This document shows positions 1-64,000 of a DNA stretch of 64,000 nucleotides, in pieces. Source of the DNA: Eledone cirrhosa (lineage: Eukaryota); assembly GCA_964016885.1 (NCBI GenBank), contig OZ024741.1, forward strand, positions 104,842,001 to 104,906,000, written 5' to 3'. The translations under genes and the position numbers were made by a program. Position 1 is the stretch's first letter. Each line of letters begins with the position of its first letter. The notes beneath the pieces are model-generated. The model saw only the letters and a list, made by a program, of their open reading frames with translations, was not told where the DNA came from and did no database searches.

Positions 1-1129
1 TTCTTGACGTCTGCAGCGACCTTCATCTTTCGGAGATCGTTGGTTGGCGGCTTTACTGCCGTAGCGCCGCAAGTAATGCTATGTGGAATTTCTTACCCAC
101 CTCTCCTGGAGCCTAAGAATGACAGGAAATGGCGACTTACATGCATGCACCACTGTCGTCCTCCCTCTGTACCACTTACGGTATCCTACGAAATCTGCTA
201 ACATACACTCATACAATTGCTTTGATCAAACATATACACATAGAAGCAGGCATCCTGCTAAACCAGTCTCAAAATTAAGGACTAACAGGGTCATTACGTC
301 TTGGGAAAGAGGTACACTAGGCCAAAAGTAACATGAAGCGGGTGGGATTTCCATCAGATATAATGCTAATCTTCAATACAACTGATAGACTGCTAATTTA
401 TTCATCAAAATGAATACGCGTATGTTAGCAAATTGGATATGTGAATAAGTACAAAATGTAGGAGACTAATTTTCCTTAATTCCGTTTCTAATTTCAATAA
501 ATTCCCTTTTTTCGTTTCCTCTTTTGATGAATTCCATTTGCATTAGGTTAGCAAGCTAAGCTTAATACTGCTGTTGCTGCTGATGATGATGATGATGCTA
601 CCGCTGTTGATGCTGCAACTACTGTCGCTGCTGCTGCTGCAAGTGTACGAAAGGAGCAAGGGACAAATTACTAAATTCTAGGAAAATATTAATCACAAAA
701 ATTGTTCTGTCGCGGGCCATAGAAAAGTACTTTGTGGGGCCCATGCGAGTCACTAGCCTCGTATTTGAGACCCCTGTATTAGACCTAACATTGACACGTA
801 CAATCGCTGTAACCAAACATAGATACATAGAATCAGTAGAGACAAGCATCCTTTTAAATCTGCAAACATAAACAAAACAAAGCCGAGATAATATAGAGAA
901 GCTGTGGAGTACAGAGTTAATGATGTGGGCGTTTTGTTTGTTTGCCAAAGGTGAGAAAATCGAAAGATGGGTTTCAAACAAACAGTAAAACCTTCCATGA
1001 TATCAAAGATAATGCATAATATATGAAATTATAGGCAAATTTCAGATCTACCTTTCGTATATTTAGTTCCATGAACGAGGTAATTGACTGTGATCTTCAA
1101 TAATGAAAATATCATTATGTATATATGTA

Positions 1130-1690
<561 letters not shown>

Positions 1691-2490
1691 TGTATCATAA
1701 ACAATACAATATATATATGGTCGCGTGCGTGCGTGTGATTAGATGTACATGTATGTATATATATATGTTTCGTGTGTATGTATGTGCGCTTTTGTATGTA
1801 TGTACGCATGTATGTGCTTTTGTCTGTACGTATATATATATATTTATATATATATATATATGTGTGTGTACGAACCTATGTATGTTTTCTATTTTTTCTA
1901 GTGTTACTTTATAATTGATAACCCCTCCATCTTACTTTCTCTTTGATTTAATTTTTTTATTCTCATATATTTTTTCATTTTTTTCATTTTCATATTTTAT
2001 AATTTTTATATATGGATCGACCTTCAGCCTGACAATGCTTTGACTGATACACTCCCTTCCCTGTATATATCACTTGCATGTATGTGGTTGCGCGCGTGTG
2101 TGTGTTTATACGCGTGCTTTCATACTTGTATGTGTATATATTTCAATCCTTAGTCCCTGAGTCTGTATGTACGTTAACTCTATTATCTTAAAATTTCTTT
2201 TTTCAACATATATTATATACGTATTTGTGGTCACACATACACTGATATGCTTGCCCTCATGTATGTACTTACGCACACATTTGTTCACTATACACATGCA
2301 TTTGTACATACACACATATGTACATTTGTAGGTGCATATGCACACATTTATACACATACCCTTACTATATTGCCTTATTTTATTTTTATATATCTCTTGC
2401 ATTACTTTTATTTATATATATTTTTTGCCCGTTAAACTTTTGCCTTTCTTGAGGAGATTTTTCAAATATTTCACTATGTTTTAAATTGCC

Positions 2491-2562
2491 TTGTCTGACG
2501 AACGAATGGGGACGTTTCTTGTATTCGTCTTATTCGGGAAACCTCTCGAAATGAGGTAATTA
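2491..2562 (+). ncRNA. Type I hammerhead-like motif, stem I decayed
   Basis: CTGACGA - stem II (cgaatggggacg/cgtcttattcg) - GAAA - stem III CCTC/GAGG - GTA; stem I weak. Confidence 0.55.
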
Positions 2563-2660
2563 TATTATATAGGTTATTATACATTAAATTTAGCTCTGTA
2601 ACTTACATAGAGCACTCTTCACTCCTATGACTTTTTCAATTTTCAACTGAAACTTCAATA

Positions 2661-2706
<46 letters not shown>

Positions 2707-2900
2707 ATATACATACATGCATACACACGCACGCACACGCACGCCCACGCACACATGTATGTATGTATATACGTATATGGTTCACCGGGAAGATCACTAA
2801 TCAGTGTAATATTGGGAGTAGAATAGCTATAAAGATACAGTTTGATCCAACAGATAACCCTATGAGTTAATCAAAAGGGAAAAGCCTTCTGTTGGGATAT

Positions 2901-3042
<142 letters not shown>

Positions 3043-3049
3043 GTGTGTG

Positions 3050-3077
<28 letters not shown>

Positions 3078-3080
<3 letters not shown>

Positions 3081-4228
3081 AAAGAAAAAGAGATGAAATC
3101 GAAAATGCAACTGGAGTCTTATTTAAAATATATATATTTATTTGGTTCCTTTACCGGTTTCGCAGTTCTTCTGCTTTTCAAAAGTAGAGTTGAGATGGAG
3201 GGTCTGTGGTTTTTCTCACATCTGGTTGGTCTCTGAATGTTACTTGTTTTATATGGAAAAAGTGGCTCGAAATGCCAGGTTTTTAGAGAAGTAATTTGAT
3301 TGGTTGGTCAATAATTATAATAAATTTCGCGCCAGTTCGCGTTACAATAGTTCTTCAAATAAGAGGGGGGGGGGTTGTCACAGGTTGTTTTTTTCATATA
3401 TGAGTGTTTGAATTTCTTTTTACTTGAAAAAAGGGGCTCACGAAGGCTTTTTTTTGATTGGTTATAAATGAAATTATGGCTGTCACGTGAACAAGTTTTC
3501 ATTAAATTTTCGCGCCCTATTTGGAAATCCATTCTGTAGCCTTTTTAGAGAATTTTATGATAAGTAAAAAATAAGGGTCAAGAGAAATGGGATGGATGAA
3601 TTGTTCTGGTTCAGTGAATATGGTTAGTTCGCTGGGGTGTCAGAATTCAGATTTTCTATTGAATAAAGGAAGTAAAGATATGTATGTTTATTTGTGTGCT
3701 TGTGTGTGTGTGCGCGCGCGCGCGTGTGTGTTGTGTGTGTGTGTTTAAATTTCTTTTTACTTAAAAAAAAAGGATTTCCAAATAAGGGCGCGAAAATTTA
3801 ATGAAAACTTGTTCACGTGACAGCCATAATTTCATTTATAACCAATCAAAAAAAAAGCCTTCGTGAGCCCCTTTTTTCAAGTAAAAAGAAATTCAAACAC
3901 TCATATATGAAAAAACAACCTGTGACAACCCCCCCTCCTATTTGAAGAACTATTGTAACGCGAACTGGCGCGAAATTTATTATAATTATTGACCAACCAA
4001 TCAAATTACTTCTCTAAAAACCTGGCATTTCAAGCCACTTTTTCCATATAAAACAAGTAACATTCAGAGACCAACCAGATGTGAGAAAAACCACAGACCC
4101 TCCATCTCAACTCTACTTTTGAAAAGCAGAAGAACTGCGAAGCCGGTAAAGGAACCAAATAAATATATATATTTAAAAAAAAAATAAGACTCCAGTTGCA
4201 TTTTCGATTTCATCTCTTTTTCTTTATA
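3078..4228. mobile_element. Fold-back non-autonomous PLE-like element with ~450-bp inverted arms (3078-3530 / 3772-4228), each carrying a hammerhead
   Basis: Arms are near-identical reverse complements; flanked by (TA)n tracts. Confidence 0.8.
3149..3184 (-). ncRNA. Minimal type I hammerhead, U3-A8 core variant
   Basis: Minus strand CTT TTGAAAA GCAG AAGAA CTGC GAAA CCGG TA AAG; palindromic ACCGGT stem III; plus-strand twin at 4116-4151 has GAAG in place of GAAA. Confidence 0.7.
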
Positions 4229-4283
4229 CTTTCACTCGTGTAGGACACCTCGGTTATTTTTCAATTTGTAAAAAAAACCTCAC

Positions 4284-4347
<64 letters not shown>

Positions 4348-4353
<6 letters not shown>

Positions 4354-4711
4354 ATACTTTGGGAGGGTCATATTGTTGTAATAATATTGCCAGAAATAAT
4401 AACAGAACACACTCACTGTTTGGTTGGTTTTCGCTTCTGTATCTTTTATTTCTCCACAGTTAATTTTTTCCGTCCTCAATGTTTACCATTGACTGACCAA
4501 CGGTCAAAATTACAAATATAATATAGATATAAACACCTATATATAGTCTAACAAAGTTCTTTCGTTGCACATCTGCAACATCATCAGTGGTACTATTATG
4601 TTCCTCCTGTTGTATTGTATATCTACGACATTTATAACAATATTTATAACAAGTATAACAAGTATAACAATATTTGTTTCGACACGCGATTTCAAATCAA
4701 AAACCTCGCAA

Positions 4712-4718
<7 letters not shown>
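4348..4718 (-). mobile_element. Short hammerhead-bearing repeat family A, with an inverted copy of its 3' tip at ~4655-4718
   Basis: Homologous to 11695-12017(+), 20448-20815(-), 21355-21670(+) and 31008-31050; bounded by (TA)n. Confidence 0.75.
4544..4595 (-). ncRNA. Hammerhead-like motif of family A
   Basis: TAGTACCA CTGATGA T GTTGCA GATG TGCAAC GAAA GAAC TT TGTTAGACTA; perfect 6-bp stem II; stems I and III imperfect; also at 11789-11840(+) and 20678-20729(-). Confidence 0.6.
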
Positions 4719-4769
<51 letters not shown>

Positions 4770-4982
4770 GAGATATCCACGACAAGTTGTGGGGTCTAGT
4801 CTGCATGAAGAACTCAATGTAATCCATATGTTGAAAATGTTGTAGGTTAAAATAAATCCCGGGAAACAATAAAACATTAAAAGGAAAACAGAGTCATGAT
4901 ATAAGTTAAAACAATGAAATAAAAAATCAAGTCATTAGAAATATACTTCACTGCTTTACGATCGTTTCTAGGTGATGATAAT

Positions 4983-5113
4983 TGTTTCTACTTTAGGCAC
5001 AAGGACAGCAATTACCCAGTACATTACTGGTACTTTATTTTATCGACCCCGTAAGGATGAAAGGCAAAGTTAACCTCGGCGGGATTTGAACTCAGATCAT
5101 AAAGGGACGTAAC
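4983..5113 (-). mobile_element. 5'-truncated tRNA-derived SINE with a Nin-like central domain and a 16-bp TSD
   Basis: Minus strand gagttcaaatcccgccgaggttaactttgcctttcatccttacggggtcgataaaataaagtaccag; TSD tctaggtgatgataat at 4967-4982 and 5114-5129. Confidence 0.88.
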
Positions 5114-5752
5114 TCTAGGTGATGATAATACATCGTAACTAGACTTCGATATCGATCTATGTAAAGTTAGTTACAAAATATCAGATAAAGAGAATATTTA
5201 CTTACATGCATATCACCAGCTGTTATCAAAAGCAATAATAATTTTATTCAAAATTAGTAGTAAATTAGTATTATGTTTAGTTCTATGACCTTGTTTGGAG
5301 GTAGTTGAAGAACTAACCAATCAGATTGTTTTATTCCATATGATGTTAAGATGAAAAATAATTCACTCTAGTTGAGGTCATGACCCTTTGAAAGGAATGG
5401 TTGAATGGTGTTAATAACAGAATTGCCATAAAAAATCTATTAGGAAGAAAGGGATTGTCAAATTGATAGTTGAATGTATATGGTATAGTGAAGTTTAAAA
5501 GGAATGTAAAAATTAAATGTTGAGTTGTGTTCTATGGAGTTTTTAGGTGAATATAAATTAAGGTCATGGGTAGGAAAGATAGTATATTAAAAGATGAAAA
5601 TTATAATAAGATAATGAAATACAGAAATACAATAATATAATATAATATAACACAATATAGTACGGTGTGGTAAATTGTACTTAGTATAAAACGATAGTAA
5701 ATCAGTGAAGTATATTTCTAATGACTTGATTTTTTATTTCATTGTTTTAACT

Positions 5753-5793
<41 letters not shown>

Positions 5794-5799
5794 ATATAA

Positions 5800-5854
<55 letters not shown>

Positions 5855-5939
5855 AAGCAAAGAAAATTTCAGTGATACGAAAAGATTTCCTGGTAGACTG
5901 GTGAAAATCCAATTTGATGGCTCTCTTATGGTCAGAAAC

Positions 5940-6505
5940 ATATACTCTTACAACAAATACAGACCAACAAAATATGCGCACTCCACTTTTCCGTTCACAG
6001 CTCTGTATACAAACACACACATATACCCTTATATTAACATACTTTCGCTCATAGCTTCGTACTTATAAGCACACACACACTCTTTTACTTACATTTATTT
6101 ACATATACACACCTATGTTTTTAACTTCGAACGGACGTATAATAACACAAACTCTCTCTCTCTCTGACACACACACACACACACCCGCACGCGCACACGC
6201 ACACACATGCATGCGCACGCGCACAAGTATAACTCTTTATAGGTAGACGCGCTCAATCATCCATTTTTCTAAAAAAAATATATCATACACAAAACGCCAG
6301 CAACAACAGTTTTCCAAGAGATATCAACATGAATGAACCTTTTCCAATTTCACCCCGCCCGTCCCTTCAATCTATCTTATTTCTCGTTTCTTCTGATGAA
6401 GGACTAGCGTCCGAAACGTTAAGACCCTCTTATTGCTATTTCAAGCGTTAACCTAATATATTCCTTCCATATACTGTACCGATTGTGTTGTTATTTCTAT
6501 TTACC

Positions 6506-6510
<5 letters not shown>
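5940..6510 (+). mobile_element. Hammerhead-bearing repeat family B (PLE 3'/pLTR-like)
   Basis: Homologous to 51727-52270(-) and partly to 33050-33190(-). Confidence 0.7.
6389..6424 (+). ncRNA. Minimal type I hammerhead (family B)
   Basis: TCTT CTGATGA A GGAC TAGC GTCC GAAA CG TT AAGA; perfect stems I and II; palindromic AACGTT stem III. Confidence 0.85.
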
Positions 6511-6573
<63 letters not shown>

Positions 6574-6830
6574 ACACACACACATATATATATATATATG
6601 AAAAGAGTCAGGACCCCGACGGCTGAGCTCCGGCCGTTTCAACAGCTATCTAGCAAACAGGTAAAACAAAACTTATGAGTAGATGCGATACTAGTGGATT
6701 GAAAGCCAAGATAACCCTGCTTTACTGCCACTCTCCAAACCAATTTTGTAGAGTACAGTTAAGCACGAAACTAAAGTCGAATTACTGGTGTGGTTTCTCA
6801 ACTATAACAAAATATTTATTTATCTATATA

Positions 6831-6912
<82 letters not shown>

Positions 6913-6923
6913 TCTTTCTCTAT

Positions 6924-6954
<31 letters not shown>

Positions 6955-7345
6955 AATGAAAGGTATAGAAAACATTGTAGCAAAAAGGCAACAGTATTCC
7001 ATAATATATAAGTGACTATAGCGTCAAAATGGGAAAAATAGTTAACGTAAGATGTGGGAAAAATAATTCAAACTCAACTCAAAGAGAATCAGGATATAGA
7101 TTCATCCACAGAATTTAGTGAAATCCAGGGAAAAATCAATAGAGCCTTAACTCATGATAAAATAAAGTTTAAAATATTCATCATTCAATTTGGAAAAACT
7201 TCAAATGCTCTGTATAGTCTTAAAGACTATTTCACGTTGCTTTGGCGGTGCTGGTGGTGTATATATGTATGTAGACAATTACATATGTATATACATATAT
7301 ATACATGCTTACACACACATACATGCATACACACATACACACACA

Positions 7346-7436
<91 letters not shown>

Positions 7437-7449
7437 TTATATATATATA

Positions 7450-7519
<70 letters not shown>

Positions 7520-7523
<4 letters not shown>

Positions 7524-7712
7524 TTTATCCCGGGTTCAATCGGGGGTAACCACAGTAAGTGAGGTACTCAATACATAGAAGAGTATAAATATTTAATATA
7601 GAAATGGCTTCTACAGGACTAGAACTGTTTCATTTGGGATACATCATCAGGAAGCCCTGATGATTTGTCCAGAATTAAACAGTTCTAGTCCTGTAGAAGC
7701 CATTTCTATATT
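7520..7712. mobile_element. Family C fold-back: two inverted hammerheads joined at stem I
   Basis: Minus-strand hammerhead at 7606-7656 (GGCTTC CTGATGA..GAAA CAG..CTG TA GAAGCC) followed by an inverted decayed copy; family also at 50587-50746 and 52978-53045. Confidence 0.75.
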
Positions 7713-8421
7713 ATATATATATATATATAATTTCCTCCACATATATGCACTGAATCATTAAAATATAAACCAACAAGAAGCCATCTATAGTCTATTATTG
7801 TAATCAAAAGCTATTTCCTACTTTTCTTCCATAATAGTTTAGAGTCTAAACTACAAATAACTGCAAAGACTACACACCAAAGATATAAACATATGTATAT
7901 ATACACACACACGCGCAAAGCACACACACATATATACAGTATATTAGTAAATATACATACATATATATTTATATATATATATGTGTGTGTGTGTGCGCGC
8001 GCGCGTGTGCGTGCGTGTCTGTGTAAAAGAAACACACTGGACTTGAGATTTAGCGGAAAATAATTCAAGAGAGCTTAACAATGACTATTTCTCAAGGAAT
8101 TCGATTCACTGGTGACTATTTTAGGTTTCATTTAAAATGTTATCATGTTTTGTAAATAACGTGCGATATTAAAGTCTATTTCTTCTGACAAGTTCTTAAA
8201 ATATAATATATTTCGGATGAAGAGTTTGTCTGACGCGGTTCTGTTGAACGAAATAGCAAAACTTCTGTCGGTGATGATGGTGGTTGGTGTTGTTATTGTT
8301 GCTTTGGCGGTGCTGGTGGTGTATATATGTATGTAGACAATTACATATGTATATACATATATATACATGATTACACACACATACATGCATACATACATAC
8401 ACACACAGACCCCCCCCATAT

Positions 8422-8476
<55 letters not shown>

Positions 8477-8597
8477 GGAGGTGAGTTTTATTGTAGCACA
8501 ATAAAGCAATGCAAATATCGGATAAGTAGCACTCCACAGTTTATAGGACTGGAGTATAAATAATATAAGATCAAAAGATTGTTAAAAGAGTTCCATG

Positions 8598-8668
8598 TAT
8601 TTTATTATGCGCATTTCAAAAACAAATATCATCATGGGATGATATTTGCGTTCTCATCAGATAAAATA
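8598..8668 (-). ncRNA. Type I hammerhead
   Basis: TATTTTAT CTGATGA long stem II (AAATATCATC/GATGATATTT) GAAA TGCGCA TA ATAAAATA; perfect 8-bp stem I; palindromic ATGCGCAT. Confidence 0.8.
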
Positions 8669-8729
8669 GGGAGACATGATATGAAGCTTAAAAAACACTT
8701 GCGAGCAGTGAAGTGTTAAATCAACATTC

Positions 8730-9510
8730 GCCTTCACTCCTCAACAACGCTCTATCTTTCGCATTTAAGTATTCTGACATTAACACAGATCAACTTTACA
8801 TCATTCTCACCGCAAGAAAAACTATCCTGGAATTCAACAACGAATTGAGCTGATACTTCCAACAATTTTGATATCACAATGGGTTCGTCGGATTCAGCGC
8901 AATTGACGGACTTGATTGGTATCTTTATTTTGAATTCTTTAAATCGGAAAATTCCTTAACTTCGCGGTGGAATTTATCGTGACGATGCCCTTTTTACTGT
9001 CTTAAACTGTAACTTAGTTAACCTTAATATTATTAAGAATAATATACTTCATCTATTTAAGCACCATAAAATTGAATTTGAAAACAACGTCAAACTAGCT
9101 AACTTCCTGGATATATCCCTTAATCTTGACACCGGCCTATATTACCCTTACCATAAAGACAATGAGAATCTAAATTATGTTAATTTTAAATCTAACCACC
9201 CATTAACGTTAACAATGCTATAGTCAGTAATGTTGAAAAAAGAATCTCAAATCTATCCTCTAATAAAGTTATCTTCGAAGCTAATTCCAATTATTATAAT
9301 AATGCGCTTTCCAAAGCCGGTTATCCTGATAAAATTAAATACAATAAAGAAACCAATCATCGAAGGACTTATAGTAAAATAGTTAGATATGAACATTCCA
9401 ATAACTTAAATAAAAGACCTAGATACAAAAATATGATTTGGTACAACGCTCCTTTTTCTCTATCTATTACTAGTAATATTCCTAAACTATATTTTAGGGC
9501 CTTAGATAAA
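8730..9510 (+). pseudogene. Degraded Naiad-type Penelope-like RT fragment
   Basis: Translates FDITMGSSDSAQLTDLIG, GIYRDDA, NFLDI, SNHP, IWYNAPFS with stops and frameshifts. Confidence 0.85.
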
Positions 9511-9511
9511 A

Positions 9512-9938
9512 GTACGTCAATACTCATCTTTTTCCATTTCTCCGAGGATTCTTAACCCCACTATCAGGCTAAATAATTTCTTTAATTTCTTTAGTCAAAA
9601 TACGGCGATAGCTTACATTTCTAATAATTTCAAACCCACTCGCTGTTTCGAAAATATTCTTACTTGACATTACAGTCGCCAAGTTTATAGCTTCTAATTT
9701 GAATGGAAGGAGACGGGTGTTGTGTTGGTGTAAATGGTAGCACAGTGGTCCGGATAACCAAAGATGTGGATTCGACTCCCATGTACGTCAATACTCATCT
9801 TTTTCCATTTCTCCGAGGTTTCTTACCCCCACTATCAGGCTAAATAATTTCTTTAATTTCTTTAGTCAAAATACGGCGATAGCTTACATTTCTAATAATT
9901 TCAAACCCACTCGCTGTTTCGAAAATATTCTTACTTGA
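9512..9938 (+). repeat. 156-bp direct repeats (9512-9667 / 9783-9938), period 271 bp
   Basis: Near-identical copies, both starting gtacgtcaatactcatc. Confidence 0.9.
9719..9790 (+). tRNA. tRNA-like sequence (pseudogene or SINE head), anticodon-position GGA
   Basis: A-box TGGTGTAAATGG, B-box GGATTCGACTCC, D/anticodon/T stems foldable, acceptor stem degenerate, TTTTT ~10 nt downstream. Confidence 0.6.
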
Positions 9939-10039
9939 TTATACTATATATTTTCAACAGTAATACTATACTATACTATATTTTTTCAACAGTCATACTA
10001 TACTATACTATATATTTTCAACAGTAATATTATACTACA

Positions 10040-10167
10040 CAGACGGCTTATTATCGTCTGTTTATCCAAGCGAAGCTAGGTACGTCAGCTATATATATAT
10101 ATGTATATATATGGATGCCGTAGAACATGCCAATGGTAGCCGGGGCCAGCCGGAAGGGCCAGCTAGT
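10040..10167 (+). mobile_element. Two probable Helitron 3' ends
   Basis: ccaagcgaagctagg..cagcta and ccggggccagccgg..cagCTAG|T: subterminal hairpin plus CTAG terminus. Confidence 0.45.
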
Positions 10168-10341
10168 ATATATATAAATGTAATCTGAGTTTTTCGAATA
10201 TTAATAATAACATTCGATTCGTTTGCAATTATGCAAACAACCTTATTTTTAAAGCCATGTCAGTAGAATGAACCCTTCATTCTTGCTCTTGTGTTGGCAT
10301 GTAAATAAATAAAAAAATAAATAAATATATATATATATATA

Positions 10342-11051
10342 TTGGTAAAAGGAAAAGAAAATGCTGACAAATTGTTCACAGTGAAAAATAGTTTAATTAG
10401 GAATAAGTAAAAATTAGTAATAAGTATTGGTTAGTATTCAGTTTTGGTTTTAAGTTTTACCGGTTGCGCATTTCTAATGCTTTTCAAAAATAATTTTGAG
10501 ATAGAGTGCCCGTGATGTTTGCTCTAATCTGATTAGTTTTGGAAATTCTGCCTGTTTTCATTATCACAACAATGAACCTCTTTACTACTTCACACACACA
10601 CACACACACATATTTGTCTTAAAAGACTTATTTTTCAGTGACTTCTCAATCAGCCGAGATAAACCTACATTTGGCGCAAAATAAATGTTTAACATTCACA
10701 TGACCTCTACCGACCAATCAAAATTGTTTTGACCACAAGAATTTTTGCAACACGAATTGGCGCGAAACTTATTTTAATACATCTGGAGCCACTTTTTTCA
10801 CATAAAACAGGTAGAATTTCCAAAACTAATCAGATTATAGCAAACATCACGGGCGCTCTATCTCAAAATTATTTTTGAAAAGCATTAGAAATGCGTAACC
10901 GGTAAACACTTAAAACCAAAACTGAATACTAACCAATACTTATTACTAATTTTTATTTATTCCTAATTAAACTATTTTTCACTGTGAACAATTTGTCAGC
11001 ATTTTCTTTTCCTTTTACCAATATATCATAACTCGTGTGTTACACCTCTAT

Positions 11052-11058
<7 letters not shown>
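10342..11058. mobile_element. Family D fold-back element (inverted arms ~10342-10560 / 10805-11025)
   Basis: Reverse-complement arms; same family at 12928-13381(+) and 32183-32437(+); hammerhead-like motif in each copy. Confidence 0.8.
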
Positions 11059-11135
<77 letters not shown>

Positions 11136-11304
11136 GAAACTGACTGGCCAGTCTTCTGATATGCAAATCTGGCTGATCAGTGGATCTTCTAATATGCAGA
11201 TCTGACTCAGTCTACTAATATGCAAATCAGGCCGATCAGTCACTGTATATTTGAGAAAATAGCATATATTTTCACTACCTCTGACAGTTGGTAGGTGAAC
11301 AGTG

Positions 11305-11352
11305 AGCTGTACTGATGAAGGGTGATACCCAGAAATATTAGTGTCTGCAGTT
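11305..11352 (+). ncRNA. Type I hammerhead
   Basis: GCTGTA CTGATGA A GGGT GAT ACCC A GAAA TATTAGTG TC TGCAGT; GUC site; stem III looks like a decayed ACACTAGTGT palindrome. Confidence 0.7.
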
Positions 11353-11446
11353 CTGTTTACATGCCAACGCAAGAGCAAGAATGCAGGGTACATTCTACTA
11401 ACATGGCTTTAAAAAGGAGGCTTGTTTGCATAATTGAGTTACATCC

Positions 11447-11692
11447 TCAGGATTTAAAGTAGGAGTTAAAAAGGATTTGGAACTGCCATGAAATCAAGGT
11501 CGTCCCGATTGTCATAGGCGCACTAGGTACTATCTCAAAGAGTTTCCAAGAATGGTTAAAGAAGATTAGTCCAGCCCCGCTTTTTGGAAAACTTCAAAAG
11601 CATGCTTGCTGGAAACAGCAAGAACCCTTCGATACGTTCTGAATGTCTGAGGCTGCAGGTAGCGGCTTCATATTCATTTCAACAAACTTTCC
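11447..11692 (+). mobile_element. 3' fragment of the R4/Dong-type element
   Basis: Closely matches the reverse complement of ~38615-38862 (VVPIVIGALGTISK). Confidence 0.9.
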
Positions 11693-11694
11693 AA

Positions 11695-12013
11695 AAGCAT
11701 GCGCTGAGAAGAAGACAAAAATAAATAAATAAATAAACAGATAAAATAAAAATGGCGTAGACATACAATGCAACAGGAGGAAACATAATAGTACCACTGA
11801 TGATGTTGCAGATGTGCAACGAAAGAACTTTGTTAGACTATATATATGTGTTTATATCTGTATTTTTGACCGTTGGTCAGTGAATGATAAACATTGATTG
11901 CCGAATGAATTAACTATGGAGATATAAATGATGCAGAAGCGAAAACCAACCGAACAGTGAGTATGTTCTGTTATTATTTCTGGCATTATTACAACAATAT
12001 GACCCTACCCAAG

Positions 12014-12017
<4 letters not shown>
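11695..12017 (+). mobile_element. Family A copy with hammerhead-like motif at 11789-11840
   Basis: Reverse complement of 4348-4630. Confidence 0.75.
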
Positions 12018-12053
<36 letters not shown>

Positions 12054-12927
12054 CGCATATATATATATATACAGCGCATCAGCAAGGAATCTCACTTTAT
12101 TAACAAATACGGACCCCGTCTAAACACTTCTCCCTAAGACGAACCCACAACATACACACGTCAACATACATACCCACATCAGCATACATCCTACATACAT
12201 CTCTATCCACATATAAACACAATGACATACGTAAACACACATGTTCTATGGTGCAACACAAATATACACACATTTGCATACCTTTTGATGTCTATAGATA
12301 TAAACGTGCCGACACACACACATACATAAACGCACACATGCATTGCACACTGATGGGCACATACATATTTGTACACAAGTATTCCAATACGGCAAAGCCT
12401 AATGCAGTACGTACAATCTGGACACTCACACACACCTTGGTATTATGCCAATACTATATATCATTTCACACCTTTTATTATTAAGGTTTTTGATGTTCTA
12501 TTCAGAGAATCGTTTTTACTGAAAATATCGAATAATGTACACTATTTTACCAGTATCACAAAAATACTGGTCCACCCCCACACACACATTCTCTCACACA
12601 CACACATATATATACACACACACACACACATATATACACACACACATACACACGCGTACATTAACATACAAAGAGACATACACACACACACACACACTTC
12701 TCCGTATAAGACAAGAGCTGAAAACACTTCTCCGTATAAGACAAGAGCTGAAAAATATCTTTTAACATGTTAAAATATCCCCCACACACTTACAGACACA
12801 TTCATACTGACCATCCCTCTACCACGAATTACTCTGCTACATCCCCCCCCCCACACACACACACACTTGTCTTAATAGGAATTAGAACTGTCAACAGGCT
12901 GCGGTTCGCACACACATCCCTGCTGAC

Positions 12928-13379
12928 CATTATCACAACAACGAACCTCTTTACTACTACTACACACACACACATATTTGTTTTGAAAGACTTATTTTTC
13001 AGTGACTTCTCAATCAGCCGACACAAATCTACATTCGGCGCAAAATAAATGTTTAACATTCACATGACCTCTACCGACCAATCAAAATTGTTTTGACCAC
13101 AAGAATTTTTGCAACACGAATTGGCGCGAAACTTATTTTAATACATCTGGAGCCACTTTTTTCACATAAAACAGGTAGAATTTCCAAAACTAATCAGATT
13201 AGAGCAAACATCACGGGCGCTCTATCTCAAAATTATTTTTGAAAAGCATTAGAAATGCGCAACCGGTAAAACTTAAAACTAAAACTGAATACTAACCAAT
13301 ACTATTACTAATTTTCACTTATTCCTAATTAAACTATTTTTCACTGTGAACAATTTGTCAGCATTTTCTTTTCCGTTTA

Positions 13380-13381
<2 letters not shown>
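12928..13381 (+). mobile_element. Family D copy (hammerhead-like motif at 13236-13271)
   Basis: Near-identical to 10560-11020. Confidence 0.8.
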
Positions 13382-13447
<66 letters not shown>

Positions 13448-13448
<1 letters not shown>

Positions 13449-13600
13449 GGATGAAAAACTCAGAGCTGTACGGGAACCTCCCAAAAGTCAGCTCGAAAGT
13501 GGCACAGGGGAGACTGAGGTTAGCTGGACATGCTCACCGACATCCGGAGTTGACACTACACTCAGTGCTCCTGTGGGAGCCCCTGCATGGACACACTGCC
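13448..13600 (+). pseudogene. RTE-clade LINE C-terminal fragment
   Basis: NSELYGNLPKVSSKVAQGRLRLAGHAHRH...VLLWEP resembles the RTE post-RT motif (RRLRxAGH). Confidence 0.75.
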
Positions 13601-13636
13601 ATGGAAGATTCAATTGTGTTTACAAGAAATTTTGAT

Positions 13637-13787
13637 CAATCCTTTTGACAACTACAATCTCTCTCATATCAGGAATTACTCCTTGAAAAGTTCGGCTATT
13701 TATTACCACTCTAAAAATTCTAATTTAGTCCAGTCCAGAAATAGCTGTCGAAAAGGCTTGAGCTCTGCCGTCGGGGTTAAACATTTT

Positions 13788-13790
<3 letters not shown>
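13637..13790 (+). mobile_element. Solo Naiad pLTR fragment with hammerhead (13678-13777, U3-A8 core, long branched stem II)
   Basis: Homologous to 37262-37411; ACTCC TTGAAAA ... GAAA AGGC TTGAGCTCT GCCG TC GGGGT. Confidence 0.7.
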
Positions 13791-13843
<53 letters not shown>

Positions 13844-13855
13844 GAGAGAGAGAGA

Positions 13856-13921
<66 letters not shown>

Positions 13922-14139
13922 CAGGGAGGGAGGGAGAGTGAGACAGAAAGATAGGGAGAGGGAGAGAGATTCTTATTGGCATTTATGTTATTGTCTCCGG
14001 AAGTAAAGATAAATCAATGTGAAAATGTTACGATTTGAACTCGTAATAGAGTATGTTCAGATCTTAGAAATGTATTTAGCTTGGTGGTTCTCTATTGAAA
14101 GTCATCATAAATGTTTTTATTATTGATGAGCATTTTTTA

Positions 14140-14282
14140 TTTCAAATCCCACCGAGGTTAGCTTCGCCTTTCATCCCTACTGGGTCGATAAAATATACTA
14201 CCAGTAAGTAACATACTGGGGTCGATTTATTCGACTTTCCCCTGCCCCAAAATTGTTGGCCTTATGCCTAAATTAGAAAATA
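14140..14282 (+). mobile_element. Nin-domain SINE fragment
   Basis: ttcaaatcccaccgaggttagcttcgcctttcatccctactgggtcgataaaat...ggccttatgcctaaattagaaa. Confidence 0.8.
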
Positions 14283-14964
14283 TTGATGGCCATTTCACTA
14301 AGTTCTGTATACAACATCAGCCATGGCTATGTTTGACCAGTGAGAGCTGCCGGTGGAGGTGTGTAAACAACAACAAAAACAACAACAATAATTACAACAA
14401 CATAAACAACAGCAATAGTACCAAAAAATGGCAATAAAAACAATAAACTCGTATTTTCTGTTCGAAGCTTTTCGCTATATTTCCTGCAATTTTAGAATCC
14501 TTACAGAAGAGAAAAATCGATTAAAAATTGATTGGAAACATATTTTCAATTGACTGGAATTTGATTAATCATTTATTGAATTTCGACAGAGTTGACTGAC
14601 ATCTGCAAGATTAAAAGTTGATTGATAATGAATTTTAATTGCATTAAGTTAATCATAATTTCAATGACTTTGATATTTCTAAGTCCCTGCAAAACCTTGG
14701 CTGCGTTACGGTATCGATTCTCAGTTGAGATGCTTCTTTTAATTTGCACCGTGGACTTATATTTCTTGCAGCATTGATTAACTTCGTTTGGAACGTACTA
14801 CGAACAAATTCAACAAGGTGTCAGTACTTGGGATGGTGAATGTCAGAAATATTACAACACACGATTAAGTACCTTGCTGTATGCGTTCAAATCCCACCCA
14901 AACTAATCGTAGCTTTCATCTTTCCAGCGTGGAAAAATTAATCATGCACCAAACATAGACATAA

Positions 14965-15090
14965 GCAGTAAATTGGCAGAATCTTTAGGATATCGGGAAG
15001 AACGCTTCACAGATTTCGTTCCAGCTCTATGCCTTTCATCCTTTCGAGGTCGATAAATAAGGCACCAGTCCAACACTAGGGTAGATTCTT
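14965..15090 (+). mobile_element. Old Nin-domain SINE fragment
   Basis: gcctttcatcctttcgaggtcgataaataaggcaccag. Confidence 0.65.
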
Positions 15091-15379
15091 TCCCCTTGTA
15101 TGTCTTTCTTACTTTGAGAGAGTGGGATTGGCATCGACAAAGCTTTTCCTTACGTAAAAAAGATTCAAGCACAGGCATCGCTTGATATGTGACATTTTTT
15201 GCAATGCTGGGCATAGGCTAGTGCCTAGCAGGACTAAAACAAACCACGTCCGTGATGCTCATGCTTAAGTATTAAGCGATGTCATTATTCGAAATCGAGT
15301 TTCAGCTATCATGTGTGTATATATAGATGCAAGTATAAATACAGTATTGTAAGCTATTTAGTGGTATATTACGTGTTCC

Positions 15380-18300
15380 TCAGCTCCACCAAAGCCCGCA
15401 AGCTACACTCACTCCTCCCAACCACCCCCATCCACCACCACCCGCCCATCCCCATGCGCCCACCACTCTCCACCTCTCCCTCGACCCACACCCCTACCCA
15501 ATCTCCACCACCCCACCTCACCCATCACCCCCCACCCAAACCCCACCACTTGTTGTCACCATACCCCCTGACCTCCCCCTCTCCGCACCTGAGCGCTCAC
15601 TCCTTAGTAGAGGCCTTCGCTTCATACCCCACACTCCGCACAGCGACGAGTTCCGCACCCGAACGATTCGTGCGACGAACGAAGCTACAGGCACATTTCG
15701 GCCGAACGCCACCGGCTCCGGACGCCCCAGACCCGTTTCTCGCCCTGGGCCGACGACCATCTTCTTGGACGCCGGCCCCAGGGCAATTTAGCACCCTGGA
15801 CGCGTTCGTCCATGCCAGCCGTAGCGCAGTAAATCGTTTCGACTTCCGCCACGGTTCCAAACGGTACAATATCTCACGGGGCGAACTCCTCGCTCTCCGC
15901 TCCCTCCGTAGCCGAGATGACCTCGTCATCAAACCGGCGGACAAGGGAGGCGCCGTGGTGGTGTGGCGCGCGGACCTCTACACGGCCGAAGCCCTCAGGC
16001 AGCTCTGTAACCTCACTTCTACCGCCCTCTACCCTCCGATCCCACCCCCTCTACCAACAACAAGTCTCCTCCACCATCCAAGACCTTATCGCCTCCTCCC
16101 TCCTCCCCCCACCGCTTCCCGCCTCATCATCCGCACCCCCCGCACCCCCACCATCTACTTCCTCCCCAAACTCCACAAACCCGACAACCCCGGCCGCCCC
16201 ATCGTCTCCGCTTGCAACTGCCCCACCGAACTCATCTCCGCCTTTCTCGACTCCATCCTCGCCCCCCTTGTCACCACCCTCCCCTCCCACATCTCCGACA
16301 CCAACTACGCCCTGCGCCTTTCCGACTCCTTCACCTACCCACCCGGCCCACAGCCCTTCCTCTTCACCCTAGACATCAAGTCCCTCTATACCGTCATCCC
16401 CCACGCCGACGGCCTACGCTCCCTCAAACACTACCTCGACCTTTGCCCCTCCCCCATTCCCTCCACCCCCACCCTCCTTCGCCTCGCCGAGCTGGTCCTC
16501 ACCCTCAATTGTTTCTCCTTCTCGGGTGAGTTTTACCAACAGGTCACGAGGGTAGCCATGGGTACAAGAATGGGCCCGAACTATGGCAACCTTTTTGTTG
16601 GCCATGTTGAGGCCCAAATCTTTGCCCAGTACACCGGCCCCACGCCCGAACTGTACGGTCGTTACATTGACGACTGTATCGGAGCCACGACCCTCACTCG
16701 AGAACAGCTCGACTCCTTTCTCTCCTTCTTCTGCTCCTTCCACCCCTCCCTCCACTTCACCACCTTTATCTCCACCACCCACGTCCACTTCTTAGACATC
16801 TCCGTCGCCTTCGACCCCTCCCACTACTCCCTCGTCACCTCCGCCTTCTTCAAACCTACCGACTCCCACTCTTACCTCGACTTCACCTCTTCCCACCTCA
16901 CCCACACTAAACACTCCATTCCCTACTCCCAACTCCTCAGGATCCGCCGCCTCTGTAGCCGAGATGCTGACTTCGAGTCCCAGGCCCTTTCCCTAGTCAG
17001 CTATTTCATCCGCAGAGGTTACCCCCCTCTCTCGTCCACACCGCTCTCACCCGCGCACGTGCTGTCCACCGATCCACCACCCTCACCTACGCCACCGCAC
17101 ACCCACCCACCGTCTCCCCTTCCCCATCACCTACCACCCCTCCACCTTACCCCTCCACCGCACCATCCGCCGCCTCTTCCGACCCCTCCACCTCCCACAT
17201 CTTCCCAACGCCACCACTCCCCTCCTTCAAAAGCGCACGCAATTTCCGCACCCTCCTCGTCCACACCTCCCTACCCCCAACCCACGCTCTTCCCCCCCCG
17301 TTCCTTTCCCTGTTCTAGGCCCCGCTGCAACACCTGTCCCCACATCACCAACACCACCACCTTCCCGGGTCCCAACGGCCACTCTCTCTCTGTCCGGCAT
17401 GCCTTCCGCTGCACCTCCTCCAACCTAGTCTACGGACTTCGCTGCACGGAGTGCATCGCAACTCACGTCGGACAGACGGGACGTCGCCTGGCGGACCGAT
17501 TCACTGAGCACCTCCGGGATATTCGTCTCGGTGGTAGTTCCCCCATCGCCCGCCACTTTGGTGCCCCTGGACATTCGCACGCCATCTCACAGTCTGTGGC
17601 CTACTCCAATGCCACGGAACACCCGCCAATCTCCTTAGAGTCGAACAAAGAACTATCTTCATCTTACAGACCCACACTCCCCCCGGCCTGAACTCCCCAC
17701 ACTTATTCCTTTAGCCTTCTACCGCCCCCCTCCCTCCCCACATATCCCCCACTAACACACCCCTCCTTTTCACCGCCCACCCCACAACTAACAATACTAA
17801 CACCTCCACTCCACCCCTCATCCGACCACCCTTCCCCAACTAACATACTAACATCCTTCCCCCCTCCTTATCACACGCACACACCCACCGGCACATATAT
17901 ACACGCGCTCACACTAAACACACACCCTACTACCACCACTAACCCTCACCCCCACACCTCCATCCCACCACCCCGCAACTAACCTCACTAACACCCCCTG
18001 ACCCCAAGCACACGAACACACGCACCCACTTACACCACCCACCCCACACGCAACTAACATCACTAACACCCCCCAACCCCACGCACACGTACCCACACAC
18101 CCTCGTACACCACCAACTCTACACACCCTACCACCACTAACCCCCACTCACACCTGCATTCACCCCTTCCCCACCTCCCGTATACTAACACCCACTAACA
18201 CCCCTTTCATCAAACTACACACACACCAGTACACCACACTCCCTCCATAGAACTACACACACCCTTCTCTCCCGCTCCACCCACACCCTCGCTCCACACT

Positions 18301-19056
18301 CACTCATCCCACTAACACCTCTACTAATACACACACACACCCTCCTCACTCCAACTTTCACACCTACCCATCCTCGCCCCTTTACCATTCCACTCGACTG
18401 CTGCTATGCCCTCTAACCACCTCCCAGCACAAACAGACACACAGCACTCCCACCGCTTGACCACTTCCTGTTGCGCGCGCACCCCACATCTCTCCTCTTC
18501 CGACCATCTCTTCATGGAATACTCGTATGTGGAACTTGACCACCACGGAATCTACTAACATCATAGGAATTTACCAGCATTTCAACCATCCTCTTACGGA
18601 ATCACCTATATAACTCACCCACACACACACCCCAAACAAATTTTTTCTCCCACACACCACCTTCAGCCCTCCCCGCTCGGACACCCTGTCTCCCTCTCCC
18701 ACTCCACCCGCCACCACCCCTACACACCCCACACCCTTCCACCACCTGTTTTACCCCTTTTTAATTTCAGTTTATTTTGAACATGCTTTTATATTTATTT
18801 TTATTTCATTCCTTTTATTTTGATCATGCTTTATTTTTATTTTTATTTTTAATTTCATTCGCACCGTTTCCTTTCGCTATATGTCTCTCCACCACTCCCC
18901 TACACACCCTTTGAACTCTGTTCCCACACACTTCTCACCTGAGGAAGGGCTTATGCCAGAAATGTCGTTCCCCACCATCACCCCACTCTCCAGAGCGTGA
19001 AATTAATAAACATTCGTTGTACTGCCTCTCTGTTTTGTTCCTGTTCAAATTTTTCC

Positions 19057-19059
<3 letters not shown>
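15380..19059 (+). mobile_element. Neptune-clade Penelope-like retroelement (RT + Zn finger + GIY-YIG), frameshifted, with C-rich 3' region and pLTR
   Basis: KPADKGG, YFLPKLHK..GRPIVS, DIKSLYT, MGTRMGPNY, RYIDD, FLDI, KPTDSHSYL, CSRPRCNTC, NLVY..C..C..HVGQTGR..RFTEH; hammerhead plus AATAAA near the 3' end; ends in (TA)n. Confidence 0.92.
18936..18969 (+). ncRNA. Minimal hammerhead in the Neptune pLTR (slightly decayed)
   Basis: CAC CTGAGGA A GGGC TTAT GCCA GAAA TG TC GTT. Confidence 0.65.
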
Positions 19060-19094
<35 letters not shown>

Positions 19095-19209
19095 TTTACA
19101 CATACACCAATTAAACAAAGTCACAGGTATATATGTGTTTTGGCAACTATTTCAACCATTTTGAATTCGCGTTTGACCACTTCGGAAAATAATCTGTCCT
19201 AGCGAGTTT

Positions 19210-19288
19210 GTCCCCTGAAGAGCTCTAAACTCGAGATTTATCCTTAATAAGATATCTCAAAATGTGAGCGAAACCCATGGGTCGGGAT
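19210..19288 (+). ncRNA. Type I hammerhead with fully canonical core
   Basis: GTCCC CTGAAGA GCTC [internal GAGAT/ATCTC hairpin] GAGC GAAA CCCATGGG TC GGGAT; palindromic ACCCATGGGT; predicted cleavage after C19283. Confidence 0.88.
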
Positions 19289-20365
19289 TTAGTGATTTAA
19301 TCCTGGTATGTATATAAACATTTTTAACTTTAATTTTTACCTAATTATGTATGGTTGACCGTATATTTAATTAATTTCCACGTGCTGTTGAAATGTTGGG
19401 TAAATATTCTATAGCGGTTGGCCGCGAAGACGCTGCTGTGGCGAATCTCCAAATAGTGTATGTTATGATATATTCACATCCGTATCGTCCAAAAAATTGG
19501 AAAAGTTGGGTCAACCGCATCCCTATACACACGCAAGTAAGTTCAGTTCAATGTTCTGATATACGTGTATAGATTGAATTGTAACATCCGTATCTCCAAA
19601 TAGTGTATGTTATGGTATATACACATCCGTATCGTCCAAAAAAGTGTATGTTTAGGAATATACGCATCCAAGAGCAAGTAGTCAGCTCATATCGAACTCA
19701 GTATGTGCCGTTGTCCCATTGAGAATCTGAGTCCCCAAATCTGTGCGTGCAAGCAACCGCTATGTAGGCCACCAAGGGGCTCTGTGTAGGGTTGGGTATT
19801 TGGGTTAAGGTGTTAGTATGTGCGATTTCCCGTCATATGGGCCCTTAGGCTTTTAAGATAGATGTTTGAGTGGTGGAGGTGTGTTATCCAACACAAAAAG
19901 TAAAATAAAATAAGAAAGAATAGTAAAACCCAGAAGATGTGTGTAGGCCCATTAATGGTGTGTAAGTATTATTGTCCAATCTGTAACCGTGAGCACTCCA
20001 TGGTTAGATGATCACGGATCAAAACCTAGTGTAGTGTTCAATCGATAGGAACGTGACCAGTCATAACTGTGGGAACGTCTTTTACAGCTATTGGGAGATA
20101 GAGACTTGATAGTTTTATGACCCCCAACTGAAGACGATAGCAGTCGCCGTGTTTTGACTGCTTGATCTTCATATGAGGGACTAAACTCTGTGAGTGAACA
20201 TCGTTAATTTTCTCCCTCATATCAAGGATGTGAAAAGAATTCATTTTCACCTGACGAGATCAGTGACAATCGATCATGGCTACACGATCGATCTATCTCT
20301 TATTGAAACATGTGTCGTGATTAAAATGATTGGAAATGTATACCATGCCTTCGGATATTTTGATT

Positions 20366-20447
<82 letters not shown>

Positions 20448-20448
<1 letters not shown>

Positions 20449-20815
20449 TTGTTTTGCGAGGTTTTTTATATGAAATCGTGTGTCGAAACAAATATTGATA
20501 TACTTGAGGAGAGTCATATTGTTGTAATAATATTGCCAGAAATAATAACAAACACACTCATTGTTTGGTTGGTTTTCGCTTCTGTATCTGTTATATCTCC
20601 ACAGTTAATTCATTCGGTCTTCAATGTTTACGATTGACTGACCAACGATCAAAAATACAGATATAAATACATATATATAGTCTAACAAAGTTTTTTCGTT
20701 GCACATCAGCAACATCATCAGTGGTACTATTATGTTCCTCCTGTTGTATTGTATATATACACCATTTTTATTTTATCTGTTTATTTATTTATTTTTGTCT
20801 TCTTCTCTGCGCATG
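20448..20815 (-). mobile_element. Family A copy with complete 3' end
   Basis: Homology to 4348-4718; hammerhead-like motif at 20678-20729. Confidence 0.75.
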
Positions 20816-21426
20816 CGTTTGCGTGTATGTATAGTGTTTGGTGTGCATTTGGGTGACTGTGTTTTGGTTATTGTATTCTATCTTAGTTTACTAGTGTGTG
20901 TTTATATGTGTTTGTTGTTATTTTGCTTGTGTATATATTTATTTATTCATTTATTTATTTATTTATATTTCTCTTAAGTCAGTATTGTTTGTTTGGGTGT
21001 TGTTTTTATTTCATTCATTTTTTCTGTTTCGCTTTGCCTTTCTATGCTCTATTTCGCTTGCCTCTTTGATTTACCTATCTGCTGGGTCATTTCTATGTTT
21101 AGATATTATTTTAATTTCTATGTTGTCATGTTAACCGCCATGTCTGGCGTATTCGTATAGTACTGAACCGATTTTTCGTCCTTTTAGTTCCCCTCAGTGT
21201 TGGTCTAACCTTTTACCTATGCTACGAGCTGTCTCACCGATGTATGTTGTTGTCATATTTCTGCAAGTACCCTCTGTACATCTTATGCTATAGATTATGC
21301 TTCTAGCTTTACAGTTTATCCGGGGGCTTACTTTACGTATAACACAATTCCTATTATGGAGATATAAAAGATACAGAAGCGAAAACCAACCAAACAGTGA
21401 GTGTGTTCTGTTATTATTTCTGGCAA

Positions 21427-21618
21427 GTCAGGGCGGTGGATTGGCAGTATCGCTAGAGGGTCGGACGCCATGCTTTGAAGCATAGAGTTACCTCCCTTTA
21501 TGATCTGAGTTCAAATCCCGCCGAGGTTAATTTTACCTTTCATCCTTACAGGGTCGATAAAATAAAGTACCAGTAATACACTGGAATAATTGCTGGCCTT
21601 GTGCCAAAAGTAGAAACA
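21427..21618 (+). mobile_element. Full-length tRNA-derived Nin-domain SINE with a 14-bp TSD, inserted in a family A copy
   Basis: A-box TGGCAGTATCG, B-box GAGTTCAAATCC; TSD attatttctggcaa at 21413-21426 and 21619-21632. Confidence 0.9.
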
Positions 21619-21914
21619 ATTATTTCTGGCAATATTATTACAACAATATGACCTTCCCCAAGTATAACAATATATATATATATATACATATATATGTTTG
21701 TATAAGTGTATATGCATATATAAACGCAATGTTATAGGCTATTTAGTGTTATACTACGTCCAATTAAAACAGTGATAACTCTCAGCTATATCAGATAAGG
21801 ATTACTTTGCTAAGAAGATTAGAAAGATTAACGATAACTTGTGTAATAATCATTTGTAGATGTCTACAAACACACACACACATATAAATGTATATATGTA
21901 TATATCCACCTACC

Positions 21915-21988
21915 CCCCACTCTCCTGAGCGTGAATTTAATAAACATTTATTGTACTGTCTCTCTGTTCTGTCCCTGTTCAATTTTAC

Positions 21989-21991
<3 letters not shown>
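21915..21991 (+). mobile_element. Isolated 3' tip of the Neptune element
   Basis: Matches ~18982-19059 including AATAAA; ends in (TA)n. Confidence 0.75.
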
Positions 21992-22028
<37 letters not shown>

Positions 22029-22039
22029 TATATATATAT

Positions 22040-22159
<120 letters not shown>

Positions 22160-22432
22160 CTATATATGTGTATATGTGCTTGCGTGTATATGCGTTATAT
22201 TAATATTAATTGGCTTAAAATAGATGTTTTTGAAAAAATATAGATTCTATCAAGTATATTTTGTTAGTCACAACCAATATATTTGATATGTACACTGCAT
22301 TGAGTAAAAAAAATTATTCCTTTTTGTGTGATCACTGGGAGCTTGCGAAACTCCCGGTAGGAATAGAGAATAAATCAGTAATATTATATTATATTATATT
22401 ATATTATTTTATATATATATATATATAGAGAG

Positions 22433-22629
22433 AGAAAAGATGAATATAAAATGAAAGTGCTCTTATAAAGGAATTTATTAGGTATTGACATATGTGTCTG
22501 TAACAGACGGAATACCTATGTATCGCTGCTTGCAAGCAGCGATACATAGGTATTCCATTACAGAAACATATGTCAATACTTAATAAATTCCTTTATAAAA
22601 GCACTTTCATTTTATATTCATCTTTTCTA
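22433..22629. repeat. Spacer-less ~200-bp palindrome centred on CTTGCAAG, containing the hammerhead 3' half GAAACATATGTC
   Basis: Arms are reverse complements with few mismatches. Confidence 0.85.
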
Positions 22630-22730
22630 CATTTTCTCCGGAATATAATTTATACTCGTTGAGCAAACCTACACGTACGCTGTTCATCTCTAATGTGACG
22701 ATATATTATCACTACATTATTGATAACTTG

Positions 22731-22778
<48 letters not shown>

Positions 22779-23094
22779 AGTGTAATAGCACATAGTGCAT
22801 AGGATGAGTTAAGTATAATTAATTAAAGCAGTGACATATACAGGTATTTAAGTTTTGTTGGATTATACATCCCAACTCATTCAGCCTCTTATATAAACAA
22901 AGATGGCTACCCCCGCACAAGGTTTTAGAAGTTTTTAGAAAATACATGAGAGGTTTCTAAGGTCAGGTAATCTCAAATTTAACTATAAATAGACAAATCC
23001 TTGAAATAATGTAAAGGGAGGTAGCTATGAATAACAAAAAAGTGGGGGCAAATTGTGTTGTGCAAAGTTAGAGTTGAAAAGTCGAAGAAAATAA

Positions 23095-23445
23095 ATTCAG
23101 TTAAACCCGTCTATACCATTTTTCAGAATGAATTTTGCTTCGTGAGGACAGCGACTAAAACAGACGAGACGGGAATTTAAGCACTGTTTCTCTGAAGCCG
23201 GTTGCGATAGTATAGTCCACTTTTCCGAGTTACAGTGCTGGCAAGATTTTGTCCCATTAACATAGGAGGTGGATTTTTCTAGTACCCTCCATTTGATGGA
23301 GAACTGTGCCGTTACTTTTGAGGTTCCACACCTCGTTCGCGAGCTGGATGGTATGTTTTTAGTTGGGCTAGCAATTTCACCAATATATACGAGTTAGATC
23401 GATTAGTAATAGCCCACTGTACGAAAACCTCCTTTTTAATAATGA
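23095..23445 (-). pseudogene. Naiad-type GIY-YIG C-terminal fragment
   Basis: SYIGE..LANEVWNLK..IKWRVLEKSTSY..KSCQHCNSEK..LNSR..SRCPHEAKF. Confidence 0.75.
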
Positions 23446-23459
23446 GGACCCCTGAATAA

Positions 23460-24370
23460 AGAAATCTACTAACAATGATCTATTCGATGTGTCAATGGGA
23501 TCATTTGACAGTGCTTATATATGGGATTTAGTGGGCCTTATAATCTTAGACACTACGTAAGAAATTCCATGACTTCTATACGGGTTTATATAGTGATGGC
23601 ACTATTGAGCCATAAACGTGTCCATGACCCGAAAAAAAAACTAATTACTACCTTCAGCAGCCTAGAACAAAAAATTACAATATCTACCAACTCACCAGTG
23701 TTACTTTCTTAGATGTTAATTTAGATCTACTTACACGCACATAAGTACCATTCCACAAACCCAGTAAGAAACTTAGGTACATTCATAAGGAATCTAGCCA
23801 CCCCTATAGTTTTTAAAAACCTCATTAATAACATCAGTAAGAGGGTATCCAACTTCTCTTCTAGCAAAGCCATCTTTGACGGGGCAGTACCCTACTCCAA
23901 CTAGCCCTAAGCAACAGCGATTTCTCCGAAAGAATCACTTACTCTCCAGATCTAGCAAGAAAAAAACGAGGTATATAGCCGTCATGTGGTTCGCACTCAA
24001 TATGAAGACCAATGATGGTAGAACATTTCTAGCCCTCCTAGATCTTCATTTCACTGTAGACAATAAATACCGACAAATATTCAATTGCCATACAGTGAAA
24101 ATAGGTTACTCTTGTACCAGTAACATAAAATCTCACATCTCTAACAAACGCAAAAGCCTTCAACCTTACGGATACTGATGCAGAAGGCCAGAGGCATGAC
24201 TCCTGGACCTACAGTGCAACACTCCAGCTGTGATATATCAAGCAGAAATGACCTCCACCAACCAGAACCACCAAACTGGAGCCTGGATTTATGTCGTAAT
24301 GTCTGAGAGCCGGTTCAAAAACCATTTTCTGAACCACGATATAACCTTCAGACATCCTGACAAAATACCG
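23460..24370 (+). pseudogene. Degraded Naiad-type PLE, RT to start of GIY-YIG
   Basis: FDVSMGSFDSA, GLYSDG, TFLDV, SSHP, IFNCHTVKIGYSC, CxCx5Cx5C-like finger, VIYQAE..IYV..SESRFK. Confidence 0.85.
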
Positions 24371-24646
24371 CCCCTTCTTTCTTCCTCTCCATCATCCCTT
24401 TCCTTTTCTCCATTCATGCACGCATGTGTGAGTGTGTGTATGCATATGTATATGTATACATATAATTCAAAACATACAGATCCACACATACACATAAAAC
24501 AGATATACAAAATCGCCTAGTTATTTAAATTCCAATGGAAGAATGTTGTTTCTGGGCTACAGACCTGCTCTCTCAATCTCTTTCACACCCTCTATCTGTT
24601 TCCCTGCCCCCTCTTTCTTTCTCTTGGTGAGAAATTCAAAAAAATA

Positions 24647-24927
24647 ATAGTTGTTTCTACTTTTGGCACAAGGCCACCAATAAACCCTAGTGTATTACTG
24701 GCACTTTATTTTATCGACCCAGTAAGGATGAAAGGCAAAGTTAACCTCGGCGGGATTTGAACTCAGACCATAAAGGGCCATAACTCTTTGCTGCAAAGCA
24801 TGGCGTCCGACCCTCTACCGATACTGCCAATCCACCTCACAATAATTGTTTCTACTTTTTGGCGCAAGGCCAGCAATTAACCAGTCAATTACTGGTACTT
24901 TATTTTATCGACCCCGTAAGGATGAAA
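24647..24927 (-). mobile_element. Two tandem Nin-domain SINE copies (24647-24840 full; 24843-24927 3' part)
   Basis: Reverse complement of 21427-21618. Confidence 0.88.
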
Positions 24928-24936
24928 TGCCAGAAG

Positions 24937-24988
24937 AACATACACACAGAACTGTCTGTTTCGAGACTGGTTCTCATCAGGCGATGTT
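24937..24988 (-). ncRNA. Decayed hammerhead-like motif
   Basis: AACATCGC CTGATGA GA..TC GAAA CAGA CAGT TCTG TG TGTATGTT; cleavage triplet non-permissive (GUG). Confidence 0.45.
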
Positions 24989-25089
24989 TAAAAGACAAAA
25001 TTCCTCGGTGGTCAGAATTATAAGGCCATCAGTCTAATGGGATATATGTCTGTCTGTCTATCTGTATATATGTATGTATGTATATATGT

Positions 25090-26091
25090 CTCATGGCCGG
25101 GTCGTTGGCGACTAAACTGGCAACCCCACCAAGGTTTCTTGGTGAGGAGGGTGACTTTGGACATCCTGCAGGACTAAAAACAAAACCTGTCAAAGGGCAA
25201 AGGAGCTCGTAAGAGTCAATAGCCATCCAAAATCACCGGGAGAGATGACCTCTTAGCTTTTGTCAAGGCAGAATTCTAGGAGAAGGAAAACTCTGATATA
25301 ACACCTGCAACCCTGATGGTATCCAATGATGTTGACTTGTTCTTCTTTTTGGTAAATATCATCTTGGTTAAGAGAGTGGGACTGGCTTTGTGCAGTGCCT
25401 TTGCTCACTATAAAAGCTTCACGGCACAGGCATTGCTTTATATCTGGAAATCTCTCTGCACTTGTCGTCACAGGGTAACATGGGCCCAGCACTATGTGTC
25501 AATATTTGTCACAAGTGTAGTGTTTGTACCAGAGTTTTCAAGTCGCTGGCTGGACTAAAAGGTCACACTCGTTCAGCGCATCGGTAGGGGTTCTCCTATA
25601 TGGATATAAAGTAGTGGCCGTACTCGAAAACGAGTTGGCAGCCACCATATATGTATATATATATGTATGTATATATCTATATATATATGTATGTATGTAT
25701 ATATGTATATATATATGTATGTATATATGTATATATATATGTATGTATATATGTATATATATATGTATGTATGTATGTATATATATATGTATATTTATAT
25801 GTATGTATATATATATGTATGTATATATATATGTATGTATGTATATATATATGTATGCATATATGTATGTATATATGTATGTATATATGTATATATATAT
25901 GTATGTAGATATGTATGTATATAGATATGTATGTATGTGGGTATGTATGTATGTATATATGTATGTATATATATATGTATGTATATGGATATGTATGTAT
26001 ATATGTATGTATATATATATATGTATGTATATATGTATATATATATATGTATGTATATATATATGTATGTATATATGTATATATATATGTA

Positions 26092-26122
<31 letters not shown>

Positions 26123-26494
26123 CTCCGGGAGAGATGACCCCTTAGCCTTCGTCAAGGCATAATTCTAGGAGAAGGAAAACTCTGATATAATACCTGCAAC
26201 CCTGATGGTATCCAATGATGTTGACTTGTTCTTCTTTTTGGTAAATATCATCTTGGTTAAGAGAGTGGGACTGGCTTTGTGCAGTGCCTTTGCTCACTAT
26301 AAAAGCTTCACGGCACAGGCATTGCTTTATATCTGGAGATCTCTCTGCACTTGTTGTCACATGGTACTATGGGCCCAGCACTGTGTCAATAATTGTCACA
26401 AGTGTAGTGTTTGTACCAGAGTGCATCGGTAGGGGTTCTCCTACATGGATATAAAGTAGTGGCCGTACTCGAAAACGAGTTGGCACCCACCATG

Positions 26495-26528
<34 letters not shown>

Positions 26529-27113
26529 TGTATGTATGTATGTATGTATGTATGTATGTATGTATGTATGTATGTATGTCGGGTCACTGTTGAGTGCTAC
26601 AGGTAACATGTAACCCAGTACAACCTGCCACATGGTCGGGTCGTCGGCGACTAAACCGGCAACCCCACCAAGTTTACTTGGTGAGGAGGAGGATTTTGAA
26701 CGCCCTGCAGGACAAAAAAACAAAAACCTGACAAAGGGCGGAAGAACTCATAAGAGTCAACGGCCGTCCAAAATTGTGTAAATATGTATGTAGACATGTA
26801 CCGCGTGGTCAAACCACTGGGAGTGAAGGACCCCTAAACTTTGTCAGGGCATTCTCCTAGGAGAAGGCAACTGAGGAAACTGGGATAACTCCGATATAAA
26901 ACCTACAGCTCAGAAGTTACCGATGATGTCGATCTTTTCTTCTTTTCAGGTTATAGCCACTGTCGCTCAGAGAGTGGGATTGGCTCAGTGCACAGTCTTT
27001 CCTCACTTTAAAAAATATTTTCACGCACAGGCATTGCACGATAGAATTAATTAATAATTATTTATAATGTTATATCGTGCAATGGCCATACTCGATAACG
27101 AGGGGGCAGCCAT
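25090..27113 (+). mobile_element. Cluster of three related non-coding retroposon copies (25090-25650, 26123-26492, 26635-27113), RTE-5'UTR-like, with (TATG)n tails
   Basis: Shared blocks gggtcgt(t/c)ggcgactaaac, ctaggagaagg(a/c)aa, gagagtggga(c/t)tggc; related piece at 15115-15240. Confidence 0.6.
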
Positions 27114-27284
27114 CATGTATGTATGTATGTAGATATATATGTGTGTATGTGTGTGTATGTGTGTGTATGTGTGCGTGTGTGTGTGTGTGTGTGTGTCTGT
27201 GTCTGCGTGAGTGTGCCGGTATGTTAAACATATTCAGGCATTACCATCCATATATGTGCATATTCATGGTGGTCACCACTAAGA

Positions 27285-27360
<76 letters not shown>

Positions 27361-27709
27361 AAATATATAATCTATTCTTAGAGGTAGCAGGCAGCCCCCA
27401 TGAATATGCATATATGGTTACTTATGTCAAAATATTATTAAGATAGCGGCACATAAAATCTATACATATACACCTGACGTACACACACAGGTACACACAC
27501 AAACACATACATTCACAAACACATACATACACACACACACAGACAGAGAAATACGCAGTAAGAGGAGACATGGAGAAGTAAAGGGAGAAGAGAGAAATGA
27601 TTGAGACTGCTGTAGATTGAATGAGATGTGAAAGAAATGCCAGACATCTCATATTCATACCTAATCATACACATATGTATACATACACATATGTATACAT
27701 ATGTGTTAT

Positions 27710-27847
<138 letters not shown>

Positions 27848-27932
27848 AACATACAGTATATTACCAAATATACAATACATACATTCACATATATATATAT
27901 ATATATATCTGTGTGTGTGTAAGTGTGTGTAT

Positions 27933-27996
<64 letters not shown>

Positions 27997-28195
27997 GTAC
28001 ATACATACACACAAACCCGCCCACACTAATACGCCCACACAAAAATATACACAAGTGTGTATATGTATGTATGTGTGCATGTATATGGGGAGAGACACAT
28101 ATATGTGTGTGTGCGTAATCGTTCATACTATTGACCTCTATCTGTCAAAACAATGTTCAATTTCCTCTTTCTTTTCCGAATACATTCACATGTAT

Positions 28196-28233
<38 letters not shown>

Positions 28234-28234
<1 letters not shown>

Positions 28235-28468
28235 ACGAAGGAAATGTGGTAAGGAACCAGGTGGACCATAAAGCACCAAAGTACTCAATACTCAGGGTAG
28301 TAGAGTGGGTAATAGGAACCAGTAAGACCCCGACGGCTGAGCTCAAGCCGTTTCGACGGCTAATTCAGGACTAATTCCTGAATTAGCCGTCGAAACGGCT
28401 TGAGCTCAGCCGTCGGGGTCTTACTGGTTCCTATATATATATATATATATATATAGGAACCAGTAAGA

Positions 28469-28563
<95 letters not shown>

Positions 28564-28755
28564 CGAAGGAGATGTGGTAAGGAACCAGATCGACCATAAC
28601 GCGCCAGAGTACTCAATACTTAGGGTAGTAGAGTGGGTAATAGGAAAAAGTATGACCCCGACGGCAGAGCTCAAGCCGTTTCGAAAAAAATTCTAATTTA
28701 GTCCAGAAATAGCCGTCGAAACAGCTTGAGGTCTGCCGTCGGGGTCTTACTTTTT

Positions 28756-28760
<5 letters not shown>
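28234..28760. mobile_element. Two fold-back Naiad-pLTR fragments in (TA)n
   Basis: 28234-28432 is palindromic about ~28374 (inside hammerhead stem II); 28562-28760 is similar; homologous to 34984-35103 and 37340-37411; more pieces at 6600-6650 and 31255-31490. Confidence 0.8.
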
Positions 28761-28790
<30 letters not shown>

Positions 28791-28997
28791 TACGTTGGTC
28801 ATATATCTCTCTGCAACATCTTCATAAACATTCAAATCTACTTGTTTAACCTCATTGAATTGTCAACTGTTGGAAAGTACTCTCTTATCCCATGATCAAT
28901 ATGACTTCTCTACAGAGATAACTCCGACACTACCAGCTCTAATACCATCTCAACCAACTCTAATACCATCAAGATTAGCTATACATGTAAACCAATA

Positions 28998-29041
<44 letters not shown>

Positions 29042-29122
29042 TTATTTATATATATATATATATATACGCATGTGTGTGTGTGACTATTGCGCTTGCAGAC
29101 ACCGACACACACACACACATAC

Positions 29123-29204
<82 letters not shown>

Positions 29205-29466
29205 GTGTGTGTGTGTAGATAGATAGATGCAGAGAAAGGTAGTTTGATAGATAGTTGTATAGGTGTATGTGTGTATGTGGGAATATATTGTGTGTCTTTG
29301 AAAGGTACAAAGGAGAGATGAAGGAAATATATTGAATATATATATATTAAGCATTCATTCGAAGATGCCTCGAAGATCGTGGAGTATTGGTGTAGGCTTA
29401 GTGTGGTGACGGAGGAAAGTGTATGATATTTGACTGATTATATATGGATATATTGGATGGATACAT

Positions 29467-29499
<33 letters not shown>

Positions 29500-29515
29500 T
29501 ACATACATACATACA

Positions 29516-29618
<103 letters not shown>

Positions 29619-30122
29619 TACAGTCGGACGCTATAAAATAGCATGTAAAATAAAATAAATGGTTTTAGGAACGGAAATATTTGTCAGCGGCCGCTACAAG
29701 AGAGCAAGCCTCGCATCTCTCAGACACCGACTGACTGCTCTAACAATTGAGCCAAAGGACTTCTGACAACATCGTTCCGTCTAAATTAAGGAGTTGAAAC
29801 AGTAGTTTCTTCATTGAGACAATGTGCCAAAGATTTACTGGTCAATTTCCACAAAAACTGAGGTAATTCTATACGATCAGTTCGTGATGAAATATAGTTC
29901 AATGGTATATAGTCCGTTCGAAACCAGTATAGTCTTTGTTTATTCACATTGTTCAGTATCTGATAAGTTTTAAACGTTGACAGATTAGGCTTAGACAATG
30001 GAGGATTTAAATTTGTGTGCTTAGCTATAGATTCTTCCCCCAATTTTTCCCACCCTTTACTAATTAGGTATTTGATAAATGATCTCTTTTCTTTATACTT
30101 TCTAACCTCCATCCCCCCTCTA

Positions 30123-30238
<116 letters not shown>

Positions 30239-30841
30239 AAATGGTGAGCTGTGTTGTTGAAATTAAGTATAAGCAATGAAGAATTAGAAATAGAAGTTAG
30301 GAATATCTGTCATCAGTGGTCTACTAGCCATCATAGGTATTTCTTCGCATTACAGACAATATACCTCCAGCTAGGGCGATACAATAACTAAAATAAGTTA
30401 TTGGGATAAAAAGAGTTGGGTGGAGAAAGAGAGACATGTAAATAAACACGAATGGTGAGGCAACGTAAAGAGAAGAAAAAAATGGAAACAATCAAGTCAA
30501 TAATTCATTTCGAACATAAGAACGGGCAAATATTGACGAGAAGGTAAAGACACATCTTGGCCGTACGGATGTGAGCGAGGAAAAGGATCTCGTACGGTGT
30601 GGCACGATGGAGGAAGTGAGAGAGAGGGTGAGTAGCAGAGAGTGAGTGAGTGAAAGTGCGAGGTAGAGGCTAGCCGACAGAGGGTGACTAGCAGAGGAGG
30701 TGAGTGAAAGTAAGAGGGAGAAGGAGAGAGAAGGGGGCGAGAGAAAGAGAATAGCAGTAAGGAAAGAGAAAAAAGACAGGTCACAGCGAAGGGGAAAGCA
30801 TATATGAATAAAAAATGGCGAGCTGTGTTGTTGCAATTAAG

Positions 30842-30901
<60 letters not shown>

Positions 30902-30936
30902 TGTATGTATGTACACACACACATATATATACATAC

Positions 30937-31012
<76 letters not shown>

Positions 31013-31407
31013 ATACTTTGGGAGGGTCATGTTGCCAATAAGAAACACACGCACCAGTTGCTTTCACTTCAATTTATTATAATAAATTTATAAATTTAGG
31101 AATTTACAAATTTCCGGTTGGTTGGTTGGTTCCACAACCAGATGATTGTTCATATACCGTCAAAGTTCCTTCGTCACACATTCCGTTACCACCTCAGTGA
31201 CTGGGGATTCTTTTCTTTGTTTTTTGTGCATCTCCTTTGTTCTGTCCTACGCCATCAAGCTGTCGAAACGGCCGGATCTCAGCCGTTGGGGTCCTGACTC
31301 TTTTCCTATATATATATATAAATATATATATATATAAATATATATATATATCGGAAAATGTATGACCCCGACGGCAGAGCTCAAGCCGTTTCGATGGCTA
31401 TTTCTGG

Positions 31408-31438
<31 letters not shown>

Positions 31439-31671
31439 AGAGTCAGAACCCCGGCAGCTGAGATCTTGCCATTTCAACAGCTAGTTCTCTAGGAGTCCTG
31501 ACTCTATATAATATAATCATACTCTACTACTCCATGTATCGAGTACTCTGATGAGTAACAATCTAACCAGTTTCAAACTGAATCCATCCTGATTTATATA
31601 CAGGCTGAATGAGTTGGGGCCCAGAACCCATCAAAACTTAAGTATCTGTTTATGTCACTGTTGTAATTATA

Positions 31672-32137
31672 TCTATATTACTAAAACAGAAAATGTCTGT
31701 TTGTCTATCTGTCCAATCACTAAAACTCGAGAACCACCCAACCGAGATTTTTCAAACTTTACACATGTAATAATTATGGTCCCGTGCGTGTTTTGAGCAA
31801 AAACGATTTCAAAATTTCAATGCCCTAGCCACTGCATTAGGCGATTTAGATATAACGTCGCGCCCTTATAATATCTGTCTGTATTCCTGACTGTCTGCAT
31901 TCCGTCATTATGGTGCGATCAGTGTGTGTGTGTGTATATATGTATATATAGTGTATATATATATATATATATTCTTATGCCAAGGAACGTCTTCACGAAC
32001 CAAAGTATCGTCTTCCTTCGGTTGCAACGTTTTTTGAAATATTTACATCTGCGTTCACAGATTGATTTTTTAAATTTTAGTTTCAGAAGATCCCGTTAAG
32101 GGTGAAAGCAGCGATTCTTTGCTTAAACTTTAATCTG

Positions 32138-32140
<3 letters not shown>
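31672..32140 (+). mobile_element. Non-autonomous Helitron 5' part
   Basis: A|TCTATATTACTAAAAC..tgtctgtttgtctatctgtc start resembles the 5' end of the 56697-57573 Helitron; no CTAG end found. Confidence 0.55.
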
Positions 32141-32182
<42 letters not shown>

Positions 32183-32196
<14 letters not shown>

Positions 32197-32434
32197 TAAA
32201 CGGAAAAGAAGATTAGAGCAAACATCACGGACGCTCTATCTCAAAATTATTTTTGAAAAGCATTAGAAATGCGCAACCGGTAATACTTAAAACCAAAACT
32301 GAATACTAACCAATACTATTACTAATTCTCACTTATTCACTAATTAAACTATTTTTCACTGTGAACAATTTGTCAGCATTTTCTTTTCCCTTTACCAATA
32401 TATCATAACTTGTGTGTTACACCTCTATTCTTTT

Positions 32435-32437
<3 letters not shown>
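32183..32437 (+). mobile_element. Family D copy with a short inverted 3' tip at its 5' end
   Basis: attggtaaacggaaaagaa (inverted) joined to forward body; hammerhead-like motif at 32250-32285. Confidence 0.75.
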
Positions 32438-32514
<77 letters not shown>

Positions 32515-32663
32515 GTGTACATAAACAAAAGTATTTATTTCGCGATAAAGTATTGATTTTCTTCGCACGAAAAAAAACCCTGGGAATGTACAACAAAATT
32601 TTTTTATAAGCACAAAATGTAGACACCATCCCGAGGCCGAGGTATTCCGTACTTCTCTGTACT

Positions 32664-32741
<78 letters not shown>

Positions 32742-32783
32742 TATAGGTAAATTCATGAGAAATTAACTGTACTTACTTCAGAT

Positions 32784-32855
32784 GTTCCGACCATGGTTTC
32801 GTTGTGCAAGATCGATAACAGGCAGCCAAAATAGCAAGGACGATTCTTCAGGGAC
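32784..32855 (-). ncRNA. Type I hammerhead with decayed stem II
   Basis: GTCC CTGAAGA ... GAAA CCATGG TC GGAAC; palindromic ACCATGGT. Confidence 0.6.
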
Positions 32856-33692
32856 TTTCACTGAATACGAGGAAGGATCTTCAAATGACCCTCTACATAT
32901 GATTTTTTTTTCAAATGGGAAAACAATATGAAGAATAGTAATAGATGGGCAGGTGGCAAGTTAGAAGGGTGCTAGAAATAGCCCCCCTTCCAGCTTACAG
33001 TTTTACTTGACCTAGCAGTATAGAAAAATTGTTATATATTTGCGCGTGCGTGTGTGTATGCAAAAAATAAACATAAACAACAAAGCAAACGACACATTAC
33101 AATGAAAAAATGTATTAGTTTAATGCTTGATATAGTAGGAAAAGTGTCTTAACGTATCAGACGCTAGACCTTCCACAGAAGATAAAATGAGAAATAAAAG
33201 ATGAAATAAAAAGATAAAGAGAAGTGGAAGGAATGGAAAAAAATTATTTGAAAAAAAGCACATGAGTATTCAGTCCCAGCATCGCTAAAATATAGTACTA
33301 GTTTTGTATTGGGTTCTATCTAATCTATCTCACTACCACTCAAACTACCACAAACACACACAAATAAATTATCTGATCTGTATATAAATTAGAAACCATT
33401 AATTAGATTTCAGTTATATTTTCTTTAGCCAAGTTAAATCCTTTCATGAATGGAAACCCAAAATCATTTCCTATATATACTTTCGTTTGAATAACACTTA
33501 TAATTATCAAATGGATTAGAGAAATTATATCTCAGTTTGTCAACTAAGAAACAAGTTGAAATCTGTTCTTAGAAAAGAACTGTCATTGGTAAGATATTTC
33601 AAAAACGACATAACGTAAGAAGCAAAAGAGATTATCTTTATCTACGAAATGTTCAATAACTAACAACTTTTAATTCCGTTAATGAATAAATA

Positions 33693-33860
33693 GGTGCAGA
33701 TATGATTGTGTGGGTAAGGAATTTACTTCACAACCATCTTGCTTCAGGTTCAGTTACACTTGATAGCACCCAGGGCAAATGTCTTCTACTATAGCCTCGG
33801 GTTGACCAATACCTTGTGGGTGGAATTTTGTCGACGAAAACCGAGGAAGTGCGAGCGTGT
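33693..33860 (+). mobile_element. tRNA-derived SINE (second family)
   Basis: ggttcagtt..gcacccagggcaaatgtcttctactatagcctcgggttgaccaa; second copy at 63250-63410. Confidence 0.75.
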
Positions 33861-34700
33861 GCTTCGCATCGTTGTGTGTTTGTATTCCAGGTCAGGTTTG
33901 TTGGAGATAGAGGTCAGACATAGTTTTTCCTGATTATACTGATTATATGTTAATGACATATCAATTACATAATAATGGGGTAGTGATGGCTGCAGAATAA
34001 TATGAAAATTACGCAATACGACGGCTGATGCCTGATAACGCCCGTAACACCCATACCAGTGATTGGAACAGGTTGGTTGTTGTTATACAATACCAGTTAC
34101 AAACACAAGAGTTCCAACTAGAGTAAAATAAGAGAAAACAAACAACAGTTTACAATTTTACCTTGTATTTCATGATATTTCGGAGGTAAAACCTCTTTTC
34201 AATGTATGTTTGGAATAAATAAGGCTTTTACGGAGTTTTCCCAAAGTAGTAAATATTTTTCTTGTAGAGTATGCCCAATTGATAGGAATGTGCAATATTA
34301 TAGAATGTGAAAAACCATAGTATACACATTTATTCTGAGTAATCTCGATTGTAATATCAAAATAAAGCTTCAGTGTTTTGTTCAATTTTTGAACGCCCAT
34401 TTAAAATTGCTGAAATATTGTTTATATTTCTCAATTATAAATTAACACAGGTATTTTTGACTTTTAATTATAGCAACTGATAAGAATAGATTGTAATTAA
34501 TATAAAGCCCATTGAGAATTCTTAAATCTACCTCTAAATATTGTTTACATTGAAGCCTATTCAATAAACTGATAGCATTTTAACGGCTTCTAGTAACATG
34601 TATCAGAACGTTTTAATGAGGTAAACATTGAAAACAACTCAATAGTCACTCTATACACACATACATACACACACATACCCCCACACACACATATCAATAT

Positions 34701-34749
<49 letters not shown>

Positions 34750-34910
34750 GATATAATATAATATATGATCAATACTTTGGTGCACAGAAATATATATCTT
34801 TATCTTCTTCCATATTTATTTGGAGAACGAAAAAGCCGCCGCAACAAATGATATGTTTACATAGCTTGGCTTACTGATTAAAACTTGCTCTGATTTTAGA
34901 CAGACATAGA

Positions 34911-37562
<2,652 letters not shown>

Positions 37563-37754
37563 AATGTATATATATATATATATGTATATATATAAATATA
37601 TATATATATAAAGAGAGAGAGAGAGAAAGAAAGAGAGAGATACCACCCATGTAATATCCGTTCGTTATGCTATCTATACACAGAGAGGGAAACACTACAC
37701 CTCTCACTCAACCAACCTCCCCCTCTCTATTTAACTAAAACATATATATATATA

Positions 37755-37792
<38 letters not shown>

Positions 37793-37799
37793 GTCTTGG

Positions 37800-38227
37800 A
37801 TATCTAGCGATATACGGTATATTTACGAATTAACATTTGAGAGGCTTTAGCTATAAATTTTGGAAGCTGATGACAGAGCCATCAGGCGGATTTCAGTAGA
37901 AGCAGAGGCGAATGACTGTCAACAATCATCGTTTCTGACTCTGGTCATTATCAAGACAACGCCCCCTCATCCTGATCTCTGCTGGAACTCAATATAAGCG
38001 AATACAGATAGTTTTGACGCCTATGTTGAATTCCAGCAGTGAGCAGAATGAGGGAGCACTGTCTTCATAACCACCAGAGTCAGAAGCGATGGCCGTCGAC
38101 AGTTACCTGCCCCTGCTTCTGCTGCAATCCATCTGATGACTCTACGTTATCAGCCAGCCTCCTCCAAAATTCGTATTTAAAGGATTTCAAATGTTTATTC
38201 GTAAACATACCGTATATTGCTAGATAT
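37800..38227. repeat. ~430-bp element with ~40-bp terminal inverted repeats (MITE or fold-back)
   Basis: atatctagcgatatacggtatatttacgaattaacatttga versus tcaaatgtttattcgtaaacataccgtatattgctagatat. Confidence 0.65.
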
Positions 38228-38285
38228 ACAAAATACACATATTTATATGCATACAGCTATGTCGGAGCAAAAAACCTTAATTATA

Positions 38286-38346
<61 letters not shown>

Positions 38347-38361
38347 ATTATTATTATTATT

Positions 38362-38566
38362 ATTGTGGCTTTTTAATGGGCTTTCTCCACGAATGTTCCT
38401 CGGAAGTCTCCCCCCTATTGGGGAATTTTTTCATTGTTCTATTATTACATCCTCTGTTTTTTGGGGTTTTTTACACGCAGAAATGCCCTTTTGTACCGTC
38501 CTGTATTGTCCTGTACGGTCCTTAATGTCTACTTTGTGTAAACCTTTGTGGTTAATAAAGAAAGCA
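38362..38566 (+). mobile_element. 5'-truncated 3' UTR copy of the Tx1/L1-type LINE in (TTA)n
   Basis: Homologous to 49828-50041; (TTA)n on both sides. Confidence 0.9.
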
Positions 38567-38581
38567 TTATTATTATTATTG

Positions 38582-41500
38582 TTCTTTGAGTCTCAGTCAT
38601 TGATGTTATTTAACTGGAAAGTTTGTTGAAATGAATATCAAGCCGCTACCTGCAGCCTCAGATATTCAGGACGTATCGGAGGGTTCTTGCTGTTCCCAGC
38701 AAGCATTCCTTTTGAAGTGTTCCAAAAAGCGGGGCGGGACCAATTTTCTTTAACCACCCTTGGAAACTCTTTGAGATAGTACCTAGTGCGCCTATGACAA
38801 TCGGAACCACTTTGACTTCATGGCAGTTCCAAATCCTTTTTACCTCCCACTTTAAGTCCTGGTATCGGTTAATTTTCTCCCTCTCCTTCTCTTGCACTCT
38901 TGTGTCGAATGGGCAGGCTACATCCACAATCAGGCACGATCTTTTTTCTTTGTCCACCAGGTCAGGTCTATTGTCTTCCAGTTTCTTGTCCGTCTGTATC
39001 CTAAAATCCCACAGCACCTTCACCTGATCGTTTTCCATCACCGACTCTGGCTTATGCTCATACCACTTCTCAGAATGTGGTAAATTGTTTACTTTGCATA
39101 GGTGCCAGTGGATCACCCTGCCCATCACATCATGTCTCCAGCCTTTATAGTGAGTCTGGGCTAGGTGTTTACACTCGGATACAATGTGATCCACAGTCTC
39201 CTCTCTCTCTCCACAGATCCTACACAGTGGGCTAGCCTCCTCGTTGTAAATATGGTGTTTCAGCCACTTCGTTTTGAGGGCCTGCCCTTGCGCAGCCATT
39301 AGCATTCCTTCTGTAGCCTTTTTAAGGTCTCATCTTTTCAACCAGTTCCATGTCTGTGGATCTCTAAATTCAGTTTTCTCAAAGAAGGTACTATGAAGGG
39401 ATTTTCCCTGAAGGCTGCTCTTTCTCCTTGTTGTTATTTCCTCCTTGGACATCCCTGGTCTATTGTCTTCCTCTTCAGTACAATTCTGAGCATTGGCTCC
39501 CTACTATCAGTCACGTATTTGTGTAGGTTGTTTTTCTCCATCTGAACACAGTGCTCTATGCTGATAGCAGTGTTAGTTATAGAGTAGTCGCCACTTTAAC
39601 AGGGTAGATTATTAAGTAGTCGTGGTCAGTGTGGTAAGTGATAGTATCCTCGTTGGGTTATCTTGTTGACATAGACGTGAGGGAAGGCCCCTCGATCTAT
39701 TTACAATATTCCTTTCGTCAGGTCGCCAATTCCAGCAGCATGGATTATAGATGTTATTGAGACACGAGTAACATAAAAATGATTTCAACAGCAGAAATTA
39801 GAGATGAAATGTATGTTTATTTTTGATGTAGCACAAACAATGTTTGTTAACTTATATGGTTGAAGTTACAGATAAGAAGAGGTTACAAAAGGGAATGTGC
39901 CATTGCGCCGTTAAGCCGGCGAGGCTAGGGTGCAAATCTCACCGTTACATTATGCGTGTTGCTGGCTTGAAGTTTCTGGTACAAGAGAGAGATTCTTCAA
40001 ATCTTCGCGGGGAATTTCTTCCTCAGGGCGCGTAGGGATACATCCTCTTCTACTGGCGCTGATTGGCTGAACTGAGCCAAATCACGCACAGAGAATGTAT
40101 GTGAGCCCGCGGAATGTAGGTCACTACATCACCTCCGACCAGATTTTCAGCCGAAAATCGATAACGAAGAAACCAAGGACCCACATATTATTGAATCAGC
40201 AAGAACAAATGCTGAAAGAGCACATCAGTGAAAAAATAATTGAGCAGAAAGATTCATGCAAGAACAAAAAAAAAATTAGGCGCGACGGGCCGTGTTGAGC
40301 CGCTGTCAAATGACTAGCTGTTTTGTAGTTTAAACGAGACCCCCAAGGGCCTACCAGAAAACAGATAAAGTCTGACATGGGCGAAGTTGCTGTTCTTGCA
40401 TTAAATGTTAATGGTAAGTGTTGTACCAGTAGCTGTGAACGAAGCTATTATGGTAGTTTACCAGTGCTGGCGAGAAAATGATGGCCCCCAGATGTATTGT
40501 CGAATGTGCTGTGGAGCCAGGAAAAAATGGCTGGTTGCTTTGTAAAGAAAAAAAAAGCAAGTTTAGTCTGTAGGTGGGTTGCAGTGTAAATTCCATAATT
40601 CGGGCGAATCCACAGAAGTGGCCGAAATGCTGACAAGTCCAGTTCAATTTGTTGCTTTCCCAGCGAGTCGGGCAAAAATAACAAGACAGATGGCCGTCAT
40701 GGACGATTAGTGTGCAACGAGATGCGAAGCTGTTTGAGTTCAGCTGCAATTAGTATTCTCGTGTTGCGGTGCCTATTTGAATCCAGTGGAGTAAGCTCTG
40801 TGAGCTGCTAGCATGGGTGCAAATCTCACCGTTACATTATGCGTGTTGCTGGCTTGAAGTTTCTGGTACAAGAGAGAGATTCTTCAAATCTTCGCGGGGA
40901 ATTTCTTCTTCAGGGCGCGTAGGGATACATCCTCTTCTACTGGCGCTGATTGGCTGAACTGAGCCAAATCACGCACAGAGAATGTATGTGAGCCCGCGGA
41001 ATGTAGGTCACTACAACCTCTTCCACCTTCAGATCTCCTTAAGTAGAGTCTATCGACATCACTCCTCTTGTGGAACATGTTGTAGAAAGTCAATAGCTTC
41101 CTATACTTCCTATCCATTTCTTTTTGTTCAGCAACATTCCATCTCAGAATTCCCGCACTGTACCTAATAATAGACACAGCTCCGGAATTCACTGCACTTA
41201 TGGCATTCCTACTACTTAGATGTGATTTTAATACGCTCCTTACTCTCCGAATGTATTCAGATCTTATCAATTCCTTCATTTTTTTGTTCTTGATGTCATC
41301 AGCCTCCAGCACACCTACATATTTGTATCCTTCTTCAGTGTCAATTTCCTTTATCATCTCACCTGTTGGTACCTGGATTCCGTTGCTTCTGCTCAATTTA
41401 TCCCACTTCATCACAAGGACTCCACACTTACTAATACCAAATTGCGTACATATATCATTGCTTAAAATACGGACAGTGTCAACAAGTATATCCAACTCCT

Positions 41501-43560
41501 TCTCACTCTTCCCGAAGCGCTTAAGATCGTCCATGAAGAGGAGGTGATTGATGATAGGCTCTCGCTTTCACAACTTGTATCCTGCTCTCACTTTTCGCAG
41601 TATAATGGTCAGGGGTATCTTCACGACTTCTAAAGATTCTCCAGCCGATGTTAAATCTGTTTCCCAGGACTTCATACTTTTGCTCAACAACTGTCTGATG
41701 TTATCTGCCACCTTGAAGATCTCTAGGCTTTTGGTGATCCAAGAATGAGGCACCATGTCAAATGCCTTTTTGTAGTCTATCCATCCCATGGCAAGACCAG
41801 TGTATCTCTTCCTGCAATTCCTCATTACCATCTTATCAATAAGTAATTGGTCCTTTGTACCACGGGACTTCTTTCTGCATCCTTTCTGTTCGTCTGGTAA
41901 CAAGTTGTTTATGTGGAGGTGATGGTAGATTTCCTCAGACACAATGCTTGTTAACAGTTTCCACATTACGGACAGACATGTGATAGGTCTATAGTTGGTA
42001 ACATCATTACCCTTAATTCGGTCTTTCATTACCAGAACTGTGGTACCTTTTGTGAACCACCCTGGTACCTCACCTGACATCAAGCAGTCATTGAACATGG
42101 TTGTCAGTTTCGGGTGGAGAGATGTTATATTTTTAATCCAATACCCCTGCACACCATCTGGGCCTGGTGATTCCAGTTGGTTAGTTTTTTGGCCTGCCCC
42201 TTAAGAGTTTCAACTGTGATACTCAAATCAGTTTGTTGGTGTGCCTGTTCACTAATCTCCTTTTGTACTGTCTCAATCCACACTGCCTGATCATTATGTT
42301 TAACATCCTTCTCCCATATTCCTCTCCAGAATGTCTTAATTTGTTCCGCCTCAGGGATCAAGTCGTTGCCTCTTTCTTTCCCTTCAAGCTGTCCAAACAA
42401 CATCTTCTGGTTGTTGTCAAACATGCGGTTCTGTCTATACTGACTGACTCTGCTCTCGTATCGCCTAATCTTTGCACTCTTTGCTACAATGCGTTGCTTC
42501 AGTTCCTCTATGATAATATTTAGCTTTTTCATCCTAGTTTTGTACTTTATTTCCAGTCTATTTTTAGTGTCTATGTTTTTTAATGTCCCATTCAGTAGGG
42601 ACTCAAGCTTTCCAATGTCATTTCTCATTTCCCTGATTTGACCACTCAGTCGTTTCTTCCACCAAGGTTCTGATATTTCTTGTTTGTTGTTTTCTCTCGC
42701 TTTTATGCCAAGTAATTTCCTCACCGCATTTAATGTTGTTTTGAGGATATTGTTGCACTGGTGAAGGCTCCTTGCCTCAAGGTATGGGATGACTTTGTTT
42801 ACCTTAGCTGTTGTTTCTTTTAACTTTTTCCTGTCTACAAATCTTAGGTTCATAGGTTTCCCACTATCATTGTTCATTTCATCTACCACTAAGTTTAGGA
42901 TATCAACCAAATCTTGTCCTAGCCCGTCAGCATTCATTTCCTCAATGGCCGTATCTTTGTTCCAGGTATTATTTATTTCAGCATTCAGATCATTGTCTGC
43001 TTCGGATGCTTCCTCCGTTCTCTCAACCTCTTCATCTTCATCTCCCACTGGCTTGTTTCCCTGGCATACTCCACTCTCCATTTCCAACCTAATCTCTCTG
43101 CTCAGTTCCTCCAGTTCCAGCTCGCTTATCCACCCATTAGTTCTTATTAGCCGAGCCTGCCCGGCCAATTTTTGTTCATCTAATTTAAATAGACCAATCT
43201 CGTTCCAGATGTTATGCATCCGTTTCCTATAGCCTTTTTCCTTGGGGTTACTCTTCAAGTAACATTGCATAACAGTTCTATTCAATTCTTTCGTCCAGTT
43301 GGTTCTGGTCCCTTTCCTTCTTCTTCCTCCAACACCAGCAGTATTTGGATGACAGCCAGGTCCCTGCTGCTGGGCCAGGGAGCACCTGCTGGATGAGAGT
43401 CTGTCACATGGCATTCCAGTCTCCACTTCACCGTTATTCGAACTGTTTAGGTTCGACATTTAAACACTCATATCGAGGATTGGTGAATGTATGGTTACAT
43501 AACTACCTGTGATTTCATCACCCCCGGTGGTTTTAGCGTGGCATTAGCACGCTGTAGACG
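38582..43560 (-). mobile_element. R4/Dong-type non-LTR retrotransposon (single ORF: RT + CCHC + restriction-like endonuclease), disrupted
   Basis: ORF pieces 42125-43459, 41568-42152, 40884-41534, 38658-39305: NYRPITCL, WIDYKKAFD, FMDD, YKYVG, CRIC..H..C, RHD, RPD..D..EK..Y..L; 3' end abuts (TAA)n. Confidence 0.92.
39571..41015 (-). mobile_element. Internally deleted LTR retrotransposon nested in the Dong-type ORF (3' LTR 39571-40128; truncated 5' LTR 40816-41015)
   Basis: ~200-bp direct repeat starting TGTAGTG on the minus strand, LTR ends CTAACA, TATA-like and AATAAA inside, purine-rich tract before the 3' LTR; splits EGGRG|..SIEHC; no clear TSD. Confidence 0.75.
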
Positions 43561-43864
43561 AACATAAATAAATTAACAAATAAATAGATAAAAACTTTAA
43601 AAAATAAAAATAAACATAAGTTTCATTGTAATGTTTGAATGTCTGACTTAGTTTTTTGTTTGTTTGTTTGTTTTTTCCTTTGCGTTTTTCGTTTTACAAG
43701 GCCAGTAACATCGGTTACTAGTGTTGTTGTTGCTGCTGCTGCTAAGGCAAGTATGGGTTGTTGTGTTCAAAACTTTTGAAATTCGTGTTTGTTGTTGCGT
43801 TTGCTTCTGTCTGTGTTCTGTTCTATAATTTTTCGACTTATTGGTTATCATTATTATTTTTTTT

Positions 43865-43950
43865 CCTTTCATCCCTTCGAGGCCGACACAACAAAGCACC
43901 TGCAACACACCGGGACAATTGCTGGCCCCGCGCCAAAAGCAGAAACAATT
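43865..43950 (+). mobile_element. Nin-domain SINE 3' part, T>C hypermutated
   Basis: Aligns without gaps to a by-eye consensus of the other in-window copies, with 13 T>C changes. Confidence 0.85.
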
Positions 43951-44284
43951 ATTATTATTATATTATAGTTTAGATTTGACATCGTTTAAACTAAACATTT
44001 TGAGAGAGTTTAGAGATACAACATAATTATTTTGGTGTTGTTATTATTATTATTATTATTATTATTGAATGCTATGGTTGACGGAGGCTCGGCTCTGTAA
44101 GGTATTGTAAATTTTGAACGCTATAACAATTGTAAATTGTTTAAAACTTAGACCAACTTGTAGACAAAAACACCCTCCTCCTCGTGAGAGGGGTCTTTCT
44201 GCCCGTTATTTGGCCCTTCGGGGTTAAATAACTGCTTATTGGGGTTTTGTACCCAATATTTATTTTAAACAAAAAAAAAACAAC

Positions 44285-46358
44285 ATGGCTACGAAAAAGA
44301 AATTTCATAGGTCACTCCCACTCATTCCGTCTTCTTCCTCAATCATCACTACAGCAGAGAGAAGATTGTCTCTCTCCCTCCCTTCTCTTTCGCAAGCAAA
44401 GAAAGAAAAGAAAAGTCTCGTGCAAAGCGTGTAAGGTTTCTCCACGACGACGACGACAGCAACGAAACAGGTGTGCGGGAAATACGAAAACCCAGTTCAT
44501 TCGTCTGACGTCAGGAATAATAGCAGTAGCAGCCGTAATAACAACAGCAACAGTGACAATGAAAACAACAGTAGCAGCCGCAACAGCATCACCAGCAGCA
44601 TAAACAACAACAGCATTAGCAGCAGCAACACCAACAACAACCACAGCAACAGCGGCGGAGGCAGTAGTCGTAGTACCTGCAGCAACAACAAAAGTAACAG
44701 CAGCTCTGACAACAACAACAACAACAGCAGCAAAGAAAAGCCAATCTCATTTGCAGGTATTGCGAAAAACTTGGAAACAATCCTCATAACAAATGAGGAA
44801 TTAGAGGAAGCGAAGAAGATGGTGACAAAGAATGGACACCGAGCAATCTGCAAGGCAGCGGAAACATTTTTCGAAACCCAACAGCACTGTACAGTAAGTA
44901 CAGTAAGTACAAAATCCCATAGGGTGGAAAGAGCCACAGAGGCTCAAATACAAAAAGCCTTGGGGTCTGTGTGGCAGCGGAAAACGCACATCACCCGAGG
45001 CAAAAAATATGCCACCGTAGACGTACTTTTTGCCACACCCCAGGAGGCAAAGGCCCAATCCGTAGTGACCCTAAGGAGCGAGGAAATGGTGTTGGTGCCC
45101 TCCTACTGCGGGCAAAAAATTGTGAGGGTCAAACTGACCCACGTCCCCCCCCCCCCCCCGGAATGGCCCTTCTTGGCTGGCCGCGTCTGTCCTCGTCGGA
45201 ATCGAGGACAAAACAACTGTACTGCAAGTACAGAAAAAAGTAAGAGAAGATTGGGTCGGCACCTCCATTGAGATGCTAATCCAAACCAACGAGGAGTGCA
45301 TCGAAGCTATCCCGGATGTGATAGACTTCGATAACGGCACTCAACTGCCCATAAGTGTTGAGGGAAAACGTCCGAAATGCTTTCGATGTGGATCGAAGAC
45401 TCACCTCAGGGCCTTCTGCAACGAGAAGATCCTGAGAAAGGAGAAAACCCCCCTCCTTCCGAAACCGGCTCCACGGCTACCAGCAACAGGACAAGCGGCA
45501 ACCAGGAACGATACGTCCGTGGCACCCATAGCCACGCCACGGAAATCAAAAACAGCAGCAGCAGTGGAAATATTAACAACAACAACAGCAATACCAAATG
45601 CAGCTGCAACAGAGACTCCAGTGCAAACATCACCAACAACAACAAGTGAAAGAGTGGAGCTGGTACCCCTCCCCGACCTCACAGAATCAGACATGGAGTG
45701 TGAGGTGGGAGAGGGATGGCAAAAGGTCGTAAGAAGGCACAAACGCAGAAGAAGCGCATCGTCGCCTTTGAAAAGGGAGGAAAGAAATGAGAAAAGGGTA
45801 AAGTCTACTGCAAATAGACCCACAGCAGCAACACCACCAACACCATCACCACCCACACTAGCACCACCATCACCACCGGCGACAACCCCACCGCCAACAA
45901 CACCTTCAACACCACCACCACAAGCACCAACATCGCAAACACAACAACAAAACACACACACCCAGCAACAACGACAAGTAAATAGCAGAACCACACCCCA
46001 CCCCCAGAAAAACAAATGCACGGCAATAAATACACACAACAAGAAACTAATGACTTACATAATTGAACACACAGACATTTCACAACACGACTACATAATA
46101 CCAGCACCAATCAAAACGCCAACTAACATAAGATTTCTAAAAATAGCACAGAAACAATACACAAACATTAAAACGAAATTCCCCAACGCAGTTGGTGATT
46201 TCAGGGACCTAGGAGGAACTATCAATCGAAGAGTATATTCAGACATTCTCATAGAAGAGCCGACGATCAGCCGAAGGGACGATTCAACGGTCCCTTCACC
46301 AGACGATCAAGTGAAAAGGGATGTAAAAACCATCCCTCCTCTACCAAAAGTACGGTAA
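44285..46358 (+). pseudogene. LINE ORF1 (N/S-rich N-terminus, CCHC zinc knuckle, P/T-rich tail), with a stop and a frameshift at the poly-C run near 45150
   Basis: Track ORFs 44471-45271 and 45273-46358; CFRCGSKTHLRAFC. Confidence 0.8.
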
Positions 46359-46393
46359 GTGGTCTTTCCCATCTTTTCCACTCTATTTTAAAC

Positions 46394-49300
46394 ATGACTT
46401 CACTCAGAATAGGCAGCATAAATGCGCGTGGCTTGGAGTCGTCATGGAAGCAGGGTCATCTGCTGAACGACCTCAGGTCACTAAACATAGATGGCCATCA
46501 GCGAGACCAGAATCTCCGAAGCACGGGCCTTCGCACCGATCTTCGGCGGCTACGAGGTGTACGCATCTCCCAGCCGTCCTGGATCGGGGGAGGAATTGCT
46601 GTGCTTTTTCGGAGAGGTTTGGATCTCGCCATACGGGCCATCTTCCTGGACCCAGAGGGTAAGCTGGTGGTGCTGGACGTGACCAGCGGAGACGGGCAAG
46701 CTTTCAGGCTAGTGGCCGTCTATGCCCGACAGGAGCAGGGCGGCCTGATTTCTTCCGGCGTCTTTAGTGTTAGTGGGCGACTGGAACGGGATCTTAGATG
46801 CACGCTGGGACTGTGTGGGATTAGCGGATAGGGGTGGAGGGTGCAAGAGCCTCACCAACCTGCTCAGGCGTTTTGAACTGTCTGACAGGTACCGATTGGA
46901 TTTCCCGAATGTGCCAATGTGGACTTGGACAAATCGCATACGGTCATCCAGATCATATCTAGATAGAGTATTTTGTAGGGAAATAGATAGGTCTAGCAGA
47001 GGCTGTCCACAATTCAAGATAGTCAGCTACACGGACCACAAATTCGTGATCTGTGTGCTTGACTTAGATAGGCTTCATAGACGAGGACCCGGCTACTGGA
47101 AGCTAAACGCGTCCTTACCAGCGCGCAAGGCCTACAGAGACCGGATTAGCGAACTAGTTAAGCGGGCGTTGACGGGGGCCATCGTCAACAACAAGTGGTG
47201 GTTTGCTCTGAAAAGAGCGATTAGAATAGAATCCATTAGGTTTAGTAAGGCTTTAGCAATAGAGAAAAATAGAGCAGAGGGAGAACTAGTTAGAAAATTA
47301 GACGAGGCGCATAGTAAAGGCATTGCGACCGACGTGCTTGCGGCGAAATTGGCCCTCGACCAATTCTTCAATGCAAAGCACGAAGGCTGCGTTGTCAGAG
47401 CAAGGGGGCGTGCTCTCAGACACGAGGGGACGAAAGCCGTTCAATGGGCCCGAGTGGCGGAGGCGCGTCGTGGCAACAAAGCCACGATCCGGTCTTTGGT
47501 GGACCACGACGGGCGCATGCTACTCGATCCCGGGCAAATGTGTGAAGCTTTTCAGCGACACTTCGCTCAGCTGTTCGGGGGCAGCGGGGGGCCGGGTAGA
47601 GGGATGGACTTTAGTGTCTACCTCGACGGACTGCCGCGGCTCTCGGCCACTGAGGCGAAGTGTTGCGAAAAGCCGATAACAGCCGCTGAAGTACGGGAGG
47701 CAATGACTGGCTGCACAAGGGGTAAATCGCCTGGTTTGGATGGTCTGCCCTATGAACTTTACGTACAGATGCCAGACTTGTTCGGAGGCCTCTTGGCGGA
47801 CGTCTACTGCAACTGGCAACAGAACGGGAGAATTCCCAGTTCTGTGAGCCGAGGAGCGGTGGCACTGCTGAGAAAGGATCCGAACAAGGGGGATAACATA
47901 GACAATTTCCGGCCCATAACTCTGCTAAACACAGAGTTTAAGATTTTGGCCAAGGTGCTAGCAAAGAGGTTGGCGCTTGTCGTTGGTGGTCTGGTGGGAG
48001 AGGCGCAGACATGCGCCATTCCCGACAGATCCATCCACGACAACCTCCACCTCATGCGATACATCGTAGAGAGGGTAGCTAGGGAACCTGGCACGGGTGG
48101 GTCCTTGATCAATTTAGATCAGTCGAAAGCTTTCGATAGGGTCGACCATCGTTACCTAGCGGCAGTCCTGAGGGCGGCTGGCTTTGGGCCCGTCTTCAGA
48201 GGCTGGATCGCTGCCATGCACAGCGACATCTGCTCTGTGGTGAGAGTGAACGGTCACCTGTCGGAACCGTTCAACATCATGCGCTCGGTCCGCCAAGGAT
48301 GTCCCCTCTCGTCCCTCTTGTACGTATTGACTCTCGAGCCATTACTGCACAAACTGGAGACGTTGAGGGGAGTCCCGCGCGAACTAGGATGCGGAAGATC
48401 CGTGTCAGCATATGCGGACGATGTCACCGTAGTGGTGTCGAACGCCAAACACATCGAGGCAATCGGCACTACACTAAGAGAATACGAAGCGGTGACAGGA
48501 GCAATGATCAACCAGGAAAAGTCAGTGGGCCTGCAGCTCGGCACCTGGAGAGGCAGGTCCATGCCGTCCAACAGCGTCGTCGGGCGCTGGACGGACGGAC
48601 CGGTTAAATTGCTAGGGGTCTGGTTCGGTCCGGACCTTCAGACGGACAAAAACTGGAACGAGGTGACGCGCAGGGTGGCTTCTCTCACCCAGAAATGGGC
48701 GGAGAGGAAGCTATCCCTGAAAGGTCGAGCGGAGGTGGCTAACGCGTACATCGCGTCTGTCATCTGCTACCGCCTAACCGTCGTACCTTGTCCTAAGCCT
48801 CGCCTGACTGCGCTGGAGCGTTTGCTCTTTCGCTTTTTGTGGAAGGGACGTGCTCCGATGGTCAGGCGGTCCATCTGTTGTCAACACCCGCTACGTGGAG
48901 GGCTGGGCATGCCGTGGCTGATGATGCGCAGGCACGCGCTCAGGCTACGACATCTCCACCTCTTCCTCGACGGTGATCAGGTGTGGTCGCCGTTTGCTAG
49001 ACGCGTTTTTCCCCAGCTCGTTTCCTTGACGGAGCTGCAGTCCTGGGTCAAGCGAAGACCGAGAGGGAGCGCCTGGAGACTGGAATGTCTTCAGGCGCTC
49101 ACAGCCCTCGACCAATCGGGCAATGTGATCGGTGGAAACTCCACCTCGGCGTTCTATAGAGGATTAGTGGAGGGGAAGAGCGACGACGTACTTGGGGAAA
49201 CTCTAGGCGTCGACGAAAATCAACTAGCCAATCTCTTCGGAAGAACTTTCGGGCCAGGGCCTATGGACAACTTCCAGAAATCTCTGGCCTGGCAGTGCTA

Positions 49301-49778
49301 CCGAGGAGCCTTGCCAGTTCGGGATAAACTCTACAGGCATGGAGGTGCCGTCAGCCGGGCATGTCCGAGATGCGCGCATGGCGACGAAACCGTCCTGCAC
49401 GCACTCGTCCAGTGTCCGAAAATTGCTGACTTGTGGGTTTATGTCGAACACCTGCTGTCGCGTTTAGGACGGATCCAGCTATCATCTGGGTCTATCGTGA
49501 GGATTGCCCCGCCCTCCTCCTTTAGCCGGGAAGGGCAGGCAGTTTTTATCTGTCTGGTGGCCATGGCGAAAGAGATAGTATGGTGGACACGTTTGAAAGG
49601 GCTGAAGACGAGCACTTACCTCTTCGGTGATGCTCTGATTGACTTTTTCAAATTTCATTTGAAAAGGAAAATCAGAGTAGAGAGGGAAGTGCTCTCTTCC
49701 CAGCATTTTGTTGAAAGATGGGTGAGAGAAGCAAGAATGGCCCGAGTGAATGGGCCGACTCTGAGTATATATCTGTAA
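46394..49778 (+). pseudogene. LINE ORF2: APE endonuclease (frameshifted) + intact RT + C-terminal CCHC
   Basis: GSINARGL, AISET, GDWN, SYLDR, TDH, KSPGLDG, NFRPITLLN, DQSKAFD, QGCPLS, YADD, CPRC..H..C; 1003-aa open frame 46767-49778. Confidence 0.93.
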
Positions 49779-50039
49779 ACTAAAGGTGGAAAACTGGGAG
49801 AGGGCACTTGCCTTGGTGGTCAGGGTCATTGTGGCTTTTTACTGGGCTTTCTCCACAAATGTCCCTCCGAAGTCTCCCCCCTATTGGGGAATTTTTCATT
49901 GTTATTTTCATTGTTATTTTTGTTACATCCTCTGTTTTTGTTTTTTTTACACGCAGAAATGCCCATTTGTACCGTCCTGCATTGTCCTGCACTGTCCTTA
50001 ATGTCTACTTTATGTAAACCCTTGTGGTTAATAAAGAAA

Positions 50040-50104
<65 letters not shown>

Positions 50105-50614
50105 TCAAAGTAAAGGGTTTCATGAATGATACAAAATCAAACATATCAAACATATGTCTTGTCTCTAAATACAGCTCAAGATAGAATTCAGAGAATAAAA
50201 TCGAGCCTTAATCATTATAAGAAATCAATGAAATATATTCATACACACATGTGTGCATTAAGTTACATCAAAGCTTAAACAATCTGCATTGAATGTAAGA
50301 TAACATAATTCGTTAAGTATCTTATTAAATTTAATGAAAAATTAAAACAAAATACCTGATAACGATCAGTATATTTCCTCATATGTATTCTCCACAAAAT
50401 CAGAATACATTTCTCCAAATAACGACGAAATTAGATATTTTGAAACGGATCATGTATGAGGGAATTTCAAAATCATCTAATCTCAATCAATACAGGGTTG
50501 AAAGTGACTAAACGCACATGGTATCAATACATGAATTTTAGCACCCGCAACGACATAAATGGCTCTCGTGCTCTAGAAATAGCAGTAACTGTTTCATTCG
50601 GGAGAAATCATCAG

Positions 50615-50664
50615 GGCTTCCTGATGATTTCTCCCGATGAAACAGTTCTAGTCCTGTAGAAGCC
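50615..50664 (+). ncRNA. Type I hammerhead (family C) preceded by an inverted partial copy at 50587-50616
   Basis: GGCTTC CTGATGA TTTCTCCCGAT GAAA CAG TTCTAGTC CTG TA GAAGCC; stems I and III perfect, stem II weak. Confidence 0.7.
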
Positions 50665-50744
50665 TTTTCTATATTAAATATGTATACTCTGCTTTGTATT
50701 GAGTACCTTACTTACTGTTTACCCCCAATTGAACCCAGGATAAA

Positions 50745-50784
<40 letters not shown>

Positions 50785-50802
50785 CCCCCACACACACACA
50801 CA

Positions 50803-50879
<77 letters not shown>

Positions 50880-50905
50880 CGCTCGCATGTACACACGCAC
50901 TTATA

Positions 50906-51570
50906 TCTATAATACTTATAAAAAGGAAATTTGTAAGTTGACCACTAATAACAGTCAATAAATTTGATAATAATTAGAGTATTTCATGTGTCTTCAGCTA
51001 ATATGACCCCTGAAATTCTCGCAATTGACTTTTCCTTCGGAAACGGAATGGGGGAGGTGACCCTCGGAATTTCTCAGTTTCGGAGATTTATTTTGTGGGA
51101 ATCTGTTTATTTTCTAAGTTTTTTCGTTTATTTTCGAATGATCTGACATCCAACTCATTCGTCAACGACTGCTTTTTTCCGAAAACGGGGGTGGGGAGGA
51201 AGGGGGACCTTGGAGTTACAGATAAGCACCTCTGAGCCGTTTAAAAGCACCCACTGGGTAACACGAAGAAATATTTGTTCCTACCTTTTTTCATGTGTTT
51301 TCAACTAATCTGACCTCCGACATGCTCGCAATCGCCTTCTTTTCGAAAACGGAATAGAGGAGGAGGCGAGGAGAAGCCCTCGGATTTTACGAGTCTCGGA
51401 GATTTCTTCAGCCTCACATTATCGAATCCAAAATGCGCACTGGATGTGGTAAGGCAGACATTGCATTTATGCCAAGGATACCGATAATACCAACATATGT
51501 CCCTTTTCGTTTCAAACAATTGCAATTCGCAGTGAGAGTCAGTTACGGAACGACTATCAACAAGTCCCAA
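50906..51570 (+). mobile_element. Helitron derivative with a RepHel PIF1-helicase C-terminal fragment
   Basis: A|TCTATAATACTTATAAAA start; [38 protein letters not shown]. Confidence 0.85.
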
Positions 51571-51608
51571 AGTAATAACACTGCAGGTTATTTATTATAT
51601 ATATATAG

Positions 51609-51727
<119 letters not shown>

Positions 51728-51811
51728 AAAGGTAAACAGAAATAACAACACAATCGGTAGAATATATGGAAGGGATATATTAGGTTAACGCTTGATATAG
51801 CAGGAAGAGGA

Positions 51812-51847
51812 TCTTAACGTTTCGGACGCTAGTCCTTCATCAGAAGA
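51812..51847 (-). ncRNA. Minimal type I hammerhead (family B) within copy 51727-52270
   Basis: Identical to 6389-6424 on the opposite strand. Confidence 0.85.
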
Positions 51848-52610
51848 AAGAATGAGAAATAAGATAGATTGAGGGGACGGGCGGGATGGAATTTGAAAAA
51901 AAATGTCTTTAGATAAAAATAACGGGTCCATTTAAGTTGCATCTCTTGCAAAACTGTTGGTGCTGGCGTTTTGTGTATGATTTATTTTTTAGAAAAGCAG
52001 ATGATGGAGCGCCTCTACCTGAAATGGAAAAAAACCGTTTTGTAAAAAGAGCTATACTTGAGCACGTGCGTAAGCTTGTGTTTGCGCGCGCGCGCATGTG
52101 TGTGTGTGTTATTATACATTCGTACGAAGCTAAGAAGAAATGCGCGTGTATATGTGAGTAAAAGAGTGTGTGTGTATGTAAGTACGAAGTTATGAGCAAA
52201 AGTATGTTAATATAAGGGTGTGTATGTGTGTATACAGAGCAGTGAAGGGAAAAGTGGAGTGAGCATATATAGTCGGCATGTATTACTTGTAAGGGAAGCT
52301 GCTAATAATCAAGAGAAAGCGATAAGAATCTAGGGGTGTGATAATGGACGGGGTATTAGAGAAATTGGGGAGGTGAGTTGAGTCCAAGAGGGGAATAGGA
52401 CCCAAGGCGGTGAATCAAGCTTTGTTTATATATATATATATAAAGAAATGCGCCAGCAGCCGAAGTGTTCAATAGAGTAATAGCTGAATACATATAGAGT
52501 GGGTGATCGAGACTGCAGCAATGTGTATTTAAATATAGACATTTTTCATATTTACCTAAGTAAGCATGCCAGAAAATATGAGCTTCCGTGTAAATTGAAA
52601 AAACTGATAA

Positions 52611-52659
52611 ACACCTTTAATTGGTTTTCGGACCTAGTTGGTCCCTTATCAGAAGACGT
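52611..52659 (-). ncRNA. Decayed type I hammerhead
   Basis: ACGTCTT CTGATAA G GGACC AACTA GGTCC GAAA ACCAAT TA AAGGTGT. Confidence 0.55.
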
Positions 52660-52808
52660 GTTTTACACATACAAATAGATAGTGGAGTCGGGTCCATAAC
52701 TCTTATGGGTGATCTTGAACCAATCATCTGCGAAACGTGCGTAACAGGTCGATACCCAATAAATATGTTTTACATGTAGACGAAACATCCTCGTTTTTTT
52801 CTAATATA

Positions 52809-52970
<162 letters not shown>

Positions 52971-53099
52971 GTGTGTGTATCCCGGGTTCAATCGGGGGTA
53001 ACCACAGTAAATAAGATACTCAATACATAGAAGAGTATAAATTGAAGTCATTTCCATATTTAAAATATATATATATATATATACAGAGAAAGAGAGGGG

Positions 53100-53137
<38 letters not shown>

Positions 53138-54739
53138 GGAGAGAAGGGGGGGGGGGGCGAGTAAGAGACTGAGAGAAAAGAAAGAGTTATGAAATAATAA
53201 ACTGTATAGAGATTTTTTACTTATTTGTGTTTTGATGACAAGTAGTAATTGTTTCTCTGTTGTAAAGATAGAGGTGTCACAACGACACTAAAATAAAATA
53301 CATGGAAATAGACTATTGTAAAAACTTCGAACTTTTACTTCTAGACATGAAAATATATTTACACTTCTCACATACCAATTTGTGGCTAAAAAATAGTCTT
53401 ATTGGAAGGTAGTTAACCTCAACATTTCATTCAGGTAAGACTATATATTCTTCATATTGTAAAATGAATTCCTTCATTTGCTGCTGCTTGTTCTTATTGT
53501 TATTGTCATTGTGGTGTTGGTGCTGAGCGTTTTTGTTGTTGTAGTGGTGATGTTTTGTGTCGTGTTGTTGTTGTGGTGGTGTTTTAATGTTGTTATTGAT
53601 GTTGTTTTTGTGGTGGTGGTGGTTGGTGTTGTTGTCATTCTGATGTTGTTATTGATGGTGATCTTTTGTGTTGGGTTGTTGTTGATGTTGATGTTATTAT
53701 TTTTATGGTGGTGGGGGTATTTTGTGATGCGCTCCTGCTGAAGTTGTAGTCGTGGTGGTAAGTGTTGTCGTTGTTATTGGTGTGGTTATTATAGTTGTTG
53801 ATTAGCCCCAGGTCAGCTTACATTAGCCAAACCTATAACCAAAGAAGCCGATGGTTAGATCAGACCAACAAAGAAACTATGTTTCCAATGGTGCGACTAT
53901 TTTTCGCTCGCAACTCCTGGAAGAAGGAGGCAGGACTTGAATTCAGCAGACAAAGCGCTGGACCAGACACTGTAAAGCATCCCGCCGACTTTTTAACATT
54001 TCCACCAATCCGCCGCTCCTTCATTTGGTACTTTATGTATCCATCTTGAAAGGATGAAACGCAAAGTTGACCTCAGCGGAACATATAACCAGATATATAT
54101 TCCCATACTTTAAGGACATTCATCGCCTACGTTTAGGCATATTTTCATATATTAGAATTCATTCAATTGTTTTGAGCTGTTTTGTGTAATTAATATATCT
54201 TCTTCTATTGATGGCTTTAATGAATAATTTCTTTTTTTTTTTAAAAATACGTATTTCAACTTAAGTAGATCATTTTACATTACTAATGGGGGAAAATATA
54301 TCTCTCTCGTTGATATGTCAAACATTAATTTAATCTGACATGTAATTAATAAATAGTCACTTATCTCGTAATTTTTTTAACCTAAACTCTTAAAAGTTGA
54401 TCTCTGTTGATTTCTTTTCAAAGATAAAATGATAATTTATATAAATTTATTCATGATTTGCTGTCATTCAAAATGATTTATATTTTTCTATTAATCCAGT
54501 AAATTGTTGTATTGTTAATCGTTACTGTTGCTTTGGGGGTGTTTTTATAAATTTTCATTAATTTTTATTGATGAAGTGGGTGTAGCTACTTTTATAATCA
54601 TTACTGACAAGAAATTATTATTATTACCATTATTCTTATTTTTATTGCATGTTGTTACTGTATTGCCAACCCACAGTACTGTGTGCCTTGGGTAGGTGCA
54701 GTGTTGTTTTGGATGTTGTTATTTCAATTGTATTGTGAA

Positions 54740-57660
54740 TACTCTTTATGATATGTATGCAATGCTATTTTCTGTGTGCTGTATATATTTGTGAATCCTG
54801 AGGTTTGGGTTATAAATCTGTCTGTGTTTTTTATCATTCCTCGAGCAGCTATCATTATAGGGATTGTTTCTGTTTTCATCATCCACATTTGGGTTATTTC
54901 TCGCTCCAGATCTTTATATTTGGATAATTCCTCCATTTCCTTATTTCTGGGACCACCTCAAACTTTTCCTTTGCCCACAAATGTTTTATCTCCCACCCAT
55001 ACTAGTAGTTCATATCTTTCAATCGTCTTCAATTCTTTGTCACAAACCTTATTAACAGCGGGACAAGGCACATCTAGAATCACTACAATATCTGTTTTGC
55101 GGTGCTCAATTTCATCATAAAGTCTCATAAAATGTTCTACAACGCCTTCTGGTTTGTGCTCATACCACTGGCTTACTGTTTCAAGGATGTATTTTCCGTA
55201 TAACTCCCAATTAACGATTCTCGCTTTGTTATCATGACGTTGCTTGTATACTTTCCTTGCCAGCTTTGTGGACTGGTTGTTGATATGTCACGCAGTTTCT
55301 TCGCACATTCTACACTTTTCTATTCCACCCAAGTTGTCAATCATGTGCTTAACATAATTTGTGCTCAATCCTCTTCCTCTGTTGCACAAATTAAAACTTC
55401 TGTTTCTAGTTTAAAGCCACCGCTTCTCCAAATCGGTTTCTGCTTCTATGTCCCTGCAAACTTGCCCGTACATCTTTTCTTTCCATCTCCTTTCAATTTC
55501 AATTCACTTCTCCTTCTTATATTCAGATTTTTCGTTGCAATTTCCAATTTTCATCACATTTGATTTTTCGCTTCTAGCAGCAACGGTTCAGTAGCATTTT
55601 TTATGTACCAAGCTACGCTATTCTATGCTATTCTCACACATCCTTCACTGATGATGGGTCCTCTCCCTACTTTCTTTCGTGACAAGTATAATCTGTCAAC
55701 ATCAGTCCTTGGATGAAAGGTTCTGTTCATTGTGAATAATTTCCACATTTTTTCTACTGTCAACCCAACCACTCCAGCACCACATCTCAGCAAGGATGCT
55801 GCCCAAATATTAAGCGCTTCATAGTTATTCCTGCCATTCCAGTTTGATTTTAGATTCAATCTCACTCTCCTAAAGTATTCTTCAGCAAACTTAGTTTTCA
55901 TTTTCTGCTCTATCAAGTTATCCATTTCCAAAATTCCCAGCTTCTTGTAGCCGTTATCATCTATTTGCTTCATGACCTTTCCTGAAAGTATTACTATTGT
56001 TCACTTGTTTGATCTGCACAATATTTCTGTAAGCCAAATTCCATTCAGATGTCCAAGCTAAAGCTATGTACATACAACAATGGGGATAAACTATCTCCCT
56101 GAAATATGCCTCTCTTGATTTCAATTATATCCAAACTTTATCCAACACATGTTAACTCGGCCTGCCATTTTCCATACTTTTACCCAGAAAATCTATATAC
56201 TTTGCAATTCTGAATATATTTAGGCATTTTATAAATCATGTCATTCGGTAATCGATCCATGATATTACCAAATTAGTCTTCTTTTCATTGCAGTCCCTTA
56301 ACGGCCACCGCAGAAGATAACAAAAACAGCCACACACGTGAAGCAACAGGGCCATAGCACATTTTTAGACACTGAATGTCATGGCAATGTTACGACCTAA
56401 TATTTGTACGGTTTGTATCAAAGAAACCTGAGAGTTCTTGTCTTTGCCGTAAGGGTTTAGGTCATCCATAAAAAGGAGGTGGTTCACTTTTCCACTATTC
56501 TTTCCCAGTGAATATCCTTCTTAAACGTTGTTTAAAATAATCGACTACAGGATCAGGGCTATCATGAGCAAGATACAAAAGTAGCTCTCTTTGAAAAAAA
56601 TCTTCTAATCCAGAAAGGTCATATAGCATTTTATAATCTATCCACGCGATTCTCAAATTCTCTTTCTGCAATTCCTCAAGACTATTTTATCGATTACTAG
56701 CAGTAAAGCCCGGCGTTGCTCGGGGTCGCTCAGTAGCTGTGTTAAAGTTACAATGTTAAGTTTCTTTCTTGGCTTAAAAACTGTAGTGTCTACTGTGCAG
56801 ACTTGCATGTGGTGTTTTTGATTAATATTCCCTCAACCAACAATATGCCTTATGAAGTTAAGAAAACATAACGATAACCCGAATGTTATAACAAAAGAGG
56901 ATGCTGGGGATAGAAACTGCACTGGTTATTTATTAACAAAGATCGAAAATGTAAACACTGCAACGCAGAGAAAAACATTAGCGTAACCAAATTATCAGTT
57001 ATGTCTGTCTGCACGCCTATATCACCTCTCTGCACGACTGTCTGTCTGCACGCCTATATCACCTCTCTGCACGACTGTCTGTCTGCACGCCTATATCACC
57101 TCTCTGCACGACTGTCTGTCTGCACGACTGTCTGTCTGCACGCCTAACGACGAAATATTTGCTTGTTTTACGTAGTCTTTAAATAGACTTGTTTTCAAGT
57201 AAAAATATTGTTTTAAAATGCTTTTAAATGGAAATGAAGCAAAACGGAAGCTTAGTGTTCGAACTGATGAATTTTGCAGGTCAATATTTTGCTGGCTCGA
57301 CAACTGTTGAAGCCAGCGTAATTTTTTACGTAAGACGCTCAATGTAAACAGAACAAAGGGAAATAACTGATAACTTACGCTCAAAAATCGATACATTATA
57401 TTCGATTTCGTCACATAGGGTGGGTCAATTTGAAATTTTTTTTTTCCGATGTCTTCGCTAGGGCTGAATGTACAAGTATAGCAATTTCGGTGCAATTCCG
57501 TGAGAGATTCTAAGAGGAGATGTGTGCCAAAAATCGATAGACAGACAGACAACCACAGTTTTATATATATAGATTAATTTGCCTTCCGTTCCACCGTTGT
57601 TTTTTGGCCAACCAAGGGTTTCTGCAGTAGATGTTGCTAAATCTCTTCTGCTTTTATTCC
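54740..57660 (-). pseudogene. Old, rearranged R4/Dong-type fragments interrupted by a Helitron
   Basis: AWIDYK, NHLLFMDDL, RGIFQGDSLSPLL, DVDRLYLSRK..GRG, WYEHKPE, KYKDLEREI; RT motif order indicates at least two pieces. Confidence 0.82.
56697..57573 (-). mobile_element. Complete non-autonomous Helitron with an internal 37-bp tandem repeat (57002-57145)
   Basis: Minus strand A|TCTATATATATAAAAC ... CCCGAGCAACGCCGGG..CTAG|T; removing it restores the Dong frame GKLI/IDKIV with no TSD. Confidence 0.9.
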
Positions 57661-58258
57661 TGTTAGGATTTTACACATGGTTAGTAAACACGTGATTAGA
57701 CAGCAATTTGAGAAATCATTTCCTTATGTCTTGCTTTTCAATAAGAAGTTCTACTTTTAGTTAACCACAATAGTATAATCCCCATGGTCACCTCTCAGCT
57801 ACACCCCACAGCAATATAACTTAAATTAGCTGTATTGATATGGTTTCATGGAAATATCTAAACTCTCACAGAAAGTAACCATACACAAGATTTCGTCTGG
57901 CAGCTCTACTCTTACCAGCCCTTTTCAATAGAAACACACACATACATACACACACGCACGTACTCACACACATACCCACACATACGCACACTCATACACA
58001 TACACACACTCATACATATACACACGCGGCGCTGACACAAACCCATACACTCATATATATATATATACTGTATATATATATACATACATATATGTGAGTG
58101 TTTATGTGTGTGTATGTATGTGTGTGTATGTGTGTGTGTGTGTGTGTGTGCGATGTCACTAGTTTAGACTAATAAGACTTAGCACCCCATATTTCAGGAA
58201 CGTAGACTGCAGATATTATGTTTATACGTTTATACATAAACACACATACACACACACG

Positions 58259-58294
<36 letters not shown>

Positions 58295-58319
58295 CAGAGT
58301 GAGAGAGAGAGAGAGAGAT

Positions 58320-58382
<63 letters not shown>

Positions 58383-58540
58383 TATAGATAGATAGATATA
58401 TGTATGTATGTATGTATATATGCATATATATATGCACTCTGTAGCGTGAAAAGTAACAATATAAGTAAATGATGTTTTCTTTTTTCTCTTATCAATGACG
58501 CCAGAAGTCAGCGTTATATCTTTATATCTGCCAAAATTGT

Positions 58541-58626
<86 letters not shown>

Positions 58627-58726
58627 TCTCTCTCTCTTTGACTCTATAAATGTCTTTGTCTTGCTGTCTTTCTATCTAACACACACACACACGTGCGTGC
58701 ACGCGCATACACTCTCTCCCGCTCTG

Positions 58727-58800
<74 letters not shown>

Positions 58801-58979
58801 AAGATGGTCAGTGAGTACATACATCTGATGAGCAGATCAATACTGGAGTAAGGTCTATCGCATCGATATAGAAATGGAACCAATCATATGCAATAAAAAC
58901 ATTTTAAAGTGAAACTTCGTTATCCCAAACACACGCACACACAAACACACTTACCTCCACCGACATCCACCAGCTCCTA

Positions 58980-60069
58980 TCCGTTTGACAACACATATTT
59001 TGACATTCTCGGACACACTTACCGACAGACCTTCGGGCAATCCATGGGGCCAAGCCTATCGTGTGTGCTGGCATTATCGTATATGGACCAATTGGAACGC
59101 AAAGCGCTCAACACCCGCCACCCCCACGCTGCCTTTTTCTCAAGATACGTAGATGATATCCCCATCTTCACGTCTTCCCGGGAGACGGCTAGCGGGATTT
59201 ATTAGGTGTACAATAATACGGATGAGAATATTGAATTCAGCATGGAGCAGCCCACCAACAACGGGTCTCTTGCCCTCCTTGACTTCCGACTAAACATCAG
59301 GGAACACAAAGTGGTCAACACAGACTTCTACTGCAAGGAGACCTGCAAGAACCTGTTCGTACACTTCAAGTCTGCCCTTCCTAAAAACGCTAAGAGAGGA
59401 TACATCACAAACGAGGTTACGCAGATAAGAGATATATAAACTGAGTCGATGAGTGGTGTCACCCACACCAAGCAGTTCCATAGGGTGTTGGAAGTCAACG
59501 GCTATCCAACATCCTTCACCAATGGAATAAGGAACCCCAGACACAGGAGGCACAGAAATCTGACTGACAACTGCTTCCTCGGGATCTCGCACATCAGCGA
59601 AAGAATTACCAGTGCTATCCGCAGGACTATACGAAGGGGGGGGGTTACGACAACCAATTGACCAACTCGAGACCCTCCCTACAGAGATGCATCTCCAAGA
59701 AGCAACATAAAGCGGATAGTAAGTGCTCCCTCAGCAATTTCCCGGTACGCCACACACAACTGTTGCTTGCGCACCAACGTCGTTTATAAGATCGAATGTA
59801 ACAAGTGCAAATATTTTTACATAAGCAGCACCATTCGGCTGCTGCACATATGAATCAAGGAGCACGTCAACACTAGAGCCTCGTCCTTTCGGAAACACAT
59901 TACCAAATGCGGAAACAAGGACGGGAGACGCACTGTTACAGTGCTAGCGACAGAGCGCAACATTGGAACTCTAAGGATCAACGAAGCACTTTGGATAAAA
60001 TGACTAGAACCGCCAATCAACAACAGATCCGAAAGGAGCAAAACGTGGTGGCTGGTTAAACCCGAACGA

Positions 60070-60134
<65 letters not shown>

Positions 60135-60142
60135 ACAACAAC

Positions 60143-60197
<55 letters not shown>

Positions 60198-60500
60198 GCA
60201 ACAGCAGCAGCAGCAGACGAGCAAATGAATGTTATTGTACATTTCGCCCGCCTATAGATATACAAACAAACAGACGGACAGGCTCTGCCTGCGCTTTAGT
60301 GGCGTCTACTAAGTTTAACGACCCCTGAATGACCACGCCAGTTTCGTGTGCGCGTGCCCCATAGGGAATATTTTTTGGCTTATTTCAAACGACGTAGATT
60401 TTCTTCCGATAATTCTCTAATTTTCCTTCGGAACCCCCTACGATGAATGTGAAATCCGAAATATAGGGACGAATAAATCTATTCTAAGGTAACTTCATCT
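58980..60500 (+). mobile_element. Degraded 5'-truncated Penelope/Poseidon-type PLE with decayed 3' hammerhead (60435-60468) and AATAAA
   Basis: YRQTFGQSMGPSLS, SRYVDD, LLDF, NVVYKIECNKC..YI..T.R..IKEH; CCC CT-ACGA T GAAT GTGAA ATCC GAAA TA TA GGG. Confidence 0.85.
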
Positions 60501-60601
60501 CTGGTTTTCATTTCTTTTCATTTCGTTTTACATTTTTTTTAAATATTTCTCTTCCTCCCCTACCCTCTTTCTTCGTACTGCCACCTGATTTTGTTACCCG
60601 T

Positions 60602-60641
<40 letters not shown>

Positions 60642-61230
60642 GGGGGGGGGCGTGTGTGTGTAGTAATCACTAACGGGAACATTCACAAAGAGTATTAAAT
60701 AAATTAATAGTGATTTATAAGGATGGAAGGTAACAGCTAACATCACTGGACGAAATATTGCCGTGATTTATAGATGTAATGGTTATTCAATAATAGTTAT
60801 AATAATTCAATTTAACACAGATGCAAATAACGAAGATTGCATTCAAAATTCCCTATACAGAGATTTTTATCTCATAATGTCTTAATTATGTGTTCTTTGT
60901 GAATATTTGTGAGAGCTTGTCGTTATCTATTATCAACCCAATTGTACAGTTTTGTCAGCCATTTAACTAGTATTATTCATGTTAAGTCTTGGACGTATGA
61001 ACACGACAGTCGTGCAGCAATTCTTCTGTAGCTTTAGCTGCTTAGCTTGCTACATTCTTCTTCTATTGTCTATTTGTATACTCGAGCCGTGTACGGTACG
61101 GTGTAAATATGCAAATTCATACACGTACCTACAAGTATCTACACGTGCACATTAAAGCAATAAAACACATATGCACATAACATACACACAAATGCATTCA
61201 GACATCAATTAATGCCTGCTTATTTCTCTC

Positions 61231-61380
<150 letters not shown>

Positions 61381-61440
61381 TTATGTTTGTATGAATAGAA
61401 TACTCAATACACCCGATTCGGATTTTTGATGTGATACTTG

Positions 61441-61510
<70 letters not shown>

Positions 61511-61794
61511 CATGTGTGCGTGTGTGTGTATATATATATATATACACACACACAATATATATTGACCGACGTTCATAAGGAATGATTAAGTTCATACTAT
61601 AACATAATTATGTTACATGAATTGAAGTTAACGAATATTCGATATGGCTTCACTTGTAAGTTGATATGGAAGCTTGTGAGCTAATATCCAGCCTCCGAAA
61701 TATCAATACACAGTCCAGAAACTACTCCGACACACACGCACACACACGCACACACACACAGATACACACGCACACACACATACACACACACCTA

Positions 61795-61894
<100 letters not shown>

Positions 61895-62014
61895 AAGAGG
61901 GAAGTGGGAGAGAGATAGAACCTTCTTTTCGTGTTTAATAATAACATATATTCATCTCTCTCTCTCTCACTCTCTCTCTCTCATTATATATATATCTATA
62001 TATATATTTAAAAG

Positions 62015-62191
62015 AGTGGTGGGTTGGTAGTATCGGTAGAGAGTCGGACACCATGCATTGCAGCATAGTTACGGTCTGAGTTCAAAACGTGCCGAGGTTA
62101 ACTTTGCCTTTCATCCTTAGGTGTTTGATAAAATAAAGCACCAGTAATGCGTTGGGATAATTACTGGCCTTGTGCCAAAAGTAGAAACAAT
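62015..62191 (+). mobile_element. Nin-domain SINE
   Basis: Homologous to 21427-21618. Confidence 0.85.
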
Positions 62192-62211
62192 TATATATAT
62201 ATGCGTGTGTG

Positions 62212-62249
<38 letters not shown>

Positions 62250-62282
62250 GGGAAGTGAGGTTCTACACAAAACAGTGGGTAT

Positions 62283-63108
62283 AGAGAAACGTTGAAGTTG
62301 GAAATAAAACGGAAGATATGTTTTAGGGTCTGTTTTTCTTTTTTGATTCGTCAAAGTGACATTATTGAAAAGATAGTGTTATTAAAAAAGAGTGACAATT
62401 CTCTTTTGAAAATTTTTTTATGAAGAATATAAAGGGTATGAAAAAATTACCGGTTTCGATGTATTAAAACCCATCTTGTCAAATTCAGTGAAAAAAGTTA
62501 ATTAAAAAGGGAGTAAAAAAAAGGGTTTAAAATTAAAATTAAAATCAAAAACGAATGTTTGAGCAAAATTTCTTCCAGCATGCTTTCTGAAAAGTTGGCA
62601 TAGAACGAGGCCAAGTTGTTTTGTTTAATCTAGTGGCCAATAGTTCAAAAGCGGGTGGGGGTTTGTAGGAGCTGACTACTGTGGTAGGTTGGGATGTGTA
62701 CATACCCACACACACACTGGAGAGAGAAGAACTTGTTCTTAAGTCCCCTCTACAAAAGTAACTTTAACAGACAAACTGTAAAAACACACACACACAACAA
62801 CCCACACATATATACGCACATATTTGTGCATACATATACGTACACACTCACATGTGTGTACTCTTGTGTGTGTGTGGGGGGGGTATATATTAACTTTTTT
62901 CACTGAATTTGACAAGATGGATTTTAATACATCGAAACCGGTAATTTTTTCATACCCTTTATATACTTCATAAAAAAGTTTTCAAAAAAGAATTGTCCCT
63001 CTTTTTTTAATAACACTATCTTTTCAATAATGTCACTTTGACGAATCAAAAAAGAAAAACAGACCCTTAAACATATTTTCCGTGCTATTTCCAACTTCAT
63101 CTTTTCTC
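62283..63108. mobile_element. Fold-back element (arms ~62283-62502 / 62890-63108) with U3-A8 hammerheads at 62445-62485(-) and 62906-62946(+)
   Basis: AAT TTGACAA GATG..CATC GAAA CCGG TA ATT in both arms. Confidence 0.78.
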
Positions 63109-63249
63109 TCTCTCTCTCTCTCTATATATATATGGTTAATTGGTGCGTCTTGTTACTCTGGAGTTTCACCAGTGTACTCACATACTCGGTAAAATGTTCA
63201 GTTACTTTCTTGGTAATTTAATAAGCAGGCTGTTCCGATGATCAAACAA

Positions 63250-63410
63250 GCATGGGCGTGTGATTAAGCAAATCCTTTCGTAACCGGATTGTTTTAGGTT
63301 CAGTCCCGCTGCACATAACCTTTTGAATGTATTGTCTACTATAGCCTGAGGTTGACCAAAGCTTTTTGTAGCAGAATTTGGTAGACGGTTACTGAAGAAT
63401 TCTGTGGTAA
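63250..63410 (+). mobile_element. tRNA-derived SINE (second family)
   Basis: ggttcagtcccgctgc..tctactatagcctgaggttgaccaaagc..ttggtagacgg. Confidence 0.75.
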
Positions 63411-64000
63411 TATATATATCTATATATATAAAGGGAAGATGGACATTGTTTAGTGTACCGAACTTGCATGCTACACCGTTCATCCAATTTTCATGAAACC
63501 TCACACATATATAAAACTCAACGCGTAGAGTGGAATAGGCTACTTGAAACTTTCGTAAAAACGATAATCGGGCCCTATGACAGAATGTTTTTCGATTCCA
63601 ATGAAATTTTATGTGAATTCGAACACAAGAACTCTTAGTTTACATCTGGCGCAATAAAAATAAATTTCATATGCCCATATAAGGACGTGCGTTATTGATT
63701 GGACGGCCAGCTGCATGTCTTCCCAGCTGTCTCAGTAAACTACCGACCATTAAAGAGTTTATCTTTTCATATTCCACCTTATTCAAGTGGAAATACAGTA
63801 TTATCCCTATCTGAAAAGGGAACCAAATTTAATGATGTCTTTTGTGAACCTAAAAGCTGTGAGTAAATTTTCAAACAGTCTTAAATAATCATGCTTTTTG
63901 AAAAAAAAATTACTAAATAATGCGTTGACCAAGTTGTGTTGTACACATACAAAACAAGTAAAAAAATTTACGTCGTACCAATGTTTTCCTTTTTTAAACA

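Follow-up and report, generated by a model that had tools for sequence, protein, structure and literature searches.

A-to-G clusters in retrotransposon copies of Eledone cirrhosa as a probable genomic record of RNA hyper-editing

The window analysed here, a stretch of 64,000 nucleotides from Eledone cirrhosa, contains a SINE fragment in which the changes are largely of one type, T>C (Table 1). How could such a one-sided cluster arise, and how did it become part of the genome? Very probably, it goes back to sporadic ADAR hyper-editing of retrotransposon RNA, which target-primed reverse transcription would have fixed in DNA. This reading is based on the comparison of genomic copies.

Table 1. 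Features of the window that are discussed in the text
Feature	Positions	Strand	Basis or remark
Edited SINE 3' fragment	43865..43950	+	SINE consensus positions 109-194; 13 T>C = A>G on minus (LINE RNA) strand
Unedited full-length SINE, comparison seed	21428..21622	+	Alignment to SINE consensus
Dong/R4-like non-LTR retrotransposon, carrier of the edited fragment	38578..44040	-	RT, CCHC knuckle, presumed restriction-like endonuclease motifs; ORF broken
Remaining part of LINE 5' UTR	43460..44040	-	Subfamily-diagnostic changes mostly T>C on plus strand
LINE ORF, first open stretch	42125..43459	-	444 aa, start at 43459
LINE ORF, C-terminal part	38658..39329	-	Zinc knuckle and RHD / PD / D / K endonuclease motifs, from translation by eye
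(TAA)n at truncated 5' junction of LINE	44041..44066	.	Sequence
(TAA)n at 3' junction of LINE	38566..38580	.	Sequence

The reference for the focal counts was a consensus built from 194 SINE alignments. Positions 43860-43951 differed from it at 19 sites, two of them in the poly-T upstream of 43865 and 17 within 43865-43950. T>C made up 13 of the 17 differences, and 7 of the 13 were at TA; the original prediction had given the same three figures. Its comparison copies were also recovered (4979-5117, 21428-21622, 24648-24836 and 62013-62193). With an assumed T>C share of 0.25, which is generous, the excess in the fragment was significant (binomial p=1.2e-5).

The fragment is part of a LINE. A profile search of the ORF found RVT_1 (E=5e-11) and, below the cut-off, zf-RVT (E=5e-4); the RHD / PD / D / K motifs are what we take to be the restriction-like endonuclease. 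(TAA)n was found at both focal junctions and at the 5' end of the family consensus. Judged by the RT and the C-terminal knuckle and endonuclease motifs in one ORF and by the (TAA)n site, the element is classified as Dong/R4-like. At its 5' end, ~500 nt are missing compared with full-length copies. The original prediction had placed the fragment just upstream of a Dong-type element: the association held, and the position turned out to be inside the 5' UTR. As the fragment runs antisense within the LINE transcript, each plus-strand T>C corresponds to A>G on that RNA. SINE insertions target ATT tracts in retroelement UTRs, and in Dong they were antisense in every copy seen. A PDB search with the N-terminus of the ORF gave no match. 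For three Dong loci, Rfam (no custom descriptor) gave no match to an HDV-like 5' ribozyme and only microsatellite-driven miRNA matches. The focal ORF is interrupted by a 1.45-kb insertion (39567-41015), and a 206-bp direct repeat (39927-40134 and 40814-41019, 98.6%) was found there.

Dong is described from Bombyx (PMC3774820) and Octopus bimaculoides (PMC9115989). The element resembles Dong/R4 in having one ORF with RT, C-terminal knuckle and endonuclease motifs and in its location in TAA repeats, a likeness drawn from motifs and site, not from an RT tree. Unlike Dong as described there, it has a 5' UTR of ~1.1-1.2 kb which accumulates SINE insertions, and Rfam detects no 5' ribozyme.

A genome search with the focal fragment gave 728 candidates, of which the best 40 were scored (92-100% identity). 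All 29 other top loci fetched had LINE flanks in common, and each continued into a Dong-like ORF. An edit-independent anchor gave 89 places; 67 further loci and 7 others were fetched, and two of these 74 (L063, L091) turned out to be something else. Of 104 loci (window included), 80 had 7 or more of the 11 founding edits, so the copy is not unique; the original prediction had suggested looking for the same flank in other Dong copies. Its proposal that a Dong transcript carried the fragment also fits, with the fragment inside the Dong 5' UTR at the 80 loci and the edits on the Dong RNA strand. By this distribution, the cluster goes back to one event, which the LINE amplified into at least 80 copies. 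The founding cluster (E1) comprises 11 T>C among 12 consensus changes in the 18 copies of subfamily S1. Of the 13 focal T>C, 11 belong to E1, one was gained in subfamily S2 and one is apparently private. Because at most this one of the 13 looks private (SINE position 175), the cluster was not made at the focal locus.

The C-rich fragment is multi-copy, and it could therefore be the ancestral state, represent a normal subfamily of the SINE or have arisen in assembly. Exact matches numbered 181,420 for the 24-mer of the unedited SINE, compared with 29 for the triple-C pattern. The C-rich form is thus widespread only as an edited fragment amplified by the LINE, while the SINE itself is in the T state. 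The LINE flanks shared by the 29 other top loci and the basal LINE copies, which have an unedited SINE or none, likewise speak against an ordinary subfamily. An artefact is ruled out by raw reads and by one contig that was identical over 43814-43907 (0 differences). A look at raw DNA reads had been advised in the original prediction: the C state was in the majority in Illumina reads of two other samples, e.g. with T at 43892 in 7 of 32 (X6) and 5 of 24 reads (X7), these reads deriving from many family copies and not from the focal locus alone. We consider an ancestral or ordinary subfamily or an artefact practically negligible as an explanation.

The number of T>C per SINE alignment was bimodal (n=194, a sample enriched for edited loci by design): 106 alignments had 0-3, 88 had 8-23 and none had 4-7. 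Other transitions never exceeded 7 per alignment in the same edited-enriched sample. Among copies with 0-3 T>C, A>G (212) outnumbered T>C (49) on the sense strand of the SINE, mainly at subfamily-polymorphic positions such as 76, 151 and 159. This surplus could represent single edits fixed in SINE masters.

Further clusters were added after E1. A second antisense SINE has a head cluster with 13 T>C among 17 changes in 10 S1b copies; the other four changes are at SINE-polymorphic positions. In the later steps of the non-SINE UTR, T>C made up 4 of 7, 8 of 8 and 14 of 18 changes (hand-picked groups). All later subfamily clusters are on the same strand, i.e. A>G on the LINE RNA. Automated subfamily binning was noisy, with 20 of 102 copies unassigned and the S4 to S5 cluster lost at the 70% threshold, and the steps were recounted by hand; S5 is defined by its own T>C cluster. 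An ORF-only tree of 38 copies of at least 2 kb, rooted by us on the SINE-less copy L077, is a ladder: copies with no SINE or an unedited one are basal, followed by S1 and then by S2-S5. Support was 93-99 for the derived clade and weak at the base. Four copies (L055, L057, L085, L097) were misplaced and are probably chimeric or mis-chained. Both edited SINE segments are combined in L055, L088 and L098 (recombination or conversion), with extra private T>C in L055.

Shared changes in the UTR were strand-asymmetric (T>C 38/345 versus A>G 11/222, p=0.014). Those shared in the ORF had no significant asymmetry (49/1206 versus 21/686, p=0.31), and singletons were symmetric (in the ORF, T>C 4.85 and A>G 4.66 per 1000). 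Asymmetric shared UTR changes together with symmetric singletons indicate that the bias arises in the transposing lineage and not in resident DNA. Private clusters were nearly absent in the 102 mapped Dong copies, and an antisense SINE insertion common to four S2 copies (L002/L011/L021/L070) had passed RNA cycles without editing. Hence, editing appears to be sporadic and does not affect every transcript. In the non-SINE Dong UTR, predicted stems held no excess of T>C sites (mean pairing 0.33 versus 0.36, p=0.52), and a cis hairpin as the cause of these clusters is unsupported. As their sites fall outside predicted stems and 5'-G is not significantly depleted there (see below), the non-SINE layers are the weakest part of the case and would need an antisense transcript as partner.

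Among the 38 long copies, shared ORF T>C had mostly 5' U/A neighbours (41/609 versus 8/597, G depletion p=0.003; codon position uncontrolled), with no bias in singletons and no strand excess; these changes are perhaps dispersed edits surviving selection. In another Dong subfamily (L148:3007-3203), two antisense SINE fragments have 14 and 7 T>C in patterns of their own, which do not derive from the focal cluster.

A second carrier brings a duplex into view. At one locus, an A>G pattern match was found 140 bp from an oppositely oriented T>C match, which makes an inverted SINE pair. The pair resides in a high-copy, 0.6-kb non-autonomous element (3100 candidates), presumably RTE-like to judge by its motifs. 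Four sibling copies were recovered (L157/158/194/198). Counted against a computationally inferred baseline, 98 of their 118 arm substitutions were A>G on the carrier strand, in both arms and on one strand. Edited adenosines numbered 29/44, 23/52, 25/52 and 21/52 in the arms and 1/20 in each loop (p from 5.5e-6 to 3.6e-3). The edited strand follows the carrier RNA in both genomic orientations. Fourteen edits are common to all four siblings, 8 are private and the remainder is partly shared, as expected from repeated editing rounds. Inverted SINEs also occupy this site of the carrier in a duplicated locus (L167/168), which was unedited, and a carrier copy with a single antisense SINE (L152) had 15 T>C.

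The third case is a donor/copy pair. Compared with the unedited donor (C18), a 3.3-kb retrocopy (C2) had 143 A>G among 180 substitutions in 2.6 kb aligned. The edited adenosines of the copy were in antisense SINE (34/158), (CTA)n (30/88), (TA)n (66/260, in which the alignment is uncertain) and elsewhere (13/423); they were thus concentrated in antisense SINEs and in microsatellites that can pair with themselves. The carrier's own 3' part had 1 A>G among 16 changes in 633 nt. The homology starts inside a minisatellite of the donor and stops precisely where an RTE-like element has its 3' end. The upstream minisatellite of the donor is TAG-rich. TA/CA microsatellite lies on both sides of the copy, so a target-site duplication is unreadable. 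Reads mapped to the copy barely covered the densely edited part and piled up on the unedited SINE head. The copy reads as the 5' transduction of a putative hyper-edited read-through transcript. For the antisense SINEs of the donor, no duplex partner was found within the copied part. The donor locus (5.80-5.86 Mb, L234-L236) consists of a tandemly repeated unit of ~5.3 kb with the minisatellite.

Pattern searches in the SINE population gave 11 T>C matches outside E1, three of low purity (L153-155). With two A>G patterns (19 matches), no lone A>G hyper-edited sense SINE was found; the hyper-edited ones were hairpin carriers only, and 15 of the 18 matches of the second pattern were chance-like (2-4 A>G). 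A C>T control pattern, which fixed two adjacent changes only and was not fully matched, gave 8 matches with 2-7 C>T and no pure cluster. That lone A>G SINEs were not found with these two patterns stands against the ADAR reading, as the SINE retroposes far more often. Three loci had SINEs with 11, 9 and 17 T>C (L149, L191, L192), the last near a 350-bp near-perfect palindrome. At L150:3006-4350, an inverted duplication of ~550 bp has a T>C-clustered SINE fragment in each arm (6 and 9); the edits are therefore older than the duplication. No carrier was identified for L149, L150, L191 and L192. Wherever one was found (Dong, the 0.6-kb non-autonomous element and the transduced retrocopy), the edited strand was the carrier RNA strand.

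The original prediction had offered two routes, the retro-copying of an antisense hyper-edited transcript and the deamination of adenosines in an RNA:DNA hybrid. In the latter, ADAR would have acted on the DNA strand of a hybrid, either on SINE cDNA at insertion or on the template strand of an R-loop. An antisense SINE standing alone with T>C on its sense strand is what cDNA deamination predicts, the focal fragment included. This route would also account for the three SINEs with no identified carrier (L149, L191, L192) and for why fewer lone A>G clusters turned up than T>C clusters. However, deamination of the carrier's cDNA would put the changes on the opposite strand, and the non-SINE Dong clusters are on the RNA strand. 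In the inverted pairs, both arms are edited on one strand, and siblings have private additions. The sole 'lone' case that was traced (L147, 21 T>C) is a young SINE in the C2 retrocopy; its segment has six paralogues, and the same SINE insertion had 0 T>C in two donor-type ones. The hybrid route is therefore disfavoured, and we regard it as improbable. The retro-copying of an edited transcript gained support from the strand, the 80 loci and the independent hairpin and donor/copy cases.

The neighbours of the edited adenosines were also compared between the sets. In the donor pair, the edited share by 5' neighbour was 112/488 for T, 23/215 for A, 6/115 for C and 2/110 for G (p=8e-7). 5'-G was depleted in E1 and E2 (1/7, p=0.011) and in the hairpin family (1/5, p=0.034); the single 5'-G adenosine of the focal cluster was edited (1/1). 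The expected ADAR neighbour bias was thus seen in these three sets; in the non-SINE Dong UTR, 5'-G depletion was not significant (3/39, p=0.35). The pooled 5' bias is inflated, as the search patterns fixed edits at TA/TT sites. Of the adenosines with a 3'-G, 8/9 were edited in E1 and E2, 31/46 in 8 pooled clusters (p=0.005), 7/10 in the hairpin family and 10/122 in the donor pair. The 3'-G preference is inconsistent across clusters: E1 and E2 and the pooled clusters showed it, whereas the hairpin family and, taken as a whole, the donor pair did not. The 5' bias of the donor pair corresponds to the ADAR preference for A, C or U over G that is given in PMC8586724 and PMC6651903. The A_deamin profile had 12 matches over the cut-off in 4 genomic loci, one of which matched human ADAR2 at E=3e-102. 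By this similarity, the genome encodes a putative ADAR2-like deaminase.

Could synthesis errors leave the same marks? Polymerases of the eta type make A>G changes at WA. If such an error-prone polymerase had synthesised the second strand at insertion or had acted in repair of the insertion, the strand and the 5' T/A preference would be the same. The non-SINE UTR clusters outside predicted stems and the 5'-W bias of shared ORF T>C (the 41/609 versus 8/597 above) would suit it as well. On the other hand, 40-70% of A were changed in the hairpin arms versus 1/20 in the loop, and 13/423 in the unique sequence between the edited blocks of the donor pair, a distribution that follows the ability of the RNA to pair and not a tract of synthesis. 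With ~80% purity and very few indels as further points against it, this explanation is very improbable. Under a nucleotide-pool imbalance, reverse transcriptase would have misincorporated C opposite A. Such A>G bursts are known from retroviral work and would affect the RNA strand of whatever sequence is retroposed. They would not spare hairpin loops, unique sequence and the 3' part of the carrier, and we give a pool imbalance hardly any credence.

Under ADAR hyper-editing of RNA, the steps would be as follows. The SINE would insert antisense into an ATT tract of the Dong 5' UTR, as is seen in the copies. The antisense segment would pair with sense SINE RNA, either in trans or with a distant copy in a read-through transcript. 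A duplex partner for the focal fragment was looked for and none was found; in the second carrier, the cis hairpin is evident in the sequence. The edits lie within duplex-forming sequence in the hairpin family and broadly so in the donor/copy pair, and not in cis in the non-SINE Dong UTR. ADAR would deaminate about half of the duplex adenosines, avoiding 5'-G, and reverse transcriptase would read inosine as G, in line with established chemistry. The LINE's own target-primed reverse transcription would likely fix the edits in germline DNA. A copy bearing a cluster would then found a lineage, observed here as at least 80 loci, whose descendants gain more clusters on the same strand.

Several known systems are related to this. 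Avian retroviral A-to-G hypermutation in proviral DNA has been linked to ADAR in RAV-1 (Felder 1994) and avian leukosis virus (Hajjar and Linial 1995; both as cited in PMC8586724). The likeness is that A>G bursts on the RNA strand enter DNA by reverse transcription; the difference is that non-LTR elements and transduced host sequence are affected here, and that the clusters are germline-fixed, inherited, amplified as subfamilies and added in successive rounds. APOBEC 'DNA editing' of vertebrate LTR retrotransposons (Knisbacher and Levanon, PMC4866542) consists of G>A changes that cytidine deaminases introduce into cDNA. According to that screen, other mismatch types were very rare, and 19 invertebrate genomes, used as negative controls, were devoid of DNA editing. 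Both phenomena are strand-biased deaminase clusters fossilised in genomic retroelements and detected against unedited relatives. Here, however, the changes on the element sense strand are A>G and not the G>A of APOBEC, and they would be made at the RNA level, in non-LTR elements and in an invertebrate. Inverted SINE pairs in transcripts are edited by ADAR as Alu-type dsRNA (Zaranek et al., PMC2873906). The hairpin family is similar in that both arms of an inverted pair are edited on one strand with 5'-G avoided, and differs in that the editing, normally RNA-only, is recorded in genomic DNA. According to PMC5224506, human L1 RNA was unedited over >2.5 kb in cell assays.

Searches on editing and retroposition, mostly at the level of abstracts and in openly accessible text, turned up no description of ADAR clusters fixed in the germline of non-LTR lineages. 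What the present case adds is the inheritance and amplification via an active lineage, the successive rounds and the donor/copy pair.

A-to-I editing is usually regarded as a non-heritable change of RNA. The copies indicate that edited RNA can enter germline DNA and be inherited and amplified, and that editing supplied most of the diagnostic changes in the LINE 5' UTR. To our knowledge, germ cells have hardly been sampled in cephalopod editing work. The edited copies would document, as fossils, how active and how specific ADAR has been in the germ line, and a simple donor-versus-copy screen can read this record from assemblies alone. One question that this touches is whether retrotransposons are restricted or helped by ADAR; another is the origin of the A>G excess at edited sites. 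In practice, editing calls are affected as well, because pre-edited genomic copies can mimic hyper-edited RNA reads.

A wider reading is conceivable and, in our judgement, rather unlikely: ADAR may be a recurrent directional mutator of the germline retrotransposons of this animal. Edited masters would be selected as editing erases their complementarity to transcripts of the SINE, which has >180,000 copies, so that silencing through dsRNA or small RNAs no longer reaches the LINE transcript. If so, host editing would drive the succession of LINE subfamilies. Edited host transcripts, too, would be written into the genome by the same machinery, kilobases at a time, and this Lamarckian-like route from RNA to DNA may also carry edited gene sequence.

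Other retroelements were seen in the window. A second LINE (44067-50104, plus strand) with RT (E=8e-29) and zf-RVT lies head-to-head with the Dong-like element, and its 3' end recurs at 38365-38565; by its layout, we take it to be L1/Tx1-like. Both LINEs and the SINE are nested in (ATT)n tracts, which act as hotspots. Two RT-bearing frames on the plus strand, 15256-17691 (RVT_1 below the cut-off) and 34900-36426, are presumably Penelope-like, with C-termini that we take to be GIY-YIG-like.
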